Shown: piece by piece, positions 1 to 64,000 of the stretch
Numbering within the stretch: position 1 is the first letter of the stretch
Layout: each line of letters starts with the position of its first letter
NCBI GenBank assembly: GCA_963745075.1
Contig: CAVUWV010000024.1
Coordinates: 224,001 to 288,000, forward strand
Source of the DNA: Candidatus Hydrogenedentota bacterium
Lineage (GTDB): Bacteria > Hydrogenedentota > Hydrogenedentia > Hydrogenedentales > SLHB01
DNA length: 64,000 bases
Reading direction: 5' to 3'
Position numbers and translations under genes: made by a program
The notes under the pieces: model-generated
Seen by the model: the letters and a program-made list of their open reading frames with translations, nothing else
Database searches by the model: none
Told to the model about the DNA's origin: nothing

Positions 1-700
1 GAGCGGTCACTCTGACAGCTATCAGTACCTGGGCTGGGTCATCGACGGCGGCGATGGTGACGATCCTTACCAGGTCGTTCCGGCAGCACTAACGGGTTTC
101 GGTCATGGCTTTCATATTCCGTATCACGTTCTGGGGGCTTTTACGTTGCTCTATCTGGGTCCGCTCGGTGATGGCAGCTATGGAAGTGACAACCGAATTG
201 GAGTTCCCGGCAGGTGTTGGGACAGCGACGCGAAACCTCATGGACTCCACCCTCGATCTCGGAGACATCGGCTTTGGGGGCATCGGAAACAGTCACAGTG
301 ATAGTGTCTACCGGCTGCGGGAAGAAATCGAACGCTTCATGATTACGGACATCAATAACCCTGCCGGTAGTGCCATGGCGCAGTCAGAGATCGTGGTGAT
401 GTGGGACCAGATAAGCAAAACTCCTGGCGACGACACAAGTACGACCATGAATCACATCCCAGGAGGCTGTAATGTGTTGTATAGGATGGTCACGTCAAGT
501 TTGTGAAATACTCGCCTGCCGGCGAGTTCCCCGTCAATCAAGCGTGGGGCGATGTCGTATCGGGCGTCCAGAACGGCGTATTTTTCCGCGTTGCTTCCCT
601 AGTCGCCATTGACGGCTTGCATCAATACACCATGGAACCACCACTCGAGGCTCTCGCTTCAGGTGGTGGTTCCCGTTGTTCTTCTAAACGGTTCGGGTGA
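1..700 (+). CDS. DUF1559-domain (prepilin-type, H-X9-DG motif) protein, 5'-partial, frameshifted near 482; true 3' end uncertain (~580-700)
   Basis: ORF 105..506 has YRLREEIERFMITDINNPAGSAMAQSEIVVMWD...NHIPGGCNVLY; after a 1-nt shift (tat-ag-gat-ggt-cac) it continues DGHVKFVKYSPAGEFPV in the frame of ORF 503..700. Confidence 0.8.
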
Positions 701-755
701 TGTCCGTCGGCGGCTCGATAGATGCTCCCCGTTAATCGATCGCCACGTTGGTTAG

Positions 756-1103
756 TCATGAGCCCCGATCCTCTTTCGGCCTAACCTTCCAGCGCCACTT
801 GTATTTGAAGAAGACCGATGCCTTGTCGAGATCGGCATCGACATCCGCGCTCAGGCCCTTTTGTCTTCCGATATTCAAGGTGGGCTTCCCCTCGTCATCC
901 ATCTGAATCGCCGCCCGCGTGGCGTCTTTTCGGCCCGCGAGCACCCACTCGCCGTTGTCCATTCGTTTTTCACGAGCCGTCAGTTCCCACTCGTGCTGCT
1001 GGTGTTGAGACCATGCCTTCGAGAAGGGCTGGTCACGGGGGAGCTGCGTTACGCAACCCAGTGACGGAAGCAGAAAGAGCAAAACTAAGACGGCAAATCG
1101 CAT
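756..1103 (-). CDS. hypothetical exported lipoprotein
   Basis: 115-aa ORF with hydrophobic N-terminus ending in lipobox-like SLGC. Confidence 0.55.
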   Translation of the reverse strand: MRFAVLVLLFLLPSLGCVTQLPRDQPFSKAWSQHQQHEWELTAREKRMDNGEWVLAGRKDATRAAIQMDDEGKPTLNIGRQKGLSADVDADLDKASVFFKYKWRWKVRPKEDRGS

Positions 1104-1193
1104 GATGACCGATCTTCGGGATTTCGTCCGCGTTGCATATCGCCTACCGGATCACATTATACTCCCAGCCTGTTCTCCAAGGGGGCGAAGCCG

Positions 1194-2942
1194 GTGAATC
1201 TCAATCCCATCGATGCGGCGATAGTCGTCGCGTACCTGATACTCGTGCTAGCCATTGGCGCGTACATGGAACGGCGCGCCAAGAAGGATATGGAGTCCTA
1301 TTTCCTCGGCAGTGGCAGCATGCCATGGTGGCTGCTGGGCATGAGCGGCAGCAGCACCTTCTTCGACATCACCGGCACGATGTGGATGGTGTCGGTTTTT
1401 TACGTGCTCGGCATGCGGGGGATGTGGGAGCACGCCTTCTGGTGCTTTCCCTTCGCGGGATTCGTCCTCGCGTACAAGGCGAAATGGGCCTATCGCAGCG
1501 GCGTGTTAACCGGCATGGAGTGGCTGGTGTTCCGCTACGGCACCGGGCGGGCCGGCCAAGCGGCGCGTCTCGTCAGTGTGACTATCCAGTTGATTACGTT
1601 AGTCCTCATGTTGGGCTACGCCGGCACGGGGGTCGGCAAATTCGTCGCCGAGTTTCTGCCGTGGGACCGTTCGGTGATTATTCCAATTCTGTTCGGATTC
1701 ACCGGACTCTACGTCATCCTGGGGGGATTCTTTAGCGTCGTCTACAGCGATTTTATTCAGACAATACTGCTTTCGTTCGCCGCCCTTTACATTGCCGTCG
1801 TGGCATTCCTCGGCATCGAACCCCACGCCTTTCGCGAGACGGTCGGCTCCGACTGGTTCAGCCTGTTGCCGGTGATGCGCCTGCCCAAACCGTCCGCGGA
1901 CTATCCCGACCTCTTCGGACTGCTGGTCGTGTTGTGGGTCAGCAAGGGGTTGATCGGCTTGCTGTCCGCCGCTGGGGGGAGTATGGATTTCCAGCGATTC
2001 CGCGCGGCGCGAAATGAGGCGGAGGCCAGCAAGATCGGCCTCGCCTGGGGTCTCGTCATCAGCGTGCGTTGGGGGATGGTGATGGGGTTCACCGCCTTCG
2101 GTCTTTCGATTCTCGCGGCCCAGGGCAACGTGGTCGACAGCGAAAGTGTGCTTCCCATGATGATAAACCGGGTGTTGCCGGTTGGAATAAAGGGGGTCAT
2201 TATTGCCGGACTGCTGGCCGCATTCATGTCCACCTTCGATTCGACGCTCAACGTGGCCGCGTCCTTCATCGTCAATGACCTCGTCAAACCCACCTGGAAG
2301 ACCGCAAGCCCTCGAACCCTCGTGAGGACCGGATACGCTGCCACCGCCGGCGTGCTGGCCCTCGGCATTGTAATCAGCATGTATACCGAGAGCATCGCCA
2401 AGATATGGAATCCCATCAACTTCGCGCTGGGCGCGGCCTTGATCGGACCGGGGCTTCTGGGGGCCTACTGGTGGCGGCTCGGCGGTTGGGCGGTGGTCAT
2501 GAGCGGCGCCTGCACCTTACCCGCGGCATTCTACATCAAAGTCTTCACGGATTGGCGGGAGTTGCAGTACTTTCCCGTCTTGTTGGGTATCAGCGTGACC
2601 TCTACGCTCGTCGGCGCCTTTTTCTTTGCGCCCGCGCCCGAAGAGGCCCTGAAAGATTTCTACCGGAAAGTACGTCCCTTCGGATTATGGGGCCCCGTTC
2701 GCAGGATGTTGGAAGCAGACGGCGAAGACTCCCGGCGGCCCGAATCCGACCGGTATGACATCCCCGTGGCCATTGTTGGCACCGCCTTCTTCATCGTGTT
2801 GTACATCCTCGTGATGGACGTGGTGCTCCACAACTGGGCGCGCGCGGGGATTCTTGCCGCCTGTACCGGCGGGGGCGCTGTCCTTTTGTACCGGCTTTGG
2901 TGGCGGCGACTTCCGCTCGCTGATTCGGAGGACTCTCCCTAA
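1194..2942 (+). CDS. sodium:solute symporter (SSS family)
   Basis: 582-aa polytopic membrane protein; YFLGSGSMPWW, GGFFSVVYSDFIQ and GLLAAFMSTFDSTLN motifs. Confidence 0.92.
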   Translation: MNLNPIDAAIVVAYLILVLAIGAYMERRAKKDMESYFLGSGSMPWWLLGMSGSSTFFDITGTMWMVSVFYVLGMRGMWEHAFWCFPFAGFVLAYKAKWAYRSGVLTGMEWLVFRYGTGRAGQAARLVSVTIQLITLVLMLGYAGTGVGKFVAEFLPWDRSVIIPILFGFTGLYVILGGFFSVVYSDFIQTILLSFAALYIAVVAFLGIEPHAFRETVGSDWFSLLPVMRLPKPSADYPDLFGLLVVLWVSKGLIGLLSAAGGSMDFQRFRAARNEAEASKIGLAWGLVISVRWGMVMGFTAFGLSILAAQGNVVDSESVLPMMINRVLPVGIKGVIIAGLLAAFMSTFDSTLNVAASFIVNDLVKPTWKTASPRTLVRTGYAATAGVLALGIVISMYTESIAKIWNPINFALGAALIGPGLLGAYWWRLGGWAVVMSGACTLPAAFYIKVFTDWRELQYFPVLLGISVTSTLVGAFFFAPAPEEALKDFYRKVRPFGLWGPVRRMLEADGEDSRRPESDRYDIPVAIVGTAFFIVLYILVMDVVLHNWARAGILAACTGGGAVLLYRLWWRRLPLADSEDSP

Positions 2943-4402
2943 CCGTCCGGCTTCCACCGATACGTCGCGACTGCTTTCGCCGGAACGGCGGCCTGCAACA
3001 TCTCATCTTCCCACCGCACGCGCAGTTTCTGCTCTTCGTCGGACGGATTCGCGACCACCAGCACGTAGCTTCCGTCGGTATTGCGGAACGCCACGTGGGC
3101 AAGGCCCGCACTGGATTCGCCTGAATCGATTCGGACCGCACCGGGGCGGATGAACTTCATGAACTGGCCGTACACGAAGTAGTCGAGGTTATACGTGACC
3201 GCCCGGCTCTCGGTATCAATCGTGATACAAGTCCTGTCGGCATCGAACGGCCCGTTGTTGGGTTCCCCGTTCTCGTCCGCGATGGTTACCCACGCGTTAT
3301 ACGAGCGGGCCCAATTGCGAAGAAACCCGATTATGGCGACCGCGCCGTCTACGCCATACATGGACCCCTCGGACAGATATACATCCTTGTCCGGAAACTC
3401 ATCGTGAAAGGCTCCCATATCGGATGGCTTGCCCGCATAGGGATGAAACGCCGTGGCGCTGACGTACTGCGCCGCGCCCGGATCGCTCAAAATGTTTCGG
3501 GGATACCAGAGATTGTTCAGGTTGTGATCGAAACACCAGATCTCGGTGTCGATCCCCGCGTCGCGAATGGCTGGACCGAGATGGTCGCGAATAAAATCGC
3601 GCTCGGCGTGCCCCATGATTTCGAGCGGCACCGGCCACCAGGTGTCCTCATCCACCACGAGCGACCACTGGCACGACGGGTACCACCAGCTCAAGACATC
3701 GTCCCGCTTGTTAACGCCCGGCTCGTTTTGCACGGTAACCGCGTAGATGGGGATGCCCTCGGCCCGGTAGGCCTCGATGAACTTGACGAAGTACTGCGCA
3801 TAGACCCCGTAGTACCGGGGATATAAATGACCGCCAATCATGTCGCCGCAGGTCTTCATCCATCCCGGCGGGCTCCACGGGGACGCGTAGAAGCGGAGGT
3901 CCGGGTTTTTCTCCAGCGCAAGTTTCAGAATGGGGATGATGTAGGCCCGGTCCTTCTCGATCGAGAAATGGTCGAGATTCATATCCGTTTCGCCGGGCGG
4001 CATGTCGTCGTAGGTGTACCATGGCTCGCCCGTAAAATCCGGCGTGCCGATGCAGATGCGCATGGTGCTCATCCCGATGCCCTGGTCCGGAGAAACGAGC
4101 TTTTCCACTACGGCCTCGCGCGCTTCCGGGCCGAGACGCCACAGGTTCGCGCAGGTTGTGTGTTCCAGAGACGAGCCCATGCCAAGCATGGTCTGATACG
4201 TGCTTGATTCATCAATTGCCAGATCCGCGTCGCCGCGCCCCGCCGAAAACCGGAGCGACTTCTGCGGGGAAAGCGTCTGCTGCATATCCGAAGTCGTGAG
4301 CCAGCATTCGACAACGGTATCGGCTGACGCCGACGCGCCGCAGACCAATACCGATACGAGAAGCACGATACCCGCAAACGGAAATCCACCGGTGAAGGTC
4401 AT
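2939..4402 (-). CDS. glycoside hydrolase family 30 (glucosylceramidase-like), secreted
   Basis: YQTMLGMGSS, ASPWSPPGWMK, TVQNEP, FDHN and QFMKFIRPGAVRI motifs; signal peptide; ATG at 4402 preferred over the TTG at 4429. Confidence 0.88.
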   Translation of the reverse strand: MTFTGGFPFAGIVLLVSVLVCGASASADTVVECWLTTSDMQQTLSPQKSLRFSAGRGDADLAIDESSTYQTMLGMGSSLEHTTCANLWRLGPEAREAVVEKLVSPDQGIGMSTMRICIGTPDFTGEPWYTYDDMPPGETDMNLDHFSIEKDRAYIIPILKLALEKNPDLRFYASPWSPPGWMKTCGDMIGGHLYPRYYGVYAQYFVKFIEAYRAEGIPIYAVTVQNEPGVNKRDDVLSWWYPSCQWSLVVDEDTWWPVPLEIMGHAERDFIRDHLGPAIRDAGIDTEIWCFDHNLNNLWYPRNILSDPGAAQYVSATAFHPYAGKPSDMGAFHDEFPDKDVYLSEGSMYGVDGAVAIIGFLRNWARSYNAWVTIADENGEPNNGPFDADRTCITIDTESRAVTYNLDYFVYGQFMKFIRPGAVRIDSGESSAGLAHVAFRNTDGSYVLVVANPSDEEQKLRVRWEDEMLQAAVPAKAVATYRWKPDG

Positions 4403-4453
4403 AGTGCACGGGTCCTCTTCGTATTCCAATCGCTGCGGAAACGTCTTGGAGGA

Positions 4454-5458
4454 TTACTTGGATTGATCAACGAGCCAAACGTTCCGGTACTGCACGAAGT
4501 TATGGTGCGCCTGCAACTTCACATGACCCGGTTCACTGGGTGGCGGCATCAGACGGTCCACTTCTTTCCAGCCCGTTCGCCACGTGAGTTCCTGGTTGCT
4601 ATGGATGATCACACCGTTCTGGTAGACCGTCATCCGGCCGTACTCTTGCAGGTTGCCCGCGGCATCGTAGCGAGCGGCCCGGTAGTAAATGTCGTAGGTC
4701 TGCCACTGGAGCGGCGGGCGGCAGGCGTTCACGCGCGGCGCCGAAAGTTTATACAGCGCGCCGCATTCGTCGTAGACCCCCTCCAGTCCAAAGGAATCCA
4801 ACACTTGGACTTCGTACTCGTCCTGCAGGAACACGCCACTGTTCCCACGCCCCTGGCCGCGCGACATGGGCATGAGCGGCAATCGGAATTCCACGTGCAA
4901 CTGGAGGTCCGTGTAGGTCTCCTTGCTCACCAGATAATCGCCGTCCGGCGTGACCAACAGCGTGCCGTCATCCAGAATCTTCCAGCCCTCGGTACCGGTC
5001 CACGCGTCGAGATTCGTGCCGTCGTACAGAACCACCGCGCCTTCCGGCGGCTTGATCCCGAGCGTGGGGGAGGAAATGACCTTCTTCTTCATGGAATACG
5101 TTAACTCGCCCCGCTTTCCGGTGAATGTCGTGCCGTCCGTACTCCCGGTGAACCCGTCCACGTCGAATTCCAGCTTTCCATGCTTGGGCTGAACCTCGAC
5201 ATCCAGCAAAACGGGGCAGCGCATGTCCAGCCGATTCACAATCTTGATGCGATATGTATCGTTACCCAGCGGATACACCTGCGCGGCAGCATCCGGGTTA
5301 ACTTCCTCCTTCTCGGACCACCGCCCCACGTAGTTCCCCAGAAAGGGGTCCCCTTTGGTGGGAAACACATCCTGCATCGTGACGTCCGCCAGTGCCGGCG
5401 CCACCCCGATAATCACAAGTCCCAAGATGACCGTTGTCCGCATAAATATCCGTGTCAT
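4454..5458 (-). CDS. DUF1080 (3-keto-disaccharide hydrolase) domain protein, secreted
   Basis: LHVEFRLP, GQGRGNSGVFLQDEYEVQVLDSFG, WQTYDI and LQAHHNFVQYRNVW motifs; ATG at 5458 with upstream ggagga and a signal peptide. Confidence 0.88.
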   Translation of the reverse strand: MTRIFMRTTVILGLVIIGVAPALADVTMQDVFPTKGDPFLGNYVGRWSEKEEVNPDAAAQVYPLGNDTYRIKIVNRLDMRCPVLLDVEVQPKHGKLEFDVDGFTGSTDGTTFTGKRGELTYSMKKKVISSPTLGIKPPEGAVVLYDGTNLDAWTGTEGWKILDDGTLLVTPDGDYLVSKETYTDLQLHVEFRLPLMPMSRGQGRGNSGVFLQDEYEVQVLDSFGLEGVYDECGALYKLSAPRVNACRPPLQWQTYDIYYRAARYDAAGNLQEYGRMTVYQNGVIIHSNQELTWRTGWKEVDRLMPPPSEPGHVKLQAHHNFVQYRNVWLVDQSK

Positions 5459-5555
5459 GCCACTTTCCTCCGTTGAGTCAGTAAGGTCCTTAGCGTTGCA
5501 CATGCCGCGGGGCGATTCAATGTTGCGGATAGGCGAACTTTCAGCGTCCCGCGTC

Positions 5556-7100
5556 TCACACGGCGTGATGGTTGGGGCCGTACCGGATGGAATCATTCTG
5601 CACGGCAAGATCGCCATCGACGATCCAGGGTTCGCCACGAACGGAAAGGTGGGCGACCATACGTTCCCGCCATTCGACAAGCTGCCGAGCGTGTTTGGCG
5701 AGGGGCGCGAGGTCTTCGAGTTCGTGTGGATCACGCTTGAGGTCGAACAGTTGCTGCTGGCCGGTCGTCGTGAAATAGAGGTATTTGTAACGTCCGTCCG
5801 TGAGCGCAACCCAGGCATTCTCATGCCAGTAGCAGCGGCCATGCTCGAGGTCCAGGACCTCGCGCCAGTGTCTTGTTTTGCCGCGTACGATATCGAGCAT
5901 GCTTGACCCTTCCATAGGAGCGGGTTTCTCAATCCCCGCCGCGTCCAGGAATGTCGGCAGCACGTCGCGCAACTCGACCAAATGGTCGGACTCGATGCCG
6001 CGTTTCTTCCCGGCAAACTCCCGCATCGATTCCGGCCAGCGCACGATCATCGGAATCCGTGCCGAGCCATCGTAGGCGTAGGTCTTCCGCCACAGATGTT
6101 GGTCGCCCATCATGTCACCGTGGTCGGCCGTGAACAGAATTAGCGTGTTCTCCAATTCGCCGCGTCGCTCCAAGGCGCTAAGCACGCGTCCCAGTTGCTC
6201 GTCCACGAAGGAGATGGCTGCGTAGTAGGCCGCGCGCGAAGCGTGGATATCCGATTCCGGGTAATTCCCCCGAGGCGCGTTTGGGGTGTCTTCAACGCTT
6301 CCGATAAAGCCGCCGTAGAGTTTTTCCGCCCAGTCTCCAACGTGTGCGCGCGGCAAATCCATTTCCTGGTAGTGGTCCATGAACCGCTTCGGCGGGTCGA
6401 ACGGAGGATGGGGCCGTTGAAACGACACCTTCAAGAACCACGGCCGGTCGCCGTCGTAGGTGTTCAGAAAGTCGATGGCCCGTTCCGCCGTCCAGTACGT
6501 CGGATGCAGCGCGTCGTCGTAGGGATAGGTGCGTCCGCCCCGGTGGTCCGTGTACCCGAGCCCGGTAATATCAACATCCTTATCGGGATAGTTCGCCTCG
6601 AACCACCGGCGGTAGTCGCATTTGAACTTCTCGGGCGTAACCGCGCGCCACCCTTCTTCGAGAATGATGGATTCATAGCCGTGGTCGTGACTGGCGAAGT
6701 GCATCTTCCCGACGGCGTGCGTCCGGTATCCGGCCACCGTGAACATGCGGGGCTTTTCGTGCGTGTAGCGCGTCGCCATGGGCGCGTAACACAGGACCCC
6801 GTGCCCCCAGGGACTCATCCCCGTGAGCAGGCTCGCCCTCGCCGGCAAACACGATGGAAGCGAGGTGTACGCTCGACGGAATCGGATTCCCTCCCGGGCC
6901 AGGCGATCGATGTTCGGCGTGGTTATCCAATCGGCTCCGTCGCAGCCGAGACAGTCCCCCCGATGTTGGTCATCCATCAGGAAAAGAACGTTGACCCGTC
7001 GGGAGGGGTCGGCGTCCTCGGCTGCGGTGCTCAGGGACGGCAGCCCCGCTGCGCCCAAACCGGACATGGCCGCCGCCCGGATAAACTCCCGTCGTTTCAT
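5556..7100 (-). CDS. arylsulfatase family protein, Tat-exported
   Basis: MKRREFI twin-arginine signal; DDQHRGD, SCLPARASLLTG (CxPxR), GKMH and TADHGDMMG motifs. Confidence 0.92.
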   Translation of the reverse strand: MKRREFIRAAAMSGLGAAGLPSLSTAAEDADPSRRVNVLFLMDDQHRGDCLGCDGADWITTPNIDRLAREGIRFRRAYTSLPSCLPARASLLTGMSPWGHGVLCYAPMATRYTHEKPRMFTVAGYRTHAVGKMHFASHDHGYESIILEEGWRAVTPEKFKCDYRRWFEANYPDKDVDITGLGYTDHRGGRTYPYDDALHPTYWTAERAIDFLNTYDGDRPWFLKVSFQRPHPPFDPPKRFMDHYQEMDLPRAHVGDWAEKLYGGFIGSVEDTPNAPRGNYPESDIHASRAAYYAAISFVDEQLGRVLSALERRGELENTLILFTADHGDMMGDQHLWRKTYAYDGSARIPMIVRWPESMREFAGKKRGIESDHLVELRDVLPTFLDAAGIEKPAPMEGSSMLDIVRGKTRHWREVLDLEHGRCYWHENAWVALTDGRYKYLYFTTTGQQQLFDLKRDPHELEDLAPLAKHARQLVEWRERMVAHLSVRGEPWIVDGDLAVQNDSIRYGPNHHAV

Positions 7101-7398
7101 GGCTATCGTCCTCGATGGTTCTTCGTTCGTTTTTCGCACATTCCACTGTAACCATCCCCGAGGTGGGATTGCGAACCCGGACCGGGCCCCCGTGGGCCGG
7201 CATTGGGACCGCCTGGGCCGTTCTCGTGGACGCAGAAACGGATGCTGGTAATGCCCTACCCAAGTCTGCTACTGTCAGTATCGGAACGAGGGGTTTGGCA
7301 AGGGGATCTTTCCCGCAAATGTGTGCTCGCTATCCGTCGATAGCGGGAGTCAGCCCGCTCGTAAGGTTACAATGTGAGTAAAAGAAGGAGAGGAAGTC

Positions 7399-7599
7399 GT
7401 GGCCACAGGTACCGTCAAATTTTTCAACGATCAGAAGGGCTATGGTTTCATCACGCCGGATGAAGGGGGTGGAGATCTATTTATCCACGTCTCGAACATT
7501 CAACCCCCGGCTGCGACCTTGAGTGATGGGCAAAAGGTGGAGTACGAAGTCGGTCAGGGACGAAAAGGGCCCGAGGCGCAAAACGTACGCCCCCTGTAA
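7399..7599 (+). CDS. cspA: cold-shock protein
   Basis: GTVKFFNDQKGYGFI and DLFIHVSNI RNP motifs; 66 aa; strong SD (aggagagg). Confidence 0.95.
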   Translation: MATGTVKFFNDQKGYGFITPDEGGGDLFIHVSNIQPPAATLSDGQKVEYEVGQGRKGPEAQNVRPL

Positions 7600-7970
7600 G
7601 TAGCGATACCGGAGAGACTGCGGTAACGTTTCGAGTTTCGAAAACTCTTCGGCGTTGAATCGTTGCCCAGCTTAGAGCACTGAATCTCGGATTACTGGTG
7701 AGGCGCGTCTGAACTCGCTTTTACTTCACGTGCCTCGACGGCGACTTGCTCGCAGAGTGCGATCCATTCCTTATCGGTCATATGATCGTATGATGTGGAT
7801 TGGAGCGCATCGCTGCAAAGTTGCTGTTCGGCATCGCGCGAGTATTGCGAGTCGCGGGCGATTCCAACGTGTTGTTTGGAATTAATCATGCAACACTTTA
7901 GCACACGGCCGATGGAAAAGTCCCGCCTCGATTTGAAAAGCGCGATACGTCGCGAGAAAGGGAAGATGTC

Positions 7971-8123
7971 TTGGCAAGACGAAACTACCAATTTGAAAAA
8001 CGTCAAAAAGAAATCGCCAAGCAGAAAAAGCGTGAAGAAAAACTGCGCAAAAAACGTGAAAAGGACAACCCTTCCGCCGAGGACGAGGCTGAACGCTCCG
8101 CAGAAGAAGAATCGTCTGACTAA
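7971..8123 (+). CDS. small basic/acidic 50-aa protein MARRNYQFEKRQKEIAKQKKREEKLRKKREKDNPSAEDEAERSAEEESSD (below the ORF-track cutoff)
   Basis: Translated by hand: TTG at 7971 after purine-rich gagaaagggaaga, TAA at 8121-8123; resembles small 'NYxFEKRQKE' proteins often near csp genes (recall, not searched). Confidence 0.7.
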   Translation: MARRNYQFEKRQKEIAKQKKREEKLRKKREKDNPSAEDEAERSAEEESSD

Positions 8124-8392
8124 CCACTTCCGGCCGATTTGACGTTCCAACCGGCCTCCATATTCCCGCTCCTAAGTTCGCCCGTTGACGCGATTCCTCG
8201 CGATCGGTTAGCATCACGCCCTCAACCATGCCCAGGGCGTGGCAATTCCTCTGGGGAGCACTTCTCACCGCACCCAGAGTGATGGGTCCGCAAGACAATC
8301 GCTCTTGGGCGGTGCGAAATGCGGACTACAGCGGGCGTCCGATTCGGTGTCGTCGTACGAAATCGCATCGCGCCGCTCAACCGGGGGACAGT

Positions 8393-8941
8393 ATGAAGAC
8401 CGTATGTGCGTGGTGTAAGACGGTATTGGGCGATGAGTGTCAAGGCGACGCCCACCCGGTCACCCACGGGATCTGCTTGCAGTGCGCGCAACAGTTCTTT
8501 TCGGAAGTGGGGGAACCCCTTCGCGAATTTCTCGACCAACTGGGGGTACCGGTGCTCGTGGTCGACGAAGACCCCGTCGTGCAAACCGCCAATTCCCAAG
8601 CCCGTGAGTTACTGGGGAAGGACTTGCACGAGATTGAACAGCACCGACCCGGCCAGGCAATCGATTGTATTCACGCCTCAAACCCCGGCGGTTGCGGTCG
8701 CCAGGTGCACTGTCAAAGCTGTACGATACGCCAGTTGGTACTGGAAACTTACGCGACGGGCGAGGGGTTTACACGAGTCCCCGTATTTCCGGATCTTCAG
8801 TCCGGCGCGGGCATCCGCAAAACGCGTGTCGAAATCTCCACCGAAAAGGCGGGAAACATCGTCCTCTTGCGGTTGCATGAAATCCGGGAAGCGGACACAT
8901 CCACGGCGCCGTTCCACGCCCCCGCAGCCGACCCGCGTTGA
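8393..8941 (+). CDS. Cys-rich PAS-domain sensor protein with N-terminal CAWC...HGICxxC finger
   Basis: MKTVCAWC...THGICLQC followed by PAS-like FLDQLGVPVLVVDED...ANSQARELLG and a CIHA...CG...CQSC cluster. Confidence 0.7.
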   Translation: MKTVCAWCKTVLGDECQGDAHPVTHGICLQCAQQFFSEVGEPLREFLDQLGVPVLVVDEDPVVQTANSQARELLGKDLHEIEQHRPGQAIDCIHASNPGGCGRQVHCQSCTIRQLVLETYATGEGFTRVPVFPDLQSGAGIRKTRVEISTEKAGNIVLLRLHEIREADTSTAPFHAPAADPR

Positions 8942-9030
8942 CCTGACAACTCCTTGTGATTGGTGGTGTCCTCGGCTATTGTACGACGCCGTTTTGACGA
9001 AGCGTGACTTCGCACCGTGAGGAGGCCAAG

Positions 9031-9840
9031 ATGCGGCATTTACATGCCAGTGCGCTTATTGTATTGACCTTGTGTTCCCTGCGATCGTTGGCGGCCGGTC
9101 CCGCGGCGAAACAGGCGCAGCAGGTTCCCCACTGGCGCGAGCCCGCGCGCGTCGCGCTGGAGCTTCGCGGTGGAAAATCCAACAACGTCGCGAATTGGGA
9201 GATCCATCTCGCCAAACACGGGGACTTCCTCCTCGACGTTGCTGAACCCTCAGAAGCCGGCTCGCCGAAAGGGCAGATCCTCGTCCTCGGCGGCCAGGTC
9301 ATGGCGGTCCATGGGCTCGAATTGGAAAAGGGCTATGAAATCGATGCCCTTGATATGCCAGCCTTTCACTTTCAATTGCTCTATAGTCTGCTCGAAGCAG
9401 TGTTTCCAGCGGGCCCCGAGAGCATTTCCGAGACCCGGGAAGTCGACCATTCGGAAAACGATGTTCCGATTACCGTCGGCACCGCAAGCGCCACGGGCGA
9501 ATTTGCGGCGCCGTGGTATGTCCTCGGCACGGTGTCGCGTAAAGATAAGCACACCATCGCCTACGACCTTTCCTTCACGTTCATGGTCGACCCGGAAACC
9601 GCGACCATGTTCAAGCTGCGACTACTGGGTATCTGGACCGACGGAACGGAGCCGCAAGATATCGGCGACGACTTCAATATCCAGGGATGGACCGTGTATT
9701 CGATCGGTCCGTTTCAGAGCGATACCGACCAGGGTTCCGTCATGGAATTCGGCGCCCAACCCACGGGCGAATCGTACCGGACGGCCGGCGAACTGCGCAC
9801 AACCCTCGGCGATATGCCAGACGACAAGCCGGACGAATAG
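9031..9840 (+). CDS. hypothetical secreted protein
   Basis: SD ggagg before ATG 9031, signal-peptide-like N-terminus, long ORF. Confidence 0.65.
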   Translation: MRHLHASALIVLTLCSLRSLAAGPAAKQAQQVPHWREPARVALELRGGKSNNVANWEIHLAKHGDFLLDVAEPSEAGSPKGQILVLGGQVMAVHGLELEKGYEIDALDMPAFHFQLLYSLLEAVFPAGPESISETREVDHSENDVPITVGTASATGEFAAPWYVLGTVSRKDKHTIAYDLSFTFMVDPETATMFKLRLLGIWTDGTEPQDIGDDFNIQGWTVYSIGPFQSDTDQGSVMEFGAQPTGESYRTAGELRTTLGDMPDDKPDE

Positions 9841-9956
9841 CCGGGTTCTCTTCTCGACCGCTCCGCGCCTTCGCTGCCATGACCCTACTCCCGGAGATGA
9901 TCTCAACCATCTCGATCTTGTACGGTAGTCCCAACCATGCAGGGAGGGGCGGATTG

Positions 9957-11352
9957 ATGAATACACGGACTGCGCGAGAATGGTCGCGGCGGGAGATGTT
10001 GGAACTCATGGCAAGCGGGACACTGGCAGCGGCCTTTGGCGCGGGCACGAGTTGGGCACAACCCAAACGCAAACCGAACGTTATCGTCATCTATACCGAT
10101 GACCAGGGTTCGGTGGATATGGGCGTTTACGGCGCGAATGACCTGATGACACCGAACATGGATGCCCTCGCCGCGCGCGGGCGTGCGCTTCACGCAAATG
10201 TATGCACCCGCCCCCGTGTGTTCACCGTCGCGCGCCGGCATGTTGACCGGACGCTATCCGGTCTCCGCTGGGGTTCCGGGCAACGTGTCGTCCAAGCCGG
10301 GCAATTCGGGCATGCCGACCGAACAGGTGACCATGGCCGAGATGTTTAAGGCGGCCGGCTATGCCACGGCCCACATCGGCAAATGGCATCTTGGGTATAC
10401 GCCCGAAACCATGCCCAATGCCCAAGGCTTCGACTATTCCTTCGGATTCATGGGTGGCTGCATCGATAATTACTCCCACTTCTTCTACTGGTCGGGACCC
10501 AACCGCCACGACTTGCATCGAAATGGGGAAGAGGTCTTCTGCGACGGCGAGTACTTCCAGGACCTGATGATTCGCGAAGCGGACAAGTTCATTCAGGATC
10601 ATCACGACGAGCCGTTCTTCATGTACGCCGCATTCAATTGTCCGCACTACCCGTATCAGGGATATGAACGCTGGATAAAGTACTACCGCGACAAAGGCGT
10701 GCCCTATCCCCGCGACTTGTACGCCGCCTTCCTGTCCACCGAAGACGACCATATCGGCCAATTGCTCGGCCTTATCGACAGCGCGGGGCTGCGGGAAGAC
10801 ACCATCATCGTGTTGCAGTCCGACCAGGGTCATTCCACGGAAGAACGCGCCCACTTCGGCGGCGGCAGCGCAGGGCCATACCGTGGGGCGAAATTCAGCA
10901 TGTTCGAAGGCGGCATTCGGATCCCCTCAATCGTATCCTGGCCCGGTCACCTGCCCGAGGGCGAAGTCCGCGATCAAATGGCCCACGGCTGCGACTGGAT
11001 GCCGACGCTGGCGGCGCTGGCCGGCGTCGATACGGTACCGGAGGGTATCGACGGCCGGAGTATTGCCGACGTGATCGAGGGTGCGTCGGCACCCTCGCCC
11101 CACGATCATCTCATCTGGCACTTGCACGAGGGGGATAAGGCAAGCTGGGCCGTCCGCGAAGGCGACTGGAAGCTGTCGGTGAACGTCCGCGACACGACCG
11201 ACGGCCAGAACGTGAAGACCATCGAAGGACCGTTCCTCGCGAACATCGCGGAGGATGTCGGCGAAACGACCAACGTCGCCGCCGACCACCCCGACATCGT
11301 CGAACGTCTGACCAAAATCCACACGGATTGGCTGGCGAATCAGCCGGGGTAG
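9957..11352 (+). CDS. sulfatase family protein, Tat-exported, frameshifted near 10180
   Basis: SRREML Tat signal and KPNVIVIYTDDQG in one frame; VCSPSRAGMLTGRY, GKWHLG and QSDQG in the frame of ORF 10162..11352. Confidence 0.88.
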
Positions 11353-11376
11353 ACGAATTCGTTCGCGCTGACAATC

Positions 11377-11411
11377 AAAGAAGGCACGGTATATAGCACC
11401 GTGCCTTCTTT
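11377..11411. terminator. bidirectional rho-independent terminator
   Basis: aaagaaggcacggt-atatagc-accgtgccttcttt perfect stem between the convergent sulfatase and peptide gene. Confidence 0.75.
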
Positions 11412-11450
11412 AGCTAAAGCGTTTACCTAAAGCGACTCGAAAGCAGCCGC

Positions 11451-11549
11451 TTACATGTCTCCCTTTCCGGGCTTGACCGGCTTGGCCTTCACGGGCACGC
11501 CCGCACATGCCGGAACTTTCGTCTTGGACGTCGACTTCACGTGCTTCAT
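11451..11549 (-). CDS. 32-aa peptide MKHVKSTSKTKVPACAGVPVKAKPVKPGKGDM (paralog 1)
   Basis: SD gaggag upstream of ATG, candidate sigma54 promoter upstream, terminator downstream, paralog at 12871..12973. Confidence 0.7.
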   Translation of the reverse strand: MKHVKSTSKTKVPACAGVPVKAKPVKPGKGDM

Positions 11550-11623
11550 TCTCGTTCTCCTCTCGGGTTGCTGACCGATGCTGGCACACATACCGCCCAC
11601 GGTCGAAAACATCACGCCCTGCA

Positions 11624-11638
11624 GCAACGTTTTCGCCA
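11624..11638 (-). promoter_or_regulatory. candidate sigma54 (-24/-12) promoter for peptide paralog 1
   Basis: minus strand reads TGGCGAA-AACG-TTGC, i.e. GG-N10-GC spacing, ~75 nt upstream of the ATG. Confidence 0.5.
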
Positions 11639-11771
11639 AGTCGGGGATTAGACCTCACAGGAGGTGGCGCGGTTTGCCCGTGCATACGGTATGGTGGAAT
11701 TGTTTTTTGGCCTAAGTAATTTCGAGACAATAACTTATAGTTTACGGGGACAACATCGCCCTGTTGAACGC

Positions 11772-11800
11772 TTTACAAAAAGCGCTTATACGCCGATAAT
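11772..11800 (+). promoter_or_regulatory. candidate sigma70 promoter for the beta-barrel gene
   Basis: TTTACA-17 nt-GATAAT in an AT-rich intergenic stretch. Confidence 0.4.
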
Positions 11801-11881
11801 TAATAGGGACAACGCTAAGGTCCAGGAGCCGTGGGACCTGGGGAAGGACGAGCAACTACGTTGTCGGAAGGGAGTTAGACC

Positions 11882-12751
11882 ATGAAGTACGCCATCACAC
11901 TGATCGCCGCGGCCGCGCTCTGCGGCACCACCTATGCCGACGAAACCGTGGACCTCAACCAGCATCTCTCCCTGACCCTGCGCGCGTGGCGCGTGGACTT
12001 TAATGCCGAAACCTCACTCGTCAAAGACCTTAAGGGCGACAAACTCGATCTGGACGACGAACTCGCCATCGACGACGACTACAGTCCCGAGGCTATCCTG
12101 CGGTGGCAGATCGTGCCGCGCCACGCCCTCGAGCTGGCCTATAACCATATGAGTTTCGACGGGGACGAAATCGTGGCGCAGGGCGTCGTGATTGACGACA
12201 GCTTCATTCCGCTGTTCGCTCATCTCGAAGTCGACTCCAACCTGAATTTCCTCCGGCTCGACTGGCGGCGGTCGTTCTTCGAGCAGGATGCCCGGTTCAA
12301 TATCGACACTATCCTGGGCGTCCAGGGGTTCGATGTCGAGGGTGAATACGAGGCCTACCTGCCCGGCGGTGGTTGGCGGAAAGCCTTCCCCGATTGGGCG
12401 CGGGACCTCCGCCGGGACATCGGCCATTTCCTGCCCGACAAACTCGACTTCCTGAACACCGATCTCTATTACCACGACAAAGAGGACATCACGGCCGGGC
12501 TGCCCATCGTCGGCCTGGGCCTTCAATTCCGGCCCATCGACCGGCTCACCATCAGCGGCCAAGCTTACGGCATGTACGCCGGCGACTACGGCAACTTCTT
12601 CAATGCGGAAGCGGGTCTAAAATTCCGGCTGACCAAATGGCTTGAACTCGAAGGCGGTTACCGCTATTGGAACCTCGAGTACGACGACAGCGACGACGAC
12701 TACCAAGTCATCATGAACGGCGCCTTCGTCGGCGGCACGGTATCGTTCTAG
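11882..12751 (+). CDS. outer-membrane beta-barrel protein (TIGR04219-like appearance)
   Basis: Signal peptide, alternating amphipathic strands, GGYRYWNLEY...GAFVGGTVSF with C-terminal Phe. Confidence 0.8.
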   Translation: MKYAITLIAAAALCGTTYADETVDLNQHLSLTLRAWRVDFNAETSLVKDLKGDKLDLDDELAIDDDYSPEAILRWQIVPRHALELAYNHMSFDGDEIVAQGVVIDDSFIPLFAHLEVDSNLNFLRLDWRRSFFEQDARFNIDTILGVQGFDVEGEYEAYLPGGGWRKAFPDWARDLRRDIGHFLPDKLDFLNTDLYYHDKEDITAGLPIVGLGLQFRPIDRLTISGQAYGMYAGDYGNFFNAEAGLKFRLTKWLELEGGYRYWNLEYDDSDDDYQVIMNGAFVGGTVSF

Positions 12752-12797
12752 GGAGGACCGGGAGCGCCGGGCATGGCCAGCTGGGAAAACCAGTAAC

Positions 12798-12831
12798 GGG
12801 ACCCATAGGACAAACAAGACCTATGGGTCCC
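12798..12831. repeat. hairpin between the convergent beta-barrel and peptide genes
   Basis: gggacccatagg-N10-cctatgggtccc perfect 12-bp inverted repeat. Confidence 0.6.
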
Positions 12832-12870
12832 GGTTCTCTGAATACGATTAACCACGAGGCTGAATTACTC

Positions 12871-12973
12871 TCATGCACGGGCTTCGTCCGGCTTCACCGG
12901 CTTTGCTTTCATCACTGCCATACCAGCCAGCTTCGGGAGCATTCAACTTCGATAGATGCTTAATATGTTTCAT
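12871..12973 (-). CDS. ~33-aa peptide MKHIKHLSKLNAPKLAGMAVMKAKPVKPDEARA (paralog 2; needs removal of one base near 12935)
   Basis: SD aggagg; as given it reads MKHIKHLSKLNAPEAGW..., but the +1 frame encodes KLAGMAVMKAKPVKPDEARA*, collinear with paralog 1. Confidence 0.6.
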
Positions 12974-13349
12974 GGGACAGCCTCCTGTTGTTTTGTCACC
13001 ACGACGTGTATACCCGAATCGGCCGGCAGATGTCACGCAAACCGTCACCGGCCTGCCTCCGTCATACTCGCGAATCGCGGGTATCCATCTTCATTCTCCA
13101 TCTCTGGACCCCAAGAATTCTGAACCACGAAGGACGCGGCGAAGACCTCTTCTGCTCGTCCGCCAGCCTCCCGACTGGGGGGTGCCGTGTCTTCTTCTTT
13201 TGACGATACAAGGGGGGTGCGGGGCTGGGGTGTAGTTTGTCATGGACGGCGATCTCCCCATAAACATAGATCGGGTAGGGGGTTGCGCGGAAATCTGACC
13301 GGAGGCTGGAGTCCGGAGGCTGGAGGGATTGGGGGGTGCATCCTTCCCG

Positions 13350-14195
13350 CCGACCCAAGGCGAAGGTACGGGCGAATCGTTTTAGCAGTTTCCCATGAAG
13401 CCGGGCGATCTTATTTTGGCTGATCGCGGATATTGCGCGGCAAACGGCATCGTGTATGTCGACGCGAGCGACGCCTTTGTGACGTACGCTTCAACCTCAA
13501 CACGTTCCCCTATGAGGACCGTCCGGACGGCCCTTCGAGCTGCTGAGTCGCTTGAAGCGCTTTACGAAAACCGGCGCGATTCGCGATGTGGCCGGTATGG
13601 ATACCCACGGACGAAACGCACAGCGTTGCCGGACGTGATCTGCGTCGTGCGTAAGACTCAAGAAGCTATCCGACAGGCCCACAGAAAACTTCGGCAGCGC
13701 GCGATCTGCAAAGGGTCATAAGCTGCGGCCCCAAACACTCGTCTACGCGGAATACGTCATCGTCTTCACCACCTTTCCCGAAGAGGACTTCTCCGCTGCC
13801 GTCGTGTTGGAATGGTACCGCATTCGCTGGCAGATTGAACTCGTATTCAAACGCTTCAAGCAGATCGCTCAGCTAGGCCACCTACCAAAGCACGACGAAG
13901 AAAGCGCTCAAGCGTGGCTCTACGGCAAACTCTTCATCGCCCTGATAACCGACAAGCTTATCGGTCACGCAAATCGTTTTCCCCCTGGGGATACGAAATG
14001 GACACGCCGCCAGCCCCCGAGTCCGTGGCGTGAGTTCGCCTTCGCCTTCCACCAAGTCGGCGCGCCATCGATCCCGCTGCCCCTGCGCGACGCCATCGAC
14101 AACTGGAACGCGATCGCACGGGCGCTGGCAGAGAAGCCGCGAAACGACGCCTCCAGATGAGCTCTACAATCATTTGAAACAAGTTAGCGCTTATG
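13350..14195 (+). mobile_element. IS4-family transposase remnant (5'-truncated, frameshifted)
   Basis: GDLILADRGY (second catalytic D) and YRIRWQIELVFKRFKQ (YREK motif) in different frames; probable right end agttagcgcttatg. Confidence 0.85.
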
Positions 14196-14725
14196 GGGGT
14201 GCACCCCCTTTTGCTTTTTGACGATTCAAGGGGGGGTGTGCCGATCGCGGAGTGCGGTCCCCGCGGTAGGGGATTTCCAAAAAGCCTCCGACGAAGCGCC
14301 GGCGCGCAAATTTGGGAGTCAAAACACTCGACCGGTCTCGATATCGTGCCGTATGGGGCATTCTCGAAAGACGTTTTCGTCGAGTTTCGGCGCTCCAGAT
14401 CTGTGCTGGGCTTTTTGGAAATCCCCGGTAGCGAGGATGACGGGCGCGTTGGGTGTTGTTTGGCATGGGCGGAGTTGTCCTTACTTATATGGCCCGGGGT
14501 GTTGCACCGAATCAGGCTGGAGTCCGGAGACTGGAGGTCGTAGCGGCCTCCAGTGTACGGAGTCCTGAACGCCAAAGATGTCCGCGGTGTAACGCCAATC
14601 CCGCGACGCCTTCAAACGGACCTGCCGACAAATGACGACAATCCCAGACCATCCATCAAAGAATTCCCGACCGGCTCAATCCGCGTATCCCAATCCGCAA
14701 TCAAGAACGTCCGGTACCACTGACT

Positions 14726-15520
14726 CTAATTCGGAACATCCATTCGCACCAGACGGAAGCCGAGGTCGCTGCTGGTATTGGCCGGGACCAAGCTTTCTCG
14801 ATTCGCGGAGCGGCAGGATTCCGAAGAAGCTTCCCAACTTCCTCCCCTAACTACGCGGGTGTTGCCCGTGCCTGGCCCCTGGGGATCCGTAACGCCTCCC
14901 ACCGGGTAGTCACCGTACCGATCCTGGCACCATTCATAGACGTTTCCGCTCATGTCGTAAAGGCCCCACAGGTTCGGCATCTTTCCTCCCACGACGTGGG
15001 TTGCGGATGCACTGTTGCCGGAATACCACGCGTAATCGTCAATCGCCGTATAGGACGGATCGTCGCCCCAATAGAAACGGCTCGTGGTACCCGCGCGGCA
15101 CGCGTATTCCCATTCCGATTCCGTGGGGAGGCGGTACAACGCCGCAACGCCTTTCGCGCCATTCAAGGCGTCGATGAAGTCCTGAACGTCATCCCAGCTC
15201 ACCTGCTCGACCGGATTGTCAAAGTAGCTGAATTTCGAGGGATTATGACCCATTACGGCTTTCCACTGGGCCTGGGTCACTTCGTATTTTCCCAACCAGA
15301 ACCCAAACGTGATCGTTACCGCGTGTCGCGTCTCATCGGCCTCGCGGTCCGTTTCATTCGACGGACTTCCCATCATATACGTGCCCGGCGGACACCACTG
15401 GAACTCGATGCCGTCGAAGGTCTGGGTTTCTCCCGGGATATGGCCGCCGGCGCAGCTGGTGGCGAATGCAAGACACAAGGCGGCCGACGCCGTCCCAATC
15501 ACGCGGAAGAGCGATTTCAT
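14726..15520 (-). CDS. formylglycine-generating-enzyme family (SUMF1/FGE-sulfatase domain) lipoprotein
   Basis: Lipobox ATSC; PGTYMMGS, KYEVTQAQW, RLPTESEWEYACRAG, GLYDMSGNVYEWCQD, RGGSW and GFRLV motifs. Confidence 0.9.
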   Translation of the reverse strand: MKSLFRVIGTASAALCLAFATSCAGGHIPGETQTFDGIEFQWCPPGTYMMGSPSNETDREADETRHAVTITFGFWLGKYEVTQAQWKAVMGHNPSKFSYFDNPVEQVSWDDVQDFIDALNGAKGVAALYRLPTESEWEYACRAGTTSRFYWGDDPSYTAIDDYAWYSGNSASATHVVGGKMPNLWGLYDMSGNVYEWCQDRYGDYPVGGVTDPQGPGTGNTRVVRGGSWEASSESCRSANRESLVPANTSSDLGFRLVRMDVPN

Positions 15521-16079
15521 AGCACACACTCCTTATGGGATGGTGCACAAGACGGCGCCCGAGGCTCAATCAGCGAGGAGCGGACACGTGCCTTGCACGT
15601 ATTCCGGTTTAACAGAAACAGAGGCCTTGCAGAGTTCCCTGTCAACCCCAGTATACGCCGGAGCGTGCAATCCCGCAACGACCCCGAGCAGGGCAGTTCC
15701 CGAGGTCAAGACGGACCTGGATAGGGCACCAATCCTGCAACGCCTGCTGTCTCCAGGATCTGGAACCGCGAAGCCGCGAAGTTCGCGACGAAAAGAACGA
15801 GACCCCTCGCGTACAAGACTTCGCGGCCTTCGCGCCTTCGCGGTGGGATCTCTCCTCCTCCCAATCCGCATTCCGCAATCCACAATCGGTACCCCCTCTG
15901 CGTCATAACGTCTTAGCGCCTTTGTGTTGAACGAACCACGCTGCGATTGCCGGTTACATTGCACGATATTGAACCACGGGGACACGGGGAACACGGGGAG
16001 AGGCTGCAGATGGGTTCCCCCACGGGCAGTGTGGCTGTCAGGGCGGCCACACTGCCGCAGCATCCGTTGTCCTGGGCCT

Positions 16080-16159
16080 CCGTCATCCTGAGCTTGCGAA
16101 GGATCTCATCCTCCCGACGCCCGACTGACCAGAGATCCTTCGCAAGCTCAGGATGACGG
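16080..16159. repeat. REP-like long hairpin
   Basis: ccgtcatcctgagcttgcgaaggatctc ... gagatccttcgcaagctcaggatgacgg, 28-bp perfect inverted repeat. Confidence 0.8.
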
Positions 16160-16319
16160 CTACGACGGGTTCTTCAACACAACGGCGAGTGCGATTGGTC
16201 ATCCTGTATCTCCGCATTCTTCGTTCATGATTCTTAATTCATAATTGCCCCCTCTTCTGTTACTATAGACCCAGTAAACCGCATCGGGATCAAACACCCG
16301 GACCGGGGAGGGTTTCGCC

Positions 16320-17384
16320 ATGGTCCTGTACCTGATCATTGCCGTCGGCATCATTGCCCTGATCGTGTTGCACGGGCTGTGTTTGCCGAAAGCGTCGGGC
16401 GTTATCGGGCATGCTTTCAGAGCGCAGCCAATTGCTGCTCTTGGCGCAACTCTGACGGTAACGCTTGCTTTCAGCGCGGACGCCCAATACTTCTCCGACC
16501 CCCGACCGTCGGCAGAAGTTGGGATTCTCGAGGAGGTCTACTTTGGAGAGGCGTTTGTCGGCTCTCCTCAATCAGAAGTTGAAGAACTCTATAGACCCAT
16601 TGTTCGTGTAGCCTTTTCTTGGTGGGGGGACTATTGGCGGAGCTATCAGTATTCCTTCGAGCAGGCCGCGAAAGAGGGGTCTAACTCCTTCTCCTTCTGG
16701 AGGCAGCGTCATTGGTATCTCCGCGAATCTGATGAGCGATATCAGGATGTGGTGAGTCTTGGGGAGCCGTGGGCATCTTGGCAAACGTGCTTCGCAGGAC
16801 AACATGTCATTTCGGCGCCGACGGACGCTAACCCCCGAAGCACGGACTTTTCGGGCTGCCTAAATCACCCGGTTCGTCCTCCCAAGGTGCTCTGCACACG
16901 GAAACCATTCCCCGATACTGACGGCTGGTCCAATCAGAAGTCGATCGAATTCGCGGATTTGCCGTCAAATGTCATCAAGGAAATCGAGAAGTACCTGTTG
17001 AACGACGTGATATTGGAAATGGCCCAGGCCGAAGTTGTGGACAAGAAGACCGTCGCGAAATTCGTTGAATCGGTATCATGCAGAAGGAATAGCAAGCACT
17101 ATGGCATCTATGAGGTGCGCGTCAATTATGATGAAGCCGATTCCGACTTGATCGACCAGTCCAAGATGCCCATCGAAGATCCGGTCTGTATATGCACCGG
17201 CCCGGAAGCAGACGGCGAGGCCTGGCTGCTCGGTGACGGACTGAAACTGTTTTTCATCGGCGACCTCACCGGAAACGGTGAGTCCGAACTCGTCTTCTGG
17301 ATCGACGGATACAACAGGAACGGTTATCTGCTTGCAAACAGCGACCTGCGCGCCGTGGCAACCTACGAATGGTCGTATCATTAG
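16320..17384 (+). CDS. hypothetical membrane-anchored/secreted protein
   Basis: 354-aa ORF with N-terminal hydrophobic segment; C-terminal GDLTGNGESELVFWIDGYNRNGY. Confidence 0.6.
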   Translation: MVLYLIIAVGIIALIVLHGLCLPKASGVIGHAFRAQPIAALGATLTVTLAFSADAQYFSDPRPSAEVGILEEVYFGEAFVGSPQSEVEELYRPIVRVAFSWWGDYWRSYQYSFEQAAKEGSNSFSFWRQRHWYLRESDERYQDVVSLGEPWASWQTCFAGQHVISAPTDANPRSTDFSGCLNHPVRPPKVLCTRKPFPDTDGWSNQKSIEFADLPSNVIKEIEKYLLNDVILEMAQAEVVDKKTVAKFVESVSCRRNSKHYGIYEVRVNYDEADSDLIDQSKMPIEDPVCICTGPEADGEAWLLGDGLKLFFIGDLTGNGESELVFWIDGYNRNGYLLANSDLRAVATYEWSYH

Positions 17385-17560
17385 GCCGAGTCAAGGCGGA
17401 TGGGCGAAAGATCGCCTCAACGTGTCGATATTCTGCATCTGCCGGGTTTTGCGCGGAAGTATGCATGGAGCGTGGCTCATCCGGAAGGTTCATTCATTGT
17501 GGATGGTTCGGGCCAACTAACGGGTGTGTGTTTTAGTTCACAATTTTGGACACGGAACGA

Positions 17561-18304
17561 ATGGCCAACAATCCAAATAGGCAAGCGTGCCGACTTTGTG
17601 GTCGCCACGAAGATCTCCGCAATTCCCACATCATTCCGGAGTTTCTCTATAAGCCACTGTATGATTCCCAGCATCGTGTCTTCCGCCTCTCGACGGGTGA
17701 ACGGCCAAAGCGCATCTTTGAACAGAAGGGCGTAAGAGAACGGCTGCTCTGCGAGTGTTGCGAGACTCAACTCAGTCGATATGAACGTTACGCACGAGGC
17801 ATCCTCGTTGGCGGTGAAGAGATTGGAATCATTACAGATAAGCCAGCCGCTTTCGCGGCGCGAGTGGACTACGCAAGATTCAAACTGTTCGAGATTTCCA
17901 TTCTATGGCGTGCTGGTATCGCTTCCGTGACCGAATTTGCTGACGTGATCCTCGGCGACCATGAGCAGCGGTTGCGGCAAATGCTTCTTGACGAAGACCC
18001 AGGGGCTGCTCAAGAGTACGGTTGCGTGCTCCTGTGGCCGACTGTGCATCGAGATGTCTTTGACCAATTCATCATGTCGCTTGGACGACAAGAGATAGGC
18101 AATTTGGCCGTCCAAATATTCGTTTTTGGTGGCATGTGCTGGATTTTCTCGCTTGCGAGCACAGCAATTGACCGCAACCAGGAAATGTTGTTTCTGCAAA
18201 GTGACGGCGAACTACGGATCATGCGTGGAGATCACGGAATCGGTGCGTATGTCACGCGCTTGGCTGTCGACCTCTACAACAAGAATCCGCACTTCTTCTC
18301 CTAA
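17561..18304 (+). CDS. HNH-like Zn-binding hypothetical protein
   Basis: CRLCGRHEDLRNSHIIPEF...LLCECCE pattern (CxxC...SHIIP...CxxC). Confidence 0.6.
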   Translation: MANNPNRQACRLCGRHEDLRNSHIIPEFLYKPLYDSQHRVFRLSTGERPKRIFEQKGVRERLLCECCETQLSRYERYARGILVGGEEIGIITDKPAAFAARVDYARFKLFEISILWRAGIASVTEFADVILGDHEQRLRQMLLDEDPGAAQEYGCVLLWPTVHRDVFDQFIMSLGRQEIGNLAVQIFVFGGMCWIFSLASTAIDRNQEMLFLQSDGELRIMRGDHGIGAYVTRLAVDLYNKNPHFFS

Positions 18305-18458
18305 TTCGCTTTAGGCCTAGCCAAGGACGACGAGGCAAAGAGGGAGAAGAACCAAGAACAACTTCGGGTTATGCTGGGGTTTAGAATCGAGTCGGCGCTC
18401 GGTCGGGGCCCTACCAACGCTAAATTGGGTACCAACAGAACAGGAGAGCCAGCTTCGA

Positions 18459-18788
18459 ATGCCAGATCGACCAGCAATTACAGCGGATTTGTACCGAAGG
18501 GTCATGGTTGAGGCAGGCTTTCGCTGCGCTATTCCTACCTGTCAACATCCAGATGTCGTGGTCCATCATATAGTTCCGTGGTCAAAGTGCAAGGAGCACT
18601 CCTTTCCGAATCTAATCGCTCTCTGTCCAAACTGTCACATGCGTGCTGATTTGGGAAAGATTGACCGAAAGGCACTCCGAATGTACAAGGCGCGCTTAGC
18701 TTCCTTGTTCCACTATCCGGACATGGAGCTAGAGTGCGTCGCCGATTCTGCGGCCGCTGACCAACGTGAAGATGTACGCTGCGGATGA
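18459..18788 (+). CDS. HNH endonuclease
   Basis: RCAIPTC...VHHIVPW...NLIALCPNCH, a classic HNH signature. Confidence 0.85.
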   Translation: MPDRPAITADLYRRVMVEAGFRCAIPTCQHPDVVVHHIVPWSKCKEHSFPNLIALCPNCHMRADLGKIDRKALRMYKARLASLFHYPDMELECVADSAAADQREDVRCG

Positions 18789-18833
18789 GTTACGAAGTGC
18801 TTTTCGGATGAAAGGGAAGGCTTTCCGGCGTAT

Positions 18834-19463
18834 ATGATTGAAGTGGAGTACCCATATGTTGCCTTACCGCGAACCGAGATTGCAGCCGAACTCAACCGCG
18901 TTATCGAGCGCGAGTTAAATGACGAAGTCTCGGGCTTTCGAAAACATGTTGTCGATTACGTGGGCGAGCATTGGAAGAAATCGAGTGACTACGTACCCGA
19001 GTGCACCTTGTCCGGCTCCTTCAAGTTGTCTCTACTTTCGGAAAAGCTCCTGAGCCTTCGTTTTGCGTTCAGCGCATACACGGGAGGAGCCTACTCGAAC
19101 GTCAGCTATTTGTCGCTTACCTATCAACTGAGTCCGGAAATTCGCCAACTTGAATTTCAAGATGTTTTCTGTGATGTGCGTGGCGCATCCGAAGCCATAT
19201 CGACCTACTGCATTAAGGAATTGACCGCGTCTTACGGTCCCGAGTGGCTGGAATTCGGTTCTTCGGAAGGGGCAGGTCCAGATCCGATGAACTTTACGTG
19301 TTTCAATCTCCACGACCACGGCGTTTCCATCAACTTCCATGACCACCAACTTGGAGGCAAGGCTTGGGGCGCTCCGTCCGTTCTTGTCCCATACCACGTC
19401 TTTCAGGATTGGCTTAACCCGAACTGTCCAACGCACAATCTCCAGTTTTGGGGTGAGCATTAG
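18834..19463 (+). CDS. DUF3298/RsiV-PdaC-like domain protein (same frame as the upstream HNH)
   Basis: EVEYP...LNRVI, LLSLRFAFSAYTGGAYSN, and F.LHDHGVSINF...LGGKAWGAPSVLVPY pattern. Confidence 0.6.
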   Translation: MIEVEYPYVALPRTEIAAELNRVIERELNDEVSGFRKHVVDYVGEHWKKSSDYVPECTLSGSFKLSLLSEKLLSLRFAFSAYTGGAYSNVSYLSLTYQLSPEIRQLEFQDVFCDVRGASEAISTYCIKELTASYGPEWLEFGSSEGAGPDPMNFTCFNLHDHGVSINFHDHQLGGKAWGAPSVLVPYHVFQDWLNPNCPTHNLQFWGEH

Positions 19464-19587
19464 GCAAGGCCTGACCTCTTTGCCATCTCCCGCCCTCATC
19501 CGCTATCCTATCGCCATACGCGTAACCCCGCGCGATGCAAGGCGCGATGACCAATGTAGTCGAGTGAGCGTTTATAATAGACAGGCA

Positions 19588-19654
19588 ATGTAGCGCAGTC
19601 ACGCTATAGCGCGACTGCATCTCCGGAATAGCAGGCGGGACGCCTGCGCTACAT
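19588..19654. repeat. GTAG-type REP doublet (REPIN-like)
   Basis: atGTAGcgcagtcacgctatagcgcgactgc ... gcaggcgggacgcctgcgCTACat: two inverted GTAG-led hairpins. Confidence 0.6.
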
Positions 19655-19698
19655 GATGCTCACGCGATTCAGGATAGGGAGCATAACCCGAGCGAGCG

Positions 19699-21053
19699 AT
19701 GAAGTCTGAGAAAGCATACATACAGACCTTTGGCTGTCAGATGAACGAGCATGACAGTTTCCGGATGATGGAGGTCTTCGGCCGTGAGGGGTTTCAATTC
19801 ACCCAGAACCCGGAGGAGGCGTCGTTGATTCTGCTGAACACGTGTTCGGTGCGGGAGAATCCGGAGAACAAGGTCTACAGTCTGTTGGGGCGGCTGCGGA
19901 AGTTGAAGCAGCGGGACCCGGATCTCATCATCGGCGTGGGCGGGTGCGTGGCGCAGCAGGAGGGCGAGACCATCCTGAAGCGCGAGAAGACGGTCGACAT
20001 GGTCTTTGGTCCGGACAACTTCTTCAAGCTGCCGGAGATGATCGCGTCGGTGCGGCGGGGCGAGCGGGTGTTGATGACGAAGTGGATGTCCCGCCGTGGC
20101 GGGACGGACCGCGTCCAGAATTTTGTGCCCGAGGAATGGGTCGAAGGCGGGCACGTGGAGGGGTGCAAGGCCTACGTGTCCATCACGAAGGGCTGCGACA
20201 ACTTCTGCACGTTCTGCATCGTGCCGTTCACGCGGGGGCGGGAAGTCAGCCGCGAGGCGGACAACATCCTGCGGGAAGTGCGGGACCTCGTCGAGCCGCG
20301 GCGCGAAGGAAATCTGGTTGCTGGGCCAGAACGTGAATTCGTATCGGGCCCACGACGTGGGGTTCTACGAACTGCTGGACCAGGTGTCGCAGGTCGAGGG
20401 GTTGATGCGCGTGCGGTTCACGTCGCCCCATCCCAACGATTGGAACAACCGGTTGTCCGACCTCATGGCCGAACGGCCGACGATCTGCAACCAGTTGCAC
20501 CTGCCGTTCCAGGCGGGGTCCGACCGCATGCTGCCGATGATGAACCGGGGCCATACCATCGACGAGTACCTGGCAGAAAGTGCGGTACATGCGCGCGATC
20601 AACCCGTCCATCGAAATCAGCACGGACCTCATCGTCGGGTTCCCGACGGAGTCGGACGACGATTTTGAGGGGACGCTCCGCGTCGTCGAGGAAGTCGGGT
20701 TCAGCCAGATCTTCCCCTTCAAATACTCGACGCGTCCCAACACGAAGGCCGCGAAGATGGAGGACGACGTCCCCCGCGCGGTGAAGGAAGAACGGCTGGC
20801 GCGGGTCATCGCGTTGCAGGAACGCATCACCCACGAGCGCACGGCGCACTACGTCGGCACCGAGCAGGACGTCCTCATCGACGCCGCCAACCCGCGTCGA
20901 CGCAACGCCATGAACGGCCGGACGGATGGGTTCCGCCCGATCACCGTCTCCGGCGGCGATTTCGAGATCGGCGATATGGTCCGGGTCCGCGTCACCGCCG
21001 CCAACTTGCATTGGTTGGAAGCGGAACCGGTGAGCGTGGCCGCAGGCGTCTGA
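19699..21053 (+). CDS. miaB: tRNA i6A37 methylthiotransferase MiaB (two frameshifts, near 20295 and 20578)
   Basis: TFGCQMNEHDS, NTCSVRE, GCDNFCTFCIVP, LLGQNVNSY, RFTSPHP, STDLIVGFP and a C-terminal TRAM domain across three frames. Confidence 0.92.
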
Positions 21054-21061
21054 ACCGGACG

Positions 21062-21228
21062 GAAGAACATCCCCCTTGATCCCCCTTCAAAGGGGGAATT
21101 CCGAACACCCAAGTCTGTTGGCATACGTGCGGCCGAGTGACAACGGTAAGGTTCTGGTAGCCGACCACGCAACGCAAAGCGTTGTGTATCATTCCCCCTT
21201 TGAAGGGGGATCAAGGGGGATGTTCTTC
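21062..21228. repeat. ~166-bp inverted-repeat element, copy 1
   Basis: gaagaacatcccccttgatcccccttcaaagggggaat ... attccccctttgaagggggatcaagggggatgttcttc. Confidence 0.9.
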
Positions 21229-21301
21229 TCGTGTTCTTTGCGTTCTCCTGGTGGCAATTTCTCCCTTCACTTCACCGGTTTCGGTCGGTATAATCCCGCC
21301 T

Positions 21302-22150
21302 ATGTCTACACAAGCCAGTATCATGGACGGCAAGACCGTCTCCAAGCAGATCCTCGACAATTGTGCGAACCGGGTGAAATCCATCGTGGAACGGACCGGC
21401 GTGACGCCGTGTCTGGCGACGGTGTTGGTGGGGAGCGACCCGGGCTCGGCGACCTACGTGAAGATGAAGGTCCGGCGGTGCGAAGCCGTGGGCATGAAAT
21501 CGTTGCGGGTCGACATGACGGAGACCACGACGACCGAAGAACTCGTCGCGAAGATCGCGGAGTTGAGCAATGACCCCGCCATCCACGGCATCCTGCTGCA
21601 ACACCCCGTGCCGAGCCAGATCGACGAGCGTGCGGCGTTTGAAGCCATTGTGCCGAGCAAAGACGTAGACGGGGTGACCATCCACAGCTTCGGGACGACG
21701 AGTTTCGATCTGCCCGGCTTCGGGTCCTGCACGCCCGCGGGCATGATGCGGCTGCTCGACCACTACAAGGTGGAGATTAAGGGCAAGCATGCCGTCGTTA
21801 TCGGGCGCAGTCCCATCCTCGGAAAACCCATGGCGATGATGCTCCTTGCGCGGCATGCGACCGTGACCATCTGCCATTCCCGCACGCAGAACCTTCCCGA
21901 TGTATGCCGTCAGGCGGACATCCTCGTCGCGGCGGTCGGCAAGCCGGAGTTCGTCAAGGGCGACTGGGTGAAGGAAGGGGCGATCGTGCTCGATGCCGGG
22001 TACAACGAGGGCAACGTGGGCGACGTCCATTACGAAGGTGCGGCGGCGCGCGCGAGCATGATTACGCCGGTGCCCGGCGGGGTCGGTCCCATGACCATCG
22101 CCACGCTCATCGACCAAACCGCTGACGCCGCAGAACGGCTGATCAAATAG
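21302..22150 (+). CDS. folD: bifunctional methylenetetrahydrofolate dehydrogenase/cyclohydrolase
   Basis: IMDGK, YVKMK, KDVDG, CTPAG, GRSPILGKP and TPVPGGVGPMT motifs. Confidence 0.97.
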   Translation: MSTQASIMDGKTVSKQILDNCANRVKSIVERTGVTPCLATVLVGSDPGSATYVKMKVRRCEAVGMKSLRVDMTETTTTEELVAKIAELSNDPAIHGILLQHPVPSQIDERAAFEAIVPSKDVDGVTIHSFGTTSFDLPGFGSCTPAGMMRLLDHYKVEIKGKHAVVIGRSPILGKPMAMMLLARHATVTICHSRTQNLPDVCRQADILVAAVGKPEFVKGDWVKEGAIVLDAGYNEGNVGDVHYEGAAARASMITPVPGGVGPMTIATLIDQTADAAERLIK

Positions 22151-22151
22151 G

Positions 22152-22316
22152 GAAGAACATCCCCCTTGATCCCCCTTCAAAGGGGGAGTTTTGCTCATGT
22201 CCGTGTGTCGACTTTTACGTCGTACTTTGTCTCGAAGCGGGATCGTTGGCGACCCATAACGCAACGCAACGCGTTGCGGAGAATTCCCCCTTTGAAGGGG
22301 GATCTAGGGGGATGTT
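22152..22316. repeat. ~166-bp inverted-repeat element, copy 2
   Basis: same terminal arms as copy 1; immediately upstream of the DUF559 gene. Confidence 0.9.
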
Positions 22317-22376
22317 ATCTTATCTATCACAGATGGTTAAGCTTGCCTGCCGAACCGAGGGGGGACTTACGAATCA

Positions 22377-22781
22377 GTGTCGAGGCGCAATCGGATAGTG
22401 GCGTACAACGCTAAACTGCGTCCGCTGGCGCGCGCGTTGCGAAAGAATAGTCCGTTGGCGGAAATCGTACTCTGGCGATCATTGAAGGGAAAAGCGCTGG
22501 GATGTGAGTTTCACCGGCAGGTTCCAGTTGATGAGTACATAATCGATTTCTTCTGTCACGAACATTTGATCGCAATTGAGATTGATGGTTCCAGTCATGA
22601 TCCGCTTGGCGGATATGCCCGCGATCAGGCCAAAGACGAACGCTTGCGTACTCTCGGGGTACGTGTATTGCGCTTTCGCGATACGCGAGTACTCAAAAAT
22701 GTCAAAGGTGTCGTTGATGAGATTCGCGGCGTTCTCGACAAAAGTGAAACCGGCGATTCACGACCTGTTGGATTGCAATGA
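22377..22781 (+). CDS. DUF559 (Vsr-like endonuclease domain) protein
   Basis: ARALRKNSPLAEIVLWRSL...FHRQVPVDEYIIDFFC...IEIDGSSH...RDQAKDERL...VLRF. Confidence 0.9.
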   Translation: MSRRNRIVAYNAKLRPLARALRKNSPLAEIVLWRSLKGKALGCEFHRQVPVDEYIIDFFCHEHLIAIEIDGSSHDPLGGYARDQAKDERLRTLGVRVLRFRDTRVLKNVKGVVDEIRGVLDKSETGDSRPVGLQ

Positions 22782-22945
22782 AGAACATCCCCCTTGATCC
22801 CCCTTCAAAGGGGGAATTTGGCTTATCCTCGTTTGAGGTGATTTACGTCTGGATGTGATCCGAGAGTAGGTTGTCGCTGGCCCCTAAGCGCGACGCAAAG
22901 CGTCGCGTACAATTCCCCCTTTGAAGGGGGATCTAGGGGGATGTT
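22780..22945. repeat. ~166-bp inverted-repeat element, copy 3
   Basis: same arms; overlaps the DUF559 TGA stop codon. Confidence 0.9.
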
Positions 22946-23045
22946 TTCTTAACGCAACTTTGCGCCGGGAAACTCAGATTGCGTGAGCATCCCCGGCCCT
23001 GGGAAGGTGGGATTAAGAGCGAGTCACGTGCGGTAGGAGTTTGGC

Positions 23046-24538
23046 ATGGAAACGGAAGTTCTGATTGCAACGAAGATTGAGGCAGACGGTCCGACGGCGT
23101 TGGTGGTGCCGGTCGCGGAAGACCATACTGGGCCGCTGTTCAGAGCCACTTGGACGAAGCGGACGCCCGTGTCGCCGCGCGGGTACTCGAATCCGGCGTG
23201 TTCAAAGGGAAAGTGGGGGATGTCTATTGCTTCCCCGCCGTGGCGGGTCCGTACGTGTGCGTGGTGTTGGTGGGGCTAGGCAAGGGCGACGTTATCGACG
23301 CAGAGCAACTTCGCCGCGCGGGCGGCAAGGTGGTGGAGTCGCTGGGTCGCCACCGCATCGAGACCTGCGCGGTCGATTTGTCGAAGAACGCGGGCTGGCC
23401 GTGCGAGGCGCTGCTCGAAGGCATCGCTCTCGGACAATACCGTTTCGAGAAGTACAAGAAACCGTCGGAAGACGAACCGCAAATATCTGTCAGCAATTTC
23501 GTGCTGCTGAACGGCGATGACGCGGTCAAGGAGCGGTGTTGCCACGCATTGGCCTTGTGCGAAAACGCGAACTGGGCGCGCGACCTTGCCAACCGGTCAT
23601 CCAACGACCTCACGCCGGGCCAACTGGCCTTCGAGGCGCGCGGTATTGCCGAGCACCACGATTGTTGCAGCTACGATTTCATCGACGAAGGTCGCATGCT
23701 CGAACTCGGTATGAACGCCCTGCTCGGCGTGACGCGCGGGGCGACCGAACCGGCCAAGGTCATCATTCTCAATTACCATTGCTGCCCCGACGCGCCGACC
23801 CTGGCCATCGTGGGGAAGGGCATTACCTTCGATACCGGCGGCGTCAGCATCAAACCGTCGCAGGGTATGGAAGAGATGAAGTTCGACATGTGCGGTGCGG
23901 CGGCGGTGCTTGGCGCGATGCGCACCGTCGTGCAGACCCGCCCGGGGATCAACGTGGTCTGCGTCGCGCCGGCCGCGGAGAACGTGGTCGGGTCCCGCGC
24001 GCAAAAGCCCGGCGATATCGTGCGCGCCTACAACGGCAAGACCATCGAAGTGAACAACACCGATGCCGAAGGACGGCTCATCCTCGCGGACGCGCTGGCC
24101 TACACGGCAGAACAGTATCAGCCCGACAAGATGGTCGATCTGGCGACCCTGACCGGCGCGGCTATCGTCGCCCTGGGCCATTACGCGGCAGGCGTCATGG
24201 CTACGGATGATGCGTTATACGCGTCGTTGCAGGCCGCGGCAGACGCCACTGGCGAACGCATCTGGCGGTTCCCCCTGTGGGACGACTACTCGAAACTGCT
24301 TGAAGGCACCCACGCGGACCTCAGCAATATCGGTCCGCCCAAGGAAGCTGGTACAATAATGGGTGGCTGTTTCCTGAAGGAATTCGTCGGCGACACCCCG
24401 TGGGCGCATATCGACATCGCGGGCACGGCCTGGGGCGGGAAAAACATCCCGTACCTGAACCCGAAACATGCCACCGGCTACGGTGTGCGCATGCTCTCAG
24501 AATGGATACGGCGAGAAGCCGGCATTGTGAACTCTTAG
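23046..24538 (+). CDS. pepA: leucyl aminopeptidase (M17), frameshift near 23140
   Basis: VGKGITFDTGG, MKFDMCGAA, NTDAEGRL, DLATLTGA and WAHIDIAG motifs; N-terminus in ORF 23046. Confidence 0.93.
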
Positions 24539-24569
24539 GTCGTTCGATAGTCAATCCAAGGATTTGAGG

Positions 24570-24735
24570 GAACATCCCCCTTGATCCCCCTTCAAAGGGG
24601 GAATTCGTCGCAATGCTTTGCGTTGCGGTTCAGAGATGCTGGGTACACGCCTCGTAAGCCAGAGTCATTCGGCAACTACCGAAAACTACGATGAGCCCAA
24701 TTCCCCCTTTCGAAGGGGGATCAAGGGGGATGTTC
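24570..24735. repeat. ~166-bp inverted-repeat element, copy 4 (core in opposite orientation)
   Basis: same arms; the internal gcaacgcaaagc hairpin lies on the minus strand. Confidence 0.88.
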
Positions 24736-24821
24736 TGCGGGAAAAAGTGGCTTCGGAAGTGTATCCTTAATCGCGGAGAATTGTATTGCGCATTCAGGCA
24801 TTAGAGCATCCTGGTCAAAAC

Positions 24822-26156
24822 ATGAGTAATTGCATCCCACATAGCGGTCAGCCTCGGCGTGCTTCCGTGCACACGCTTGGCTGCCGGCTGAACCAGTCGG
24901 AGTCGAGCCTCATCGTCGAGCGTCTCGAAGCCGACGGCTATGAAGTCGTGCCTTTCGGCGAGCCGGCGGAACTCGGCATCATCAACACCTGCACCGTGAC
25001 CGGCGAAGCAGATGCCAAGTCGCGGCAACTGGTGCGTTCCTTCATCCGGAAGAATCCCGGCGCGTACACGGCCGTAATTGGTTGCTATTCGCAAATGGGG
25101 TACAAGGCACTCTCGGACATTGAAGGCGTTGACCTCATCGTCGGCAATCAAGAGAAGCTCAACGTGCTGGACTACGTGGCGGCGGGGAAGAACGACACGC
25201 CGCTGGTTGTGCGCGACCGGATCGATCGCGACGATTTTACGATGGAAGTGGTCGGCAATGCGCCGGTAACGCGTCGCGCCAATCTGAAGATCCAAGACGG
25301 CTGCGACTTCATGTGCAGCTTCTGCATCATCCCCTTCGCCCGGGGCCGCGCGCGCAGCCGGGCGATGGATAACCTGCTGGACGACGCCCGACAGTTGCTC
25401 GAACGCGGTGCGAAGGAACTGGTGCTCACCGGCGTAAATGTTGGCACGTATGACTGCGAAGGCATGACCATCGTGGACGTGGTGGATCGCTTGGATGCCA
25501 TGGACGGCGTGGAACGGATTCGGATCAGTTCCATCGAGCCGACGACGATCCCGGAAGCGCTCTTTGAACGGATGTGCGATCCGGATCACGCGCTGGTACC
25601 TTATTTGCACATCCCGTTGCAGTCGGGTTCGAACCGCGTTTTGGAATTGATGAAGCGGCGTTACTCGCGTGAAGCGTTTCTGGCGTTCATCGAGACCGCC
25701 GACGCTGCGGTGCCGGGTCTTTGCATCGGCACGGACGTGTTGGTCGGATCTCCGGGCGAAACAGACGATGATTTCATGGAGACCTTCCGGCTCATCGAGG
25801 AAAGTCCTATCGCCTACGCTCATGTCTTCAAGTACTCCGAGCGGAAAGGCACATCGGCGTCGCGCTACGCGGACAAGGTCGATCCCCAGACCATGAGCCG
25901 ACGCAGTGCGGCCATCCGACGTTTGAGCGATGCGAAGCGCCGCGCGTTTTACGAAGCACATCTGGGGCAAACGGTTGAAGTACTGTTTGAACACCAGGAA
26001 AACGGGTATTGGGCCGGCTACACCGGGAATTACATCCGGGTCGCGGTTCGTTCCAGTGATGGGTTAGTTAACGAAATGCGCGGCGTCGATCTGTCCGAAT
26101 TGAAAGGCGATTTCGCAGTCGGTTCGCTGGTCGAAGCGTCGGCGCTCACACAATAG
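24822..26156 (+). CDS. mtaB: tRNA t6A37 methylthiotransferase MtaB
   Basis: TLGCRLNQSES, INTCTVT, LKIQDGCDFMCSFCIIP, RIRISSIEP and GYTGNYIRV motifs. Confidence 0.92.
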   Translation: MSNCIPHSGQPRRASVHTLGCRLNQSESSLIVERLEADGYEVVPFGEPAELGIINTCTVTGEADAKSRQLVRSFIRKNPGAYTAVIGCYSQMGYKALSDIEGVDLIVGNQEKLNVLDYVAAGKNDTPLVVRDRIDRDDFTMEVVGNAPVTRRANLKIQDGCDFMCSFCIIPFARGRARSRAMDNLLDDARQLLERGAKELVLTGVNVGTYDCEGMTIVDVVDRLDAMDGVERIRISSIEPTTIPEALFERMCDPDHALVPYLHIPLQSGSNRVLELMKRRYSREAFLAFIETADAAVPGLCIGTDVLVGSPGETDDDFMETFRLIEESPIAYAHVFKYSERKGTSASRYADKVDPQTMSRRSAAIRRLSDAKRRAFYEAHLGQTVEVLFEHQENGYWAGYTGNYIRVAVRSSDGLVNEMRGVDLSELKGDFAVGSLVEASALTQ

Positions 26157-26162
26157 GAAATC

Positions 26163-26987
26163 ATGGCTACACCTTCCGCCATACTCGAAGAAAGCGCGCT
26201 GGAGAAAGAGGAGCGACTCAAGGATTTGCTCCGCGACTACGGCGCGATCGCCATTGCCTACTCCGGCGGGGTGGATTCGACGTATTTGTCCGACGTAGCC
26301 CATGAGACATTGGGCGCCCATGCTCGCATTATGTTGGGCGATTCCCCCAGCATTCCGCGATCAGAAGTCGCGGAGGCTACGGAACTGGCCCGGGAGAGAG
26401 GCTGGAATTTTGAAGTGCTGTTCACCGACGAATTTGAGAACGACGACTACCTCAAGAACGACGGCACGCGCTGCTACCACTGCCGTACCGAGTTGTTCAC
26501 CAAGATGCGCGCATTCGCGGAGTCTTCAGGGATTCCGAAACTCGCGTATGGCGAAATTACCGATGACTTAGTGGATACAACCCGTCTGGGCGCAAAGGCG
26601 GCGAAGGAGTTCGCTGTGGTGGCGCCGTTGGTCGACGCGAATATGACCAAGGCGGAGATTCGTGTGTTGAGCGAACGGCGTGGCTTGCCCACGGCGGATA
26701 AACCGTCCTTTGCGTGCCTGTCGTCGCGATTCCCGGTGGGAACGCGGGTCACGATTGAAGACTTGCGGAAAGTGGAGAAGGCGGAAGAAGCGTTGAAGAA
26801 GCTGGGCTTCCGTCAATACCGCGCGCGGCATCACGGCGACCTATGCCGCATCGAAGTCGATCCCGACGACTTGCCGCGTCTGCTCGATGGCGAACTTCGC
26901 GACGCGGTTGTGGCGTCGGTTCGCGGCGCCGGATACCGATTCGTCACCATCGATCTTTCCGGCTACCGCACCGGAAGCACTGCGTGA
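26163..26987 (+). CDS. larE: ATP-dependent sacrificial sulfur transferase LarE
   Basis: AYSGGVDST PP-loop, RCYHCR, KPSFACLSSRFP and YRARHHGDLCRIEV motifs. Confidence 0.9.
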   Translation: MATPSAILEESALEKEERLKDLLRDYGAIAIAYSGGVDSTYLSDVAHETLGAHARIMLGDSPSIPRSEVAEATELARERGWNFEVLFTDEFENDDYLKNDGTRCYHCRTELFTKMRAFAESSGIPKLAYGEITDDLVDTTRLGAKAAKEFAVVAPLVDANMTKAEIRVLSERRGLPTADKPSFACLSSRFPVGTRVTIEDLRKVEKAEEALKKLGFRQYRARHHGDLCRIEVDPDDLPRLLDGELRDAVVASVRGAGYRFVTIDLSGYRTGSTA

Positions 26988-26996
26988 CGATTTGCG

Positions 26997-28407
26997 CTAC
27001 CCGATCACGATGAGGGTGATCGATTCGTAAAGCGCCGCGAAGAGCAGCAGCAATCCCGGAAGAACGACCGTCCCTACAATCAGGGGCGGAATCTTACGAA
27101 ATCCTTGGGTCCCGTCGTCGGAACGAATCGCCCGCCAAATATAGATGGGGTAGAGGCAGATTCCGAAGGCTGCGATCACGTAGGCTTCCACCTCCAACGA
27201 CAACGTGATCGAGTGGTAGGTGAACCGCGCCAAGAGATTGGTCCACAACGGGGCGAGCGCAAACCCCGCGATGGCGAGGTTCAGCATCGTCTTGACGAGT
27301 CCCCAAAACGGCACGATCAGCGACGGCGCGATGCTGAAGGTCAAGGTCTGAACGACGTAGTTGTTCCAGAAGGTGAAGAACGTTGCGCTGACGATATTTC
27401 CACTGACGTACGCCGCGCCGAGTTGTTTTAGTTCGCCCGTCGTGAAAACCTCGGTGACGTACGTGAGCACTTGCAGGTTGAGCAGCGGCACGGCGAAGGC
27501 CAGGAGCGCCGCTCCCATCAATGCGCCGTAACAGAGTACGTGAACCGTTGCGAATAGTCCTCGGAACTCGTGCATCGGCGCGATGATACCGGCCAACGCA
27601 GGGACGTGCACGAACCGGGCCAGCAACCGTACCTGTAGGACCGCGCCCCCGATTACGACCAGCAGGATTCCCAGCATCCCTCCCCAGGCGATGGGCATCG
27701 TGGTCGGGATTATCGGGGCCATCATCTGCTGGCCTTCTTCATCGAGTTTCGCAACCTCGTCCCTGGACAAGTCGCGGCGTTGCCCTTCCGGATCGAGCCA
27801 GCCCTTCGTCGCGCCTGCCTCTTCCGTAAAGAGCGGCGCTACGGAATCGTCGTAGGGAAGGAGATAGGCGAAAGCCATTCCAGCGGTTCCCCGTTGCAGT
27901 TTTCCGACGACAGTAAACGTCTGCCCGTCGACGGTAAACGTGTCCAGACGGCACAACTGCCCGGCGAGGACTTCGTGCTTACCGGGTTCGGGCGGTCTGC
28001 CGGAAGCCGTGAGCGACTGCCACACTTCCGGTGACAGATCTGGTTGCGAAGATTCGTTCCCGCATCTTGAGGCCCAGCAGCTCGACGGCTTCGCTGCCTT
28101 CGTCGAAACTCTGGAGTTCCTCCGCCAACGGAGACGGCGGGAAGTTCTCGTCGGAAATCTTGCGCGCGTATACGGTGTGCACGCCTTCCCATGGCGGCGC
28201 GCCGGAGAGGGAGATGAGGGCATCGCGCCAGACTTGGCCGGATTGCTGACGGGCCTCCCATAGCGCCATGGTCGAGATAATTAACACGCCGGCCAGCACG
28301 AATGCCGCGGGCCATCGCAACGGCCTGTTTGCCGTTGGACGCGGCGGTGGTGTCGTGGAACTCAACGGTATACTGGTTTCGACGATTTGGAATTCATCGG
28401 TGGACAT
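26997..28407 (-). CDS. membrane protein with SpoIIM-like C-terminus (frameshift near 28030)
   Basis: N-terminal TM in ORF 27979..28407; polytopic C-terminus HSITLSLEVEAYVIAAF...LLLFAALYES. Confidence 0.55.
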
Positions 28408-28470
28408 CGAAAACGGGGTACTCCCTGGATTCGAATTGCAGCGTAATGCGGCCGTTTACGACTGACGCCC

Positions 28471-29850
28471 TCAGGACTGGAAGCTCATCGACTTGACGAT
28501 GTGGTGGAGCACGTCATTGAAGAACGGCTCCTGATCGGGGCCCATCCAGGACATCAAGTACATCTCATATCCATGGGTCTCCTTGCGCGGCAGCCCATAG
28601 TATTTCTGGGGCGAAATATAGCCCACATAATCTCCCGCGAAGCTCAACACCCACAAGTCGACACCCTGTTTCGCAGCCCACGCCTTCATTTCGCGGCTGA
28701 TCTCGCCGCTCATGTCGCAGGGGGTCCCGAACAGGAACACGTCCCCCAGGCGAATGCCGGAAATCCAGGCAATATTATCCACACCGGCGAAAGAGAGGAA
28801 GTACGGTGACATGCGCCAATTCGGATTGAGTCGAAATTGTAACGAGGGCGTCTCGAAGTGGAATCCCACGGATGCCACTTCGATGCGATCGGAAAACTCC
28901 GCGCTTTCGGCATCGTTCAAGAGGAGGTCCGCGAGCGTGGTCCCCAAGGTCTCCGCTCTCGTGAAGCCATCCGGCCCGCTTGTCTGCGCGCTCATACTGC
29001 CGACGGCGCCGGCCAGAAACACTGCCATCCCACCGGTCTTGGTTTCGATGGCGCGTTCGAGGTATCCGGGATAGTCCGCGCTGAACTCCATGTTGCTGGA
29101 TCCGACAACCGTTGCATGGGCCGAGTACGACACCACGTGACAGGTCTTACCGTCCTTGTGTTGAAACACGAGATAGCTCAACTCGCTGTCCACCGGGCCG
29201 TCGTGCGCGCGGTTTTTGATGTACTCGGGCGCATCCACGCTGCCTTTTGCAAAGGTCGCGGGCTTGAGGTTCTGGTAGGCTTCGACGATAGCCGTGCCGA
29301 AGGCTTCCCCGATGGACTGGGCGACCGACTCGTCGTAGGTTCCACCGAACATCGATGCGGCGAGCCCCGGACCCCAGGCCCCGGGCCCGGAATGCGTGTG
29401 GGACGCGTTGAACAGGATGTCTTCCGGTGCAAGCCCGACGGCCTTTGAGGCCATCGCCCGTGCAATGTCGGCAACATTATCCGGCACGATGAGCATGTCC
29501 GATCCGACCAACACGGCGGTATCGGCGCCGTCGCTCACGGCAACCGCTTTCGCGTACAGCTCGTCGTGGACACCTGTCGACGGCTTCCCATGGCGATCCC
29601 CGAAGCCGGCCAGGGGCGTCCCAACAGGAGGGGTCATGCGCGCGCTCGCCCAGCCCGCCTGGAGCGTGCCGGGTTCACCGACGGTGGTGTCCTGAAAGCT
29701 CGTATCCGCGGCCTGGATGGCATTCTGATAAAACCCTTCGTCGGTTACTTCGGTTGCGGCATAGGTGGGCCACGGTCCGACGAAAACGAGAAAGAGGACC
29801 ACAAGCAGGGCCAAAACGATCCCTGCGCCGGTGAGGGTTTTCTTAAGCAT
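28471..29850 (-). CDS. neutral/alkaline ceramidase N-terminal-domain family protein
   Basis: TPPVGTPLAGF, HDELYAKA, ASHTHSGPG, YSAHAT and SADYPG motifs. Confidence 0.82.
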   Translation of the reverse strand: MLKKTLTGAGIVLALLVVLFLVFVGPWPTYAATEVTDEGFYQNAIQAADTSFQDTTVGEPGTLQAGWASARMTPPVGTPLAGFGDRHGKPSTGVHDELYAKAVAVSDGADTAVLVGSDMLIVPDNVADIARAMASKAVGLAPEDILFNASHTHSGPGAWGPGLAASMFGGTYDESVAQSIGEAFGTAIVEAYQNLKPATFAKGSVDAPEYIKNRAHDGPVDSELSYLVFQHKDGKTCHVVSYSAHATVVGSSNMEFSADYPGYLERAIETKTGGMAVFLAGAVGSMSAQTSGPDGFTRAETLGTTLADLLLNDAESAEFSDRIEVASVGFHFETPSLQFRLNPNWRMSPYFLSFAGVDNIAWISGIRLGDVFLFGTPCDMSGEISREMKAWAAKQGVDLWVLSFAGDYVGYISPQKYYGLPRKETHGYEMYLMSWMGPDQEPFFNDVLHHIVKSMSFQS

Positions 29851-29902
29851 GGGCGTTACCTTTGCCGGAGCGCGAATCGGATGAATGCGCCCCAAACGTC
29901 TC

Positions 29903-30934
29903 CTACTGGTCTACAGAAGCTTTCAACACATTGTCGTTAGCGTAACTCACAAGTTCAAACGCATCGCGCGCCTGCGCCAAAGGGAATGAGTGGGTGATGA
30001 GGGATTTGACATCAAGGCGCCCGGTGGCAACGAGATGGATCGCGGCCGGGAAATTGAAACGGAATCGCCGGCACCACGTAATCGTCAGTTCTTTGCGGCG
30101 TGCAACATCCACGGGAAAGCGACCGTATTCTTCTCCAGAGATCCCGGTGAGCACGCAGCGGCCGGCCGGGCGGGCTACGCGGCACGCGAGATCGGGGGTT
30201 TCTGTGGACCGCGCGCAGTCGATTGCCACGTCAACGCCTCGTCCGTTGGTCGCATCCATAATCGCTGCGACGGTGTCCGCATCGGATACGTTCATTGCGG
30301 TGTCGACACCATACCGTTCCGATGCGGCGACACGGTAGTCCAACAAGTCCGTGCCGAGGATGGCGCCCGCACCGGCGACTCGCGCCACTTGGGCCGTGAG
30401 CAGGCCAATGGGGCCGAGCCCGAGTATGGCCACGGCCTCGCCGGGTATCAGGTGCGCCAGTTCGATGGTGTGCAAGGCCACCGCGAGCGGCTCCATCATG
30501 GCCGCCTCGGCCGGAGACACCACGTCGGGGACGGGAAAGCAGAAGGCCGCGTGTACCGCGATATACTCGCACAGGGCGCCATCGTGGGGCGGTCCGCCGG
30601 GGAATTTGAGGCTTTGGCACACGTTATAGTGGCCTTTGAGGCAGTATTCGCAGCGCAGACACGGAATCCCGGGTTCGACTGCAACACGCTTGCCGACCAG
30701 CGTTGGATCCGCTTCGGCGCCGACTGCTTCCACGATACCGGCATATTCGTGCCCGAGAATCAGCGGATCCGTGACGACCGTCTTTCCGATCCGGCCATCC
30801 ACGTAGTAGTGCATGTCGGAGCCGCACACGCCGGTCGACTCAATGCGGATGAGGGCCTCGACGGGACTGGGCGTTGGAACCTCAACGTCGACCGTCCGCA
30901 TGTCACGGGGGGCGAACCACTTCACAGCTTTCAC
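29903..30934 (-). CDS. Zn-dependent alcohol/polyol dehydrogenase (sorbitol dehydrogenase-like)
   Basis: GVCGSDMH, LGHE, CLRCEYCLKGHYNVC and GLGPIG motifs. Confidence 0.92.
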   Translation of the reverse strand: MKAVKWFAPRDMRTVDVEVPTPSPVEALIRIESTGVCGSDMHYYVDGRIGKTVVTDPLILGHEYAGIVEAVGAEADPTLVGKRVAVEPGIPCLRCEYCLKGHYNVCQSLKFPGGPPHDGALCEYIAVHAAFCFPVPDVVSPAEAAMMEPLAVALHTIELAHLIPGEAVAILGLGPIGLLTAQVARVAGAGAILGTDLLDYRVAASERYGVDTAMNVSDADTVAAIMDATNGRGVDVAIDCARSTETPDLACRVARPAGRCVLTGISGEEYGRFPVDVARRKELTITWCRRFRFNFPAAIHLVATGRLDVKSLITHSFPLAQARDAFELVSYANDNVLKASVDQ

Positions 30935-31112
30935 GTGAGAACGTATACTCCGTTTTCATTTGGAGAACTTCAGCCGGGAATCTATCAAACGGCAACATGT
31001 GAAGGTAGCACTTGGGGGGGAGTAAACACAAGCAGGTCCAAGTCAAAACGGGGAAGGAAGTTGTGCGTGGCGAGCCGGAGACGCGGGGGATCGTCTCGGC
31101 GGCGGCAGGGGC

Positions 31113-31676
31113 TTAGTTGAATGACTGCGACGCAGCGGTCCCGTTGGAACCCGTCTGCAGCCCTTCGGCCATGCTCGTGTGCCGCTCGATGGCGAGGTTC
31201 ATGAAGTCTTCCGCCAGATTGGCATCTACGGGAAAACTCGTCACGGTGTAGCCAAACTCTTTCACGATCTGCTTCAAGTCCGCGCTGAGCCGTTCAATTA
31301 CCCGCCGGGCGCCTTCTTCGGGCGTTTCCACGAGCAGAATTGCCAGACCGTGTTGGTTCAGACTGAACACCTGGTCGGTGGAACGGAGTTCATCGGAAAG
31401 TTGCATACCGATACGGGGCACGACATCGTCCGTATCTTCGGCGATCGACAATGTAACGAGAGTCGTCGATGCCGGGTATCGTATCGAGCGTTCAATCTCT
31501 TCGCGGACGCGCGCATGCAGATAGGTTTCCGTCCGTAGCCCGCTGGAGGGATCGCGGTACGCAAGTTTTTCTAACAAATGGCAACGTCGTTCCAACTCCG
31601 TGCGAAGTTGAACCTCTTCGCGTAAGCGGTTTTGCAAGTCGTCTATGGCATTTCGTAACTTCTCGATATCATCCAT
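31113..31676 (-). CDS. coiled-coil plus degenerate GGDEF-domain protein
   Basis: LAYRDPSSGL...REEIERSIRY, LRSTDQVFSLNQHGLAILLVETPEEGA; NQHGL sits where GGDEF is expected. Confidence 0.7.
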   Translation of the reverse strand: MDDIEKLRNAIDDLQNRLREEVQLRTELERRCHLLEKLAYRDPSSGLRTETYLHARVREEIERSIRYPASTTLVTLSIAEDTDDVVPRIGMQLSDELRSTDQVFSLNQHGLAILLVETPEEGARRVIERLSADLKQIVKEFGYTVTSFPVDANLAEDFMNLAIERHTSMAEGLQTGSNGTAASQSFN

Positions 31677-31828
31677 TCGTGATCTCCCTCCCAGCCTCGA
31701 ACGGGCCGCAAAACACGTGCCAATTGGGAACACGAGTTGGACTTCGTTATAACCCATTGGAACTTAGTGGTTTGAAGATCTGTTGAATTTCGGATGGCGA
31801 CTGTGGCAGAGTGTTAGATGGGTTTTAG

Positions 31829-31846
31829 GTTGTCATATTTGACAAC
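31829..31846. promoter_or_regulatory. palindromic operator candidate in the divergent intergenic region
   Basis: GTTGTCA-tatt-TGACAAC perfect palindrome. Confidence 0.5.
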
Positions 31847-31896
31847 TTTTTTATTGTTGGTGACAAGATCTTCCAGGTGAAGTTTCGATCCAACTC

Positions 31897-31925
31897 TTGA
31901 CAAGTCCATCAAAGGCCGGTAGCAT
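31897..31925 (+). promoter_or_regulatory. sigma70-like promoter
   Basis: TTGACA-17 nt-TAGCAT upstream of ORF 31983. Confidence 0.55.
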
Positions 31926-31982
31926 GGTAATTGTGTACGTGAGGGCCAATTAGTGCGTAAACTGTAAACGAGTGTCGCTACA

Positions 31983-33650
31983 TTGGAACTGCCATCCGCC
32001 GATGTGTCTACGCCGCGCTTTCTAGTCGTCGAAGACGAGCAGGCGCAGCGGAATCTCCTGCGGGAAGTTCTTCGCCGGGAAGGGTATGAGTGCGATTGTG
32101 CCTCCACCTGTGCCGAGGCGCGGGACCTGTTCTCGGAGGGGAGGTTTGTCTGCGCGCTCATCGACCTGGGGCTTCCCGACGGCAACGGGCTCACACTGCT
32201 CACGGATTTCTCGAGCGAGGATCCTTGCACGGTTCTGGTTATCCTTACCGGGGAAACGTCGGCCGAGACGATCATCAATACCATGCGTGGCGGCGCATTC
32301 GATTATCTCCGCAAACCAGTGGATCTGGTTACGCTGCGGGCGGCGGTTAGCCGCGCGCTGGCGCATCATTCGATTGCCATGGAGCGGGCCGAATTATTCC
32401 GCCTGCTTCTGGAAGAGCGCGAACAGTTGCGGGCCCGTGTCGAAGCGGCCACGGCGGACATCCGGCAGTATGCCGGGGCGTGCGAAGTGAGCAATTCGCG
32501 GCTGCGCGCACTCTTGCGGCTCGCGCAAATGTCTAACGAGTACTATACGGACGAGCACCTGTTCCGGCAGGTATTCGCCGAACTCGCCGGTCACTTGCCG
32601 TTGCGCGGCCTGGCGCTCTGCAACGCCGTGCGCAGAAAGATCCTCTTCGCCATTCAGGCGGAGGGCGCGATCGAAGTCGACTTCTACGGTTCCGAGTCCG
32701 TTTCGCTCGGTGGATACGATACGTTGCTGGCGGAGGCGGAACCGGGACTGCTGATTAATGAAGTGATAAAACGCTTCGGCGGACTGGACCTCGACGAACT
32801 GGAAACGTTGGTCTATCCGCAAATGTCGCGTTCCCGGACGACGAGCACGGTTGCATTCTTGTTGGCAGGGGGATCTGAACCGGATTCCTCCGATTCGGAG
32901 TTTCTCGATACCTGCGCGTACTTCCTCGCCTTCGAGTGGGAACGGGGGCAACTGTTGTATCACGTAGCGCATCACGCGAGTTTGGGCAATATCGCGGTCG
33001 AGTTGGCGCGGAATTTCATTCAACCGCTCACGGCAATTCAGACTGCCGTGGAATTCGTTTCCGAAACCGTCGAAAGCGAGGACGAACACCACGGCCTCGA
33101 TATCATCGCCCAGAATGCCGACCGGCTCCGGCGTCAGACCCAGGAGTTCCGGAAACTCTCGACGTTGCGAGAAAACGCCATCGAGACCGTGACGTTGGCC
33201 GATTACGTCGAACAGGCGGTCGATATGCTGAATGTAGCCATTCAGAACCGCGGGGTAACCATCGAACGGCAGTTTCAATCGGAATGCGAATGCATACTCT
33301 TGAACGGTACGATGCTTGCCCGGACCATCCTTGACGTGGTCTTGTCGAGCTTGCGGTCCGTCAAAATGGGCGGAAGAATTGTGTTGCGGCTGTATGAATC
33401 CGACGATCAGCATGTTGCGTTCGAGATCAATTACGAGGCGGTCAGCCGGGAGATTGCGGTATCCCAGAGAGAGTCCGATCCCTTGGGGAGGACCACGGTA
33501 AACCCGGTATTGCAACTCGCGGAACGCACCGTTCACGCTTGCGGCGGCAGCCTATCCATGGAAGTGCTGGACGACCGCAACACCACGATACGCTTTCAAC
33601 TTCCCCGCAATGCGACCAATCCGGCGCGACGGTGGGAGAACGTATTATGA
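31983..33650 (+). CDS. receiver domain fused to a degenerate histidine-kinase-like module
   Basis: Intact REC (VVEDE, LIDLGLPDG, LTG, LRKP); H-box-like LGNIAVELARNFIQPLTAI lacks His; N/G boxes not recognisable. Confidence 0.75.
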   Translation: MELPSADVSTPRFLVVEDEQAQRNLLREVLRREGYECDCASTCAEARDLFSEGRFVCALIDLGLPDGNGLTLLTDFSSEDPCTVLVILTGETSAETIINTMRGGAFDYLRKPVDLVTLRAAVSRALAHHSIAMERAELFRLLLEEREQLRARVEAATADIRQYAGACEVSNSRLRALLRLAQMSNEYYTDEHLFRQVFAELAGHLPLRGLALCNAVRRKILFAIQAEGAIEVDFYGSESVSLGGYDTLLAEAEPGLLINEVIKRFGGLDLDELETLVYPQMSRSRTTSTVAFLLAGGSEPDSSDSEFLDTCAYFLAFEWERGQLLYHVAHHASLGNIAVELARNFIQPLTAIQTAVEFVSETVESEDEHHGLDIIAQNADRLRRQTQEFRKLSTLRENAIETVTLADYVEQAVDMLNVAIQNRGVTIERQFQSECECILLNGTMLARTILDVVLSSLRSVKMGGRIVLRLYESDDQHVAFEINYEAVSREIAVSQRESDPLGRTTVNPVLQLAERTVHACGGSLSMEVLDDRNTTIRFQLPRNATNPARRWENVL

Positions 33651-35059
33651 CCGTTAAGATGGACAACGCGTCACCGAAAGAGCTGCCGGCCGGCCAGCGT
33701 CTGGTGGTTGTGTTGGACACCGATCCGGGTGTCCGCTGGACCCTCGAGAAGGGACTCGCCCGGTCGGGTTTCGAGGTCCGGGCGGCGGCTACGGTTGGGG
33801 ACGTCCTGAGCGTCATCAGCGATTTCGATGTGGCCGGTGTGATTATGGAACTACTCCCGGAGGCCGGGCTTACCGAAGATGTATTGTCCATGATCGTGGA
33901 CGCACCCAGCGCGCCACGGGTAATCTGCGTCGCGGTAGATTCGCCTCCGAATCTCGTGATCGATTGCATGCGCCGCGGAGCCGCGGATTTCTTGCCGAAG
34001 CCATTCAGTCTGGCTGAGGTGCGAAGTGCCCTTAACCGCGCCCTCGATACCATGTCCAGTAGCAACCCGTTCCATCGTCCGCCATCCGCGCAACGGAGTT
34101 CGGCCGACGACTCGCTGCTGATTGGAATCAGCCCGGCGATGCAAGAATTGCGCACGGTGATTAAGCAAATCGCCCAAACCGATCTGAATTGCCTGCTCCG
34201 CGGCGAGAGCGGCACGGGCAAAGACATGGTCGCTCGAGAGATTCATCGCCTTTCCCGAAGATCCGATCGGCCGTTCGTTAAGGTGAATTGTACCGCGCTG
34301 CCCGAGCAATTGCTGGAAAGTGAGCTGTTCGGATACGAGAAAGGCGCGTTTACCGGCGCCGTGTCCGCAAAGCCCGGCCGATTCGAACTGGCCCACCGCG
34401 GGATTATCTTCCTCGACGAGATCGGCGACATGCACCCGAACCTGCAAGCGAAACTGTTGCAGGTGATCGAGCACAAGGAGTTTACCAAGCTCGGCGGCCG
34501 CCGTCAGATCAAGGTGGACGTCCAGATTATCGCCGCGACCAACGCGGATCTCGAGGCGAAAACCAAAGATGGCTCCTTTCGAGGCGACTTGTATTTCCGT
34601 TTGAACGAAGTCTGTATCTGGGTGCCTCCTCTTTCCGCACGAAAAGAGGACGTGCCACTGCTCGTCCGCCACTTCATTCAGAAGCACGGCCGGTTCTCGG
34701 CAGATTCCGACACCCGAATCAGTGTCGAGGATTTGTCGGCCCTGACAAATCACGCATGGCCGGGCAACGTCCGAGAGTTGGAGAGCACGATCAAACGCTG
34801 GCTTGCCCTCGGCAAACAGTCCTTGACTTCGGCCCTCAATCGCAGCGGCTCCGCAACTCCGGGAAAGGCGCCGGTTACCGAACCCACCGACACCCGTTCG
34901 AACGCTGACGGCAAGGATGACCGTCCCGAGATGGTTCGGATTCTCGAGGCCCTCGAACGGTTTCAATGGAACCGGCGCAAGACGGCAGATCACTTGGGCA
35001 TGAGCTACCAGACGTTGCGCAGGCGTATCGATCAGTACGGATTGAACCAAGGCGCTTGA
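33647..35059 (+). CDS. sigma54-dependent transcriptional activator (NtrC family) with atypical receiver
   Basis: GESGTGKD, ESELFGYEKGAFTGA, FLDEIG, RGDLYFRLN, WPGNVRELE and a C-terminal HTH. Confidence 0.93.
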   Translation: MTVKMDNASPKELPAGQRLVVVLDTDPGVRWTLEKGLARSGFEVRAAATVGDVLSVISDFDVAGVIMELLPEAGLTEDVLSMIVDAPSAPRVICVAVDSPPNLVIDCMRRGAADFLPKPFSLAEVRSALNRALDTMSSSNPFHRPPSAQRSSADDSLLIGISPAMQELRTVIKQIAQTDLNCLLRGESGTGKDMVAREIHRLSRRSDRPFVKVNCTALPEQLLESELFGYEKGAFTGAVSAKPGRFELAHRGIIFLDEIGDMHPNLQAKLLQVIEHKEFTKLGGRRQIKVDVQIIAATNADLEAKTKDGSFRGDLYFRLNEVCIWVPPLSARKEDVPLLVRHFIQKHGRFSADSDTRISVEDLSALTNHAWPGNVRELESTIKRWLALGKQSLTSALNRSGSATPGKAPVTEPTDTRSNADGKDDRPEMVRILEALERFQWNRRKTADHLGMSYQTLRRRIDQYGLNQGA

Positions 35060-35239
35060 TTCTCCGCGCACCCCCCGCCTCGTTACCATATCGGCGTAAT
35101 AAGTTTGTCTTATGTGACATCATATTGTTCACATCTGACTAACATGCGTAACTGTATTCGGGCTCGGACCGGTGTATTCTATTAAGCCTTTTTCTGTAAG
35201 GCATTGGTTTGCAGTGTTTTGAAGAATTTTTGGCGGCGT

Positions 35240-35254
35240 TGGCACGGAACCTGC
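35240..35254 (+). promoter_or_regulatory. sigma54 (-24/-12) promoter of the PEP-CTERM gene
   Basis: TGGCACG-GAAC-CTGC; upstream palindrome TGTGA-N11-TCACA at 35113-35133 is a candidate enhancer. Confidence 0.7.
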
Positions 35255-35414
35255 GGTTAAGATGGCGACGTGCGAGTCAGTCAAAGCCTTATCTGGTGGG
35301 GTTTTGACAAGGTGGTGGGTACGCACCACTAGCAGTTTGAACGTGAATGGAAACGAAGTTTACGTGCGTGTGGCTAGGCTGCGGACAATCAGGATAATAA
35401 GGAGAATGCGAGCG

Positions 35415-36185
35415 ATGAAACTGAGGAGAGCGTTGATTGCGTTGGCGCTGGTGGCGTTTATGTCACAGTCCGCCTTTGCGGCGCTGATGGTACCGGGGGA
35501 TTCCATTCCGCCCGGCGAGAAGCATCTGTACGAAATCTTTAATGAACTGTATGGGACTGCCTACACGAGCAACAATGATGCGGCCTTCTTGGCCAACCAA
35601 GTCGTTGATTTCCAGACGCTGACGTTGGATCCCGATTTCTGCTCGATTACGTTTGAAGCGGTCTATCGTCAGTCTTACCTGGAAGACGATATCTACCTGT
35701 ACTCCGATGTCGATGAAATCGGCGATCCGGCTCCGCTGACGCACATTCTTGGACCGGTCGACAACAGCGGCGTGAATGGCGGACAGGGTAATCTGACGGG
35801 CACCATCCCGGCGGTTAATGTTGACGTGACGGGGCTGACCGAACTCGGCTTCCTCGATCACGCCAAGGATCCGAACTCGGCGTTTGCCTTCGACTGGTAT
35901 TCTCAGACGAGCCTGAACGATGGGCAGTTCTCCACCGGTAACGACGAAACCCACGTGCTGCTGTGGAACGTCCCCGGCATGAGTAACACCTACTTATTGA
36001 CGTGGGAAGACCTCCCCTACACGTACTTCTCCGGCAACGAAGATATCGGTGACCAGGACTACAACGACATCGTGATTCAGATGACGCTGAATCCGTGCGT
36101 AGTCCCCGAACCTTCCTCCATGGCGCTGCTTGGCCTCGGCCTTGCCGGACTCGCCGTGCGGAAGTTTCGCAAGCGTAAGGCCTAG
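35415..36185 (+). CDS. PEP-CTERM sorting-domain surface protein with DUF4114-like domain
   Basis: Signal peptide; WEDLP...GDQDYNDIVI; C-terminal VPEPSSMALLGLGLAGLAVRKFRKRKA. Confidence 0.92.
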   Translation: MKLRRALIALALVAFMSQSAFAALMVPGDSIPPGEKHLYEIFNELYGTAYTSNNDAAFLANQVVDFQTLTLDPDFCSITFEAVYRQSYLEDDIYLYSDVDEIGDPAPLTHILGPVDNSGVNGGQGNLTGTIPAVNVDVTGLTELGFLDHAKDPNSAFAFDWYSQTSLNDGQFSTGNDETHVLLWNVPGMSNTYLLTWEDLPYTYFSGNEDIGDQDYNDIVIQMTLNPCVVPEPSSMALLGLGLAGLAVRKFRKRKA

Positions 36186-36226
36186 CCCCTCGCAAGAGGG
36201 TCCTATGTAGACCGACTCGTTCAACG

Positions 36227-36269
36227 GAGCGGCGGCAGGTTTCGAAAGAAGCCTGCCGCCGCTCTTTTT
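36227..36269 (+). terminator. rho-independent terminator
   Basis: gagcggcggcaggtttc-gaaa-gaagcctgccgccgctc followed by ttttt. Confidence 0.85.
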
Positions 36270-36316
36270 GTGTGAACGTCTTCGGGTGGACGTCCCGGTG
36301 AACGATTGAGGATTGG

Positions 36317-37438
36317 CTAGTTGGTGTCGCCCAATCGTGCCTCGATGAACGGAGGTATGGGAGATTGATTGAAGAAGTGATTCGCAAGCGCGATCAAGAC
36401 CGTCCAGTCTTCCGGGGTTGTGTCGTGGCCACCCGGGCGAAAGTAGGCAAGATTGTTCTCCGGCGCGTGAAGCAAATCGAACACGGGTTGTGCCGCGGCG
36501 CGCATCGCCCGGGTGCCCTTCGGGTTCGCCCACTCGTCTTCCAACCCGTCGATGCTGGCGACGGCCCGGGGCGCCACTAACGCTCGGAGGAAATGCTGGT
36601 CGAAGGGCAATTCCGTTTCACGGCCCGCGAAGGACGCCAACCGGGGGCAGAACCAGTAGTGGAACCGTTCCGGTTCGGTAATCAACTCTAAGGTCTCGAC
36701 ACCATCTTCAACGATGAGAAATGAACCCGCGCCGCCAGCGCCGGACCCGTGGGGAACGGTGAGGGCAATGCGTGGGTCCAACGCGCCCGCCAGCAGGGCT
36801 ACTTTCCCGGCGCGAGAATGGCCGGTCAAGGCGATTCGATTTATGTCGACGGTATCGACGTGCTCCAGATAGTCGACGACACGCATTACGCCCCACGCCC
36901 AGACCGCCAACGATGCCCAATCGTATTGCGGGTAGAGCGGATGGAGTCCATCGGAGCGATCGGCGTCGTCCCGGTCGAGATCGTGGCGTTGGTATCCCGC
37001 GAAGATATATCCCGCTTCGACAACCGTCTTTGCGACGGGTCGCAAATGCTCCTCCCAGACCGGCTCGACGGCAAGCACCACAGGATAGGGACCCGTGCCG
37101 CCGGCCGGCACGTACAATCCAACGTGAAGCGGCACCTCGTGGTTTGGTCCCAAGTGGAGTGTGATCCGATGCAGGTCTGCCCCGACCTCGTCGATGCGTT
37201 CGATCGATTCCTCTTTGGCAGGGATCTTTTCCGGTGGCGGCGGCAAGTGACCGTATTCGATCGTGAGGATCATATCGGTAATTTCTTTGCGGCGCTGCTG
37301 CCACTGTTCGGCGGTGGTTACCGGCGTTCCGTCGCTCATCACCAGCGGATTGGGAAGGGCCGCAATTGGCGCTGCGTTCACAGCGGCGGCGGACGACATC
37401 GAGCATCCTGCGAGTAGAATTGCGAAAACCGTCGGCAT
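36317..37438 (-). CDS. carbohydrate esterase family 15 (glucuronoyl esterase-like)
   Basis: WAWGVMRVVDYL, TGHSRAGKVAL, ELPFDQHFLRALVAPR and RPGGH motifs. Confidence 0.85.
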   Translation of the reverse strand: MPTVFAILLAGCSMSSAAAVNAAPIAALPNPLVMSDGTPVTTAEQWQQRRKEITDMILTIEYGHLPPPPEKIPAKEESIERIDEVGADLHRITLHLGPNHEVPLHVGLYVPAGGTGPYPVVLAVEPVWEEHLRPVAKTVVEAGYIFAGYQRHDLDRDDADRSDGLHPLYPQYDWASLAVWAWGVMRVVDYLEHVDTVDINRIALTGHSRAGKVALLAGALDPRIALTVPHGSGAGGAGSFLIVEDGVETLELITEPERFHYWFCPRLASFAGRETELPFDQHFLRALVAPRAVASIDGLEDEWANPKGTRAMRAAAQPVFDLLHAPENNLAYFRPGGHDTTPEDWTVLIALANHFFNQSPIPPFIEARLGDTN

Positions 37439-37567
37439 GGCAATCTCCTGAATTGTGTTGAGTCAGTCTCCGGCACACTTTACCATGGGAGCCTGCCGCC
37501 AGGGGGAGCGGGTACTTTCCGTTCGGCAGACCGTGTATTGAGACGAATCCGGGAGATGGGTCCGGTC

Positions 37568-40500
37568 ATGAACATGAGAATCTTGCAGCGGGTTGGCTTG
37601 TTGTTCGCGCTCGCGGTGTGTTCGCGGGGAATCGCGATGGAGATCGCCTGGACGCGGACGACGGGCCAGTATCCCGTGGAATGCACCCCGGTGGTTGCTC
37701 GCATAGGCGATGGGGACGTGGTGCTCGCGTTGAATCGCGGCGGCCAGATCATGGCCTGGAACACGGACGGTTCGGACTGGGGTGACGGGCAAGACGGAAC
37801 GGTTGCGCAATTGCCGGAGGGCTTCTGGTCGGCGACGCCGCTTGTGCGAAACCCCGCTGACACGCCATTCGTCGTGGCGTGCAGCGGTGAAGGGCTTGTC
37901 ATTGCCCTCGATGCGTCCTTCCGGTCGCTTTGGCAAGTTCAATTGCCAGGCAAAACCGTCTATGGCGAGGCGATTCCCGTTGCGTTCCCCTCCGCGAAAG
38001 ACGGAGATCCCGGATTCTGCATCAGCGACAAATCCGGAACGGTGACTTGCCTGAACGTGGACGGCTCGATTCGGTGGCAGAAAGACCTTGGCCATGGATC
38101 GTGCCGTACGCCATTGCGATTAGCCAAGGGGGAAACTCCTGCGCTCTTGGTGGCGGCAGGGAACACACTGTCATTGCTTGTCGAGGACGGGGCCGAGATT
38201 TGGGCACGGGACCTGGGCGTTGAGATCACGGCCGGTCCGGTCAATCACGGGGCGGCGGAAAGCGCGTTCTACATTTGCGGCGGCGGGGGCTTGTTGATTG
38301 CGGTGGACCGGAATGGCGAAGTCTTGTGGCGAACTCCGGCCGGTGAGGAGATGGACACTACCATCGCCACGGCAAGCCCTCCGGCGGGCGGGCCGATCAT
38401 TGTCAGTAAGGGACTATGGGGAAACCTGTACGCATTTACCGACAAGGGGGAGCGGCTCTGGACTCACGAGTTTCGGGCAAAGAGCCGCAGTGCGTCGACC
38501 TTTGTAAACGTGGGTGGTTCCGTTTCCAACGCAATCTTGAGCACGAGTTACGACCAACAAGCACGGCTGTTCAATGACCAGGGCGAGCTGTTGGACACGT
38601 GCCGACTCGCTGGCGCGGTTAATGGTTCACCGGTCGGTTTCATAGACATCGAATCGGGAGAACCGCGGTGTCTTGTCGTTACGGCGTCGTTGCTTGCCCA
38701 TTGTTTGAAGTTGGGGCCCATGACGTCGCCGTACGCGATCGATGGAGACGAAGGAGAGGTCAAGCTTACGTGGCGTGCGACCACTACCGACGACCCCCAG
38801 CATTCCCTAATCGTCGACAACCCGGGGGGCCGCCTTCTGCGCGTCAATTTGTCCGTTCCGGTGAAAGTGGGCGGTCCGAGAGTGTATGGCACGGTTACGA
38901 CCCAGTCCGCTTTCGAGATTCCGTTCGATACAACCGACTATCCGGCTCCCGAACCCATTCGCGCCATCGTCCACGACGCGGAAGGTCACGACGTGTGCAA
39001 ATCGGCCTGGTCGACGCCGGGCGGGGACGGTTCCGTACGGTACGATCCTGGGGGTGACCAATTGATCGCGTGGGCTGTCCCTGCGTACGGCCACTTCAAC
39101 CCGGGTGTCCTTGCGCCGCAACTTTCACCGAATGGCGATTTGCGGCGGGATGCCGTCGAAGTTTCCAATCTTTACGTCAACGAGATCGATGAAGCGGCCT
39201 TGATACTCGTATCGACGTTTGCCAAACCCGTCCGCGTGCGCATCAACGCGCATGATTTGAAGGACGGGCAAGATTCGGCCTTCGGTGGAGCGGTAAATCT
39301 GTTTGAGGTCGTGTTTACCGGCGCGTCGAATGGGGAAGATGTGGCGGACGCATTGAACTCCCTGGGCGACAGCGGGCTTCATACGCTTCTCCCCGGGCGT
39401 GCAACCAAGATTTGGGTGCAGGTCGACGCGCACGGCGCAACGCCGGGCAGCTATGCGGGAACGATTACGGTTCAGCCGATCCTGGAGGAATCGCCCGCGG
39501 TCGAGTTGGGGCTGTCCGTGTCGGTGCCCAACCTGACGCTCGAAGCGCCGTTGCCATTGACGCTGTGCACATGGGACTACGTCCCGAACCAGTGGTTTCC
39601 GAATCGCACCCCCGAAGTGTTGGACGACATGAACCGCCACGGCGTAACCGTGTTTCCGCGCAGTATCGGAATACCGAAGGCTACGGTCGATGCGTCGGGA
39701 ACCTTGCAGTGCGATTGGAGCGCCATGGATGCGCCGTTGGCCGAATTGAAAGGCCGGGGCGAAGTCCTGTTCCAGATGACCGCGCCGCCGATTGCGTTTG
39801 AGAACGCGCCGGACGCGAATGCGGAACTGCAAATTCAGATCACGTACCTTCAGCAGTGGCGCGATCACCTGCGCGAACTGGGATGGGGGTATGAGGATTT
39901 CGCGCTGTATCCCATCGACGAACCGGGACTCGCAAACGGCAAACGCATCCAGACGTTCTTGGACGCCGCGAATTTGTTCCGGGCCGCCGATCCGCGGTTG
40001 CGCATCTACACGGACCCGGTTCCGGGGTTGTCCATGGCCGATTTCGATCGGATTTCGCCCTACGTCGACGTGTGGTGTCCCAACATGCGGCTGGTTTCCG
40101 GTCTGTTGGCGCAGGACCCGCGCATCCAACGGATTAAGGATTCGGGCAAAGTCGTCTGGTCCTATGAATGTGTCGCGCAAGTGCGTTCGCTTTCGCCGTT
40201 GCGCTACAACCGCGCGAATGCGTGGCGGGGACACGCTTTCGGGCTGCAAGGCATCGGGTTCTGGACCCATTGCACCACGCAGACCGACCCGTGGCTGCGC
40301 GCCAAAGATTTTAATGAGTACGAACTCGTCTATCCGGGTGCGCTTCCTGTACCGAGCGTGCGGTGGGAAGCGGTCCGCGATGGGTTGGAGGACGTCGCTG
40401 CAATCGCGATGCTGGAACGCGCGATTGCATCCGCGAAAGACGTCGGCGTAAAGGCGGACGTCGTTGCGGCGGCGGAGAAGGAACTTCGTATAGCACAAAA

Positions 40501-40654
40501 CGACATCATGGAACTCTCCGACGATGCCTTCAAGGAAAGCCGCGACTACCTCAAGCAAGGTGACCGGCGGATCTGGCACACGCCGACGGATGTTGAGACC
40601 TACGCCCGACACCGGAAACGCATCGCGGAACTGACGCTCGCGCTACAGGATTGA
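37568..40654 (+). CDS. large secreted protein: PQQ-like beta-propeller plus GH123/DUF4091-like C-terminal domain
   Basis: Repeated G...W propeller blades; YPIDEP and LVYPGALPVPSVRWEAVRDGLED motifs. Confidence 0.7.
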   Translation: MNMRILQRVGLLFALAVCSRGIAMEIAWTRTTGQYPVECTPVVARIGDGDVVLALNRGGQIMAWNTDGSDWGDGQDGTVAQLPEGFWSATPLVRNPADTPFVVACSGEGLVIALDASFRSLWQVQLPGKTVYGEAIPVAFPSAKDGDPGFCISDKSGTVTCLNVDGSIRWQKDLGHGSCRTPLRLAKGETPALLVAAGNTLSLLVEDGAEIWARDLGVEITAGPVNHGAAESAFYICGGGGLLIAVDRNGEVLWRTPAGEEMDTTIATASPPAGGPIIVSKGLWGNLYAFTDKGERLWTHEFRAKSRSASTFVNVGGSVSNAILSTSYDQQARLFNDQGELLDTCRLAGAVNGSPVGFIDIESGEPRCLVVTASLLAHCLKLGPMTSPYAIDGDEGEVKLTWRATTTDDPQHSLIVDNPGGRLLRVNLSVPVKVGGPRVYGTVTTQSAFEIPFDTTDYPAPEPIRAIVHDAEGHDVCKSAWSTPGGDGSVRYDPGGDQLIAWAVPAYGHFNPGVLAPQLSPNGDLRRDAVEVSNLYVNEIDEAALILVSTFAKPVRVRINAHDLKDGQDSAFGGAVNLFEVVFTGASNGEDVADALNSLGDSGLHTLLPGRATKIWVQVDAHGATPGSYAGTITVQPILEESPAVELGLSVSVPNLTLEAPLPLTLCTWDYVPNQWFPNRTPEVLDDMNRHGVTVFPRSIGIPKATVDASGTLQCDWSAMDAPLAELKGRGEVLFQMTAPPIAFENAPDANAELQIQITYLQQWRDHLRELGWGYEDFALYPIDEPGLANGKRIQTFLDAANLFRAADPRLRIYTDPVPGLSMADFDRISPYVDVWCPNMRLVSGLLAQDPRIQRIKDSGKVVWSYECVAQVRSLSPLRYNRANAWRGHAFGLQGIGFWTHCTTQTDPWLRAKDFNEYELVYPGALPVPSVRWEAVRDGLEDVAAIAMLERAIASAKDVGVKADVVAAAEKELRIAQNDIMELSDDAFKESRDYLKQGDRRIWHTPTDVETYARHRKRIAELTLALQD

Positions 40655-40657
40655 TAG

Positions 40658-43094
40658 TTAGTCCACAGCGTGAACGGTGTAGGTCTCGTCGGCTTCTGTC
40701 GTGAATTGGAATTCATCGCTCGACTGCGCGATCTCCGAATCGCCATGGCTCACACGCAACGGGGTCCAACTCCGAATCGCGCAGGGTCCGTCCAAGTCCG
40801 AAGTAATAGTCGCTTCCGTCAGCTTGCCGTCTCTCCACGCAATATCGACCGTGAATCCGCCGCGGGCGCGGAGGCCCGTGACCTTGCCGGTCGGCCATGC
40901 CTGGGGGAGTGCCGGCAAGAATTCTATCGCGCCGGCGTGGCTTTGCAGGAGCATCTCGGCGATGCCCGCCGTGCCGCCGAAGTTGCCGTCGATCTGGAAG
41001 GGCGCGTGATTGTCGAACAGATTGGGTAGCGTGGACTTCGCGAGGAGTGCCCTCACGTTTTCGTAGGCTCTATCGCCGTCGGCAAGGCGTGCCCAGAAGT
41101 TGATAATCCAGGCGCGGCTCCAGCCGGTGTGGCCGCCGCCGTTCGCGAGACGCCGCTCGATCGAGACCCGGGCGGCCTTCGCCAATTCGGGCGTGCCCGT
41201 CAGCGTGATCTGGCTGCCGGGATGCAGCGCGAACATGTGGGACATATGCCGGTGCCCCGGCTCGGGTTCATCGAAGTCGACGAGCCACTCCTGTAGTTGG
41301 CCGTGCTTGCCGATTTGCAGCGGTGCGAGTCGGGCGCGGGTATCGCTCAGCTTCGCGCGGAAGTCGTCGTCTATGCCCAAGGTTTCGCTTGCCTGGATGC
41401 AATGGGTGAACAAGTCCCACAAGATTTCCATGTCCATGGTCGGACCCATGCACACGTTGGCCTGCTGGCCGTCTGTGGTGCGGAACTTGTTCTCCGGTGA
41501 ATTCGACGGCGCCGTGACCAACCAGCCGTGGGTGGGCTCTTCGATCAGCGTGTCGACATAGAACTCCGCGGCGCTCTTCATGACAGGGTACACCGAGGCG
41601 AGAAAGTCGCGGTCGCCGTTGAAGGCGTAATGTTCCCAGAGATGCTGGCACAGCCAACCGCTGGCGGCCATGAATTGTCCCCAGGAGGGGCGCTCGCCCG
41701 GAGAAGTGAACCCCCAGATATTCGAAATCGTGTGCACGACCCATCCGTTTGCGTTGTAATGAATGCGCGCGGTTCGGCTGCCGGGGACTTGCAGCGACTC
41801 GATGTATTGGAGGAACGGCTCGTGGCATTCCGCGAGGTTGCACACCTCGGCGGGCCAGTAGTTCATCTGGTCGTTGATGTTGTGATGATAGTCGCAGTTC
41901 CAGGGCGCCTGAAAGTGATCGCACCAGATGCCCTGCAAATTCGCGGGCAGATCGCCGGGCCGCGAACTGGAAATGAGCAGATAGCGTCCGTATTGGAAAT
42001 AAAGCGCGGCGAGGCCGGGATCGTCGGCGCCATTTTGCACCGCGGTCAGGCGCATGTCGGTCGGCTGGCTCGACGCATCCGTCGTACCAAGGTCGATGCT
42101 GACCCGGCGATACAATCGTTGATAGTCTTCCACATGCGCGGCGCGCAACGCATCGTAAGGCTTGTCGGAGGCATTCGAGAGCTGCGTCTCACAGATGGAC
42201 GTGGGTTCCTTACCCTGGTAGTCCGTCGCAGCGACCAGCAGCAGCGTCGACGGCGTTCGCGTTCTGAACTTCGATGGTGTTGCCGTTGGAGACCATGGCG
42301 CCGCCGTCGGGACGCATCATCAGACGCGCTTCGTACCGCATCCCATGCCCCATCCAGGCCCGGCCGGCGAGGACCAGTGTATTCCCGCCGCGCACTTCCG
42401 CAACGACTGCCGGTTCCGGCTCCTCCGATTCCTCGAAGGGCTCGATCCCGGAATCGTTCTTCCATCGGCGCGAACTGCGGCGCGGATCGCGGTCCAACCC
42501 AACACGAAACGATACGCCGCCCGGTTTATCCGCTGCGAGCCGAATGACCAACACCTGGTCGGGCGCGCTGCTGAAAACTTCGCGCGTATAGTTCGTATCA
42601 CCGACCCGGTACTCGACCGACGCGATGCCCGTATCGAGATCGAGTGTACGACGATAGACATCGAAAGCCGTTTGGTCCGCCCCAAAATCGAGGATGATGT
42701 CCCCGAGAGTCTGGTAAGAGCCGAACGGCACGTACGCGCCATTTCCCGTACCCGACCCTGCGCCTTGGCAAACGAGCGTATCGTAAGTCAGCGCTTCCGC
42801 TTCCGTGTACTTGCCTTGCAGCAATAGCGCGCGGACTTCGTCCAGATGTTTCAAGGCGTCCGGGTTGTCCGCGAACTGGGGACCGCCGGACCACAGGCTG
42901 TCTTCGTTCAACTGGATGCGTTCGCGCGGCACGCCGCCGAAAACCATGCCGCCGATCCGGCCATTCCCGACCGGCAAGGCTTCCGTCCACACGCTCGCCG
43001 GTTGGGTATACCAGAGGCTCACTGGAGGCGGCGTATCGGCAAGAATACCGACGCTGCCGGCCATCATCAGGATCGCGACCCACCAATTTCGCAT
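40658..43094 (-). CDS. GH95 alpha-L-fucosidase family (frameshift near 42250)
   Basis: [42 protein letters not shown] and FQIDGNFG motifs. Confidence 0.92.
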
Positions 43095-43190
43095 CGAATC
43101 AACCCCTCCATTTCCTCCGCCAGGCCCTTACTGGCATAATGCGTGGAAACAAGATCCCGCTACCGGGGGAACCACGGGGAGAAGGATACC

Positions 43191-45281
43191 ATGATTCGAG
43201 TAGTCCGGTGTGCGTTCATAGCGTTTGTTGCGGTTGTATTGGCCGCGGGGCTCGCTTTCGCGCAAGACGCGGATACCGTGCAGATTTATGTCTCGCCTTC
43301 GGGTAACGATGCTTGGTCGGGCACACTGGCGGAACCGAATGCGGACGGTACCGACGGACCGTTTGCCACGCTGGAGCGGGCGCGGGACGAAGTCCGGCGC
43401 ATGAAGAAGGAATCCGCGGTTCCCGCGGATGGCATTCGCATCGTCGTGCAAGGCGGCCGTTACGAATTGAACGAGCCGCTCGCGTTGACGGACGAGGATT
43501 CCGGTACGGAGCAGGCTCGCGTGACCTATGCCGCCGCGGACGGGCAGGAGGTACGAATCAGCGGCGGACGCGTGGTGGATACGTTTGCACCCGTTACGGA
43601 CGCGGCGGTGTTGGAACGGCTCGACCCGTCAGCGCGCGATCACGTCATGCAGGCGGATCTCCGCGCGTTGGGCATCGAAGACTACGGTTCGCCCAAGGGC
43701 GGCGGTATGGAAGTCTTTTTCCGTGACCAGCCCATGACGCTTTCGCGCTGGCCGAACGAAGGGTTTACCCACATCGCAGACCTCGTGATAGATGACGGGC
43801 ATAAGATCCACGGGATTCCGGGCAGCACGGTCGGCAAGTTCATCTACGAAGGCGACCGGCCGGAACGCTGGATTGGTGAGAAGGATCCCTGGGTTTACGG
43901 GTACTGGTTCTGGGACTGGTCGGCGCAGCCGCAGCAGATCGAGTCCATCGACCCCGCGAAAAAAGAGGTCGATCTTGTGCCGCCGTATCATGGGTATGGC
44001 TACCGTAAGGGCCAGTGGTATTACGGCTACAATCTCCTCGTAGAACTCGATTCGCCGGGGGAATGGTATCTCGACCGCGAGGCGGGCGTGCTGTACTTCT
44101 GGCCGCCTGAATCGGTCACGCCGGGCGATGTCGTGGTGACCGTACTTTCCACGCTGGTTCAGATGGACGGCGCATCCGACGTGACGGTGCGCGGCTTCAC
44201 GTTGGAAGGCGGCCGTGGAACCGCGATACAAATCAAAGGAGGCACGCAGAACCGGGTCGAAGCCTGCACGATCCGCAACGTGGGCGGCTGGGCCGTCACG
44301 GTCGGCGGTGGCACCGATCACGGCGTGGTCGGCTGCGACATCTATCAGACCGGCGGCGGGGGGGTCTCGTTGACCGGCGGCGACCGGACGACGTTGACGC
44401 CGGGCAATCATTACGCGGACAACAATCACATCCACGACTACAGCCGCATCAACCGCATGTACAACCCAGGGATCACGTTGCAGGGCGTGGGCAACAGGGC
44501 GACGCACAACCTCATCCACGACGCCCCGCACATGGGTATGGGTTTCGGCGGCAACGATCACGTCATCGAGTACAACGAAATCTACAACGTCTGTTTCGAG
44601 TCCAACGACGCCGGCGCCATCTATACCGGGCGCAACTGGACCATGCGCGGGAACGTGATTCGCTACAACTATCTCCACGACATCAGTGGATTCCAGAACA
44701 AAGGCTGCGTCGGCGTGTACCTCGACGACATGTTCGCGTCGGCGGATATCCTCAGCAACGTGTTCTACAAGGTCACGCGGGCCGCCTTCATCGGCGGCGG
44801 GCGCGATTGCACCGTGGCCAACAACATCTTCGTGGACTGCAAACCCGCGTTGCACGTCGACGCGCGGGCCCTGGGCTGGGCGCATCAACATGCTGACGAT
44901 TGGATGGCCGAGGCGAAGGAAAAGGGTACCATCTCCGGCATCGCCTACGACAAACCACCGTACAGCGAGCGATATCCCCAATTGCCGCACATTCTGGAGG
45001 GCGAACCAAAAGCGCCGGAAGGCAACCTCATCGCGCGCAACATCTGCTGGGGTGGAACCTGGGACGAGGTCGAGGAAAAGGCCCGGCCGTATCTAGTTTT
45101 CAATGACAACCTCGTTGAGGAAGATCCCCATTTCGTGGACGCAGAGCACCTGGACTTTCGGCTAAAGGACGACTCGCCTGCATTCGCGCTAGGGTTCAAA
45201 CCAATTCCCATTGAGAAGATTGGTCTCTACGCGTCGCCGGACCGTGCCACGTGGCCCGCGGACGCCGCGCGCGGGGAATAG
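43191..45281 (+). CDS. right-handed parallel beta-helix protein (putative CAZyme), secreted
   Basis: YVSPSGNDAWSG..GPFATLERARD, ELDSPGEWY, DAGAIY and GVYLDD motifs. Confidence 0.82.
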   Translation: MIRVVRCAFIAFVAVVLAAGLAFAQDADTVQIYVSPSGNDAWSGTLAEPNADGTDGPFATLERARDEVRRMKKESAVPADGIRIVVQGGRYELNEPLALTDEDSGTEQARVTYAAADGQEVRISGGRVVDTFAPVTDAAVLERLDPSARDHVMQADLRALGIEDYGSPKGGGMEVFFRDQPMTLSRWPNEGFTHIADLVIDDGHKIHGIPGSTVGKFIYEGDRPERWIGEKDPWVYGYWFWDWSAQPQQIESIDPAKKEVDLVPPYHGYGYRKGQWYYGYNLLVELDSPGEWYLDREAGVLYFWPPESVTPGDVVVTVLSTLVQMDGASDVTVRGFTLEGGRGTAIQIKGGTQNRVEACTIRNVGGWAVTVGGGTDHGVVGCDIYQTGGGGVSLTGGDRTTLTPGNHYADNNHIHDYSRINRMYNPGITLQGVGNRATHNLIHDAPHMGMGFGGNDHVIEYNEIYNVCFESNDAGAIYTGRNWTMRGNVIRYNYLHDISGFQNKGCVGVYLDDMFASADILSNVFYKVTRAAFIGGGRDCTVANNIFVDCKPALHVDARALGWAHQHADDWMAEAKEKGTISGIAYDKPPYSERYPQLPHILEGEPKAPEGNLIARNICWGGTWDEVEEKARPYLVFNDNLVEEDPHFVDAEHLDFRLKDDSPAFALGFKPIPIEKIGLYASPDRATWPADAARGE

Positions 45282-45351
45282 CCGGATGTGCCGTGCTGTT
45301 CCACCTTGACGGTAGACAAGGCAACGGGTAATCGGTACAATCGGCTTCGTG

Positions 45352-45841
45352 ATGGCATCTATCGGTCGGAAGAATTGCAGGCGTTCCCTGTTTGGCGCGG
45401 CGCTGGCGTTGGTGGTGTTGTTCACCGGCGGACCTGCGTGGGCAAGCGGGCTGGTTCTGTGTCTCTGCCACGACGGGCATATGACGCTCGAAACTGCGTG
45501 CCAGCCGCAGGAATGCTGTGCCTGATGATTGCTCGATCGACGGCGCGCCGGAGTCGGTTTCCATATCGCTGTGCGCCGATGCGAGCGAAGAACATCCTTG
45601 TGTCGATGTTCCGTTGCTCATGCCATCGGGGCAGGTGCAGGCGCCGCGTTCCACGGTAGTTCTGACGACCTCAATCAAACCGTCTGCTGGAATCTGTGAT
45701 TTATTTCCCACCGCGACTCTGGAACCCGCTGCGACCGCCGCGTTCCTCTGCGAGTCGTCGTGTCCTTCCCTCACTCCTGTCGTCACCGGAATCGTTGTCC
45801 TTCAGATTCTGATTCCCCTTCTCCTCACCGTACCTGAGTAG
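45352..45841 (+). CDS. Cys/His-rich small exported protein upstream of the RND operon (CzcI-like position), frameshift near 45520
   Basis: Hand translation MASIGRKNCRRSLFGAALALVVLF...VLCLCHDGHMTLETAC...CC joins ORF 45518 (C...HPCVDVP). Confidence 0.55.
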
Positions 45842-45889
45842 TCTCAACAGGCGTCATGCACTGCACGTGCATTCGAGGAGAACGATTTC

Positions 45890-47416
45890 ATGCGATTCAA
45901 AGCCCCAAGAGGGGTGTACTGCATCTTAATCGCCGCAGTGAGCGCGATTGGACAGGATGCGGCATTCACTGAACCTACTGGCACGATTACGCTGGAACAG
46001 GCCGTCTACGCGGCGCTGCAGGGGAGCCCCCGGCTGGCCGCCTTTGACTGGGAACTGCGGGCCACGGATGGGCGGATTCTGCAAGCCGGATCGCGACCCA
46101 ATCCGGAACTGTCGCTCGAGATCGAAAATGTGCGGCTGAAATCCGGGCCGGGCGCGGATGCGCGCACGCGCTCCTTAAACGGCACCCTGGGCCGGAAGAC
46201 CGTGACGCTACCGAGTGGGCAACAGGGGCAACCTGTCGATCTGACGTATCCCCGGATTCAATCCGTGTTCGGCGGAGAACTGGAGCGGGAATCGGGCGCG
46301 CCCGCCGGGTTTGCGGAGTCCGAGATTACGCTCAGCATCTCGCAGATCATCGAATTGGGTGGCAAGCGGGCCAAGCGTGTGGCTCTGGCGCGGGAAGAGA
46401 AGCAACTCGCGCAATGGGATTACGAAGCGGCGCGAGCGGATCTCATCGCGGAGACCGCGCGGGCATTCGTCAACGTGCTCGTGGCCCAGGAGCGGGTGGA
46501 GCGCGAACGGGAATTGGTCGCCCTGGCGGAGGATGTGGCGCGGTCGACGGCTTTACGGGTCGATGCCGGGCAAGTCTCGCCCATGGAGAGCAACCGCGCC
46601 GAGATCGCCCTCTCGACGACGGGTATCGCTCTGGCCAACGCCGAACGCGCGTTGCAGGCGGCACGCATGCGGCTCGCGTCCATGTGGGGCGCCACCGAAA
46701 TCACTTATACGGTGGCCGTGGGCGATTTTGCCGACATTTCGCCGGTTCCCGCCGTGGATTCGCTGGTTCAGCGGCTCAAAGCCAATCCGGACCTCGCCCG
46801 ATGGGCGTCCGAACTTGCGGTACGTGACGCGGAATTCACCCTGGCGCGTGCGCGGCGCATCCCCAATCCCTCGATCGATTTGGGATTGCGGCGTGAAGGA
46901 TTCGCCGGCCGGTCGGTTTCGCGATTCGGAAGCGACACGGGCGCCACGCTCGGGTTTTCGCGGACGGATGTCGAACCCGAGCGGGACGCGGAGTATCGCA
47001 TCGTTCTCGGGTTTTCCATGCCGCTGCCCCTCTTCGACCGCAACCAAGGAAACATCGCGGAAGCGGAGGCGCTCGTCTCCAAGACGGCCGAAGAGCGTCG
47101 CGCAACCGCGGTCGCCTTGCACGCGGCGCTCGTCGAATCCCGGGAGTCCGCTGCCGCCGCGTACGACGAATTGCAGACCCTGGAAACCGACGTGTTGGCA
47201 CGAGCGGCCCAAACCCTCGACAAGACGAGGGAAGGGTACGAGTTGGGCAAGTTCAGTTATCTCGACGTGCTGGATGCCCAACGCACGCTGTTCGACGCGC
47301 AGGCTGCGCGTCTGGATGCATTGACCCGATATCACGTTGACAGCGTCAACATAGAACGATTGACCGGCCAGACGCCGGCTCAAACGCAGGAGCAACAAGA
47401 TGAACGTGAAGACTAG
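45890..47416 (+). CDS. czcC: TolC/CzcC-family outer-membrane efflux protein
   Basis: PNPELSL, ELGGKRAKR, PLPLFDRNQGNI and YLDVLDAQRTL motifs. Confidence 0.88.
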   Translation: MRFKAPRGVYCILIAAVSAIGQDAAFTEPTGTITLEQAVYAALQGSPRLAAFDWELRATDGRILQAGSRPNPELSLEIENVRLKSGPGADARTRSLNGTLGRKTVTLPSGQQGQPVDLTYPRIQSVFGGELERESGAPAGFAESEITLSISQIIELGGKRAKRVALAREEKQLAQWDYEAARADLIAETARAFVNVLVAQERVERERELVALAEDVARSTALRVDAGQVSPMESNRAEIALSTTGIALANAERALQAARMRLASMWGATEITYTVAVGDFADISPVPAVDSLVQRLKANPDLARWASELAVRDAEFTLARARRIPNPSIDLGLRREGFAGRSVSRFGSDTGATLGFSRTDVEPERDAEYRIVLGFSMPLPLFDRNQGNIAEAEALVSKTAEERRATAVALHAALVESRESAAAAYDELQTLETDVLARAAQTLDKTREGYELGKFSYLDVLDAQRTLFDAQAARLDALTRYHVDSVNIERLTGQTPAQTQEQQDERED

Positions 47417-48971
47417 ACCCCAAACGTTGGTATCGTCTCTTCGCATCCGAGGCGGTTCACCTCGTCCCTGATTGCGATTTTGTCAGTCATGGTGGTCACT
47501 GTGCTCAGTGCGGGATGTGGCGTTTCGAGCAACGACGTGGCCCAAGCCGCGCCGCGCGAACACGCAGCGCACACGCACGCCGAACGTGATCCAGACCGGT
47601 TGTGGTGCAACGAGCATGGCGTGTACGAGGACGAATGCACGATCTGCCATCCGGAACTGGCTGCGGCTGCCGAGGAGCGTGATCCGAATCGTCTGTGGTG
47701 CAACGAGCATGGTGTCTACGAAGACGAGTGCACGATCTGTCATCCCGAGATGGCGTCGGAGTCTGAGCAAGACGACGACGGGCACGGGCACGACAACCAC
47801 TCCGGAGGTGCGGAGGTGCTTTGGTGCAAGGAGCACGACGTGGCGGAGGGCGAGTGCGGCTTGTGTCATCCAGAACTGGTTGCAGACCTCGAACCCGGCC
47901 AAGGGATGAAAGTCCGATTCGAGTCGGATGCGTCCGTCACGAAGGCGGGGGTGGAAGTAGGCCGCCCAAGCGAATCGACCATGTTGAGACCTTCGAGGTC
48001 CTGGGACAGGTGACCTTCGACCGCAACAAGCTCGCCATGATCACGCCCCTTGCCGGCGGTGTGCTGGAAAGCGTCCACGTGGATGTCGGGGATCGGGTCA
48101 AGAAAGGCGACCTCATGGCCCGGGTCAATTCGCCCGCTATCGCGGAGGCGAAGAGTGCTCTGGTGCGTGCGTTGACGCAGGAAGAGTTGCACCGCCGGAC
48201 CTTCGCCCGCGAGAAGGATCTCGTCGAGCGCGAGATCCCGCACGACAGGATTTCGAATCGGCCAGAGCCACGTACGACGCAAGCCGGAGCGAGACGCAAC
48301 AGGCCGGCCAGAAATTGTCGAACTTCGGCTTCGGTGAAGCCGAAGTGGCGGAAGTCGCGCGGACCCGGTCGACCACGTCAGTGATGCCCGTTCGAGCGCC
48401 GTACGACGCGACGGTCGTGGATCGGGATGCCGTCGCGGGCTCAGCGGTGGAAATGGGGATGCCGCTGTTCCAGGTAGCAGACCTGCGCACCATGTGGCTG
48501 GAGTTGTCGATTCCGGAAAGCCATCTCGGAGTCCTGAAACGCGGCATGCCCGTCTTCGCTCGCTTCGAGGCGTACCCTGGCGACGGCTTTACGGGAGAAC
48601 TCACGTGGGTTGCCTATCAGGTTGATGAAGAGACGCGCAAGGTTGAGGCGCGGGCCGTGCTTCCCAATCGAGAGGAACGGCTCCGGCACGGAATGTTCGC
48701 TCGCGTCCAGCTCGCGGCCGGCGAGGAAACTGCAGGACTGACCGTGCCGAAAGACGCGGTTCAGGTGGTGGACGGGAGCTCCGTCGTCTTCCGAAAACTC
48801 GCGGACGACCTGTTCGAAAGCCGGGTCGTTCACGTAGGCCCGGATAAAGATGGGCAAGTGCTGGTTCTCGCGGGACTTCGGCCTGATGAGGAGATCGTGA
48901 TAACTGAGAGTTATTTGGTCAAATCGGAATTGTTGAAAGCCCGGCTTGGCGCGGGTTGCACCGAACACTAG
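47400..48971 (+). CDS. czcB: RND efflux periplasmic adaptor (CzcB-like) lipoprotein with three WC-x-EH...C-xx-CHPE repeats; several frameshifts
   Basis: LSAGC lipobox; VDVGDRVKKGD, VRAPYDATVV, LFQVADLRTMW and LRHGMFAR across frames. Confidence 0.82.
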
Positions 48972-48989
48972 CGCGCGGGAGCCGAATAG

Positions 48990-51900
48990 ATGTTGAATAG
49001 ACTAATCGAGGCGGCGCTCCAGAACCGCCTGCTCGTACTCCTTCTGTTCGCCGTCCTCTGCGGCGTTGGCGTGTGGCGTCTTGCCGATCTGCCGATCGAC
49101 GCGTTTCCCGACACGTCACCCACGCAGGTGCAGGTTAATACGACGGCCCCGGCTCTGAACGCGGAAGAGATTGAACAACAAATTACGCTTCCCATTGAAC
49201 TTGCCGTATCGGGTTTGCCCGGTTTGGACAACGTGCGCTCGGTCTCGAAGTTTGGTTTGTCGCAAGTTGTCGCAACGTTTAACGAGACGACGGAAGTTTA
49301 CGACGCACGCCAGTTCATCATGGAGCGGGCAAACGGCGTTCAGCTTCCGGAAGGCATCGAACGTCCGGAGATGGGTCCCATCTCGACGGGGCTTGGCGAA
49401 GTGCTCCACTACATTGTACGTTCGACGAACCCGGACCGTTCGCTCACGGAAATCCGCACGCTTCACGACTGGGTGATCAAACCCGAACTGCTCAAAGTCT
49501 CCGGCGTGGCCGAGGTGAATAGTTGGGGCGGGTTCGAGAAGCAGTTCCACGTCATCGTCAGCCCGGAGTCGCTGATTAAATACGGCCTCACTCTGGCGGA
49601 GGTCAGGGAGGCGCTGGAGCGGAACAACGAAAACGTCGGCGGGGGTCAGACCGAGCGGGCGGGGGAAACCTTGCTCGTCCACGGTTTGGGACGAGTGTCC
49701 ACGGTCGAAGAAATCGAAAATATTGTGGTTGCGGCGTATGAGGGTACGCCGCTGCACATTCACGATCTCTGCGAGGTTCGCGTGGACCATGAGATTCGGC
49801 GCGGCGCGGTGACGTTCCAAGGACAGGGCGAAGCCTTGTTGGGCCTTGGGTTCATGCTATTGGGCGAAAACAGTCAGGATGTGACGGAGGCGTTGCGCGC
49901 AAAGGTGCAAAAGTCGGGCGGCAACGGCGCTGCCGGATGACATCGCAATCGAAGTCGTGTACGACCGTACCGATCTCATCGGAGAAGTGATCGGAACCGT
50001 TCAGCACAACCTCATCCTGGGCGTGCTGTTCGTCATCGTGGTTCTCTTTATACTTCTGGGAAACATACGTGCGGGCTTGTTGGTTGCCATCACGATTCCA
50101 ATCGCCATGCTGTTTGCCGTACTCGGGATGTTCGAACTCTCCATCGCGGCGAGTTTGCTAAGTCTGGGCGCCATCGACTTCGGGATTCTGGTGGACGGTT
50201 CCGTGGTCATGACGGAGGCCAACCTGCGCCGGCTGCGAGACGAACAAGCGCGACATGGACGAGAGCTAAGCGGGAAGGAGCGCTTGGCGTGCATCATTCA
50301 ATCGAGCCGGGAAGTGGTCCGGCCCATCGCCTTCGGAATGGGCATCATTCTTATCGTGTTCTTCCCGATCCTGACGCTGCAAGGTGTGGAAGGTAAGATG
50401 TTCAAGCCGATGGCCTGGACGTTCATACTGGCGATGCTCGGCGCGCTGTTTATCTCCGTGATTCTTTCGCCGGTGCTTTCCTACTAACATCTTGCCCCGC
50501 GATGCCCGGCCTGAACGGAAAGGGATTCCTCCCATCTTCTGACGGTCCTGTATGGGGGGCTATTGGGTGGCGCTCTGAAACTCCGTTGGCTCGTGCTGGC
50601 GGTGACGGTGGTGGTGCTTTCGGCTACGGCCGGTCTTGCGACGCGTCTTGGTGGCGAGTTCGTTCCGCGCCTGAGTGAAGGGGCGGTGGTTTCCAATGTG
50701 ATTCGCCTGGCCGGGGTCTCTATCGACACGTCAGCGCGCTACAACACGCGCATGGAACAACTGCTGCTCGACGAGTTCCCGGACGAGATTCGATACGTAT
50801 GGAGCCGCATTGGATCGGCGGAAGTCGCTACCGACCCATGGGGAACGAGTTGACGGACATCTTCGTAACGCTCTTTCCGCGTGAGGATTGGACGCGTGTC
50901 AAGCGCAGGCAGAATTCGTTGCCGCGATGGAAAATTGTCGGTGACTTGCCCGGGATCAATATCGCCTATTCGCAGCCCATCGAGTTGCGTATGAACGAGC
51001 TGATTTCCGGAATGCGCTCCGACGTGGGGATCAAGATCTACGGTGACGATTTCGACGAACTGGTCCGCATCTCGGACGAAATCCAGCGTGTGCTTGTGAG
51101 TATTGACGGCGCCGCCGATATCTCGGTCGACCAACTGACCGGTCAACCTACGATGCAGGTACGCGTGGATCAACAGCGCATATCGCGATTCGGGATACCC
51201 GCGGGCGACGTGCTCGATTTTGTCGAGGCCGTTGGCGGGACGGATGTGGGGACCATCTACGAGGGTCAACGCACGTTTCCTTTCGTGCTTCGTCTGCCGG
51301 ACGAGTATCGAAGCAATCCGGATCAGCTTGCCGAGGCACTGATTCCGACGGAGCGCGGATCTCAGTTGAAGCTCCGCGAACTGGCCGAGGTTGTCGAAAC
51401 CACCAGTCCGGCGACAATCAACCGGGAGTGGGGACGACGCCTCATCCGGGTGCAGACCAATGTTCGCGATCGCGACGTGGCCTCGTTTGTCGATGAGGCG
51501 CAGCAACGGATTGCGGACGAAGTGGATTTGCCGGACGGCTATCTCGTCGAATGGGGAGGACAGTTTCAGAATCTCGAACGGGCCAGATTGCGCTTGGCAA
51601 TCATCGTTCCTCTCACGTTATTGCTGGTCTTTGTTCTCCTGTATTTGAGTCTGGGAAGCTTTCGCGATGTACTCATCATCTACACCGGCGTTCCGTTCGC
51701 GGCCATCGGCGGGATCGTGTCGCTTTGGCTACGGGACATCCCGTTCAGCGTCAGCGCGGCCGTCGGTTTCATCGCGTTGTCAGGGATTGCCGTCTTGAAT
51801 GGACAGGTGCTCGTGGCCGCGATTCGGTCCTTTGTCGCCGACGGGCTCGCGTTGCGCGATGCCGTGTTGGCCGCGGGCAAGCAGCGGCTTCGGCCGGTCC

Positions 51901-52106
51901 TGGCGACGGCGATCACCGATGCCGTCGGATTCATACCGATGGCCTTGTCCACGGGCGTAGGCGCGGAAGTGCAACGGCCCCTGGCAACGGTGGTTGTAGG
52001 TGGGATTCTGACGGCGACGTTATTGACACTCTTCGTGTTGCCGATCCTGTACCTGGTTACGCCGGGGAGATCTCGGGAGGTCCGTCCCGCCGACAGAAAG
52101 GAATAG
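48990..52106 (+). CDS. czcA: CusA/CzcA-family heavy-metal RND permease; several frameshifts
   Basis: LPIDAFPD, GPISTGLGEV, SLGAIDFGILVDGSVVM, GFIALSGIAVLNG, RLRPVLATA and AEVQRPLATVVVGG motifs. Confidence 0.92.
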
Positions 52107-52107
52107 C

Positions 52108-53990
52108 TCACAGCGTATTCGGTTTCGCATCGATATGCAGCGCATCAACCCGGGCGCACGCCTTCTCCCCGTGTTCGACGCCGCTGGTGCTTCGCAATAC
52201 AGCGCGTACATCGAATTCCTGCGTGTCGCCGAGTTCATCACTCGGGCACTTCCAGACGCAACGGACCCTGGTGACGACCTTCCGTGGCGATTTCCCATTT
52301 CGGTGCTTCGCCGCGGGGTCGCCACCTGGAGCAGCACGTAGCCGCCAAGGTTCTTGGCGTCCGCGTAGCAATCGAGGGTCACGACGAGATTTTGCAGGGG
52401 ACGGGGAGAAGATATTCGTTGGGTAATCGTGGTGGATGTAGCCGAGCCGCCGACCATGCCGACCCAGAAGCCGCCGTCCCGATAGCCGCCGTGATCGGGA
52501 TGCGCTACTTCGAGATCACCGAAATGCTTCCAGCGCGGCGTGGAAAAGTCATCTTCGTAGGAGAGGTTGCCGTAAAGGTCTTCGCTTAGCATGGCAGCCG
52601 CGCCGGGCGGCGGTGTTTCGGCGACACACGTGACGCGTAATGCGTGCAAGGATTGAGGCTGTAGATTTGGAGTTAGCCCCTTCACCCTCCATGGTCGACA
52701 CGCACGTAGACAACGTGTGTGTTCCCCAACGTTTCCTGTTTCGCCTCCAAAACGGTCGGTGAGTTCGCCCTCCTGCGTTGCCATCAGGGGCCAGGATTGC
52801 AGAGTTGAATCGGTGGTTATCGCGAGCTGGTTGCGTCCCGCCGCATCACCCGGCGGAGTCAGCGTCGAGGTTTACCGCGACCGACTGCAACGGGAAGTAG
52901 GACACGAATCGATAGGTCAGCGAAGATCGCGCCAGCCCATTCGGCTTGGGTTCGAAGAACAACCCTTCGCCTGAGCCGGACAGCCGCAGATTCAGGAATC
53001 CGTCAATCGTCGCGTCGTGAATCCATTGGAAACCATCGAAGTTCTCCACGTACACACTGGGATCGTCGACGTCACCGCCGGCCGATATCGACCGGTCCGC
53101 GTACGAATCGTTCGCCGACGGCAGTGGGAGTTGGCTTTCCCGGAAACTGTGCATTTGTGCTCGTTTGACGCGCAGTGCGTCGCGCAACACACGCATATCT
53201 TCGGTTGGGCTGTCTACCCACGAACCCACGGACCCGGCCCCGCCACGGCGAACGCCGCGGTAGAGACGTTAAACTCCATGCACGTCGAGAACTGGTGCCA
53301 TTCCTTCGCGATAAGTGCGGCCGTATTGTCGTACTGGGTCCAGCCCGGCCAGTGCGGGTCCGTTGCCCAGACCACGCAGATGGCGGGTTTGCCCAGCGAT
53401 ACGAATTCCATCACATGCTTTCGAAAAACCGGAGCCGCACGGCCGTACGAGTCCCAAATCCATCCATCCGCGGTCAACGACGGGTCGGGCTGGAGCGGGT
53501 CCGAGTACCACTGAAAGACCGGGATCCCGTACGTTGTGCGAATGTGTTTCGCGACCCCATCGAGCAGATCGCGATGGTTCGGCGTGTTTTCCTCGCCTAG
53601 ACACACGGCCGGAATGAGTTCGGGAGCGGTGGAAGCATTCGCCTCGGGCTTCAGCCATGCATCTACGCGTGCGATGGCGTCGTCCAACGGCACGCCCTCG
53701 CGTTCGCCGAAGTAGAGAATGTAGATATTGTGACGTGTTGCTTCCGGCTGTGTCTCGGCCTTCTCTGCGAGGTTCTTCCAATATTCCGCCTTGTTGGGGA
53801 ACGTTTCGCCGAGTTTCAGCTTTCATCATCCGGTAGTCGAAGTACGAATCGAGTCCGCCGCCATACACACCGAGGGAGCGGTAGCCGGGGTCCGGGTAGG
53901 AGCGTACGTGAACTTCGTCCGCCATCGCCCCGCGTCCAAAAAGCAGTCCTAGAAGGGTCAGCGCAAGCAACGATCTCTTGTACACCGAGC
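52108..53990 (-). pseudogene. heavily fragmented hypothetical secreted protein (assembly errors or decay)
   Basis: Successive protein-like fragments in different minus frames (53269.., 53214.., 52846.., 52020.., 52108..) with a signal-like N-terminus. Confidence 0.45.
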
Positions 53991-54110
53991 GTGACCGGCA
54001 CGATTCTTGGTTGAAGCGTCTGTGATTTGTCGCTCTAAGCATGCATCACAGGATACCGCAAAACGGCCGGCCTCCGCCTGTTTGAGCGAGAGACCGGCCT
54101 CGCGGCATCG

Positions 54111-54671
54111 TCAGCCGACAACCAGCTGGGATTTAAGCGCGATCGCGTTGGCGATGTTGTACCGGTTAGGGGAAAGGCGTGTGACCGTGTCGTGCACCTT
54201 CTGAAACTGTTCCGGCGTGCCGTTGCCTTTGACGTGAACCGTGTAGCGAATCTCGTCGTAGCCCGGTTTCACGTTCGGGTCGATACCGAAGAACCCGCGC
54301 AGATCGATGTTGCCTTCACTTTCGATGCGCAACGCTTCCAGTTCGATGCCTTCCATGGCGCACCCCGTCGCATAGCCGACCATCATGCAGGCGTTCAACG
54401 CCGCCATGAGGTATTCCTGCGGATTGGGGTACTCGTTGGTGCCGCACAGTTCGCACGGCTCGTCGACCCGGATGGTGAAATCCTTCGTGATGGTCTCGCC
54501 CCCGATCATGTAGTTGGTCACGTGCGCGTCCGATCGCGTGCCGCCCATCCACACCGTGGAGACGTTCCACTTGGTCTTGCCCTTGGCCGGGTCGTCGGCC
54601 ACGGCCTTGATCCCGGTGCGCAGCGCTTCCGTATCGATCCCGTTGACCATCGTCTGTGTCATGGTTTCCAT
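54111..54671 (-). CDS. OsmC family protein
   Basis: VNGID, DEPCELCGTNEYPNPQEYLMAALNACM and GNIDLRGFFGI motifs. Confidence 0.88.
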   Translation of the reverse strand: METMTQTMVNGIDTEALRTGIKAVADDPAKGKTKWNVSTVWMGGTRSDAHVTNYMIGGETITKDFTIRVDEPCELCGTNEYPNPQEYLMAALNACMMVGYATGCAMEGIELEALRIESEGNIDLRGFFGIDPNVKPGYDEIRYTVHVKGNGTPEQFQKVHDTVTRLSPNRYNIANAIALKSQLVVG

Positions 54672-54741
54672 TGCTAAGCCCTTTCTTTTCTTCATCCCAC
54701 TTCGTGAACTGCCAATTCAACTCCACATGCCGAATGATAGG

Positions 54742-54756
54742 GCAAGGTGCATGCCA
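54742..54756 (-). promoter_or_regulatory. sigma54 (-24/-12) promoter of the OsmC gene
   Basis: minus strand TGGCATG-CACC-TTGC, near consensus. Confidence 0.8.
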
Positions 54757-54825
54757 AGGCGGCGGCTCTCGGTTAACTTGCTTATAGGGAATGAGATATG
54801 ACGAGAAGTTTTCGTCCGACAGCAT

Positions 54826-54856
54826 CGTGAGATCTCGCGGATTGCGAGATCTCGCG
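54826..54856. promoter_or_regulatory. tandem palindromes, candidate enhancer (UAS)
   Basis: cgtgagatctcgcg and tgcgagatctcgcg, 17 bp apart, 70-100 bp upstream of the sigma54 site. Confidence 0.6.
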
Positions 54857-54966
54857 AATATTCCGAGTCCGGGTTCACGTTGTCTCCAATAGGGGAGATA
54901 CGAACGACACGCGTTGGGTCCGAGTGTCTCGGTGGACGCGTTGTCAGAAGACTTGTGGAGGATTCA

Positions 54967-56193
54967 ATGCAATTTCAGGAATTCCTGCAGCTCTACGGCG
55001 AAGCGGCGACGACGGCACTGGGGTTCTTCTGGAAGGCGGGGTGGGCCTTTATTCTTGGGTACGCGGTCAGCGCAATGATTCAGACATTTGTCCCCAAGAA
55101 ACGGCTGACCCGGTACATGGGCGGCGCTGGTCTCCAGAGTATTGGGTTGGCCACGGTGTTCGGCTCCATCTCAAGCTCATGCTCGTTCGCTGCACTATCT
55201 GCCGCCCGGGCGCTCGTGCAAAAGGGCGCCCACTTTATCGCGGCGGTAGCGTTTATGTTTGCAAGCACGAACTTGGTGATTGAACTCGGGATCCTGATTC
55301 TGATCTTTCTGGGCTGGCAATTTCTCGCTGCGGAAATCATCGGGGGGATCGTGTTAATCGCAATTTCGAGTGTCATCATCTTGATGACCTACCCCAAGAA
55401 TTGGATGAACGCGGGACGGAAGAAGGTTGAGGAAGAAGCGGGTGACGAGGAGGAAGACTTCGACCCCTGGGACCGCATGACCTCACGCAAGGGGTGGCAC
55501 CTTGTCGGGCGCAAGTTCTTTATGGAATGGAAAATGGTCTGGGAGGAAATCCTGATTGGGTTCACCATTGCCGGGTTCATGGCCGTGTTCGTCCCCGACC
55601 GCTTTTGGAAACTCATCTTTCTTTCGGCGCATGCGGACGCAGGCGGTATTACGGGCGTGCTGGTTGCCGTTGAGAACGCGATGATCGCGCCGTTTGTGGC
55701 GGCGGCGACCTTTATCGGCTCGATGGGCAACATACCGCTGGCCACAGTCCTGAACGCCGGCGGGGTGTTGTTCGCGGGGATCATGGGGTTCATCTACTCG
55801 GATCTCATGGTGCCTCCACTCGTTAACGTCAACGCAAAATACTACGGATGGCGCGTGGCGCTATATATCGCCGGGGTGATGTACGTCAGCATCGTCATGA
55901 CTGCCTTGGTCCTCCACTTCTTATTCTCAGCGTTGGGGCTCGCGCCGGAGAGTTCACGTGCCGTAAAAGATGTGGCACAATTCGCAATCGACTACACCTT
56001 CTGGCTCAACATTGCCTTCGTAGTTGCCGTAGCAGGAATGGCATTTCTGGCGCGTCCGTCGTTCGCAGGCCTATCCGAATCCGAAGGGCACGATCACAGC
56101 GGCCGGAGCAAGCTGACCATAAAGCGAGCCGTTGCTCTATCCGCCATGGGATCTATCATAATTGGAGTCCTCTATCACGTGATTTCCCGGTAA
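54967..56193 (+). CDS. predicted permease (ArsP_1/DUF318 family)
   Basis: GSISSSCSFAA, FMFASTNLVIELG and TFIGSMGNIPLA motifs; polytopic. Confidence 0.82.
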   Translation: MQFQEFLQLYGEAATTALGFFWKAGWAFILGYAVSAMIQTFVPKKRLTRYMGGAGLQSIGLATVFGSISSSCSFAALSAARALVQKGAHFIAAVAFMFASTNLVIELGILILIFLGWQFLAAEIIGGIVLIAISSVIILMTYPKNWMNAGRKKVEEEAGDEEEDFDPWDRMTSRKGWHLVGRKFFMEWKMVWEEILIGFTIAGFMAVFVPDRFWKLIFLSAHADAGGITGVLVAVENAMIAPFVAAATFIGSMGNIPLATVLNAGGVLFAGIMGFIYSDLMVPPLVNVNAKYYGWRVALYIAGVMYVSIVMTALVLHFLFSALGLAPESSRAVKDVAQFAIDYTFWLNIAFVVAVAGMAFLARPSFAGLSESEGHDHSGRSKLTIKRAVALSAMGSIIIGVLYHVISR

Positions 56194-56316
56194 TGGAACT
56201 TATAGCGCCACACGCACGCACGAAAGTCGGCAATGTGCATACCTTCTCGAACTTTGTGTATGATTCGACCCCTTGTCGGACAACGATTCCCAGCGCGAAG
56301 GAGCACTCAGGAGACC

Positions 56317-57540
56317 ATGGCGACACTCAACCCGAACTACGACAAACTGCAGGCCGGATACCTTTTCCCCGAAATCGCCAAACGCACCCGTGCCTTTCAG
56401 GCGGCGAATCCCGATGCCAAGGTCATGCGGCTGGGAATCGGGGATACGACGGAACCGCTCACGCCCTCCGTTATCGCAGGTTTGCACCGGGGCGTCGACA
56501 TGCTCGCGGACGTGAAAACGTACAGCGGGTACGGGGCCGAACAAGGTAATACGGACCTCCGGACAGCGATCGCGGAACGTTATCGGGGTCTTGGGGTATC
56601 AATAGAACCGGATGAAGTGTTCGTGAGCGACGGCGCCAAGCCGGACTCGGCCAATATTCAGTCCATTTTCGGGACCGAGAACGTGGTTGCCGTGCAGGAT
56701 CCGGCCTACCCCGTGTACGTCGACAGCAACATCATCGCCGGCCGGACCGGGCCGTGGAAGGGCGGCCGCTTCGAGGGCCTGGTGTACATGCCGTGCACGG
56801 CCGGCAACGGGTTTATCCCGGCGGTGCCGGACCATAAGGTGGACCTGATCTATCTGTGCAGTCCGAACAATCCGACCGGAGCCGTAGCCACCAAGGAGCA
56901 GTTGAAGGCCTTCGTAGACTACGCACGCGATCACCAGGCCGTTATCATCTTTGATTCGGCCTACGCCGCGTTTATCAGCGATCCGGCGCTGCCCCGGAGC
57001 ATTTTTGAAATCGAAGGCGCGGCCGAGTGCGCACTGGAGATCAGCAGTTTTTCAAAAGAGGCGGGGTTCACAGGCGTGCGGCTGGGGTGGAGCGTGGTGC
57101 CCAAGGCGCTTGTGTGCGAGGATGGAGAAGCCGGCAAAGCGCATCGTCTTTGGAACCGGCGGCAGACCACCATGTTCAATGGCGCGTCCAATATCGTTCA
57201 GGAGGGCGGGTTGGCGGTCATGTCCGAACAAGGACAGCGGGAGTGCAAGGAGATGGTCGCGTACTACATGAGGAACGCGCGGACCATCAAGCAGGGCCTC
57301 GAATCGCTCGGCGTGACCGTCTACGGCGGCGGGAACGCCCCGTACGTGTGGATGGAGACTCCGGCGAAGATGTCGTCGTGGGACTTCTTTGACAAGCTAT
57401 TGAATGAAGCCCATGTGGTAGGGACGCCCGGCTCGGGATTTGGTCCGAGCGGGGAAGGGTTCTTCCGGTTGAGCGCTTTTGGGCATGCCGCAGACATCGA
57501 GGCTGCGGTGGCGAGCATTCGAGAGAATTTGAAGCTCTGA
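56317..57540 (+). CDS. dapL: LL-diaminopimelate aminotransferase
   Basis: GYLFPEIAKR, RLGIGDTT, SDGAKPD, SPNNPTG, SFSKEAGFTGVRLG and GEGFFRLSAF motifs. Confidence 0.95.
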   Translation: MATLNPNYDKLQAGYLFPEIAKRTRAFQAANPDAKVMRLGIGDTTEPLTPSVIAGLHRGVDMLADVKTYSGYGAEQGNTDLRTAIAERYRGLGVSIEPDEVFVSDGAKPDSANIQSIFGTENVVAVQDPAYPVYVDSNIIAGRTGPWKGGRFEGLVYMPCTAGNGFIPAVPDHKVDLIYLCSPNNPTGAVATKEQLKAFVDYARDHQAVIIFDSAYAAFISDPALPRSIFEIEGAAECALEISSFSKEAGFTGVRLGWSVVPKALVCEDGEAGKAHRLWNRRQTTMFNGASNIVQEGGLAVMSEQGQRECKEMVAYYMRNARTIKQGLESLGVTVYGGGNAPYVWMETPAKMSSWDFFDKLLNEAHVVGTPGSGFGPSGEGFFRLSAFGHAADIEAAVASIRENLKL

Positions 57541-57830
57541 TTCAGTGTTCCAGACAGTAGGAGGGCTGAATTTCGGGCACAAGTGCGAACTGCGCGTGAC
57601 GACCGATGCGCGCCGCAGCGTACTACAAGGTTTTGTGCATACCCGGTTCTTCGTGTACACTATGGATGGAGAGGTGTCCCACTTGCCGTCAATTTTCCTG
57701 AATTTCGTGTTTTGGGCAACTTTTTGCGGCGCTGGGGCATTATAAGTCATTGCAATTGGGTAGTTTGATCGCGTATGTGGGTTTTGGTAGCATAACTAGC
57801 CGTGACCGGCTTATTGGAGGATCTACTGAG

Positions 57831-58367
57831 ATGAAACACCTGCGGAGTGGAATGCTGTGCGGGATGTGCGTCGTGCTGGCGTTGGCCGTTGGGACGGGGT
57901 GCAAAAGTAAGAAACCGGAACCCATCAACCCGGGTTTGACGACCGGTCCGACCACCGGTCCCGGACCTGAGGAGACAACGAGTACCGGACTCCCGGATGT
58001 GGACGTGGAGTCGCTGGTGTTCGAGTCGGCCGAAGGTGTCCGGCCCATCTATTTCGACTACGACAGCTACGCGCTTCGTCCCGACGCCCTGGAAACGTTG
58101 CGGCATAACGCGGACGTCTTGAAGCAGTACCCGAACGTGTACGTGCAGATCGAAGGGCACTGCGACGAACGTGGCACGCAAGATTACAACCTTGCATTGG
58201 GCGAAAAACGGGCCTTGGCGGCGCGCGAGCACCTGATTCGACTCGGGATATCCGGAGACCGGCTGATTACCATCAGTTACGGGGAAGAAGACCCGGTGGA
58301 TCCCGGCCATAACGAAGCGGCGTGGGCGAAGAACCGGCGCTGCGAGTTCAACAAAGCGAACCGATAG
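57831..58367 (+). CDS. pal: peptidoglycan-associated lipoprotein
   Basis: Lipobox GTGC; IYFDYDS, IEGHCDERGTQDYNLALGEKRA and KNRRCEF motifs. Confidence 0.95.
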   Translation: MKHLRSGMLCGMCVVLALAVGTGCKSKKPEPINPGLTTGPTTGPGPEETTSTGLPDVDVESLVFESAEGVRPIYFDYDSYALRPDALETLRHNADVLKQYPNVYVQIEGHCDERGTQDYNLALGEKRALAAREHLIRLGISGDRLITISYGEEDPVDPGHNEAAWAKNRRCEFNKANR

Positions 58368-58374
58368 GGGGCTT

Positions 58375-59229
58375 GTGATGCGTTTCCGGATTGCCCTTGC
58401 AGGTGTGGCGTTGTCGGTTCTATTGGCGGGTTGTGCGACCACGGGTTCCAGTGGTGACCAGGTCGCCAACTCCGTTTACGCGACCCACCGTATTGCGAAG
58501 AACCTCGAATCGGAACTGACGCCGCGGATTACTCAGCTCAACGAGACGACGGCGGAACTCACGGCTAAGGTGGAAGCGAGCGAAACCACCACGAAACAGC
58601 TTCAAAGTAAAGTCGAGGAAAACCAGGCCAAACTGGACGCACTTCAGCAATCGCTGGAAAAGCTTTCTTCGGTGATCTACCGGGAGTTCGGCTTGTCCAC
58701 CGGCACGCAGCGCACTGGGTCGTTGGAGTTCGAAGCGCCCGTGGTGGAAACTCCGGGCGGCGGCACGAGCGAGATACCTCCCGCGACTCCGGGTGAAACC
58801 TCGGCGACTCCGCCCGTTTCCGACACCAGCATGGAAACGACGTCGAACGCGTTGACGGAGTACAACAAGGCGCAGCAGGCGTTTTTGAGTGACGATTACG
58901 AGCAGGCGATCACGTTGTACGACGCGTTTCTGCAACGCTATCCCAACGCCGAGAGCGCGGCGAACGCGCAATTCTGGAAAGCGGAATCCTACCGCAAACT
59001 GGGTCAGTATGAGACCGCGATTGCTGAATTCGAGAAGGTTCGGAGCAACTATCCGGGTCCCGACAATCTGAAAGCAGCCCCTTCAATCGAACGGCAGGCA
59101 GAATGCCACATCGCCCTTGGCCAGACCCAGCGGGCGGTCGACCTTTGGAATCAACTGGTTGAGGACTATCCGTTGTCGGAAGTGACGGACCAGGCACGAG
59201 CCAGACTTCGGCAGGTTCGCGGCAACTAG
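58375..59229 (+). CDS. cpoB: Tol-Pal associated coiled-coil/TPR protein CpoB (YbgF)
   Basis: Lipobox LAGC, coiled coil, TPRs (YPNAESAANAQFW); directly follows pal. Confidence 0.85.
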   Translation: MMRFRIALAGVALSVLLAGCATTGSSGDQVANSVYATHRIAKNLESELTPRITQLNETTAELTAKVEASETTTKQLQSKVEENQAKLDALQQSLEKLSSVIYREFGLSTGTQRTGSLEFEAPVVETPGGGTSEIPPATPGETSATPPVSDTSMETTSNALTEYNKAQQAFLSDDYEQAITLYDAFLQRYPNAESAANAQFWKAESYRKLGQYETAIAEFEKVRSNYPGPDNLKAAPSIERQAECHIALGQTQRAVDLWNQLVEDYPLSEVTDQARARLRQVRGN

Positions 59230-59334
59230 TATTCTTTGATTCAGTTTGACGGTGTAGATTGCGGCGCGCGAGGTCCGAGTCTCGCGCGCCGTTATGTGTT
59301 TCGGAAAGATAGCGGATAGAAGAGAGAGGAGCCC

Positions 59335-60345
59335 ATGAAGCACTATCTGGGGCTTGATGCGGGAGGGACCAAGACCTTCTGTCTGGTGGGGGATGAAACC
59401 GGCCGCGTGGACGGATTTGGCAGGGCCGGGACGGGAAACTATGAGCACTACGGCGTGGGCCCGGCACTTGACGAGAATCGCAAGGCCGTCAATGCCGCGC
59501 TCGAGTCTGCGGGGCTCACCCTGAAGGATGTCGACGCGATAGGCCTGGGAATCGCCGGCGCCGACGTTCCCGAGGATTACGAAATGCTGGAACGCGAAAT
59601 CTTTACGCCTCTCTTTGGCGATATCCCGCGCGATTTCCAAAACGACTCAATGGCCGGCTTGCGGGGAGGTACTCGGAATCCCTTTGGTGTCGTTATCGCC
59701 TGTGGGACGGGCTGCGTTTCGGCGGGAAAGAATTCCGCTGGCGACCACGCGCGCGTTGGTGGGTTGGGTCCCGAGTTTGGCGATATTTGTTCGGGATCGG
59801 ACATCGGACGCCAAGGGCTGCAAAAGGTCTGGCAGGCCCGGGACGAGATCATCGGCGATACGCTGCTCACGCGGAAATTCATGGAACGGGCCGGCTGTTC
59901 CACGGTAGAGGAATTGTTTTACGGCCTATACCGGCGTGAGATTACCTACGCGGATTTGCAGCCCATGTCGAAGCTGGTTTTTGATGCCGCATTTGAAGGC
60001 GACGAGGCTGCGTGTGATATTCTACTTTCAGGCGGCCGGTACCTGGGCGCCATGGTCAACGCGGTTGCGCGAAAACTGGGCATGACCCGCAGCGAATTTG
60101 AAGTGGTGATGGCCGGCAGCGTATTCAAAGGCAGCAGTCCGGTGCTGGTTGACGCCATGCGCACCGTAATCCGAAGCGAGTGCCCGCTCGCCAAAACAGT
60201 GATGCCGGTCTATGAGCCCGTGGTAGGCGCGTTGCTCATGGGAATGGAAGTTAAAAGGGATGTGACCGAAGAAGTATACGGGAATCTGACTCGTGCACTG
60301 GAGGAAGCGGAGGTGCAGTACGGAGTGAGGTTTCGGGCGGAGTAA
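59335..60345 (+). CDS. BadF/BadG/BcrA/BcrD-family ATPase, N-acetylglucosamine-kinase-like
   Basis: LGLDAGGTKT, GIAGAD, NDSMAGL, IACGTG and AGSVF motifs. Confidence 0.85.
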   Translation: MKHYLGLDAGGTKTFCLVGDETGRVDGFGRAGTGNYEHYGVGPALDENRKAVNAALESAGLTLKDVDAIGLGIAGADVPEDYEMLEREIFTPLFGDIPRDFQNDSMAGLRGGTRNPFGVVIACGTGCVSAGKNSAGDHARVGGLGPEFGDICSGSDIGRQGLQKVWQARDEIIGDTLLTRKFMERAGCSTVEELFYGLYRREITYADLQPMSKLVFDAAFEGDEAACDILLSGGRYLGAMVNAVARKLGMTRSEFEVVMAGSVFKGSSPVLVDAMRTVIRSECPLAKTVMPVYEPVVGALLMGMEVKRDVTEEVYGNLTRALEEAEVQYGVRFRAE

Positions 60346-60348
60346 GCC

Positions 60349-61587
60349 ATGCGAGTACGATCCAGCTATGTCGTCATTACGATGCTCCTCGTAATCGGAG
60401 CGTTTGTCCTGTTTGCCTGGGTACGAATGAACACCGCCACCGGCGTAAGTGATGCAAAAGGCCACGACGAAGCTTTTCTGGAACAGGTCCGTGAACTGCG
60501 GAAATCTGGAAGAGGTTCGGCTGCCCGGGACGGCTTGATACGGGCGGGCGACGTGGAGTCCGGCATTCCGAACGGGCCGAAATTGGAAGTGGAAACCACC
60601 GATTTCGACATGGGGGTCATCGACAATACGAAGCCGACAACCGAGACGATGGCCATTTACAATCGGGGCAAGTCTCCTCTTCAGATCCTCAATATTCGCA
60701 CCAGTTGTGGTTGTACCCAGGGTGAACTGGAAAAGAACGGCACCGCCAGCGACGGTTCGCCAACGACCCTGATTCCCCCCGGCGGCGAACTTCCCATGTC
60801 GATAACGGTCGATCCTTTCCGCATTCCCGGGTTCTCGTCGAAGAAAGTTCTCACCCTGTACTCCGACGATCCCGTAAAGCCTACCGTGGAAGTGAACGTG
60901 TCCGCGGAGGTAAAGCCGGAGTTTACGCTTGAACCCGAATCGCTTGATTTTGGGACCGTAGAAAACGGGAAAGTTGACGACGCGACGGTGATCTTGCGGC
61001 AGGCGAACGCCGAAAACCTGGATGTCACCGGCGTTGAACCCGGCCGGAACGCCGTCAAGAAGGGCGACAAAGGGGTGGAAGCGTCCGATGTGACGCAGTA
61101 TACGCTGGACCTGAAAAAGCGGCCGAAAGACCAATGGAAATCTCCGGATCACCCGGAATGGGCGATCGCGATCCACTTGGGCCCAAGCCTTCCCGTTGGC
61201 GCCTTTCGCGATACGTTTCGCATACTCACGAACAGCAAACGGGTTCGGATTTTCCCGTACCGCGTGGCAGCCGAAGTCCACTCGTTTTACGATGTCGCGC
61301 CCACGATGCTGAGCGTTCGCAACGCCGTCGATCCCGGTAGCGAACACGTGGCCACCGCCGTGGTAAGTTCGGATACGACCTTCTCGGTCGAGGATCTCAA
61401 AGTATCCGGGGACGCCTTTACCGTAGCTGTGCGCGACGGCGACAAACCGAATACGAAATTCATCGACCTCGGTGTGCGTGGAAATGCCACGCCCGGGCTC
61501 AAAAATGAACGTGTTACGTTCAAAGTGCATTCGGGAGACAAGACCGCCACCCATATCATGCGGGCATTCGCATCGGTCAAAGGGTAG
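60349..61587 (+). CDS. DUF1573-domain (Ig-like) membrane-anchored protein
   Basis: FDMG...YNRGKSPLQILNIRTSCGCT...IPPGG. Confidence 0.8.
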   Translation: MRVRSSYVVITMLLVIGAFVLFAWVRMNTATGVSDAKGHDEAFLEQVRELRKSGRGSAARDGLIRAGDVESGIPNGPKLEVETTDFDMGVIDNTKPTTETMAIYNRGKSPLQILNIRTSCGCTQGELEKNGTASDGSPTTLIPPGGELPMSITVDPFRIPGFSSKKVLTLYSDDPVKPTVEVNVSAEVKPEFTLEPESLDFGTVENGKVDDATVILRQANAENLDVTGVEPGRNAVKKGDKGVEASDVTQYTLDLKKRPKDQWKSPDHPEWAIAIHLGPSLPVGAFRDTFRILTNSKRVRIFPYRVAAEVHSFYDVAPTMLSVRNAVDPGSEHVATAVVSSDTTFSVEDLKVSGDAFTVAVRDGDKPNTKFIDLGVRGNATPGLKNERVTFKVHSGDKTATHIMRAFASVKG

Positions 61588-61695
61588 GAGTTGGAAAACG
61601 TTACCGTGGCGGGTCGATGGATTGTGGCGAGGTTGCCTCGGACGGGGTGGCCGTGGGCAAGACGTTGTGCTCGCCGCCGGTGGCTGAGATTCTAG

Positions 61696-62079
61696 ATGGC
61701 CCTCTTCGGTAAGAAAGACAAGTCTGAACCGGGGGCTGCGCCCGCATCCGCAGCGCATCAGGTAATCGGTCGCGAGGGCTACTGTGCGGTCTGCAAAGAC
61801 TACCGCCGGTTTTCGCAATGCTGGTTGCGAAGTGCGTGGGTGACCAAGTGTCCGTGTTGCGGTTTGGACTTCGAATCGCCTGCTGCACTTTACACGAAAA
61901 ACTTACCGGCCTGTCCCCGTTGCGGCGAATATCTGGAGCATCCAGGCTTCGAGTATGGCCTGTGCGACGGATGTGGCTCTAAGTTCGAACTCGTTCAAGG
62001 GGCAAAGCCGGGACTTCTGCCGAATAAGTCGCAGCGTGACAAGATGAATGTATATGGGAAGACCTGGAGCAAGGATTGA
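61696..62079 (+). CDS. Cys-rich zinc-ribbon protein
   Basis: CAVC, CPCC, CPRC and CDGC motifs in 127 aa. Confidence 0.7.
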   Translation: MALFGKKDKSEPGAAPASAAHQVIGREGYCAVCKDYRRFSQCWLRSAWVTKCPCCGLDFESPAALYTKNLPACPRCGEYLEHPGFEYGLCDGCGSKFELVQGAKPGLLPNKSQRDKMNVYGKTWSKD

Positions 62080-63533
62080 TGACGCAGACTTTCGACGCCA
62101 TTCGACACACATTGAGCGAAGCCGAACAAGAACACGTTCTCCGGTATTGGCCGGAACTTTCGGAAGCAGAGCGGCGGCAGCTTGACGACCAGTTGGCGTC
62201 CATCGATCACGATCTCATGAAACGCCTGATCGAAACCTGGGTGCTCAACGAACCGCCTGCGGAAGTGTTTCGAGAGATCGAGCCCGTGCCCACAATCCCG
62301 ATCGCCGACCCGAGCCGTCCGGATGCGCGAGACGCGTGGGTCGTGGGTGAGGAGGCCCTGCGCGCGGGTCGCGTCGGCTTGTTGCTCGTTGCCGGAGGAC
62401 AGGGGACGCGGCTGGGATACGACGGACCGAAGGGCGCGTACCCCATCGGACCGATTACGGGACGGTCGCTGTTCGCGTACCATGCGGACAAAATCCACAA
62501 TGCGCAACAGCGCTACGGTTGTACGCTTCCCTGGTACATCATGGTGAGCGAAGCCAACCGCGACGAAACCCGGACGTTCTTCGAAGAGAACGACTATTTC
62601 GGACTGAAGAAAAAGGATGTTTACTTCTTTACCCAGCGTATGGTGCCCTGTGTCGACGACGAAGGGAAGTTCATGCTGGATGCGCCGGCGCGGCTCGCGA
62701 TGAATCCGAATGGGCACGGTGGCGTAATCCCTGCCGTAGTCGAGAACGGTATCTCGATAGACGCCAAGAAACGCGGCGTCGATACGCTCAGCTATTTTCA
62801 GGTCGACAATTGGGCATTGAAGATAGCCGATCCGTTCTTCATCGGGTACCACATTCTCGGCGGCGGAGAGATGTCGTCCAAGATCCATCGCAAGACGGAC
62901 GTCCGGGAGTCCGTCGGCGTGCACTGCTTGTGCGACGGCGAGTACCGGACCATCGAGTACTCGGAACTGGATATCTACCCGCAGCTATTGGAGACCGACG
63001 CGCAAGGGCGGCCTCGTTATTACGCGGGAAATCCTGCGATTCATATCATTTCCGTGGACTTTATTGAGACGGTGTTCAGCAAATTCGACGCGTTTCCGTG
63101 GCATCGCGCCCATAAGAAGATACCGTACTTGGACGCGTCCGGCCGGCGCATCGAGCCCGAGCACGCGAACGGCTACAAATTTGAAACGTTTGTCTTCGAT
63201 GCCCTCCGGTTTACGACCCATCGTCCCATCGCGCTGGAAATCGATCGGGCCGGCGAATATACGCCCATCAAACAATTCAGCGGCTCCAACAGCGTAGAAG
63301 CGGCACGCGCGTCGCAACGGGAACTCTGGGGAAGCTGGCTGGAAGCTGCGGGCTACCTGGTTCCCCGGAACGAATCGGGGAAGGTCGCGATTGAGATCGA
63401 AATCAGTCCCCGGTACGCCAATTCCAAAGTGGAGTTTGTTGCGCGTGCGAAGGACTTGGATTTTTCATCGGGCGGAGATATCGCGATTGGACCCGATGGG
63501 ACCGTTCAATCGGCGTGCTGCGACGCGGGATAG
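62079..63533 (+). CDS. UDPGP type 1 family nucleotidyltransferase (UDP-GlcNAc pyrophosphorylase, UAP1-like)
   Basis: LLVAGGQGTRLGYDGPKG, PNGHGG, QVDN, IEYSEL and KFETFVFDAL motifs. Confidence 0.9.
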   Translation: MTQTFDAIRHTLSEAEQEHVLRYWPELSEAERRQLDDQLASIDHDLMKRLIETWVLNEPPAEVFREIEPVPTIPIADPSRPDARDAWVVGEEALRAGRVGLLLVAGGQGTRLGYDGPKGAYPIGPITGRSLFAYHADKIHNAQQRYGCTLPWYIMVSEANRDETRTFFEENDYFGLKKKDVYFFTQRMVPCVDDEGKFMLDAPARLAMNPNGHGGVIPAVVENGISIDAKKRGVDTLSYFQVDNWALKIADPFFIGYHILGGGEMSSKIHRKTDVRESVGVHCLCDGEYRTIEYSELDIYPQLLETDAQGRPRYYAGNPAIHIISVDFIETVFSKFDAFPWHRAHKKIPYLDASGRRIEPEHANGYKFETFVFDALRFTTHRPIALEIDRAGEYTPIKQFSGSNSVEAARASQRELWGSWLEAAGYLVPRNESGKVAIEIEISPRYANSKVEFVARAKDLDFSSGGDIAIGPDGTVQSACCDAG

Positions 63534-63541
63534 CCGTCTCG

Positions 63542-64000
63542 TCAGGCGGGAGCTTGCGGCGTGGGGTCCGCCGGCGCCACGAGCTGAAGTGCGGAAGGCA
63601 GTAACTCGATCGTCGCGGGCAGAATCCCCGGCTGTTCCCCATCCAGATTGAGCAAAACTCGTTCGGAAGAATCTGCTACCACGCGGGTCGCGGAAAAGCG
63701 GCGCACGAGATCGGCGCGCTTCACATAGCTGCCCGTATAGAACCTTGGCAGGTTCACTACAGCCTTCCAGAAACCAATGTCGCCCAACACGTAGACTTCA
63801 AACGTGCCACTATTCAGGCGAGCGTCTCGGGCCACATGAATGCCGCCTCCGTAATATCGGCCATTGGCAATGATGACGTTGACGGTGCGTTGCTCGAGAA
63901 TCTCGTCATCGATCTGAAGCCGCACCAGGGGATTGTGGAACGTTGCCAACGCGCGCAACGCCGCCCCCAGGAATGTCAGGAACGGGCCGAAGAACTTCGA
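63542..64000 (-). CDS. diacylglycerol-kinase-family lipid kinase, 5'-partial
   Basis: IANGRYYGGG and LNLDGEQPG motifs; runs off the window edge. Confidence 0.82.
   Translation of the reverse strand, partial: SKFFGPFLTFLGAALRALATFHNPLVRLQIDDEILEQRTVNVIIANGRYYGGGIHVARDARLNSGTFEVYVLGDIGFWKAVVNLPRFYTGSYVKRADLVRRFSATRVVADSSERVLLNLDGEQPGILPATIELLPSALQLVAPADPTPQAPA

Follow-up and report, generated by a model that had tools for sequence, protein, structure and literature searches.

The two small genes that flank an outer-membrane barrel gene in the window, a stretch of 64 000 nt of contig CAVUWV010000024.1 (GCA_963745075.1) from an uncultured Hydrogenedentota bacterium, are genuine new members of a so far undescribed RiPP-like pathway that derives from SCIFF systems, and their peptides are very likely to be clients of a cassette encoded on another contig of the same genome (G000), at C20:133684–140571. 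Taken alone, the two window genes are ordinary members of their family; what is new here is the lysine-rich subfamily to which they belong, a lysine rule that also holds for held-out peptides, the condition of the GNAT loops, a frameshift test and the status of the barrel. The source genome was compared with a set of 135 genomes of the phylum. A search of the literature, covering titles and the starts of abstracts mostly outside subscription journals and supplements, returned no description of the peptide family and the cassette, and a term search of the main text of the RRE-Finder paper returned no mention of GNATs or of the phylum (PMC7470986).

The features of the window are collected in Table 1. 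Checking of the open reading frames and coordinates placed the two small genes, their Shine–Dalgarno sites and the hairpins where the initial annotation had put them, with the barrel gene between the two on the opposite strand, and its description of the genes as unannotated also held: neither peptide matched Pfam or NCBIfam at E 0.1, and of ten family peptides looked up in a protein collection six were found as clusters, none of them named. Both Shine–Dalgarno sites are strong and lie seven bases ahead of the start codon. Both hairpins also sit behind a convergent gene, the sulfatase gene or the barrel gene, and fold on both strands; the hairpin at 11377–11411 is probably a two-way terminator common to copy 1 and the sulfatase gene, and that at 12792–12837 a probable terminator common to the barrel gene and copy 2. 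Syntenic relatives of copy 1, behind the sulfatase gene, occur in genomes G105, G106 and G107. The sigma54-like promoter attributed to copy 1 is present as a motif that is rare in the genome (52 sites; an RpoN-box gene is also present), but it is not conserved, the -12 GC being absent from the syntenic relatives. In the upstream sequences, read by eye, the relatives have at the matching place GTGAC[GA] or GTTA[TC]G, then 17 nt, then TATA; of this -35/-10 pair copy 1 carries a weak version and copy 2 a better one. In three DNA runs from one study, searched over the span 11200–13300, one 163-base read contig covered copy 1, with one letter different, and none covered copy 2.

Table 1. Features of the window around the two peptide genes (positions counted from the first letter of the window)
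Feature	Positions	Strand	Remarks
Sulfatase gene, convergent on copy 1	9957..11352	+	+1 frameshift near 10180; neighbour kept in G105, G106 and G107
Perfect 14-bp hairpin	11377..11411		A and T tracts on both sides; z -4.9
Peptide gene copy 1	11451..11549	-	32 codons: 16-residue leader ending P-x-x-A and 16-residue core with 4 Lys, net +3
Shine–Dalgarno GAGGAG of copy 1	11557..11562	-	From sequence
Degenerate sigma70-like -35/-10 pair of copy 1, 17-nt spacer	11587..11615	-	Read by eye; putative promoter
Sigma54-like -24/-12 site of copy 1	11623..11639	-	Present, rare, not conserved in relatives
Outer-membrane protein, 289 aa	11882..12751	+	Signal peptide, predicted 10-stranded barrel, acidic (51 D+E versus 25 K+R)
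Hairpin with 18-nt arms	12792..12837		Lies between the barrel gene and copy 2, which converge; z -4.7
Peptide gene copy 2	12871..12973	-	In the shifted frame: P-x-x-A leader end and KAKPVKP core
Extra-base zone in copy 2	12935..12940	-	CCC run 12937–12935; alignment gap at 12940, exact base not fixed
Shine–Dalgarno AGGAGG of copy 2	12981..12986	-	From sequence
Sigma70-like -35/-10 pair of copy 2	13007..13036	-	Matches the equivalent site in G104

As assembled, copy 2 is a 41-aa ORF that starts at 12973 and ends at 12848, and the KAKPVKP tail appears only in a shifted frame ending at 12871. Comparison with related sequences suggests that the extra base responsible is in all probability an assembly error. 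In G104, G106 and G107 two leader genes each lie at the site of copy 2, convergent on the 3' end of the barrel gene, and all six lack the extra base, a G106 gene being in register with the shifted frame of copy 2. Frameshifts were also found, against same-genus proteins, in four of the 23 tested genes of the assembly and in three of six on the contig of the window, including miaB and the adjacent sulfatase gene; four of six frameshift events, counted after antisense shadows had been dropped, were +1. It is the six same-site genes without the base, together with neighbouring genes carrying similar +1 errors, that make an assembly error probable. A real base, which would make copy 2 a recent pseudogene or a 41-aa peptide with a new tail, is unlikely, even though the 41-aa frame is open and the source genome has one gene per site, compared with two or three in G106, and an IS fragment just upstream, so that the locus may be decaying; against this reading stand not only the six same-site genes and the +1 frameshifts elsewhere in the assembly and contig, but also the intact promoter, ribosome-binding site and shifted tail of copy 2.

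A six-frame scan of the genome returned many short ORFs that share the start of the leader. A profile of the leader plus ribosome-binding site, trained on 23 further genes of the genome with the window copies excluded, gave 25.6 for copy 1 and 19.2 for copy 2, against 12.9 for the next match and at most 13.5 in the reversed genome. The family extends far beyond the two KAKPVKP copies: this genome alone has 25 homologous small genes, all of 32–73 aa, spread over 15 sites, with one further likely member (C10:16121) that scores higher with a wider profile, and a strict DNA pattern for the leader start was matched in 127 of the 135 phylum genomes (496 matches, versus 26 for the reversed pattern). 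This pattern finds only nine of the 25 genes of the source genome, so that the absence of a match is weak evidence. The leader, of 13–21 residues, has the consensus M[KR][HR][IVL]xx[IVL][ST][KR] followed by a short linker and P-x-x-A, with alanine as its last residue (-1) in 123 of 133 cases. The cores that follow are highly variable, with amphipathic helices, cores with two cysteines and short tails rich in lysine among them; their first residue is also varied (Q, F, A, E, S, D). No long protein with the leader scored above the control in the profile scan of the source genome, and no common neighbour gene of the remote leader genes was found among 14 loci read. Codon-level conservation was found in two orthologue pairs of G106 and G107, with six synonymous versus two changed codons in one and four versus one in the other, where non-synonymous sites are about three times more numerous; this synonymous excess indicates that the leader genes are under selection as peptides. 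The proposal of a leader-bearing family processed in trans at P-x-x-A/G therefore stands as regards the family, the P-x-x-A end and a partner encoded elsewhere, and processing itself is what we infer.

The distant cassette is headed by two leader genes, which are followed by three GNAT genes, a CPBP protease gene, an ABC ATPase gene, an ABC-2 permease gene (identified by a weak match, E 1e-4) and a gene for a 640-aa protein, here called the scaffold; the third GNAT gene of the source genome is a local duplicate, found in three of 32 loci. The same leader is carried by the two genes heading the cassette and by the 23 remote genes. The survey of gene order covered these 32 loci, chosen for long contigs and for spread over families: the six-gene order is kept in 30 of them and leader genes lie directly upstream in 30, with the scaffold and permease present in 32, the ATPase, CPBP protease and SpeG-like GNAT in 31 and the other GNAT in 30. 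The scaffold was found in 123 of the 135 phylum genomes (83 of the 86 good ones), nearly always as one copy, and its relatives, by record titles and by the best 80 of 236 Atlas clusters, are mostly from Ca. Hydrogenedentota. Two of the 123 scaffold genomes are without a match to the leader pattern. Among the 12 scaffold-less genomes, six are without a match, including all five of genus g52, and the matches in four more are not leader genes; two incomplete scaffold-less genomes (60% and 88%) lay outside this inspection. In G002, G037, G039, G046 and G048 no orthologue of the scaffold or of the SpeG-like subunit was found, the weak matches being ordinary GNATs and a QhpD-like enzyme. The joint losses may represent only two or three events and the recall of the pattern is low, so that the co-occurrence supports a link between leader and cassette and is no proof of it. 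As for the RRE and SPASM genes elsewhere in the genome (two PqqD and five SPASM matches), none of them is flanked by a leader gene, and they were not retained as partners. Fatty-acid genes, considered as conserved neighbours of the cassette, were likewise discarded (three of 32 loci).

Focusing on the scaffold, its only solved relative by sequence is CteB, the maturase of SCIFF systems (PDB 5WGG; E 1.5e-20, aligned from residue 5), and its structural model (mean pLDDT 86), which has three strands and then three helices at the N-terminus, matches CteB (Foldseek E 3.6e-18) and, C-terminally, SpeG-type GNATs. It is a homologue of CteB over the RRE, barrel and SPASM regions, with a GNAT domain fused on. 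The CxxxCxxC motif is found in none of 58 scaffold sequences and the TIGR03974 score is 78 bits against a cut-off of 425. Only C393, C396, C402 and C425 remain, all of them invariant SPASM cysteines, which from the CteB alignment and the order of its ligands we take to be the Aux II cysteines. Sequence and model together point to the scaffold as a likely CteB-derived, radical-dead, RRE-bearing partner. Since the radical chemistry has been lost, the peptides would not be ranthipeptides; the SCIFF lead in the initial annotation was right as regards the descent of the partner from CteB. When the first 95 residues of the scaffold were co-folded with copy 1, both as alignments, the score was 0.14, compared with a mark of 0.32.

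The CPBP protein matches PF02517 above the cut-off, and the EExxxR, FxxxH and HxxxN/D motifs, taken for comparison from the account of the catalytic motifs in PMC11980579, are conserved in 31 sequences. It is this protease that takes the place of the C39-peptidase ABC partner suggested earlier; the one PF03412 match in the genome is weak and falls in a stand-alone 234-aa protein, and the leaders are without a Gly-Gly end. The GNAT fold and Pfam family are both seen in the cassette genes, which match best to polyamine acetyltransferases, enzymes with primary alkylamines as their substrates. The Q/R-x-x-G-x-G/A loop and the usual tyrosine, which correspond to the GNAT loop consensus and general acid outlined in PMC4964394, are conserved neither in GNAT1 and GNAT3 nor in the fused domain, and two of the domains have acidic loops. 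With no GNAT domain retaining the usual loop or tyrosine, the GNATs may be inactive. The same source describes an active GNAT with an atypical loop, as well as Eis, in which an inactive GNAT domain helps to shape an acidic acceptor pocket (PMC4964394). The SpeG-like subunit is 47–90% identical across the phylum and its pocket residues are invariant.

Lysine occurs in 135 of 136 cores, whereas 91 would be expected at proteome frequency and 118 at pooled core frequency; it also occurs in all 63 held-out cores, where 44.5 would be expected, from new peptides outside the profile, and by core family in 30 of 31, where 21.7 would be expected. All of these counts overstate, since kin and paralogues are not independent. 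Arginine is depleted in the cores. The core counts exclude the assembled form of copy 2, a weak match of 20 aa (C12:53558) and an ORF resembling a graspetide (C10:373502). In the cassette-linked cores an amphipathic helix comes first and 89 of 144 lysines lie behind it, in the final quarter; 69 of 92 such cores are more amphipathic than their own shuffles. The subfamily of the window pair (22 cores) has polar cores of 13–23 residues with 4–6 lysines and no cysteine, and the window cores are without the amphipathic helix of the cassette-linked cores. By a strict pattern, this lysine-rich subfamily is present in six of 135 genomes, from two genera; its cores have K-x-K-P-[VL]-K as a conserved motif, and its genes are tandem-amplified in relatives. 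The K:R ratio in the subfamily is 75:7 in the leaders and 99:7 in the cores. As the leaders are as lysine-biased as the cores, lysine content alone is no sign of a chemical need in the window genes, and the preference for lysine over arginine was dismissed as proof of modification in this subfamily.

Putting these observations together, a route can be proposed for the window peptides. Expression of each gene would rely on a promoter and a ribosome-binding site of its own, as the sequence supports. Leader residues 2–9 would then dock on the N-terminal RRE-type domain of the scaffold, by homology with CteB, in which the leader binds the RRE as a β-strand (PMC6231123, PMC8326336). The SpeG-like GNAT (the most likely candidate), with the acidic GNAT domains helping, would acylate the core lysines, the acyl donor being left unspecified; a precedent is offered by the selidamides, in which a leader-guided GNAT acylates the side chains of core lysines (PMC13647313). 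The CPBP membrane protease would cut after P-x-x-A, a site assigned by motif only, and the ABC-2 transporter would export the product across the inner membrane. The window product, about 16–18 residues long and containing some four lysines, would be a short version, with several acceptor sites, of the usual cargo of an amphipathic helix plus lysine, and it may serve as a surface, surfactant or signalling lipopeptide. Given that the peptides are clients of the cassette, we lean slightly towards lysine acylation; for the whole path, with lysine acylation, leader removal after PxxA and export, the balance is about even.

The evidence can be read in other ways, the most serious of which is that the same cassette only cuts and exports, with the dead radical-SAM and GNAT folds serving as peptide-binding chaperones and the window products remaining unmodified cationic peptides. 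This is a less probable but substantial alternative: all of the GNAT domains depart from the canonical CoA loops and tyrosine, the scaffold is already a dead enzyme (CxxxCxxC in none of 58 sequences), fatty-acid genes are next door in only three of 32 loci and, as reported in PMC9974410, staphylococci export unmodified amphipathic peptides by an ABC transporter. However, charge alone would not require lysine rather than arginine in nearly every core family, the SpeG-like subunit has kept its high identity and invariant pocket, and active GNATs with atypical P-loops do occur (PMC4964394). In a rather improbable variant, which would follow the example of lipolanthines and goadvionins, the GNATs cap the N-terminus exposed by loss of the leader, and the lysines serve for recognition or charge. 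Such capping is recorded for several GNAT RiPP classes (PMC13647313) and RimJ/RimL-type GNATs are among the weaker structural matches here, but the first core residue is free to vary while lysine is near-universal, and the best GNAT matches act on primary alkylamines. The chances appear slim that the short lysine-rich peptides act as decoys or regulators, tuning the processing of the helical peptides by occupying the leader site or the GNAT; their polar cores of only 13–23 residues, unlike the cassette-linked helical ones, and their own promoters would suit this role, whereas the conserved K-x-K-P-[VL]-K motif and the tandem amplification in relatives are more than a decoy needs.

The barrel is probably a neighbour of the peptide genes. 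Its model has ten long strands (mean pLDDT 73.6), and its fold ties with Dot/Icm porin I, the omptin pOmpT and OpcA (Z 20.6, 20.3 and 19.5, the value for pOmpT being 20.3; r.m.s.d. 2.7–4.3 Å over 199–215 residues, with 11–13% identity), so that pOmpT is level with two non-proteases. It scores 37.1 bits against TIGR04219, for which the cut-off is 105, and a YfaZ match covers only the last 53 residues. The barrel was found in eight of 135 genomes at E 1e-10, the source genome included, with close orthologues in four of the five other genomes of the genus and distant ones in three more, and a protein search with the barrel gave ten matches. Leader genes converge on the 3' end of the barrel gene in the source genome, G104, G106 and G107; G106 has the layout of the window, with three genes before the barrel gene and two after, and G103 and G104 have other genes upstream. 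No leader gene was seen near two of the distant homologues, with over 6 kb read on each side, and the third lies 0.45 kb from a contig end. The link between barrel and peptides is seen only within the genus. Lysine-rich genes also lie at unrelated places in the source genome (C30), G103, G104 and G096, and in G096 no barrel was found. The simplest reading is that two peptide clusters settled behind two-way terminators and were inherited with their neighbours. A role for the barrel as a partner dedicated to the lysine-rich peptides, whether as a surface receptor, an anchor or an outer-membrane exit, would be compatible with the proposed route but is improbable. The convergent arrangement in four genomes and the whole layout of G106 speak for it, as do the strongly acidic character of the barrel beside basic peptides and its fold tie with omptins, which act on basic peptides (PMC11410778); its presence in only eight genomes, the distant homologues, the lysine-rich genes elsewhere, the opposite strands with no shared transcript and the absence of the D-x-H dyad weigh against it. 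Of the roles raised by the initial annotation (receptor, exporter or unrelated insert), the neighbour is the best supported and the dedicated partner less so.

More speculatively, and rather less likely than not, a ranthipeptide pathway may have been turned into a general route by which the phylum sorts small peptides, in which a dead scaffold reads a single N-terminal tag on dozens of unrelated peptides, the non-canonical GNATs lipidate or otherwise couple a core lysine using an unusual donor, the CPBP protease and ABC-2 transporter deliver the products to the envelope, and the window cores are multiply acylated lipopeptides, perhaps held by the acidic barrel; the route would be a near-core trait of the phylum. 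If the proposed route is true, one single-copy cassette, directed by a tag of 14–16 residues, handles amphipathic helices, two-cysteine mini-proteins and 15-residue poly-lysine peptides, among which the window peptides are the shortest and most soluble cargo. It would represent an undescribed class of ribosomal peptide pathway in about nine of ten genomes of an uncultured phylum, with a radical-SAM enzyme that survives solely as a platform for docking, and would offer a highly permissive leader system for the production of acylated peptides.

Among known systems, SCIFF (CteA–CteB; TIGR03974) is the closest in its partner, a CteB homologue with RRE, barrel and SPASM regions. The CteA leader starts with MKHIK, and SCIFF and QhpC leaders share the start MKH[IL]K; a QhpC-like precursor in L126 has a similar basic start. 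When 18 lysine-rich and related peptides were combined into a profile, it had no match in the PDB up to E 10, and sequence thus gives no confirmation of the likeness to the CteA leader. In contrast to SCIFF, the scaffold here has Aux II cysteines only and a fused GNAT, the six-cysteine core is replaced by about 25 scattered and unrelated cores (no cysteine in the 22 lysine-rich ones, and no match to an NCBIfam precursor model at E 0.1), and the cassette contains a CPBP protease and an ABC-2 transporter.

The selidamides (kamptornamide and nostolysamide, with KspN-type GNATs) are the nearest in the proposed chemistry, as their leader-guided GNAT acylates core lysine or ornithine and accepts very short cores (PMC13647313). 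They differ in having a long NHLP or Nif11 leader, a Gly-Gly site and a lanthionine synthetase, whereas here the leader is of the 13–21-residue P-x-x-A type, the GNATs are non-canonical, and no lanthionine synthetase was found among the conserved cassette genes; as far as sequence goes, near-universal core lysine is combined with atypical CoA loops. Systems of the double-glycine/C39-ABC type differ from this one both in leader and in peptidase.

Phenol-soluble modulins are not known to carry a cleaved leader. With their transporter PmtCD they resemble the present system in pairing short amphipathic helices with dedicated ABC export (PMC9974410), and they differ in that the window cores are polar, lysine-rich and not helical and all carry a leader. 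The barrel shares the ten strands of the omptins in its model, but, at the level of sequence, it has no D-x-H dyad and none is conserved in 13 aligned sequences; for omptin catalysis an Asp83/Asp85 pair and an Asp210/His212 dyad are given in PMC11410778. The organization as a whole also resembles the myxosortase/MYXO-CTERM system, in which a phylum-wide CPBP protease serves dozens of scattered tagged clients and lipidation has been proposed (PMC11980579). There the tag is C-terminal, with an invariant cysteine, on large Sec-exported proteins, whereas here an Rce1-like CPBP protease, with its motifs conserved, is joined to an N-terminal leader carried in this genome by short ORFs only.

The leader peptides of G000, the source genome of the window, include two arrays of two-cysteine peptides that lie behind M4 protease genes. 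As the leader of both arrays is that of the family, in the variant form M[RHGSD]RI[KR]..S[RS]...P-x-x-A, the cassette that serves the family (GNATs, CPBP protease, ABC-2 exporter and scaffold) probably handles these peptides too. Among 32 cassette loci read across the phylum (L073-L104), one type of cassette-linked peptide, with 48 unique cores, is kept in most families and has the core F-x-D-F-x-N-A-x-W-R-A-W...K-K-N, and glutamate synthase genes are found upstream of the cassette at 14 of these loci.

Positions of the features discussed
Feature	Position	Strand
Two-cysteine peptide array	L002:6707-8200 (G000:C9)	
Two-cysteine peptide array	L008:6492-6910 (G000:C18)	
Third lysine-rich gene with the gene before it	L010:6901-8904 (G000:C30)	
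Tandem of three leader genes with the genes before it	L007:6431-9582 (G000:C17)	
51-aa ORF	G000:C10:373502	plus
QhpC-like precursor	L126:1491 (G046:C19)	minus
Sulfatase gene, single-base frameshift	window about 10180	
miaB, two single-base frameshifts	window about 20295 and 20575	
CTCCAG-type short repeats	window 13299-13325	
Broken DDE transposase (PF01609)	window 13395-14160	
Scaffold gene	L009:687-2606	minus

In the window, the transposase remnant lies just upstream of copy 2, the second lysine-rich peptide gene, at the place of the second peptide gene in relatives. The CTCCAG-type repeats upstream of the copy-2 site are also present 5' of the peptide genes in the relatives G106 and G107 (L049, L050). 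The frameshifts in the sulfatase gene and miaB are probably assembly errors.

Elsewhere in G000, the third lysine-rich gene starts 60 bases 3' of a glutamine-amidotransferase/asparagine-synthase gene, and the tandem immediately follows sigma-factor-like and zf-HC2 anti-sigma-like genes, in both cases on the same strand. The 51-aa ORF scores weakly with the leader profile and contains two TTxxxxEE repeats; it resembles a graspetide precursor. In G046, from which the cassette is absent, the QhpC-like precursor begins with a basic leader similar to that of the family and adjoins a radical-SAM gene with intact cysteines.

The RRE region of the scaffold contains a nearly invariant C-F-C-F-E-C-D motif (residues 23-28). 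This motif, situated where CteB has no cysteines, is a possible new metal or acyl-carrying site.

Follow-up and report, generated by a model that had tools for sequence, protein, structure and literature searches.

Two-armed BoxC/PIT-type repeats and their candidate partner, a stand-alone DUF559 nuclease, in a Hydrogenedentota genome

The dispersed two-armed elements of this Candidatus Hydrogenedentota genome are, on the reading that we modestly favor, non-coding DNA repeats in which two BoxC/triplex-type arms surround a core that is inherited and drifts freely. The same modest confidence covers, jointly, the proposal that they form a system of REPIN-RAYT type in which a PD-(D/E)xK nuclease, DUF559, is the partner enzyme of the arms. 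Because the genome's one DUF559 gene sits between two of the repeats, its protein would likely be the enzyme that maintains and spreads them, a class of bacterial repeats long without an explanation. The gene is single and many copies of the repeat lack one, gene and arm adjoin each other across phyla, and the catalytic residues are conserved; the arms are likewise conserved, cores invert, and longer units have duplicated ends. The window, the 64,000-nucleotide stretch of DNA analyzed here, comes from a genome (G000) that is 89.7% complete.

Four elements, each with two arms, were found in the window where an earlier sequence-only reading had placed them. Copy 1 (21062..21228, + strand; arms 21067-21097 and 21193-21223, 95-nt core, inner hairpin 21168-21186) begins 8 nt past the stop codon of a miaB-like gene. 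Copy 2 (22152..22316, +; arms 22157-22187 and 22285-22315, 97-nt core, hairpin 22260-22278), whose right arm is oriented tail-in toward the DUF559 gene, and copy 3 (22780..22945, +; arms 22785-22815 and 22914-22944, 98-nt core, hairpin 22889-22907) enclose that gene as had been described, with copy 3 overlapping its stop. Copy 4 (24570..24735, - strand; arms 24572-24602 and 24702-24733, hairpin 24609-24627) is inverted. The host genes on either side of the cassette are folD on the left (21302..22150, +; Pfam PF00763/PF02882) and a pepA open reading frame for an M17 aminopeptidase on the right (23150..24538, +; PF00883), with a MiaB-like gene farther upstream and mtaB downstream. The arms have 31-bp cores and lie 95-100 nt apart in the four copies, and exact 30-mer arm matches numbered five in the window versus none in 100 shuffles. 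Every arm contains the expected hairpin, CCCCCT-TCAA-AGGGGG, and the hairpin said to give the element its polarity is a 19-nt inner hairpin 6 nt from one arm. The cores had been called constant in length but unlike one another; their lengths are indeed similar, but the four are distant homologues (0.44-0.60 identical) rather than unrelated sequences. Copy 4, correctly located, does not stop where it was thought to end, as an outer segment common to other copies (24734..24790, -) belongs to a 55-58 bp family that prolongs the element beyond the arm.

A genome-wide search for the arm, as the sequence-only reading had proposed, yielded 202 arms at about 120 loci alongside one DUF559 gene. Eighty inverted pairs occur in G000, 69 of them spanning 150-166 bp, and column conservation among the pairs is mostly 96-100% in the arms and about 50% in the core. 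The arm consensus starts GAAGAACATC, with no GTAG foot ahead of the palindrome; in the sequence itself an arm contains CCCCCT-TGAT-CCCCCT-TCAA-AGGGGG. BoxC/PIT/TM motifs are defined in PMC4666352 by three blocks, a stem of 6-15 nt and loops of 1-6 nt, and the arm, which fits this three-block definition, has by its sequence the architecture of a BoxC/PIT triplex motif. The likeness to the BoxC/PIT/TM_ECO intrastrand triplex motifs covered there extends to a block composition of two C-rich and one G-rich, a position between genes, inverted pairs and raised local variability. The elements here differ in that their blocks are shorter, at 6 nt, and their core is fixed at 97 nt and includes an inner hairpin. 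That source appears to propose no enzyme partner, because the word "endonuclease" is absent from its main text. Arm patterns gave no match in viral contigs, nor did the arm plus hairpin pattern in metagenomes.

The DUF559 gene (22377..22781, +) encodes a Vsr/EDxHD-type nuclease of 134 amino acids (PF04480, 94.6 bits), the GTG start being assigned from an ATG at the matching place in genome G003. It is the one PF04480 match in G000, lies 101 and 49 bp from arms, and is free-standing and intergenic, with no intron, intein or additional N-terminal region. Residues E29, D57, E68, D70, H74 and D83 are conserved in the protein, and E29, D57, D70, H74 and D83 are at least 90% conserved across 86 rows; by their spacing they probably correspond to the catalytic residues of Vsr and VsrA given in PMC12907096. 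Fold matches include 3hrl and the catalytic domain of I-Bth0305I (3r3p; profile E 5e-4, fold E 1e-3), its best characterized structural match. I-Bth0305I is described in PMC3239194 as a dimeric EDxHD homing endonuclease that can nick DNA and whose cuts have a short 5' stagger of 2 nt; it shares the EDxHD catalytic domain, but the protein here consists of that domain alone (134 versus 266 amino acids) and is not tied to an intron or intein. Fold class and catalytic-residue spacing also resemble the Vsr very-short-patch nucleases and Caulobacter VsrA (PMC12907096, PMC3424549). Unlike a Vsr gene, this one is bracketed by repeats and adjoins no cytosine methyltransferase gene, its neighbors being folD and pepA. 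None of the 16 Y1, 10 DDE and 1 short GIY-YIG matches checked in G000 lay within 1.3 kb of an arm, the closest Y1 match being 1373 bp away.

The association of gene and arm recurs in other genomes. A triplex-type motif was found within about 350 bp of the gene in 61 of the 69 homologue loci with full flanks and was missing from the other 8, while among controls it turned up in 2 of the 34 distant windows and in 2 of the 207 shuffles; it stands on both sides of the gene at 36 homologue loci, at 34 of them tail-in like the window locus. The suggestion that DUF559 phylogeny should follow arm sequence was borne out for type-C arms, all 14 of which fell within one 20-row clade (SH-aLRT 95) of a quick, 118-column tree whose kin rows are not independent; the clade covers at least five phyla, and no type-C arm occurred among the 60 rows outside it. 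The gene is at folD-pepA in G000 and G003 and at other loci in G005 and G001, where two elements likewise bracket it. Within the genus, the three genomes with an intact gene had 202, 234 and 194 arms, the one whose gene is broken by a stop had 26, and the one where no gene was found had 34; fragmented assemblies and variant arms limit these counts. Equal frequency of the repeats without DUF559 had been named as grounds for abandoning the pairing, and the genomes go part of the way: three good ones, G002 (93% complete, 34 arms), G015 (98%, 47) and G026 (99%, 36), keep 34-47 arms with no DUF559 gene of this type found, which weakens the favored reading. A related-locus search seeded with the DUF559 protein alone found nothing. 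A literature search covering mostly freely accessible main texts found no link of DUF559 or Vsr-like genes to such repeats. PMC9881135 reports that predicted programmed inversions are enriched in DUF559 genes, at an odds ratio of 14.3.

At 18 orthologous pairings the arms are 97% identical and the cores 51%, where neighboring 4-fold sites differ by 35-42%. The cores are homologous and drift at a roughly neutral rate. Core inversion in place was seen at 5 of 16 decidable orthologous sites; the core of copy 3 is inverted relative to its G003 orthologue (0.64 inverted versus 0.42 direct). The core at the copy 2 site in G003 is 0.44 alike and resembles the copy 4 core (0.72). Cores appear to be sometimes replaced at orthologous sites; copy 4 itself has a G003 orthologue with a core 0.75 and arms 0.95 identical. 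The copy 1 site holds no copy in G003 and a partial one in G005. The anticipated empty site exists, as the folD-pepA junction lacks the insertion in two same-genus genomes. The idea that the gene had seeded copies nearby is unsupported, for copies lie genome-wide and a relative whose 4-fold sites differ by 35-41% has the site as well. Hypermutation of the core was also considered and is unsupported: in 21 orthologous pairs among G003-G005, core divergence (about 0.07-0.25 by position) was similar to that of the nearest flanks (about 0.15), and the transition share was ordinary, 0.52 versus 0.49-0.51. Core divergence may be mildly accelerated.

Constant core length and the inner hairpin, which is conserved and has 21 compensatory cells across the 67 copies of G000, would suit acquired spacers or guide-like structured RNAs that serve the nuclease, but we regard this as very improbable and, on the sequence comparisons made, largely refuted. 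A leave-one-out profile scored above zero for 58 of 69 cores, against 16 and 17 of 69 in controls, and core-to-core identity is continuous, reaching 0.97. BLAST of the cores against the genome gave 0 of 81 matches away from arms, the four window cores had no phage match, and those of copies 2 and 3 had no meaningful plasmid match. RNA function fares no better, with a core folding z of about -0.3, balanced G-T and A-C mismatches (15 versus 12), even orientation relative to co-directional genes (18 versus 19) and no Rfam match over the elements. The cores, which the sequence-only reading had taken for possible acquired sequence or structured RNA, are instead homologous, drifting and flipping, and, unlike those of a CRISPR-like spacer-acquisition array, are related to one another.

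A new observation is that the best-preserved copies measure 273 bp and carry outer segments of 55-58 bp; in three cases CTNAG stands at the two ends as a direct repeat (CTAAG/CTAAG in two units, CTGAG/CTGAG in one). Of nine two-sided copies, two have matching end pentamers and seven do not, the third case being a copy with a disrupted middle. The same arm also occurs in a metagenomic lineage that is unrelated, where 3 of 3 units have a 3-bp duplication, ATA/ATA. The outer-segment family occurs on 45 of 346 flanks (13%) versus none in two controls, and the copy 4 member, with a leave-one-out profile score of 38.8 bits, matches the youngest pair's flank at 81% identity across 53 nt. A genome-wide profile scan gave 22 places, 17 adjoining arms, 1 in mirrored form next to the youngest copy and 4 weak. 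Outer segments and cores showed no fixed-register match. Long target duplications adjoining the 165-bp unit were rejected, as 1 of 129 elements exceeded the 99th percentile of controls; comparison with empty sites gave a weak shift (mean z 0.86 versus -0.04). At empty sites for three full-length G000 copies the relatives are too diverged for base-level junctions, and one site is consistent, on length only, with a 273-bp insertion.

The REPIN/RAYT-like pairing foreseen by the sequence-only reading is thus supported to the extent of dispersed inverted doublets and one non-HUH nuclease gene. REPINs (bioRxiv 10.1101/2021.07.10.451892, PMC3116915) are extragenic and number about 100 per genome, each an inverted doublet whose arms are conserved and whose spacer varies greatly. 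The elements here share these traits, as well as a single enzyme gene flanked by repeats and long residence. In contrast, the enzyme here is a PD-(D/E)xK Vsr-like nuclease (PF04480) rather than an HUH tyrosine transposase, the arms are without the GTAG foot described in PMC3184786, the gene changes locus within one genus, and the best-preserved units reach 55-58 bp past the arms and have short end duplications. Caulobacter CIR and Neisseria NIME/RS, as described in the reviews PMC2229807 and PMC3184786, are also two-armed intergenic repeats of 100-200 bp whose mobility is unexplained.

In the proposed mechanism, the DUF559 protein would bind the arm hairpins and nick the DNA. If such nicks were frequently repaired with the partner arm or a different copy as template, arms at old sites would stay intact and cores would be flipped or replaced; rarely, paired nicks with a 3-nt stagger would move the whole unit of ~273 bp, giving a 3-bp duplication (C-TNA-G here). 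We know of no strand-transfer chemistry for the PD-(D/E)xK fold, and joining would therefore fall to host repair enzymes. Arm-to-arm correction is weakly supported because only 9 of 114 arm variants are common to both arms of one copy, and inversion between 35-bp inverted repeats requires no dedicated nuclease. It is conceivable, although doubtful, that DUF559 gives miniature bacterial repeats a third kind of transposition chemistry. A stand-alone Vsr/EDxHD nuclease would then recognize BoxC-type arms and cut, with a 3-nt stagger, at a distance of tens of bases from them; by copying arm-anchored units and exchanging their cores, it would explain how BoxC/PIT repeats arose and are maintained across phyla.

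The favored reading is further weakened because the 3-bp duplication also fits IS5-type transposases. An IS5/IS1031-like element at C11:187525-188854 in G000 has a CTTAG/CTTAG end context, and a 3-bp duplication in C-TNA-G context matches this element and its derivatives in G000. Together with the short terminal inverted repeats formed by the outer ends and the 10 DDE matches in G000, this would suit an ordinary MITE of 273 bp that a DDE transposase of the IS5/IS1031 type mobilizes in trans, with the arms as cargo and DUF559 a passenger between arm pairs. That account is unlikely, since the terminal repeat of the IS1031-like element differs from the outer ends, no autonomous IS with ends matching the outer segments was found in the incomplete G000 assembly, decay of the outer ends with conservation of the inner arms is the opposite of what a MITE shows, the same arm lies between unrelated termini in other lineages, and the adjacency at 61 of 69 loci and the match of clade to arm are left unexplained. 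The arms might instead be host-useful DNA structures under site-by-site selection, with DUF559 a domesticated hairpin or mismatch nickase that does not spread them and with spread and flips left to ordinary recombination. Arms that stay intact at orthologous sites over deep divergence and persist in genomes without the gene argue for this, as do one apparent duplication of a flank, at the miaB end in G005, that resembles recombinational capture, and the proposal in PMC12907096 that a Caulobacter DUF559 protein is a T:G-mismatch repair enzyme. However, PIT motifs lacked promoter or terminator activity in earlier tests cited in PMC4666352, no methyltransferase adjoins the gene, and presence and absence turn over fast, 29 of 52 filled G003-G005 sites being arm-free in G000. 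A pair 97% identical, with precise ends, moreover occupies two unrelated loci, and we consider the host-structure account rather improbable.

To our knowledge, BoxC/PIT repeats, known since the 1990s, have had no enzyme or function, and DUF559, a large nuclease family, no defined substrate. Their pairing makes each testable, and this genome adds the predictions that the arm is the recognition site, that what moves is a unit of about 273 bp and not one of 165 bp, and that cutting occurs at C-TNA-G, some 58 bp beyond the arm. If true, a 134-amino-acid nuclease of restriction fold would substitute for a transposase and drive local recombination at about 120 sites between genes.

The four ~165-bp elements reported by the sequence-only reading (copies 1 to 4, at 21062-21228, 22152-22316, 22780-22945 and 24570-24735) were found in the window as claimed, each with its inverted arms and inner hairpin; copy 4 is inverted, and copies 2 and 3 enclose the DUF559 gene (22377-22781), as also claimed. 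The neighbours of this cassette are a MiaB-like gene, folD, pepA and mtaB. In the source genome (G000; 6.8-Mb assembly, 89.7% complete), 202 arms were counted genome-wide, allowing up to 4 substitutions, and 160 of these face inward two by two, making 80 pairs of which 69 measure 150-166 bp. Among the 42 unpaired arms, a partner hairpin, often a variant arm bearing a small inserted hairpin, lies within 150 nt of 24, at a distance of 94-101 nt for 21 of them. The genome thus has about 120 loci, with about 90 elements of standard length. Composite core-hairpin-core forms of 228-230 bp, with a common central hairpin, also occur. In a rough ORF test a long ORF spans 6 of 69 elements, and the elements are therefore nearly all intergenic. 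The genome has a single DUF559 match, which alone lies close to arms among the enzyme genes checked (16 Y1, 10 DDE and 1 short GIY-YIG).

The window also holds a small HNH endonuclease gene upstream of miaB, in a group of unassigned ORFs (18459-18788), a DDE transposase fragment (13675-13941) with an inverted pair nearby (14258-14437), a perfect 28-bp inverted doublet (16080-16159; five arm matches in the genome), which we take to be of CGTC-REP type, and three 85-bp direct repeats within a gene (47582-47885) that appear to encode Cys/His-rich units.

The association of gene and arm extends across phyla. Full flanks were available for 69 of the 80 best among 595 confirmed loci, and a triplex-type motif stands near the gene in 61 of these, versus 2/34 and 2/207 controls; it flanks the gene on both sides in 36 loci, tail-in in 34. 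Elements just as common in genomes lacking the gene would speak against the pairing, and this objection holds in part: no DUF559 gene of this type was found in the comparison genomes G002, G015 and G026, although 34-47 arms remain. The proposed covariation of DUF559 phylogeny with the flanking arm was supported in a quick tree, where type-C arms (14/14) fall in one clade of 20 rows from at least five phyla. Members of the same phyla outside it bear other arms. As far as a short alignment allows, this speaks for protein-arm co-evolution rather than host kinship.

Between folD and pepA, G000 and G003 carry gene and elements, G005 carries elements without the gene, and G001 and G002 have neither, which supplies the anticipated empty site; in G004 the site is unassembled. 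In G005 and G001 the gene lies at other loci, between two near-identical elements, and the G001 copy carries an internal stop. Judged from these sequence comparisons, the DUF559 gene changes its locus. Canonical BoxC-like arms flank a more distant DUF559 group in G003-G005 and G016. At loci L003 (G004), L005 (G005) and L018 (G003), a second, ~42% identical DUF559 lies between a different pair of BoxC-like arms and has no counterpart in G000.

The AlphaFold model of the DUF559 protein has a mean pLDDT of 86.6, and it matches best, in structure and by profile, the Neisseria protein 3hrl and the catalytic domain of I-Bth0305I. Across 86 alignment rows, picked among 120 matches listed of 865, E29, E68, D70 and H74 never vary, and D57 and D83 hardly do; the closest named relatives among the matches listed are Candidatus Hydrogenedentota records. 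I-Bth0305I is a dimer that nicks DNA and produces short 5' overhangs (PMC3239194), which makes staggered nicks a plausible activity of this fold.

The arm, CCCCCT-TGAT-CCCCCT-TCAA-AGGGGG, has the three-block layout of BoxC/PIT/TM motifs, by the criteria of PMC4666352. Elsewhere, cores enclosed by this arm are fixed at other lengths: in G015 mostly 41-43 nt, in G026 28-29 nt, and in one metagenomic group 65-66 nt. Constancy of core length thus characterizes a lineage rather than a spacer. Nor do the cores look acquired in sequence: no core matches were found in the G000 genome away from arms, and by leave-one-out profile, which scores >0 for 58/69 cores (controls 16/69 and 17/69), they are mutually homologous, even though their mean pairwise identity is 0.47 vs 0.43 in shuffles, with a tail reaching 0.97. 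The alternative of a structured RNA loses ground, as neither a folding signal nor a strand preference was found in the cores. Column conservation across 69 aligned G000 copies is mostly 96-100% in the arms, 58-96% in the inner hairpin and ~50% elsewhere. The inner hairpin has 21 compensatory cells, and its G-T and A-C mismatches are balanced, which fits DNA-level structure or self-correction; its GAA/AAA loop resembles stable DNA mini-hairpins.

For the comparison of orthologous copies, pattern-matched elements were recovered from G003 (33/47), G004 (15/20) and G005 (25/42). Matched with their G000 counterparts in 18 pairings, arms show 97% identity despite cores at 51% and, as reference, 4-fold sites of folD and pepA that are 35-42% different, which argues that arms at old sites are actively kept, by selection or repair. 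Variants common to both arms of a copy, which are few here (9/114), and the matching variants on both arms in most G015 elements viewed do not separate these two. Among G003, G004 and G005, core divergence about equals that of the nearest flanks. The core is inverted at 5/16 decidable orthologous sites, including copy 3, and at 3/15 among close genomes; these inversions could be passive events. Some cores look replaced: one orthologous pair has core identity of 0.56 vs 0.98 and 0.77 in its flanks, and in G003 the element preceding the gene has a core like that of copy 4 (0.72), less like copy 2 (0.44).

Several irregularities lie beside these copies. The miaB-like gene (19699-21053) has two single-base indels relative to G003, near 20296 and 20575, and the 23150-24538 ORF does not share a frame with the likely pepA start (23046); both are probably assembly errors. 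What lies at 21229-21262 is the right half of another inverted repeat, whose left half copy 1 replaces; G003 and G005 have that repeat whole. At the miaB end of the G005 locus L022, an arm and 35 nt of core precede a repeat of the final ~75 nt of miaB, a duplication that suggests recombinational capture from a G000-like donor.

The arm-to-arm element appears to belong to a larger unit of ~273 bp. When 52 occupied sites of G003-G005 were placed on G000, 29 were arm-free there, and these are typically short by ~90 bp beyond the element length. The youngest G000 pair has 58 and 55 bp of flank in common, with CTAAG at both ends of both loci and the element in opposite orientation relative to CTAAG. 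This outer-segment family recurs in 45/346 flanks, vs 0/346 in each of two controls, and includes the right flank of copy 4. Copies in G026 likewise have outer segments in common with one another. CTGAG stands at both ends of a G003 unit whose middle is disrupted; matching end pentamers were not seen in seven other two-sided copies. In a metagenomic group that has this arm but is unrelated, three units (186, 186 and 280 bp) terminate in inverted TCAGA-like words, and ATA flanks both sides in 3/3 units with both ends intact (seven examined). A 3-bp duplication at unit ends would be the simplest reading of these few cases. On the minus strand at G000:C1:401257, an outer segment in mirrored orientation has the left CTAAG in common with the youngest copy, as if the latter had landed at one edge of an older copy without arms. 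Against the DUF559 reading, an IS at G000:C11:187525-188854, with short derivatives at C1:359595 and C21:42976, matches the 273-bp unit in end context (CTTAG at both ends), yet has different terminal repeats (16 bp, perfect).

The system would work like REPIN-RAYT but is not a member, differing in enzyme class, foot and gene stability. Our literature search found no published description of a DUF559 gene-repeat pairing, to which the present analysis adds inherited flipping cores, arms that last at old sites, and a longer unit with duplicated ends.
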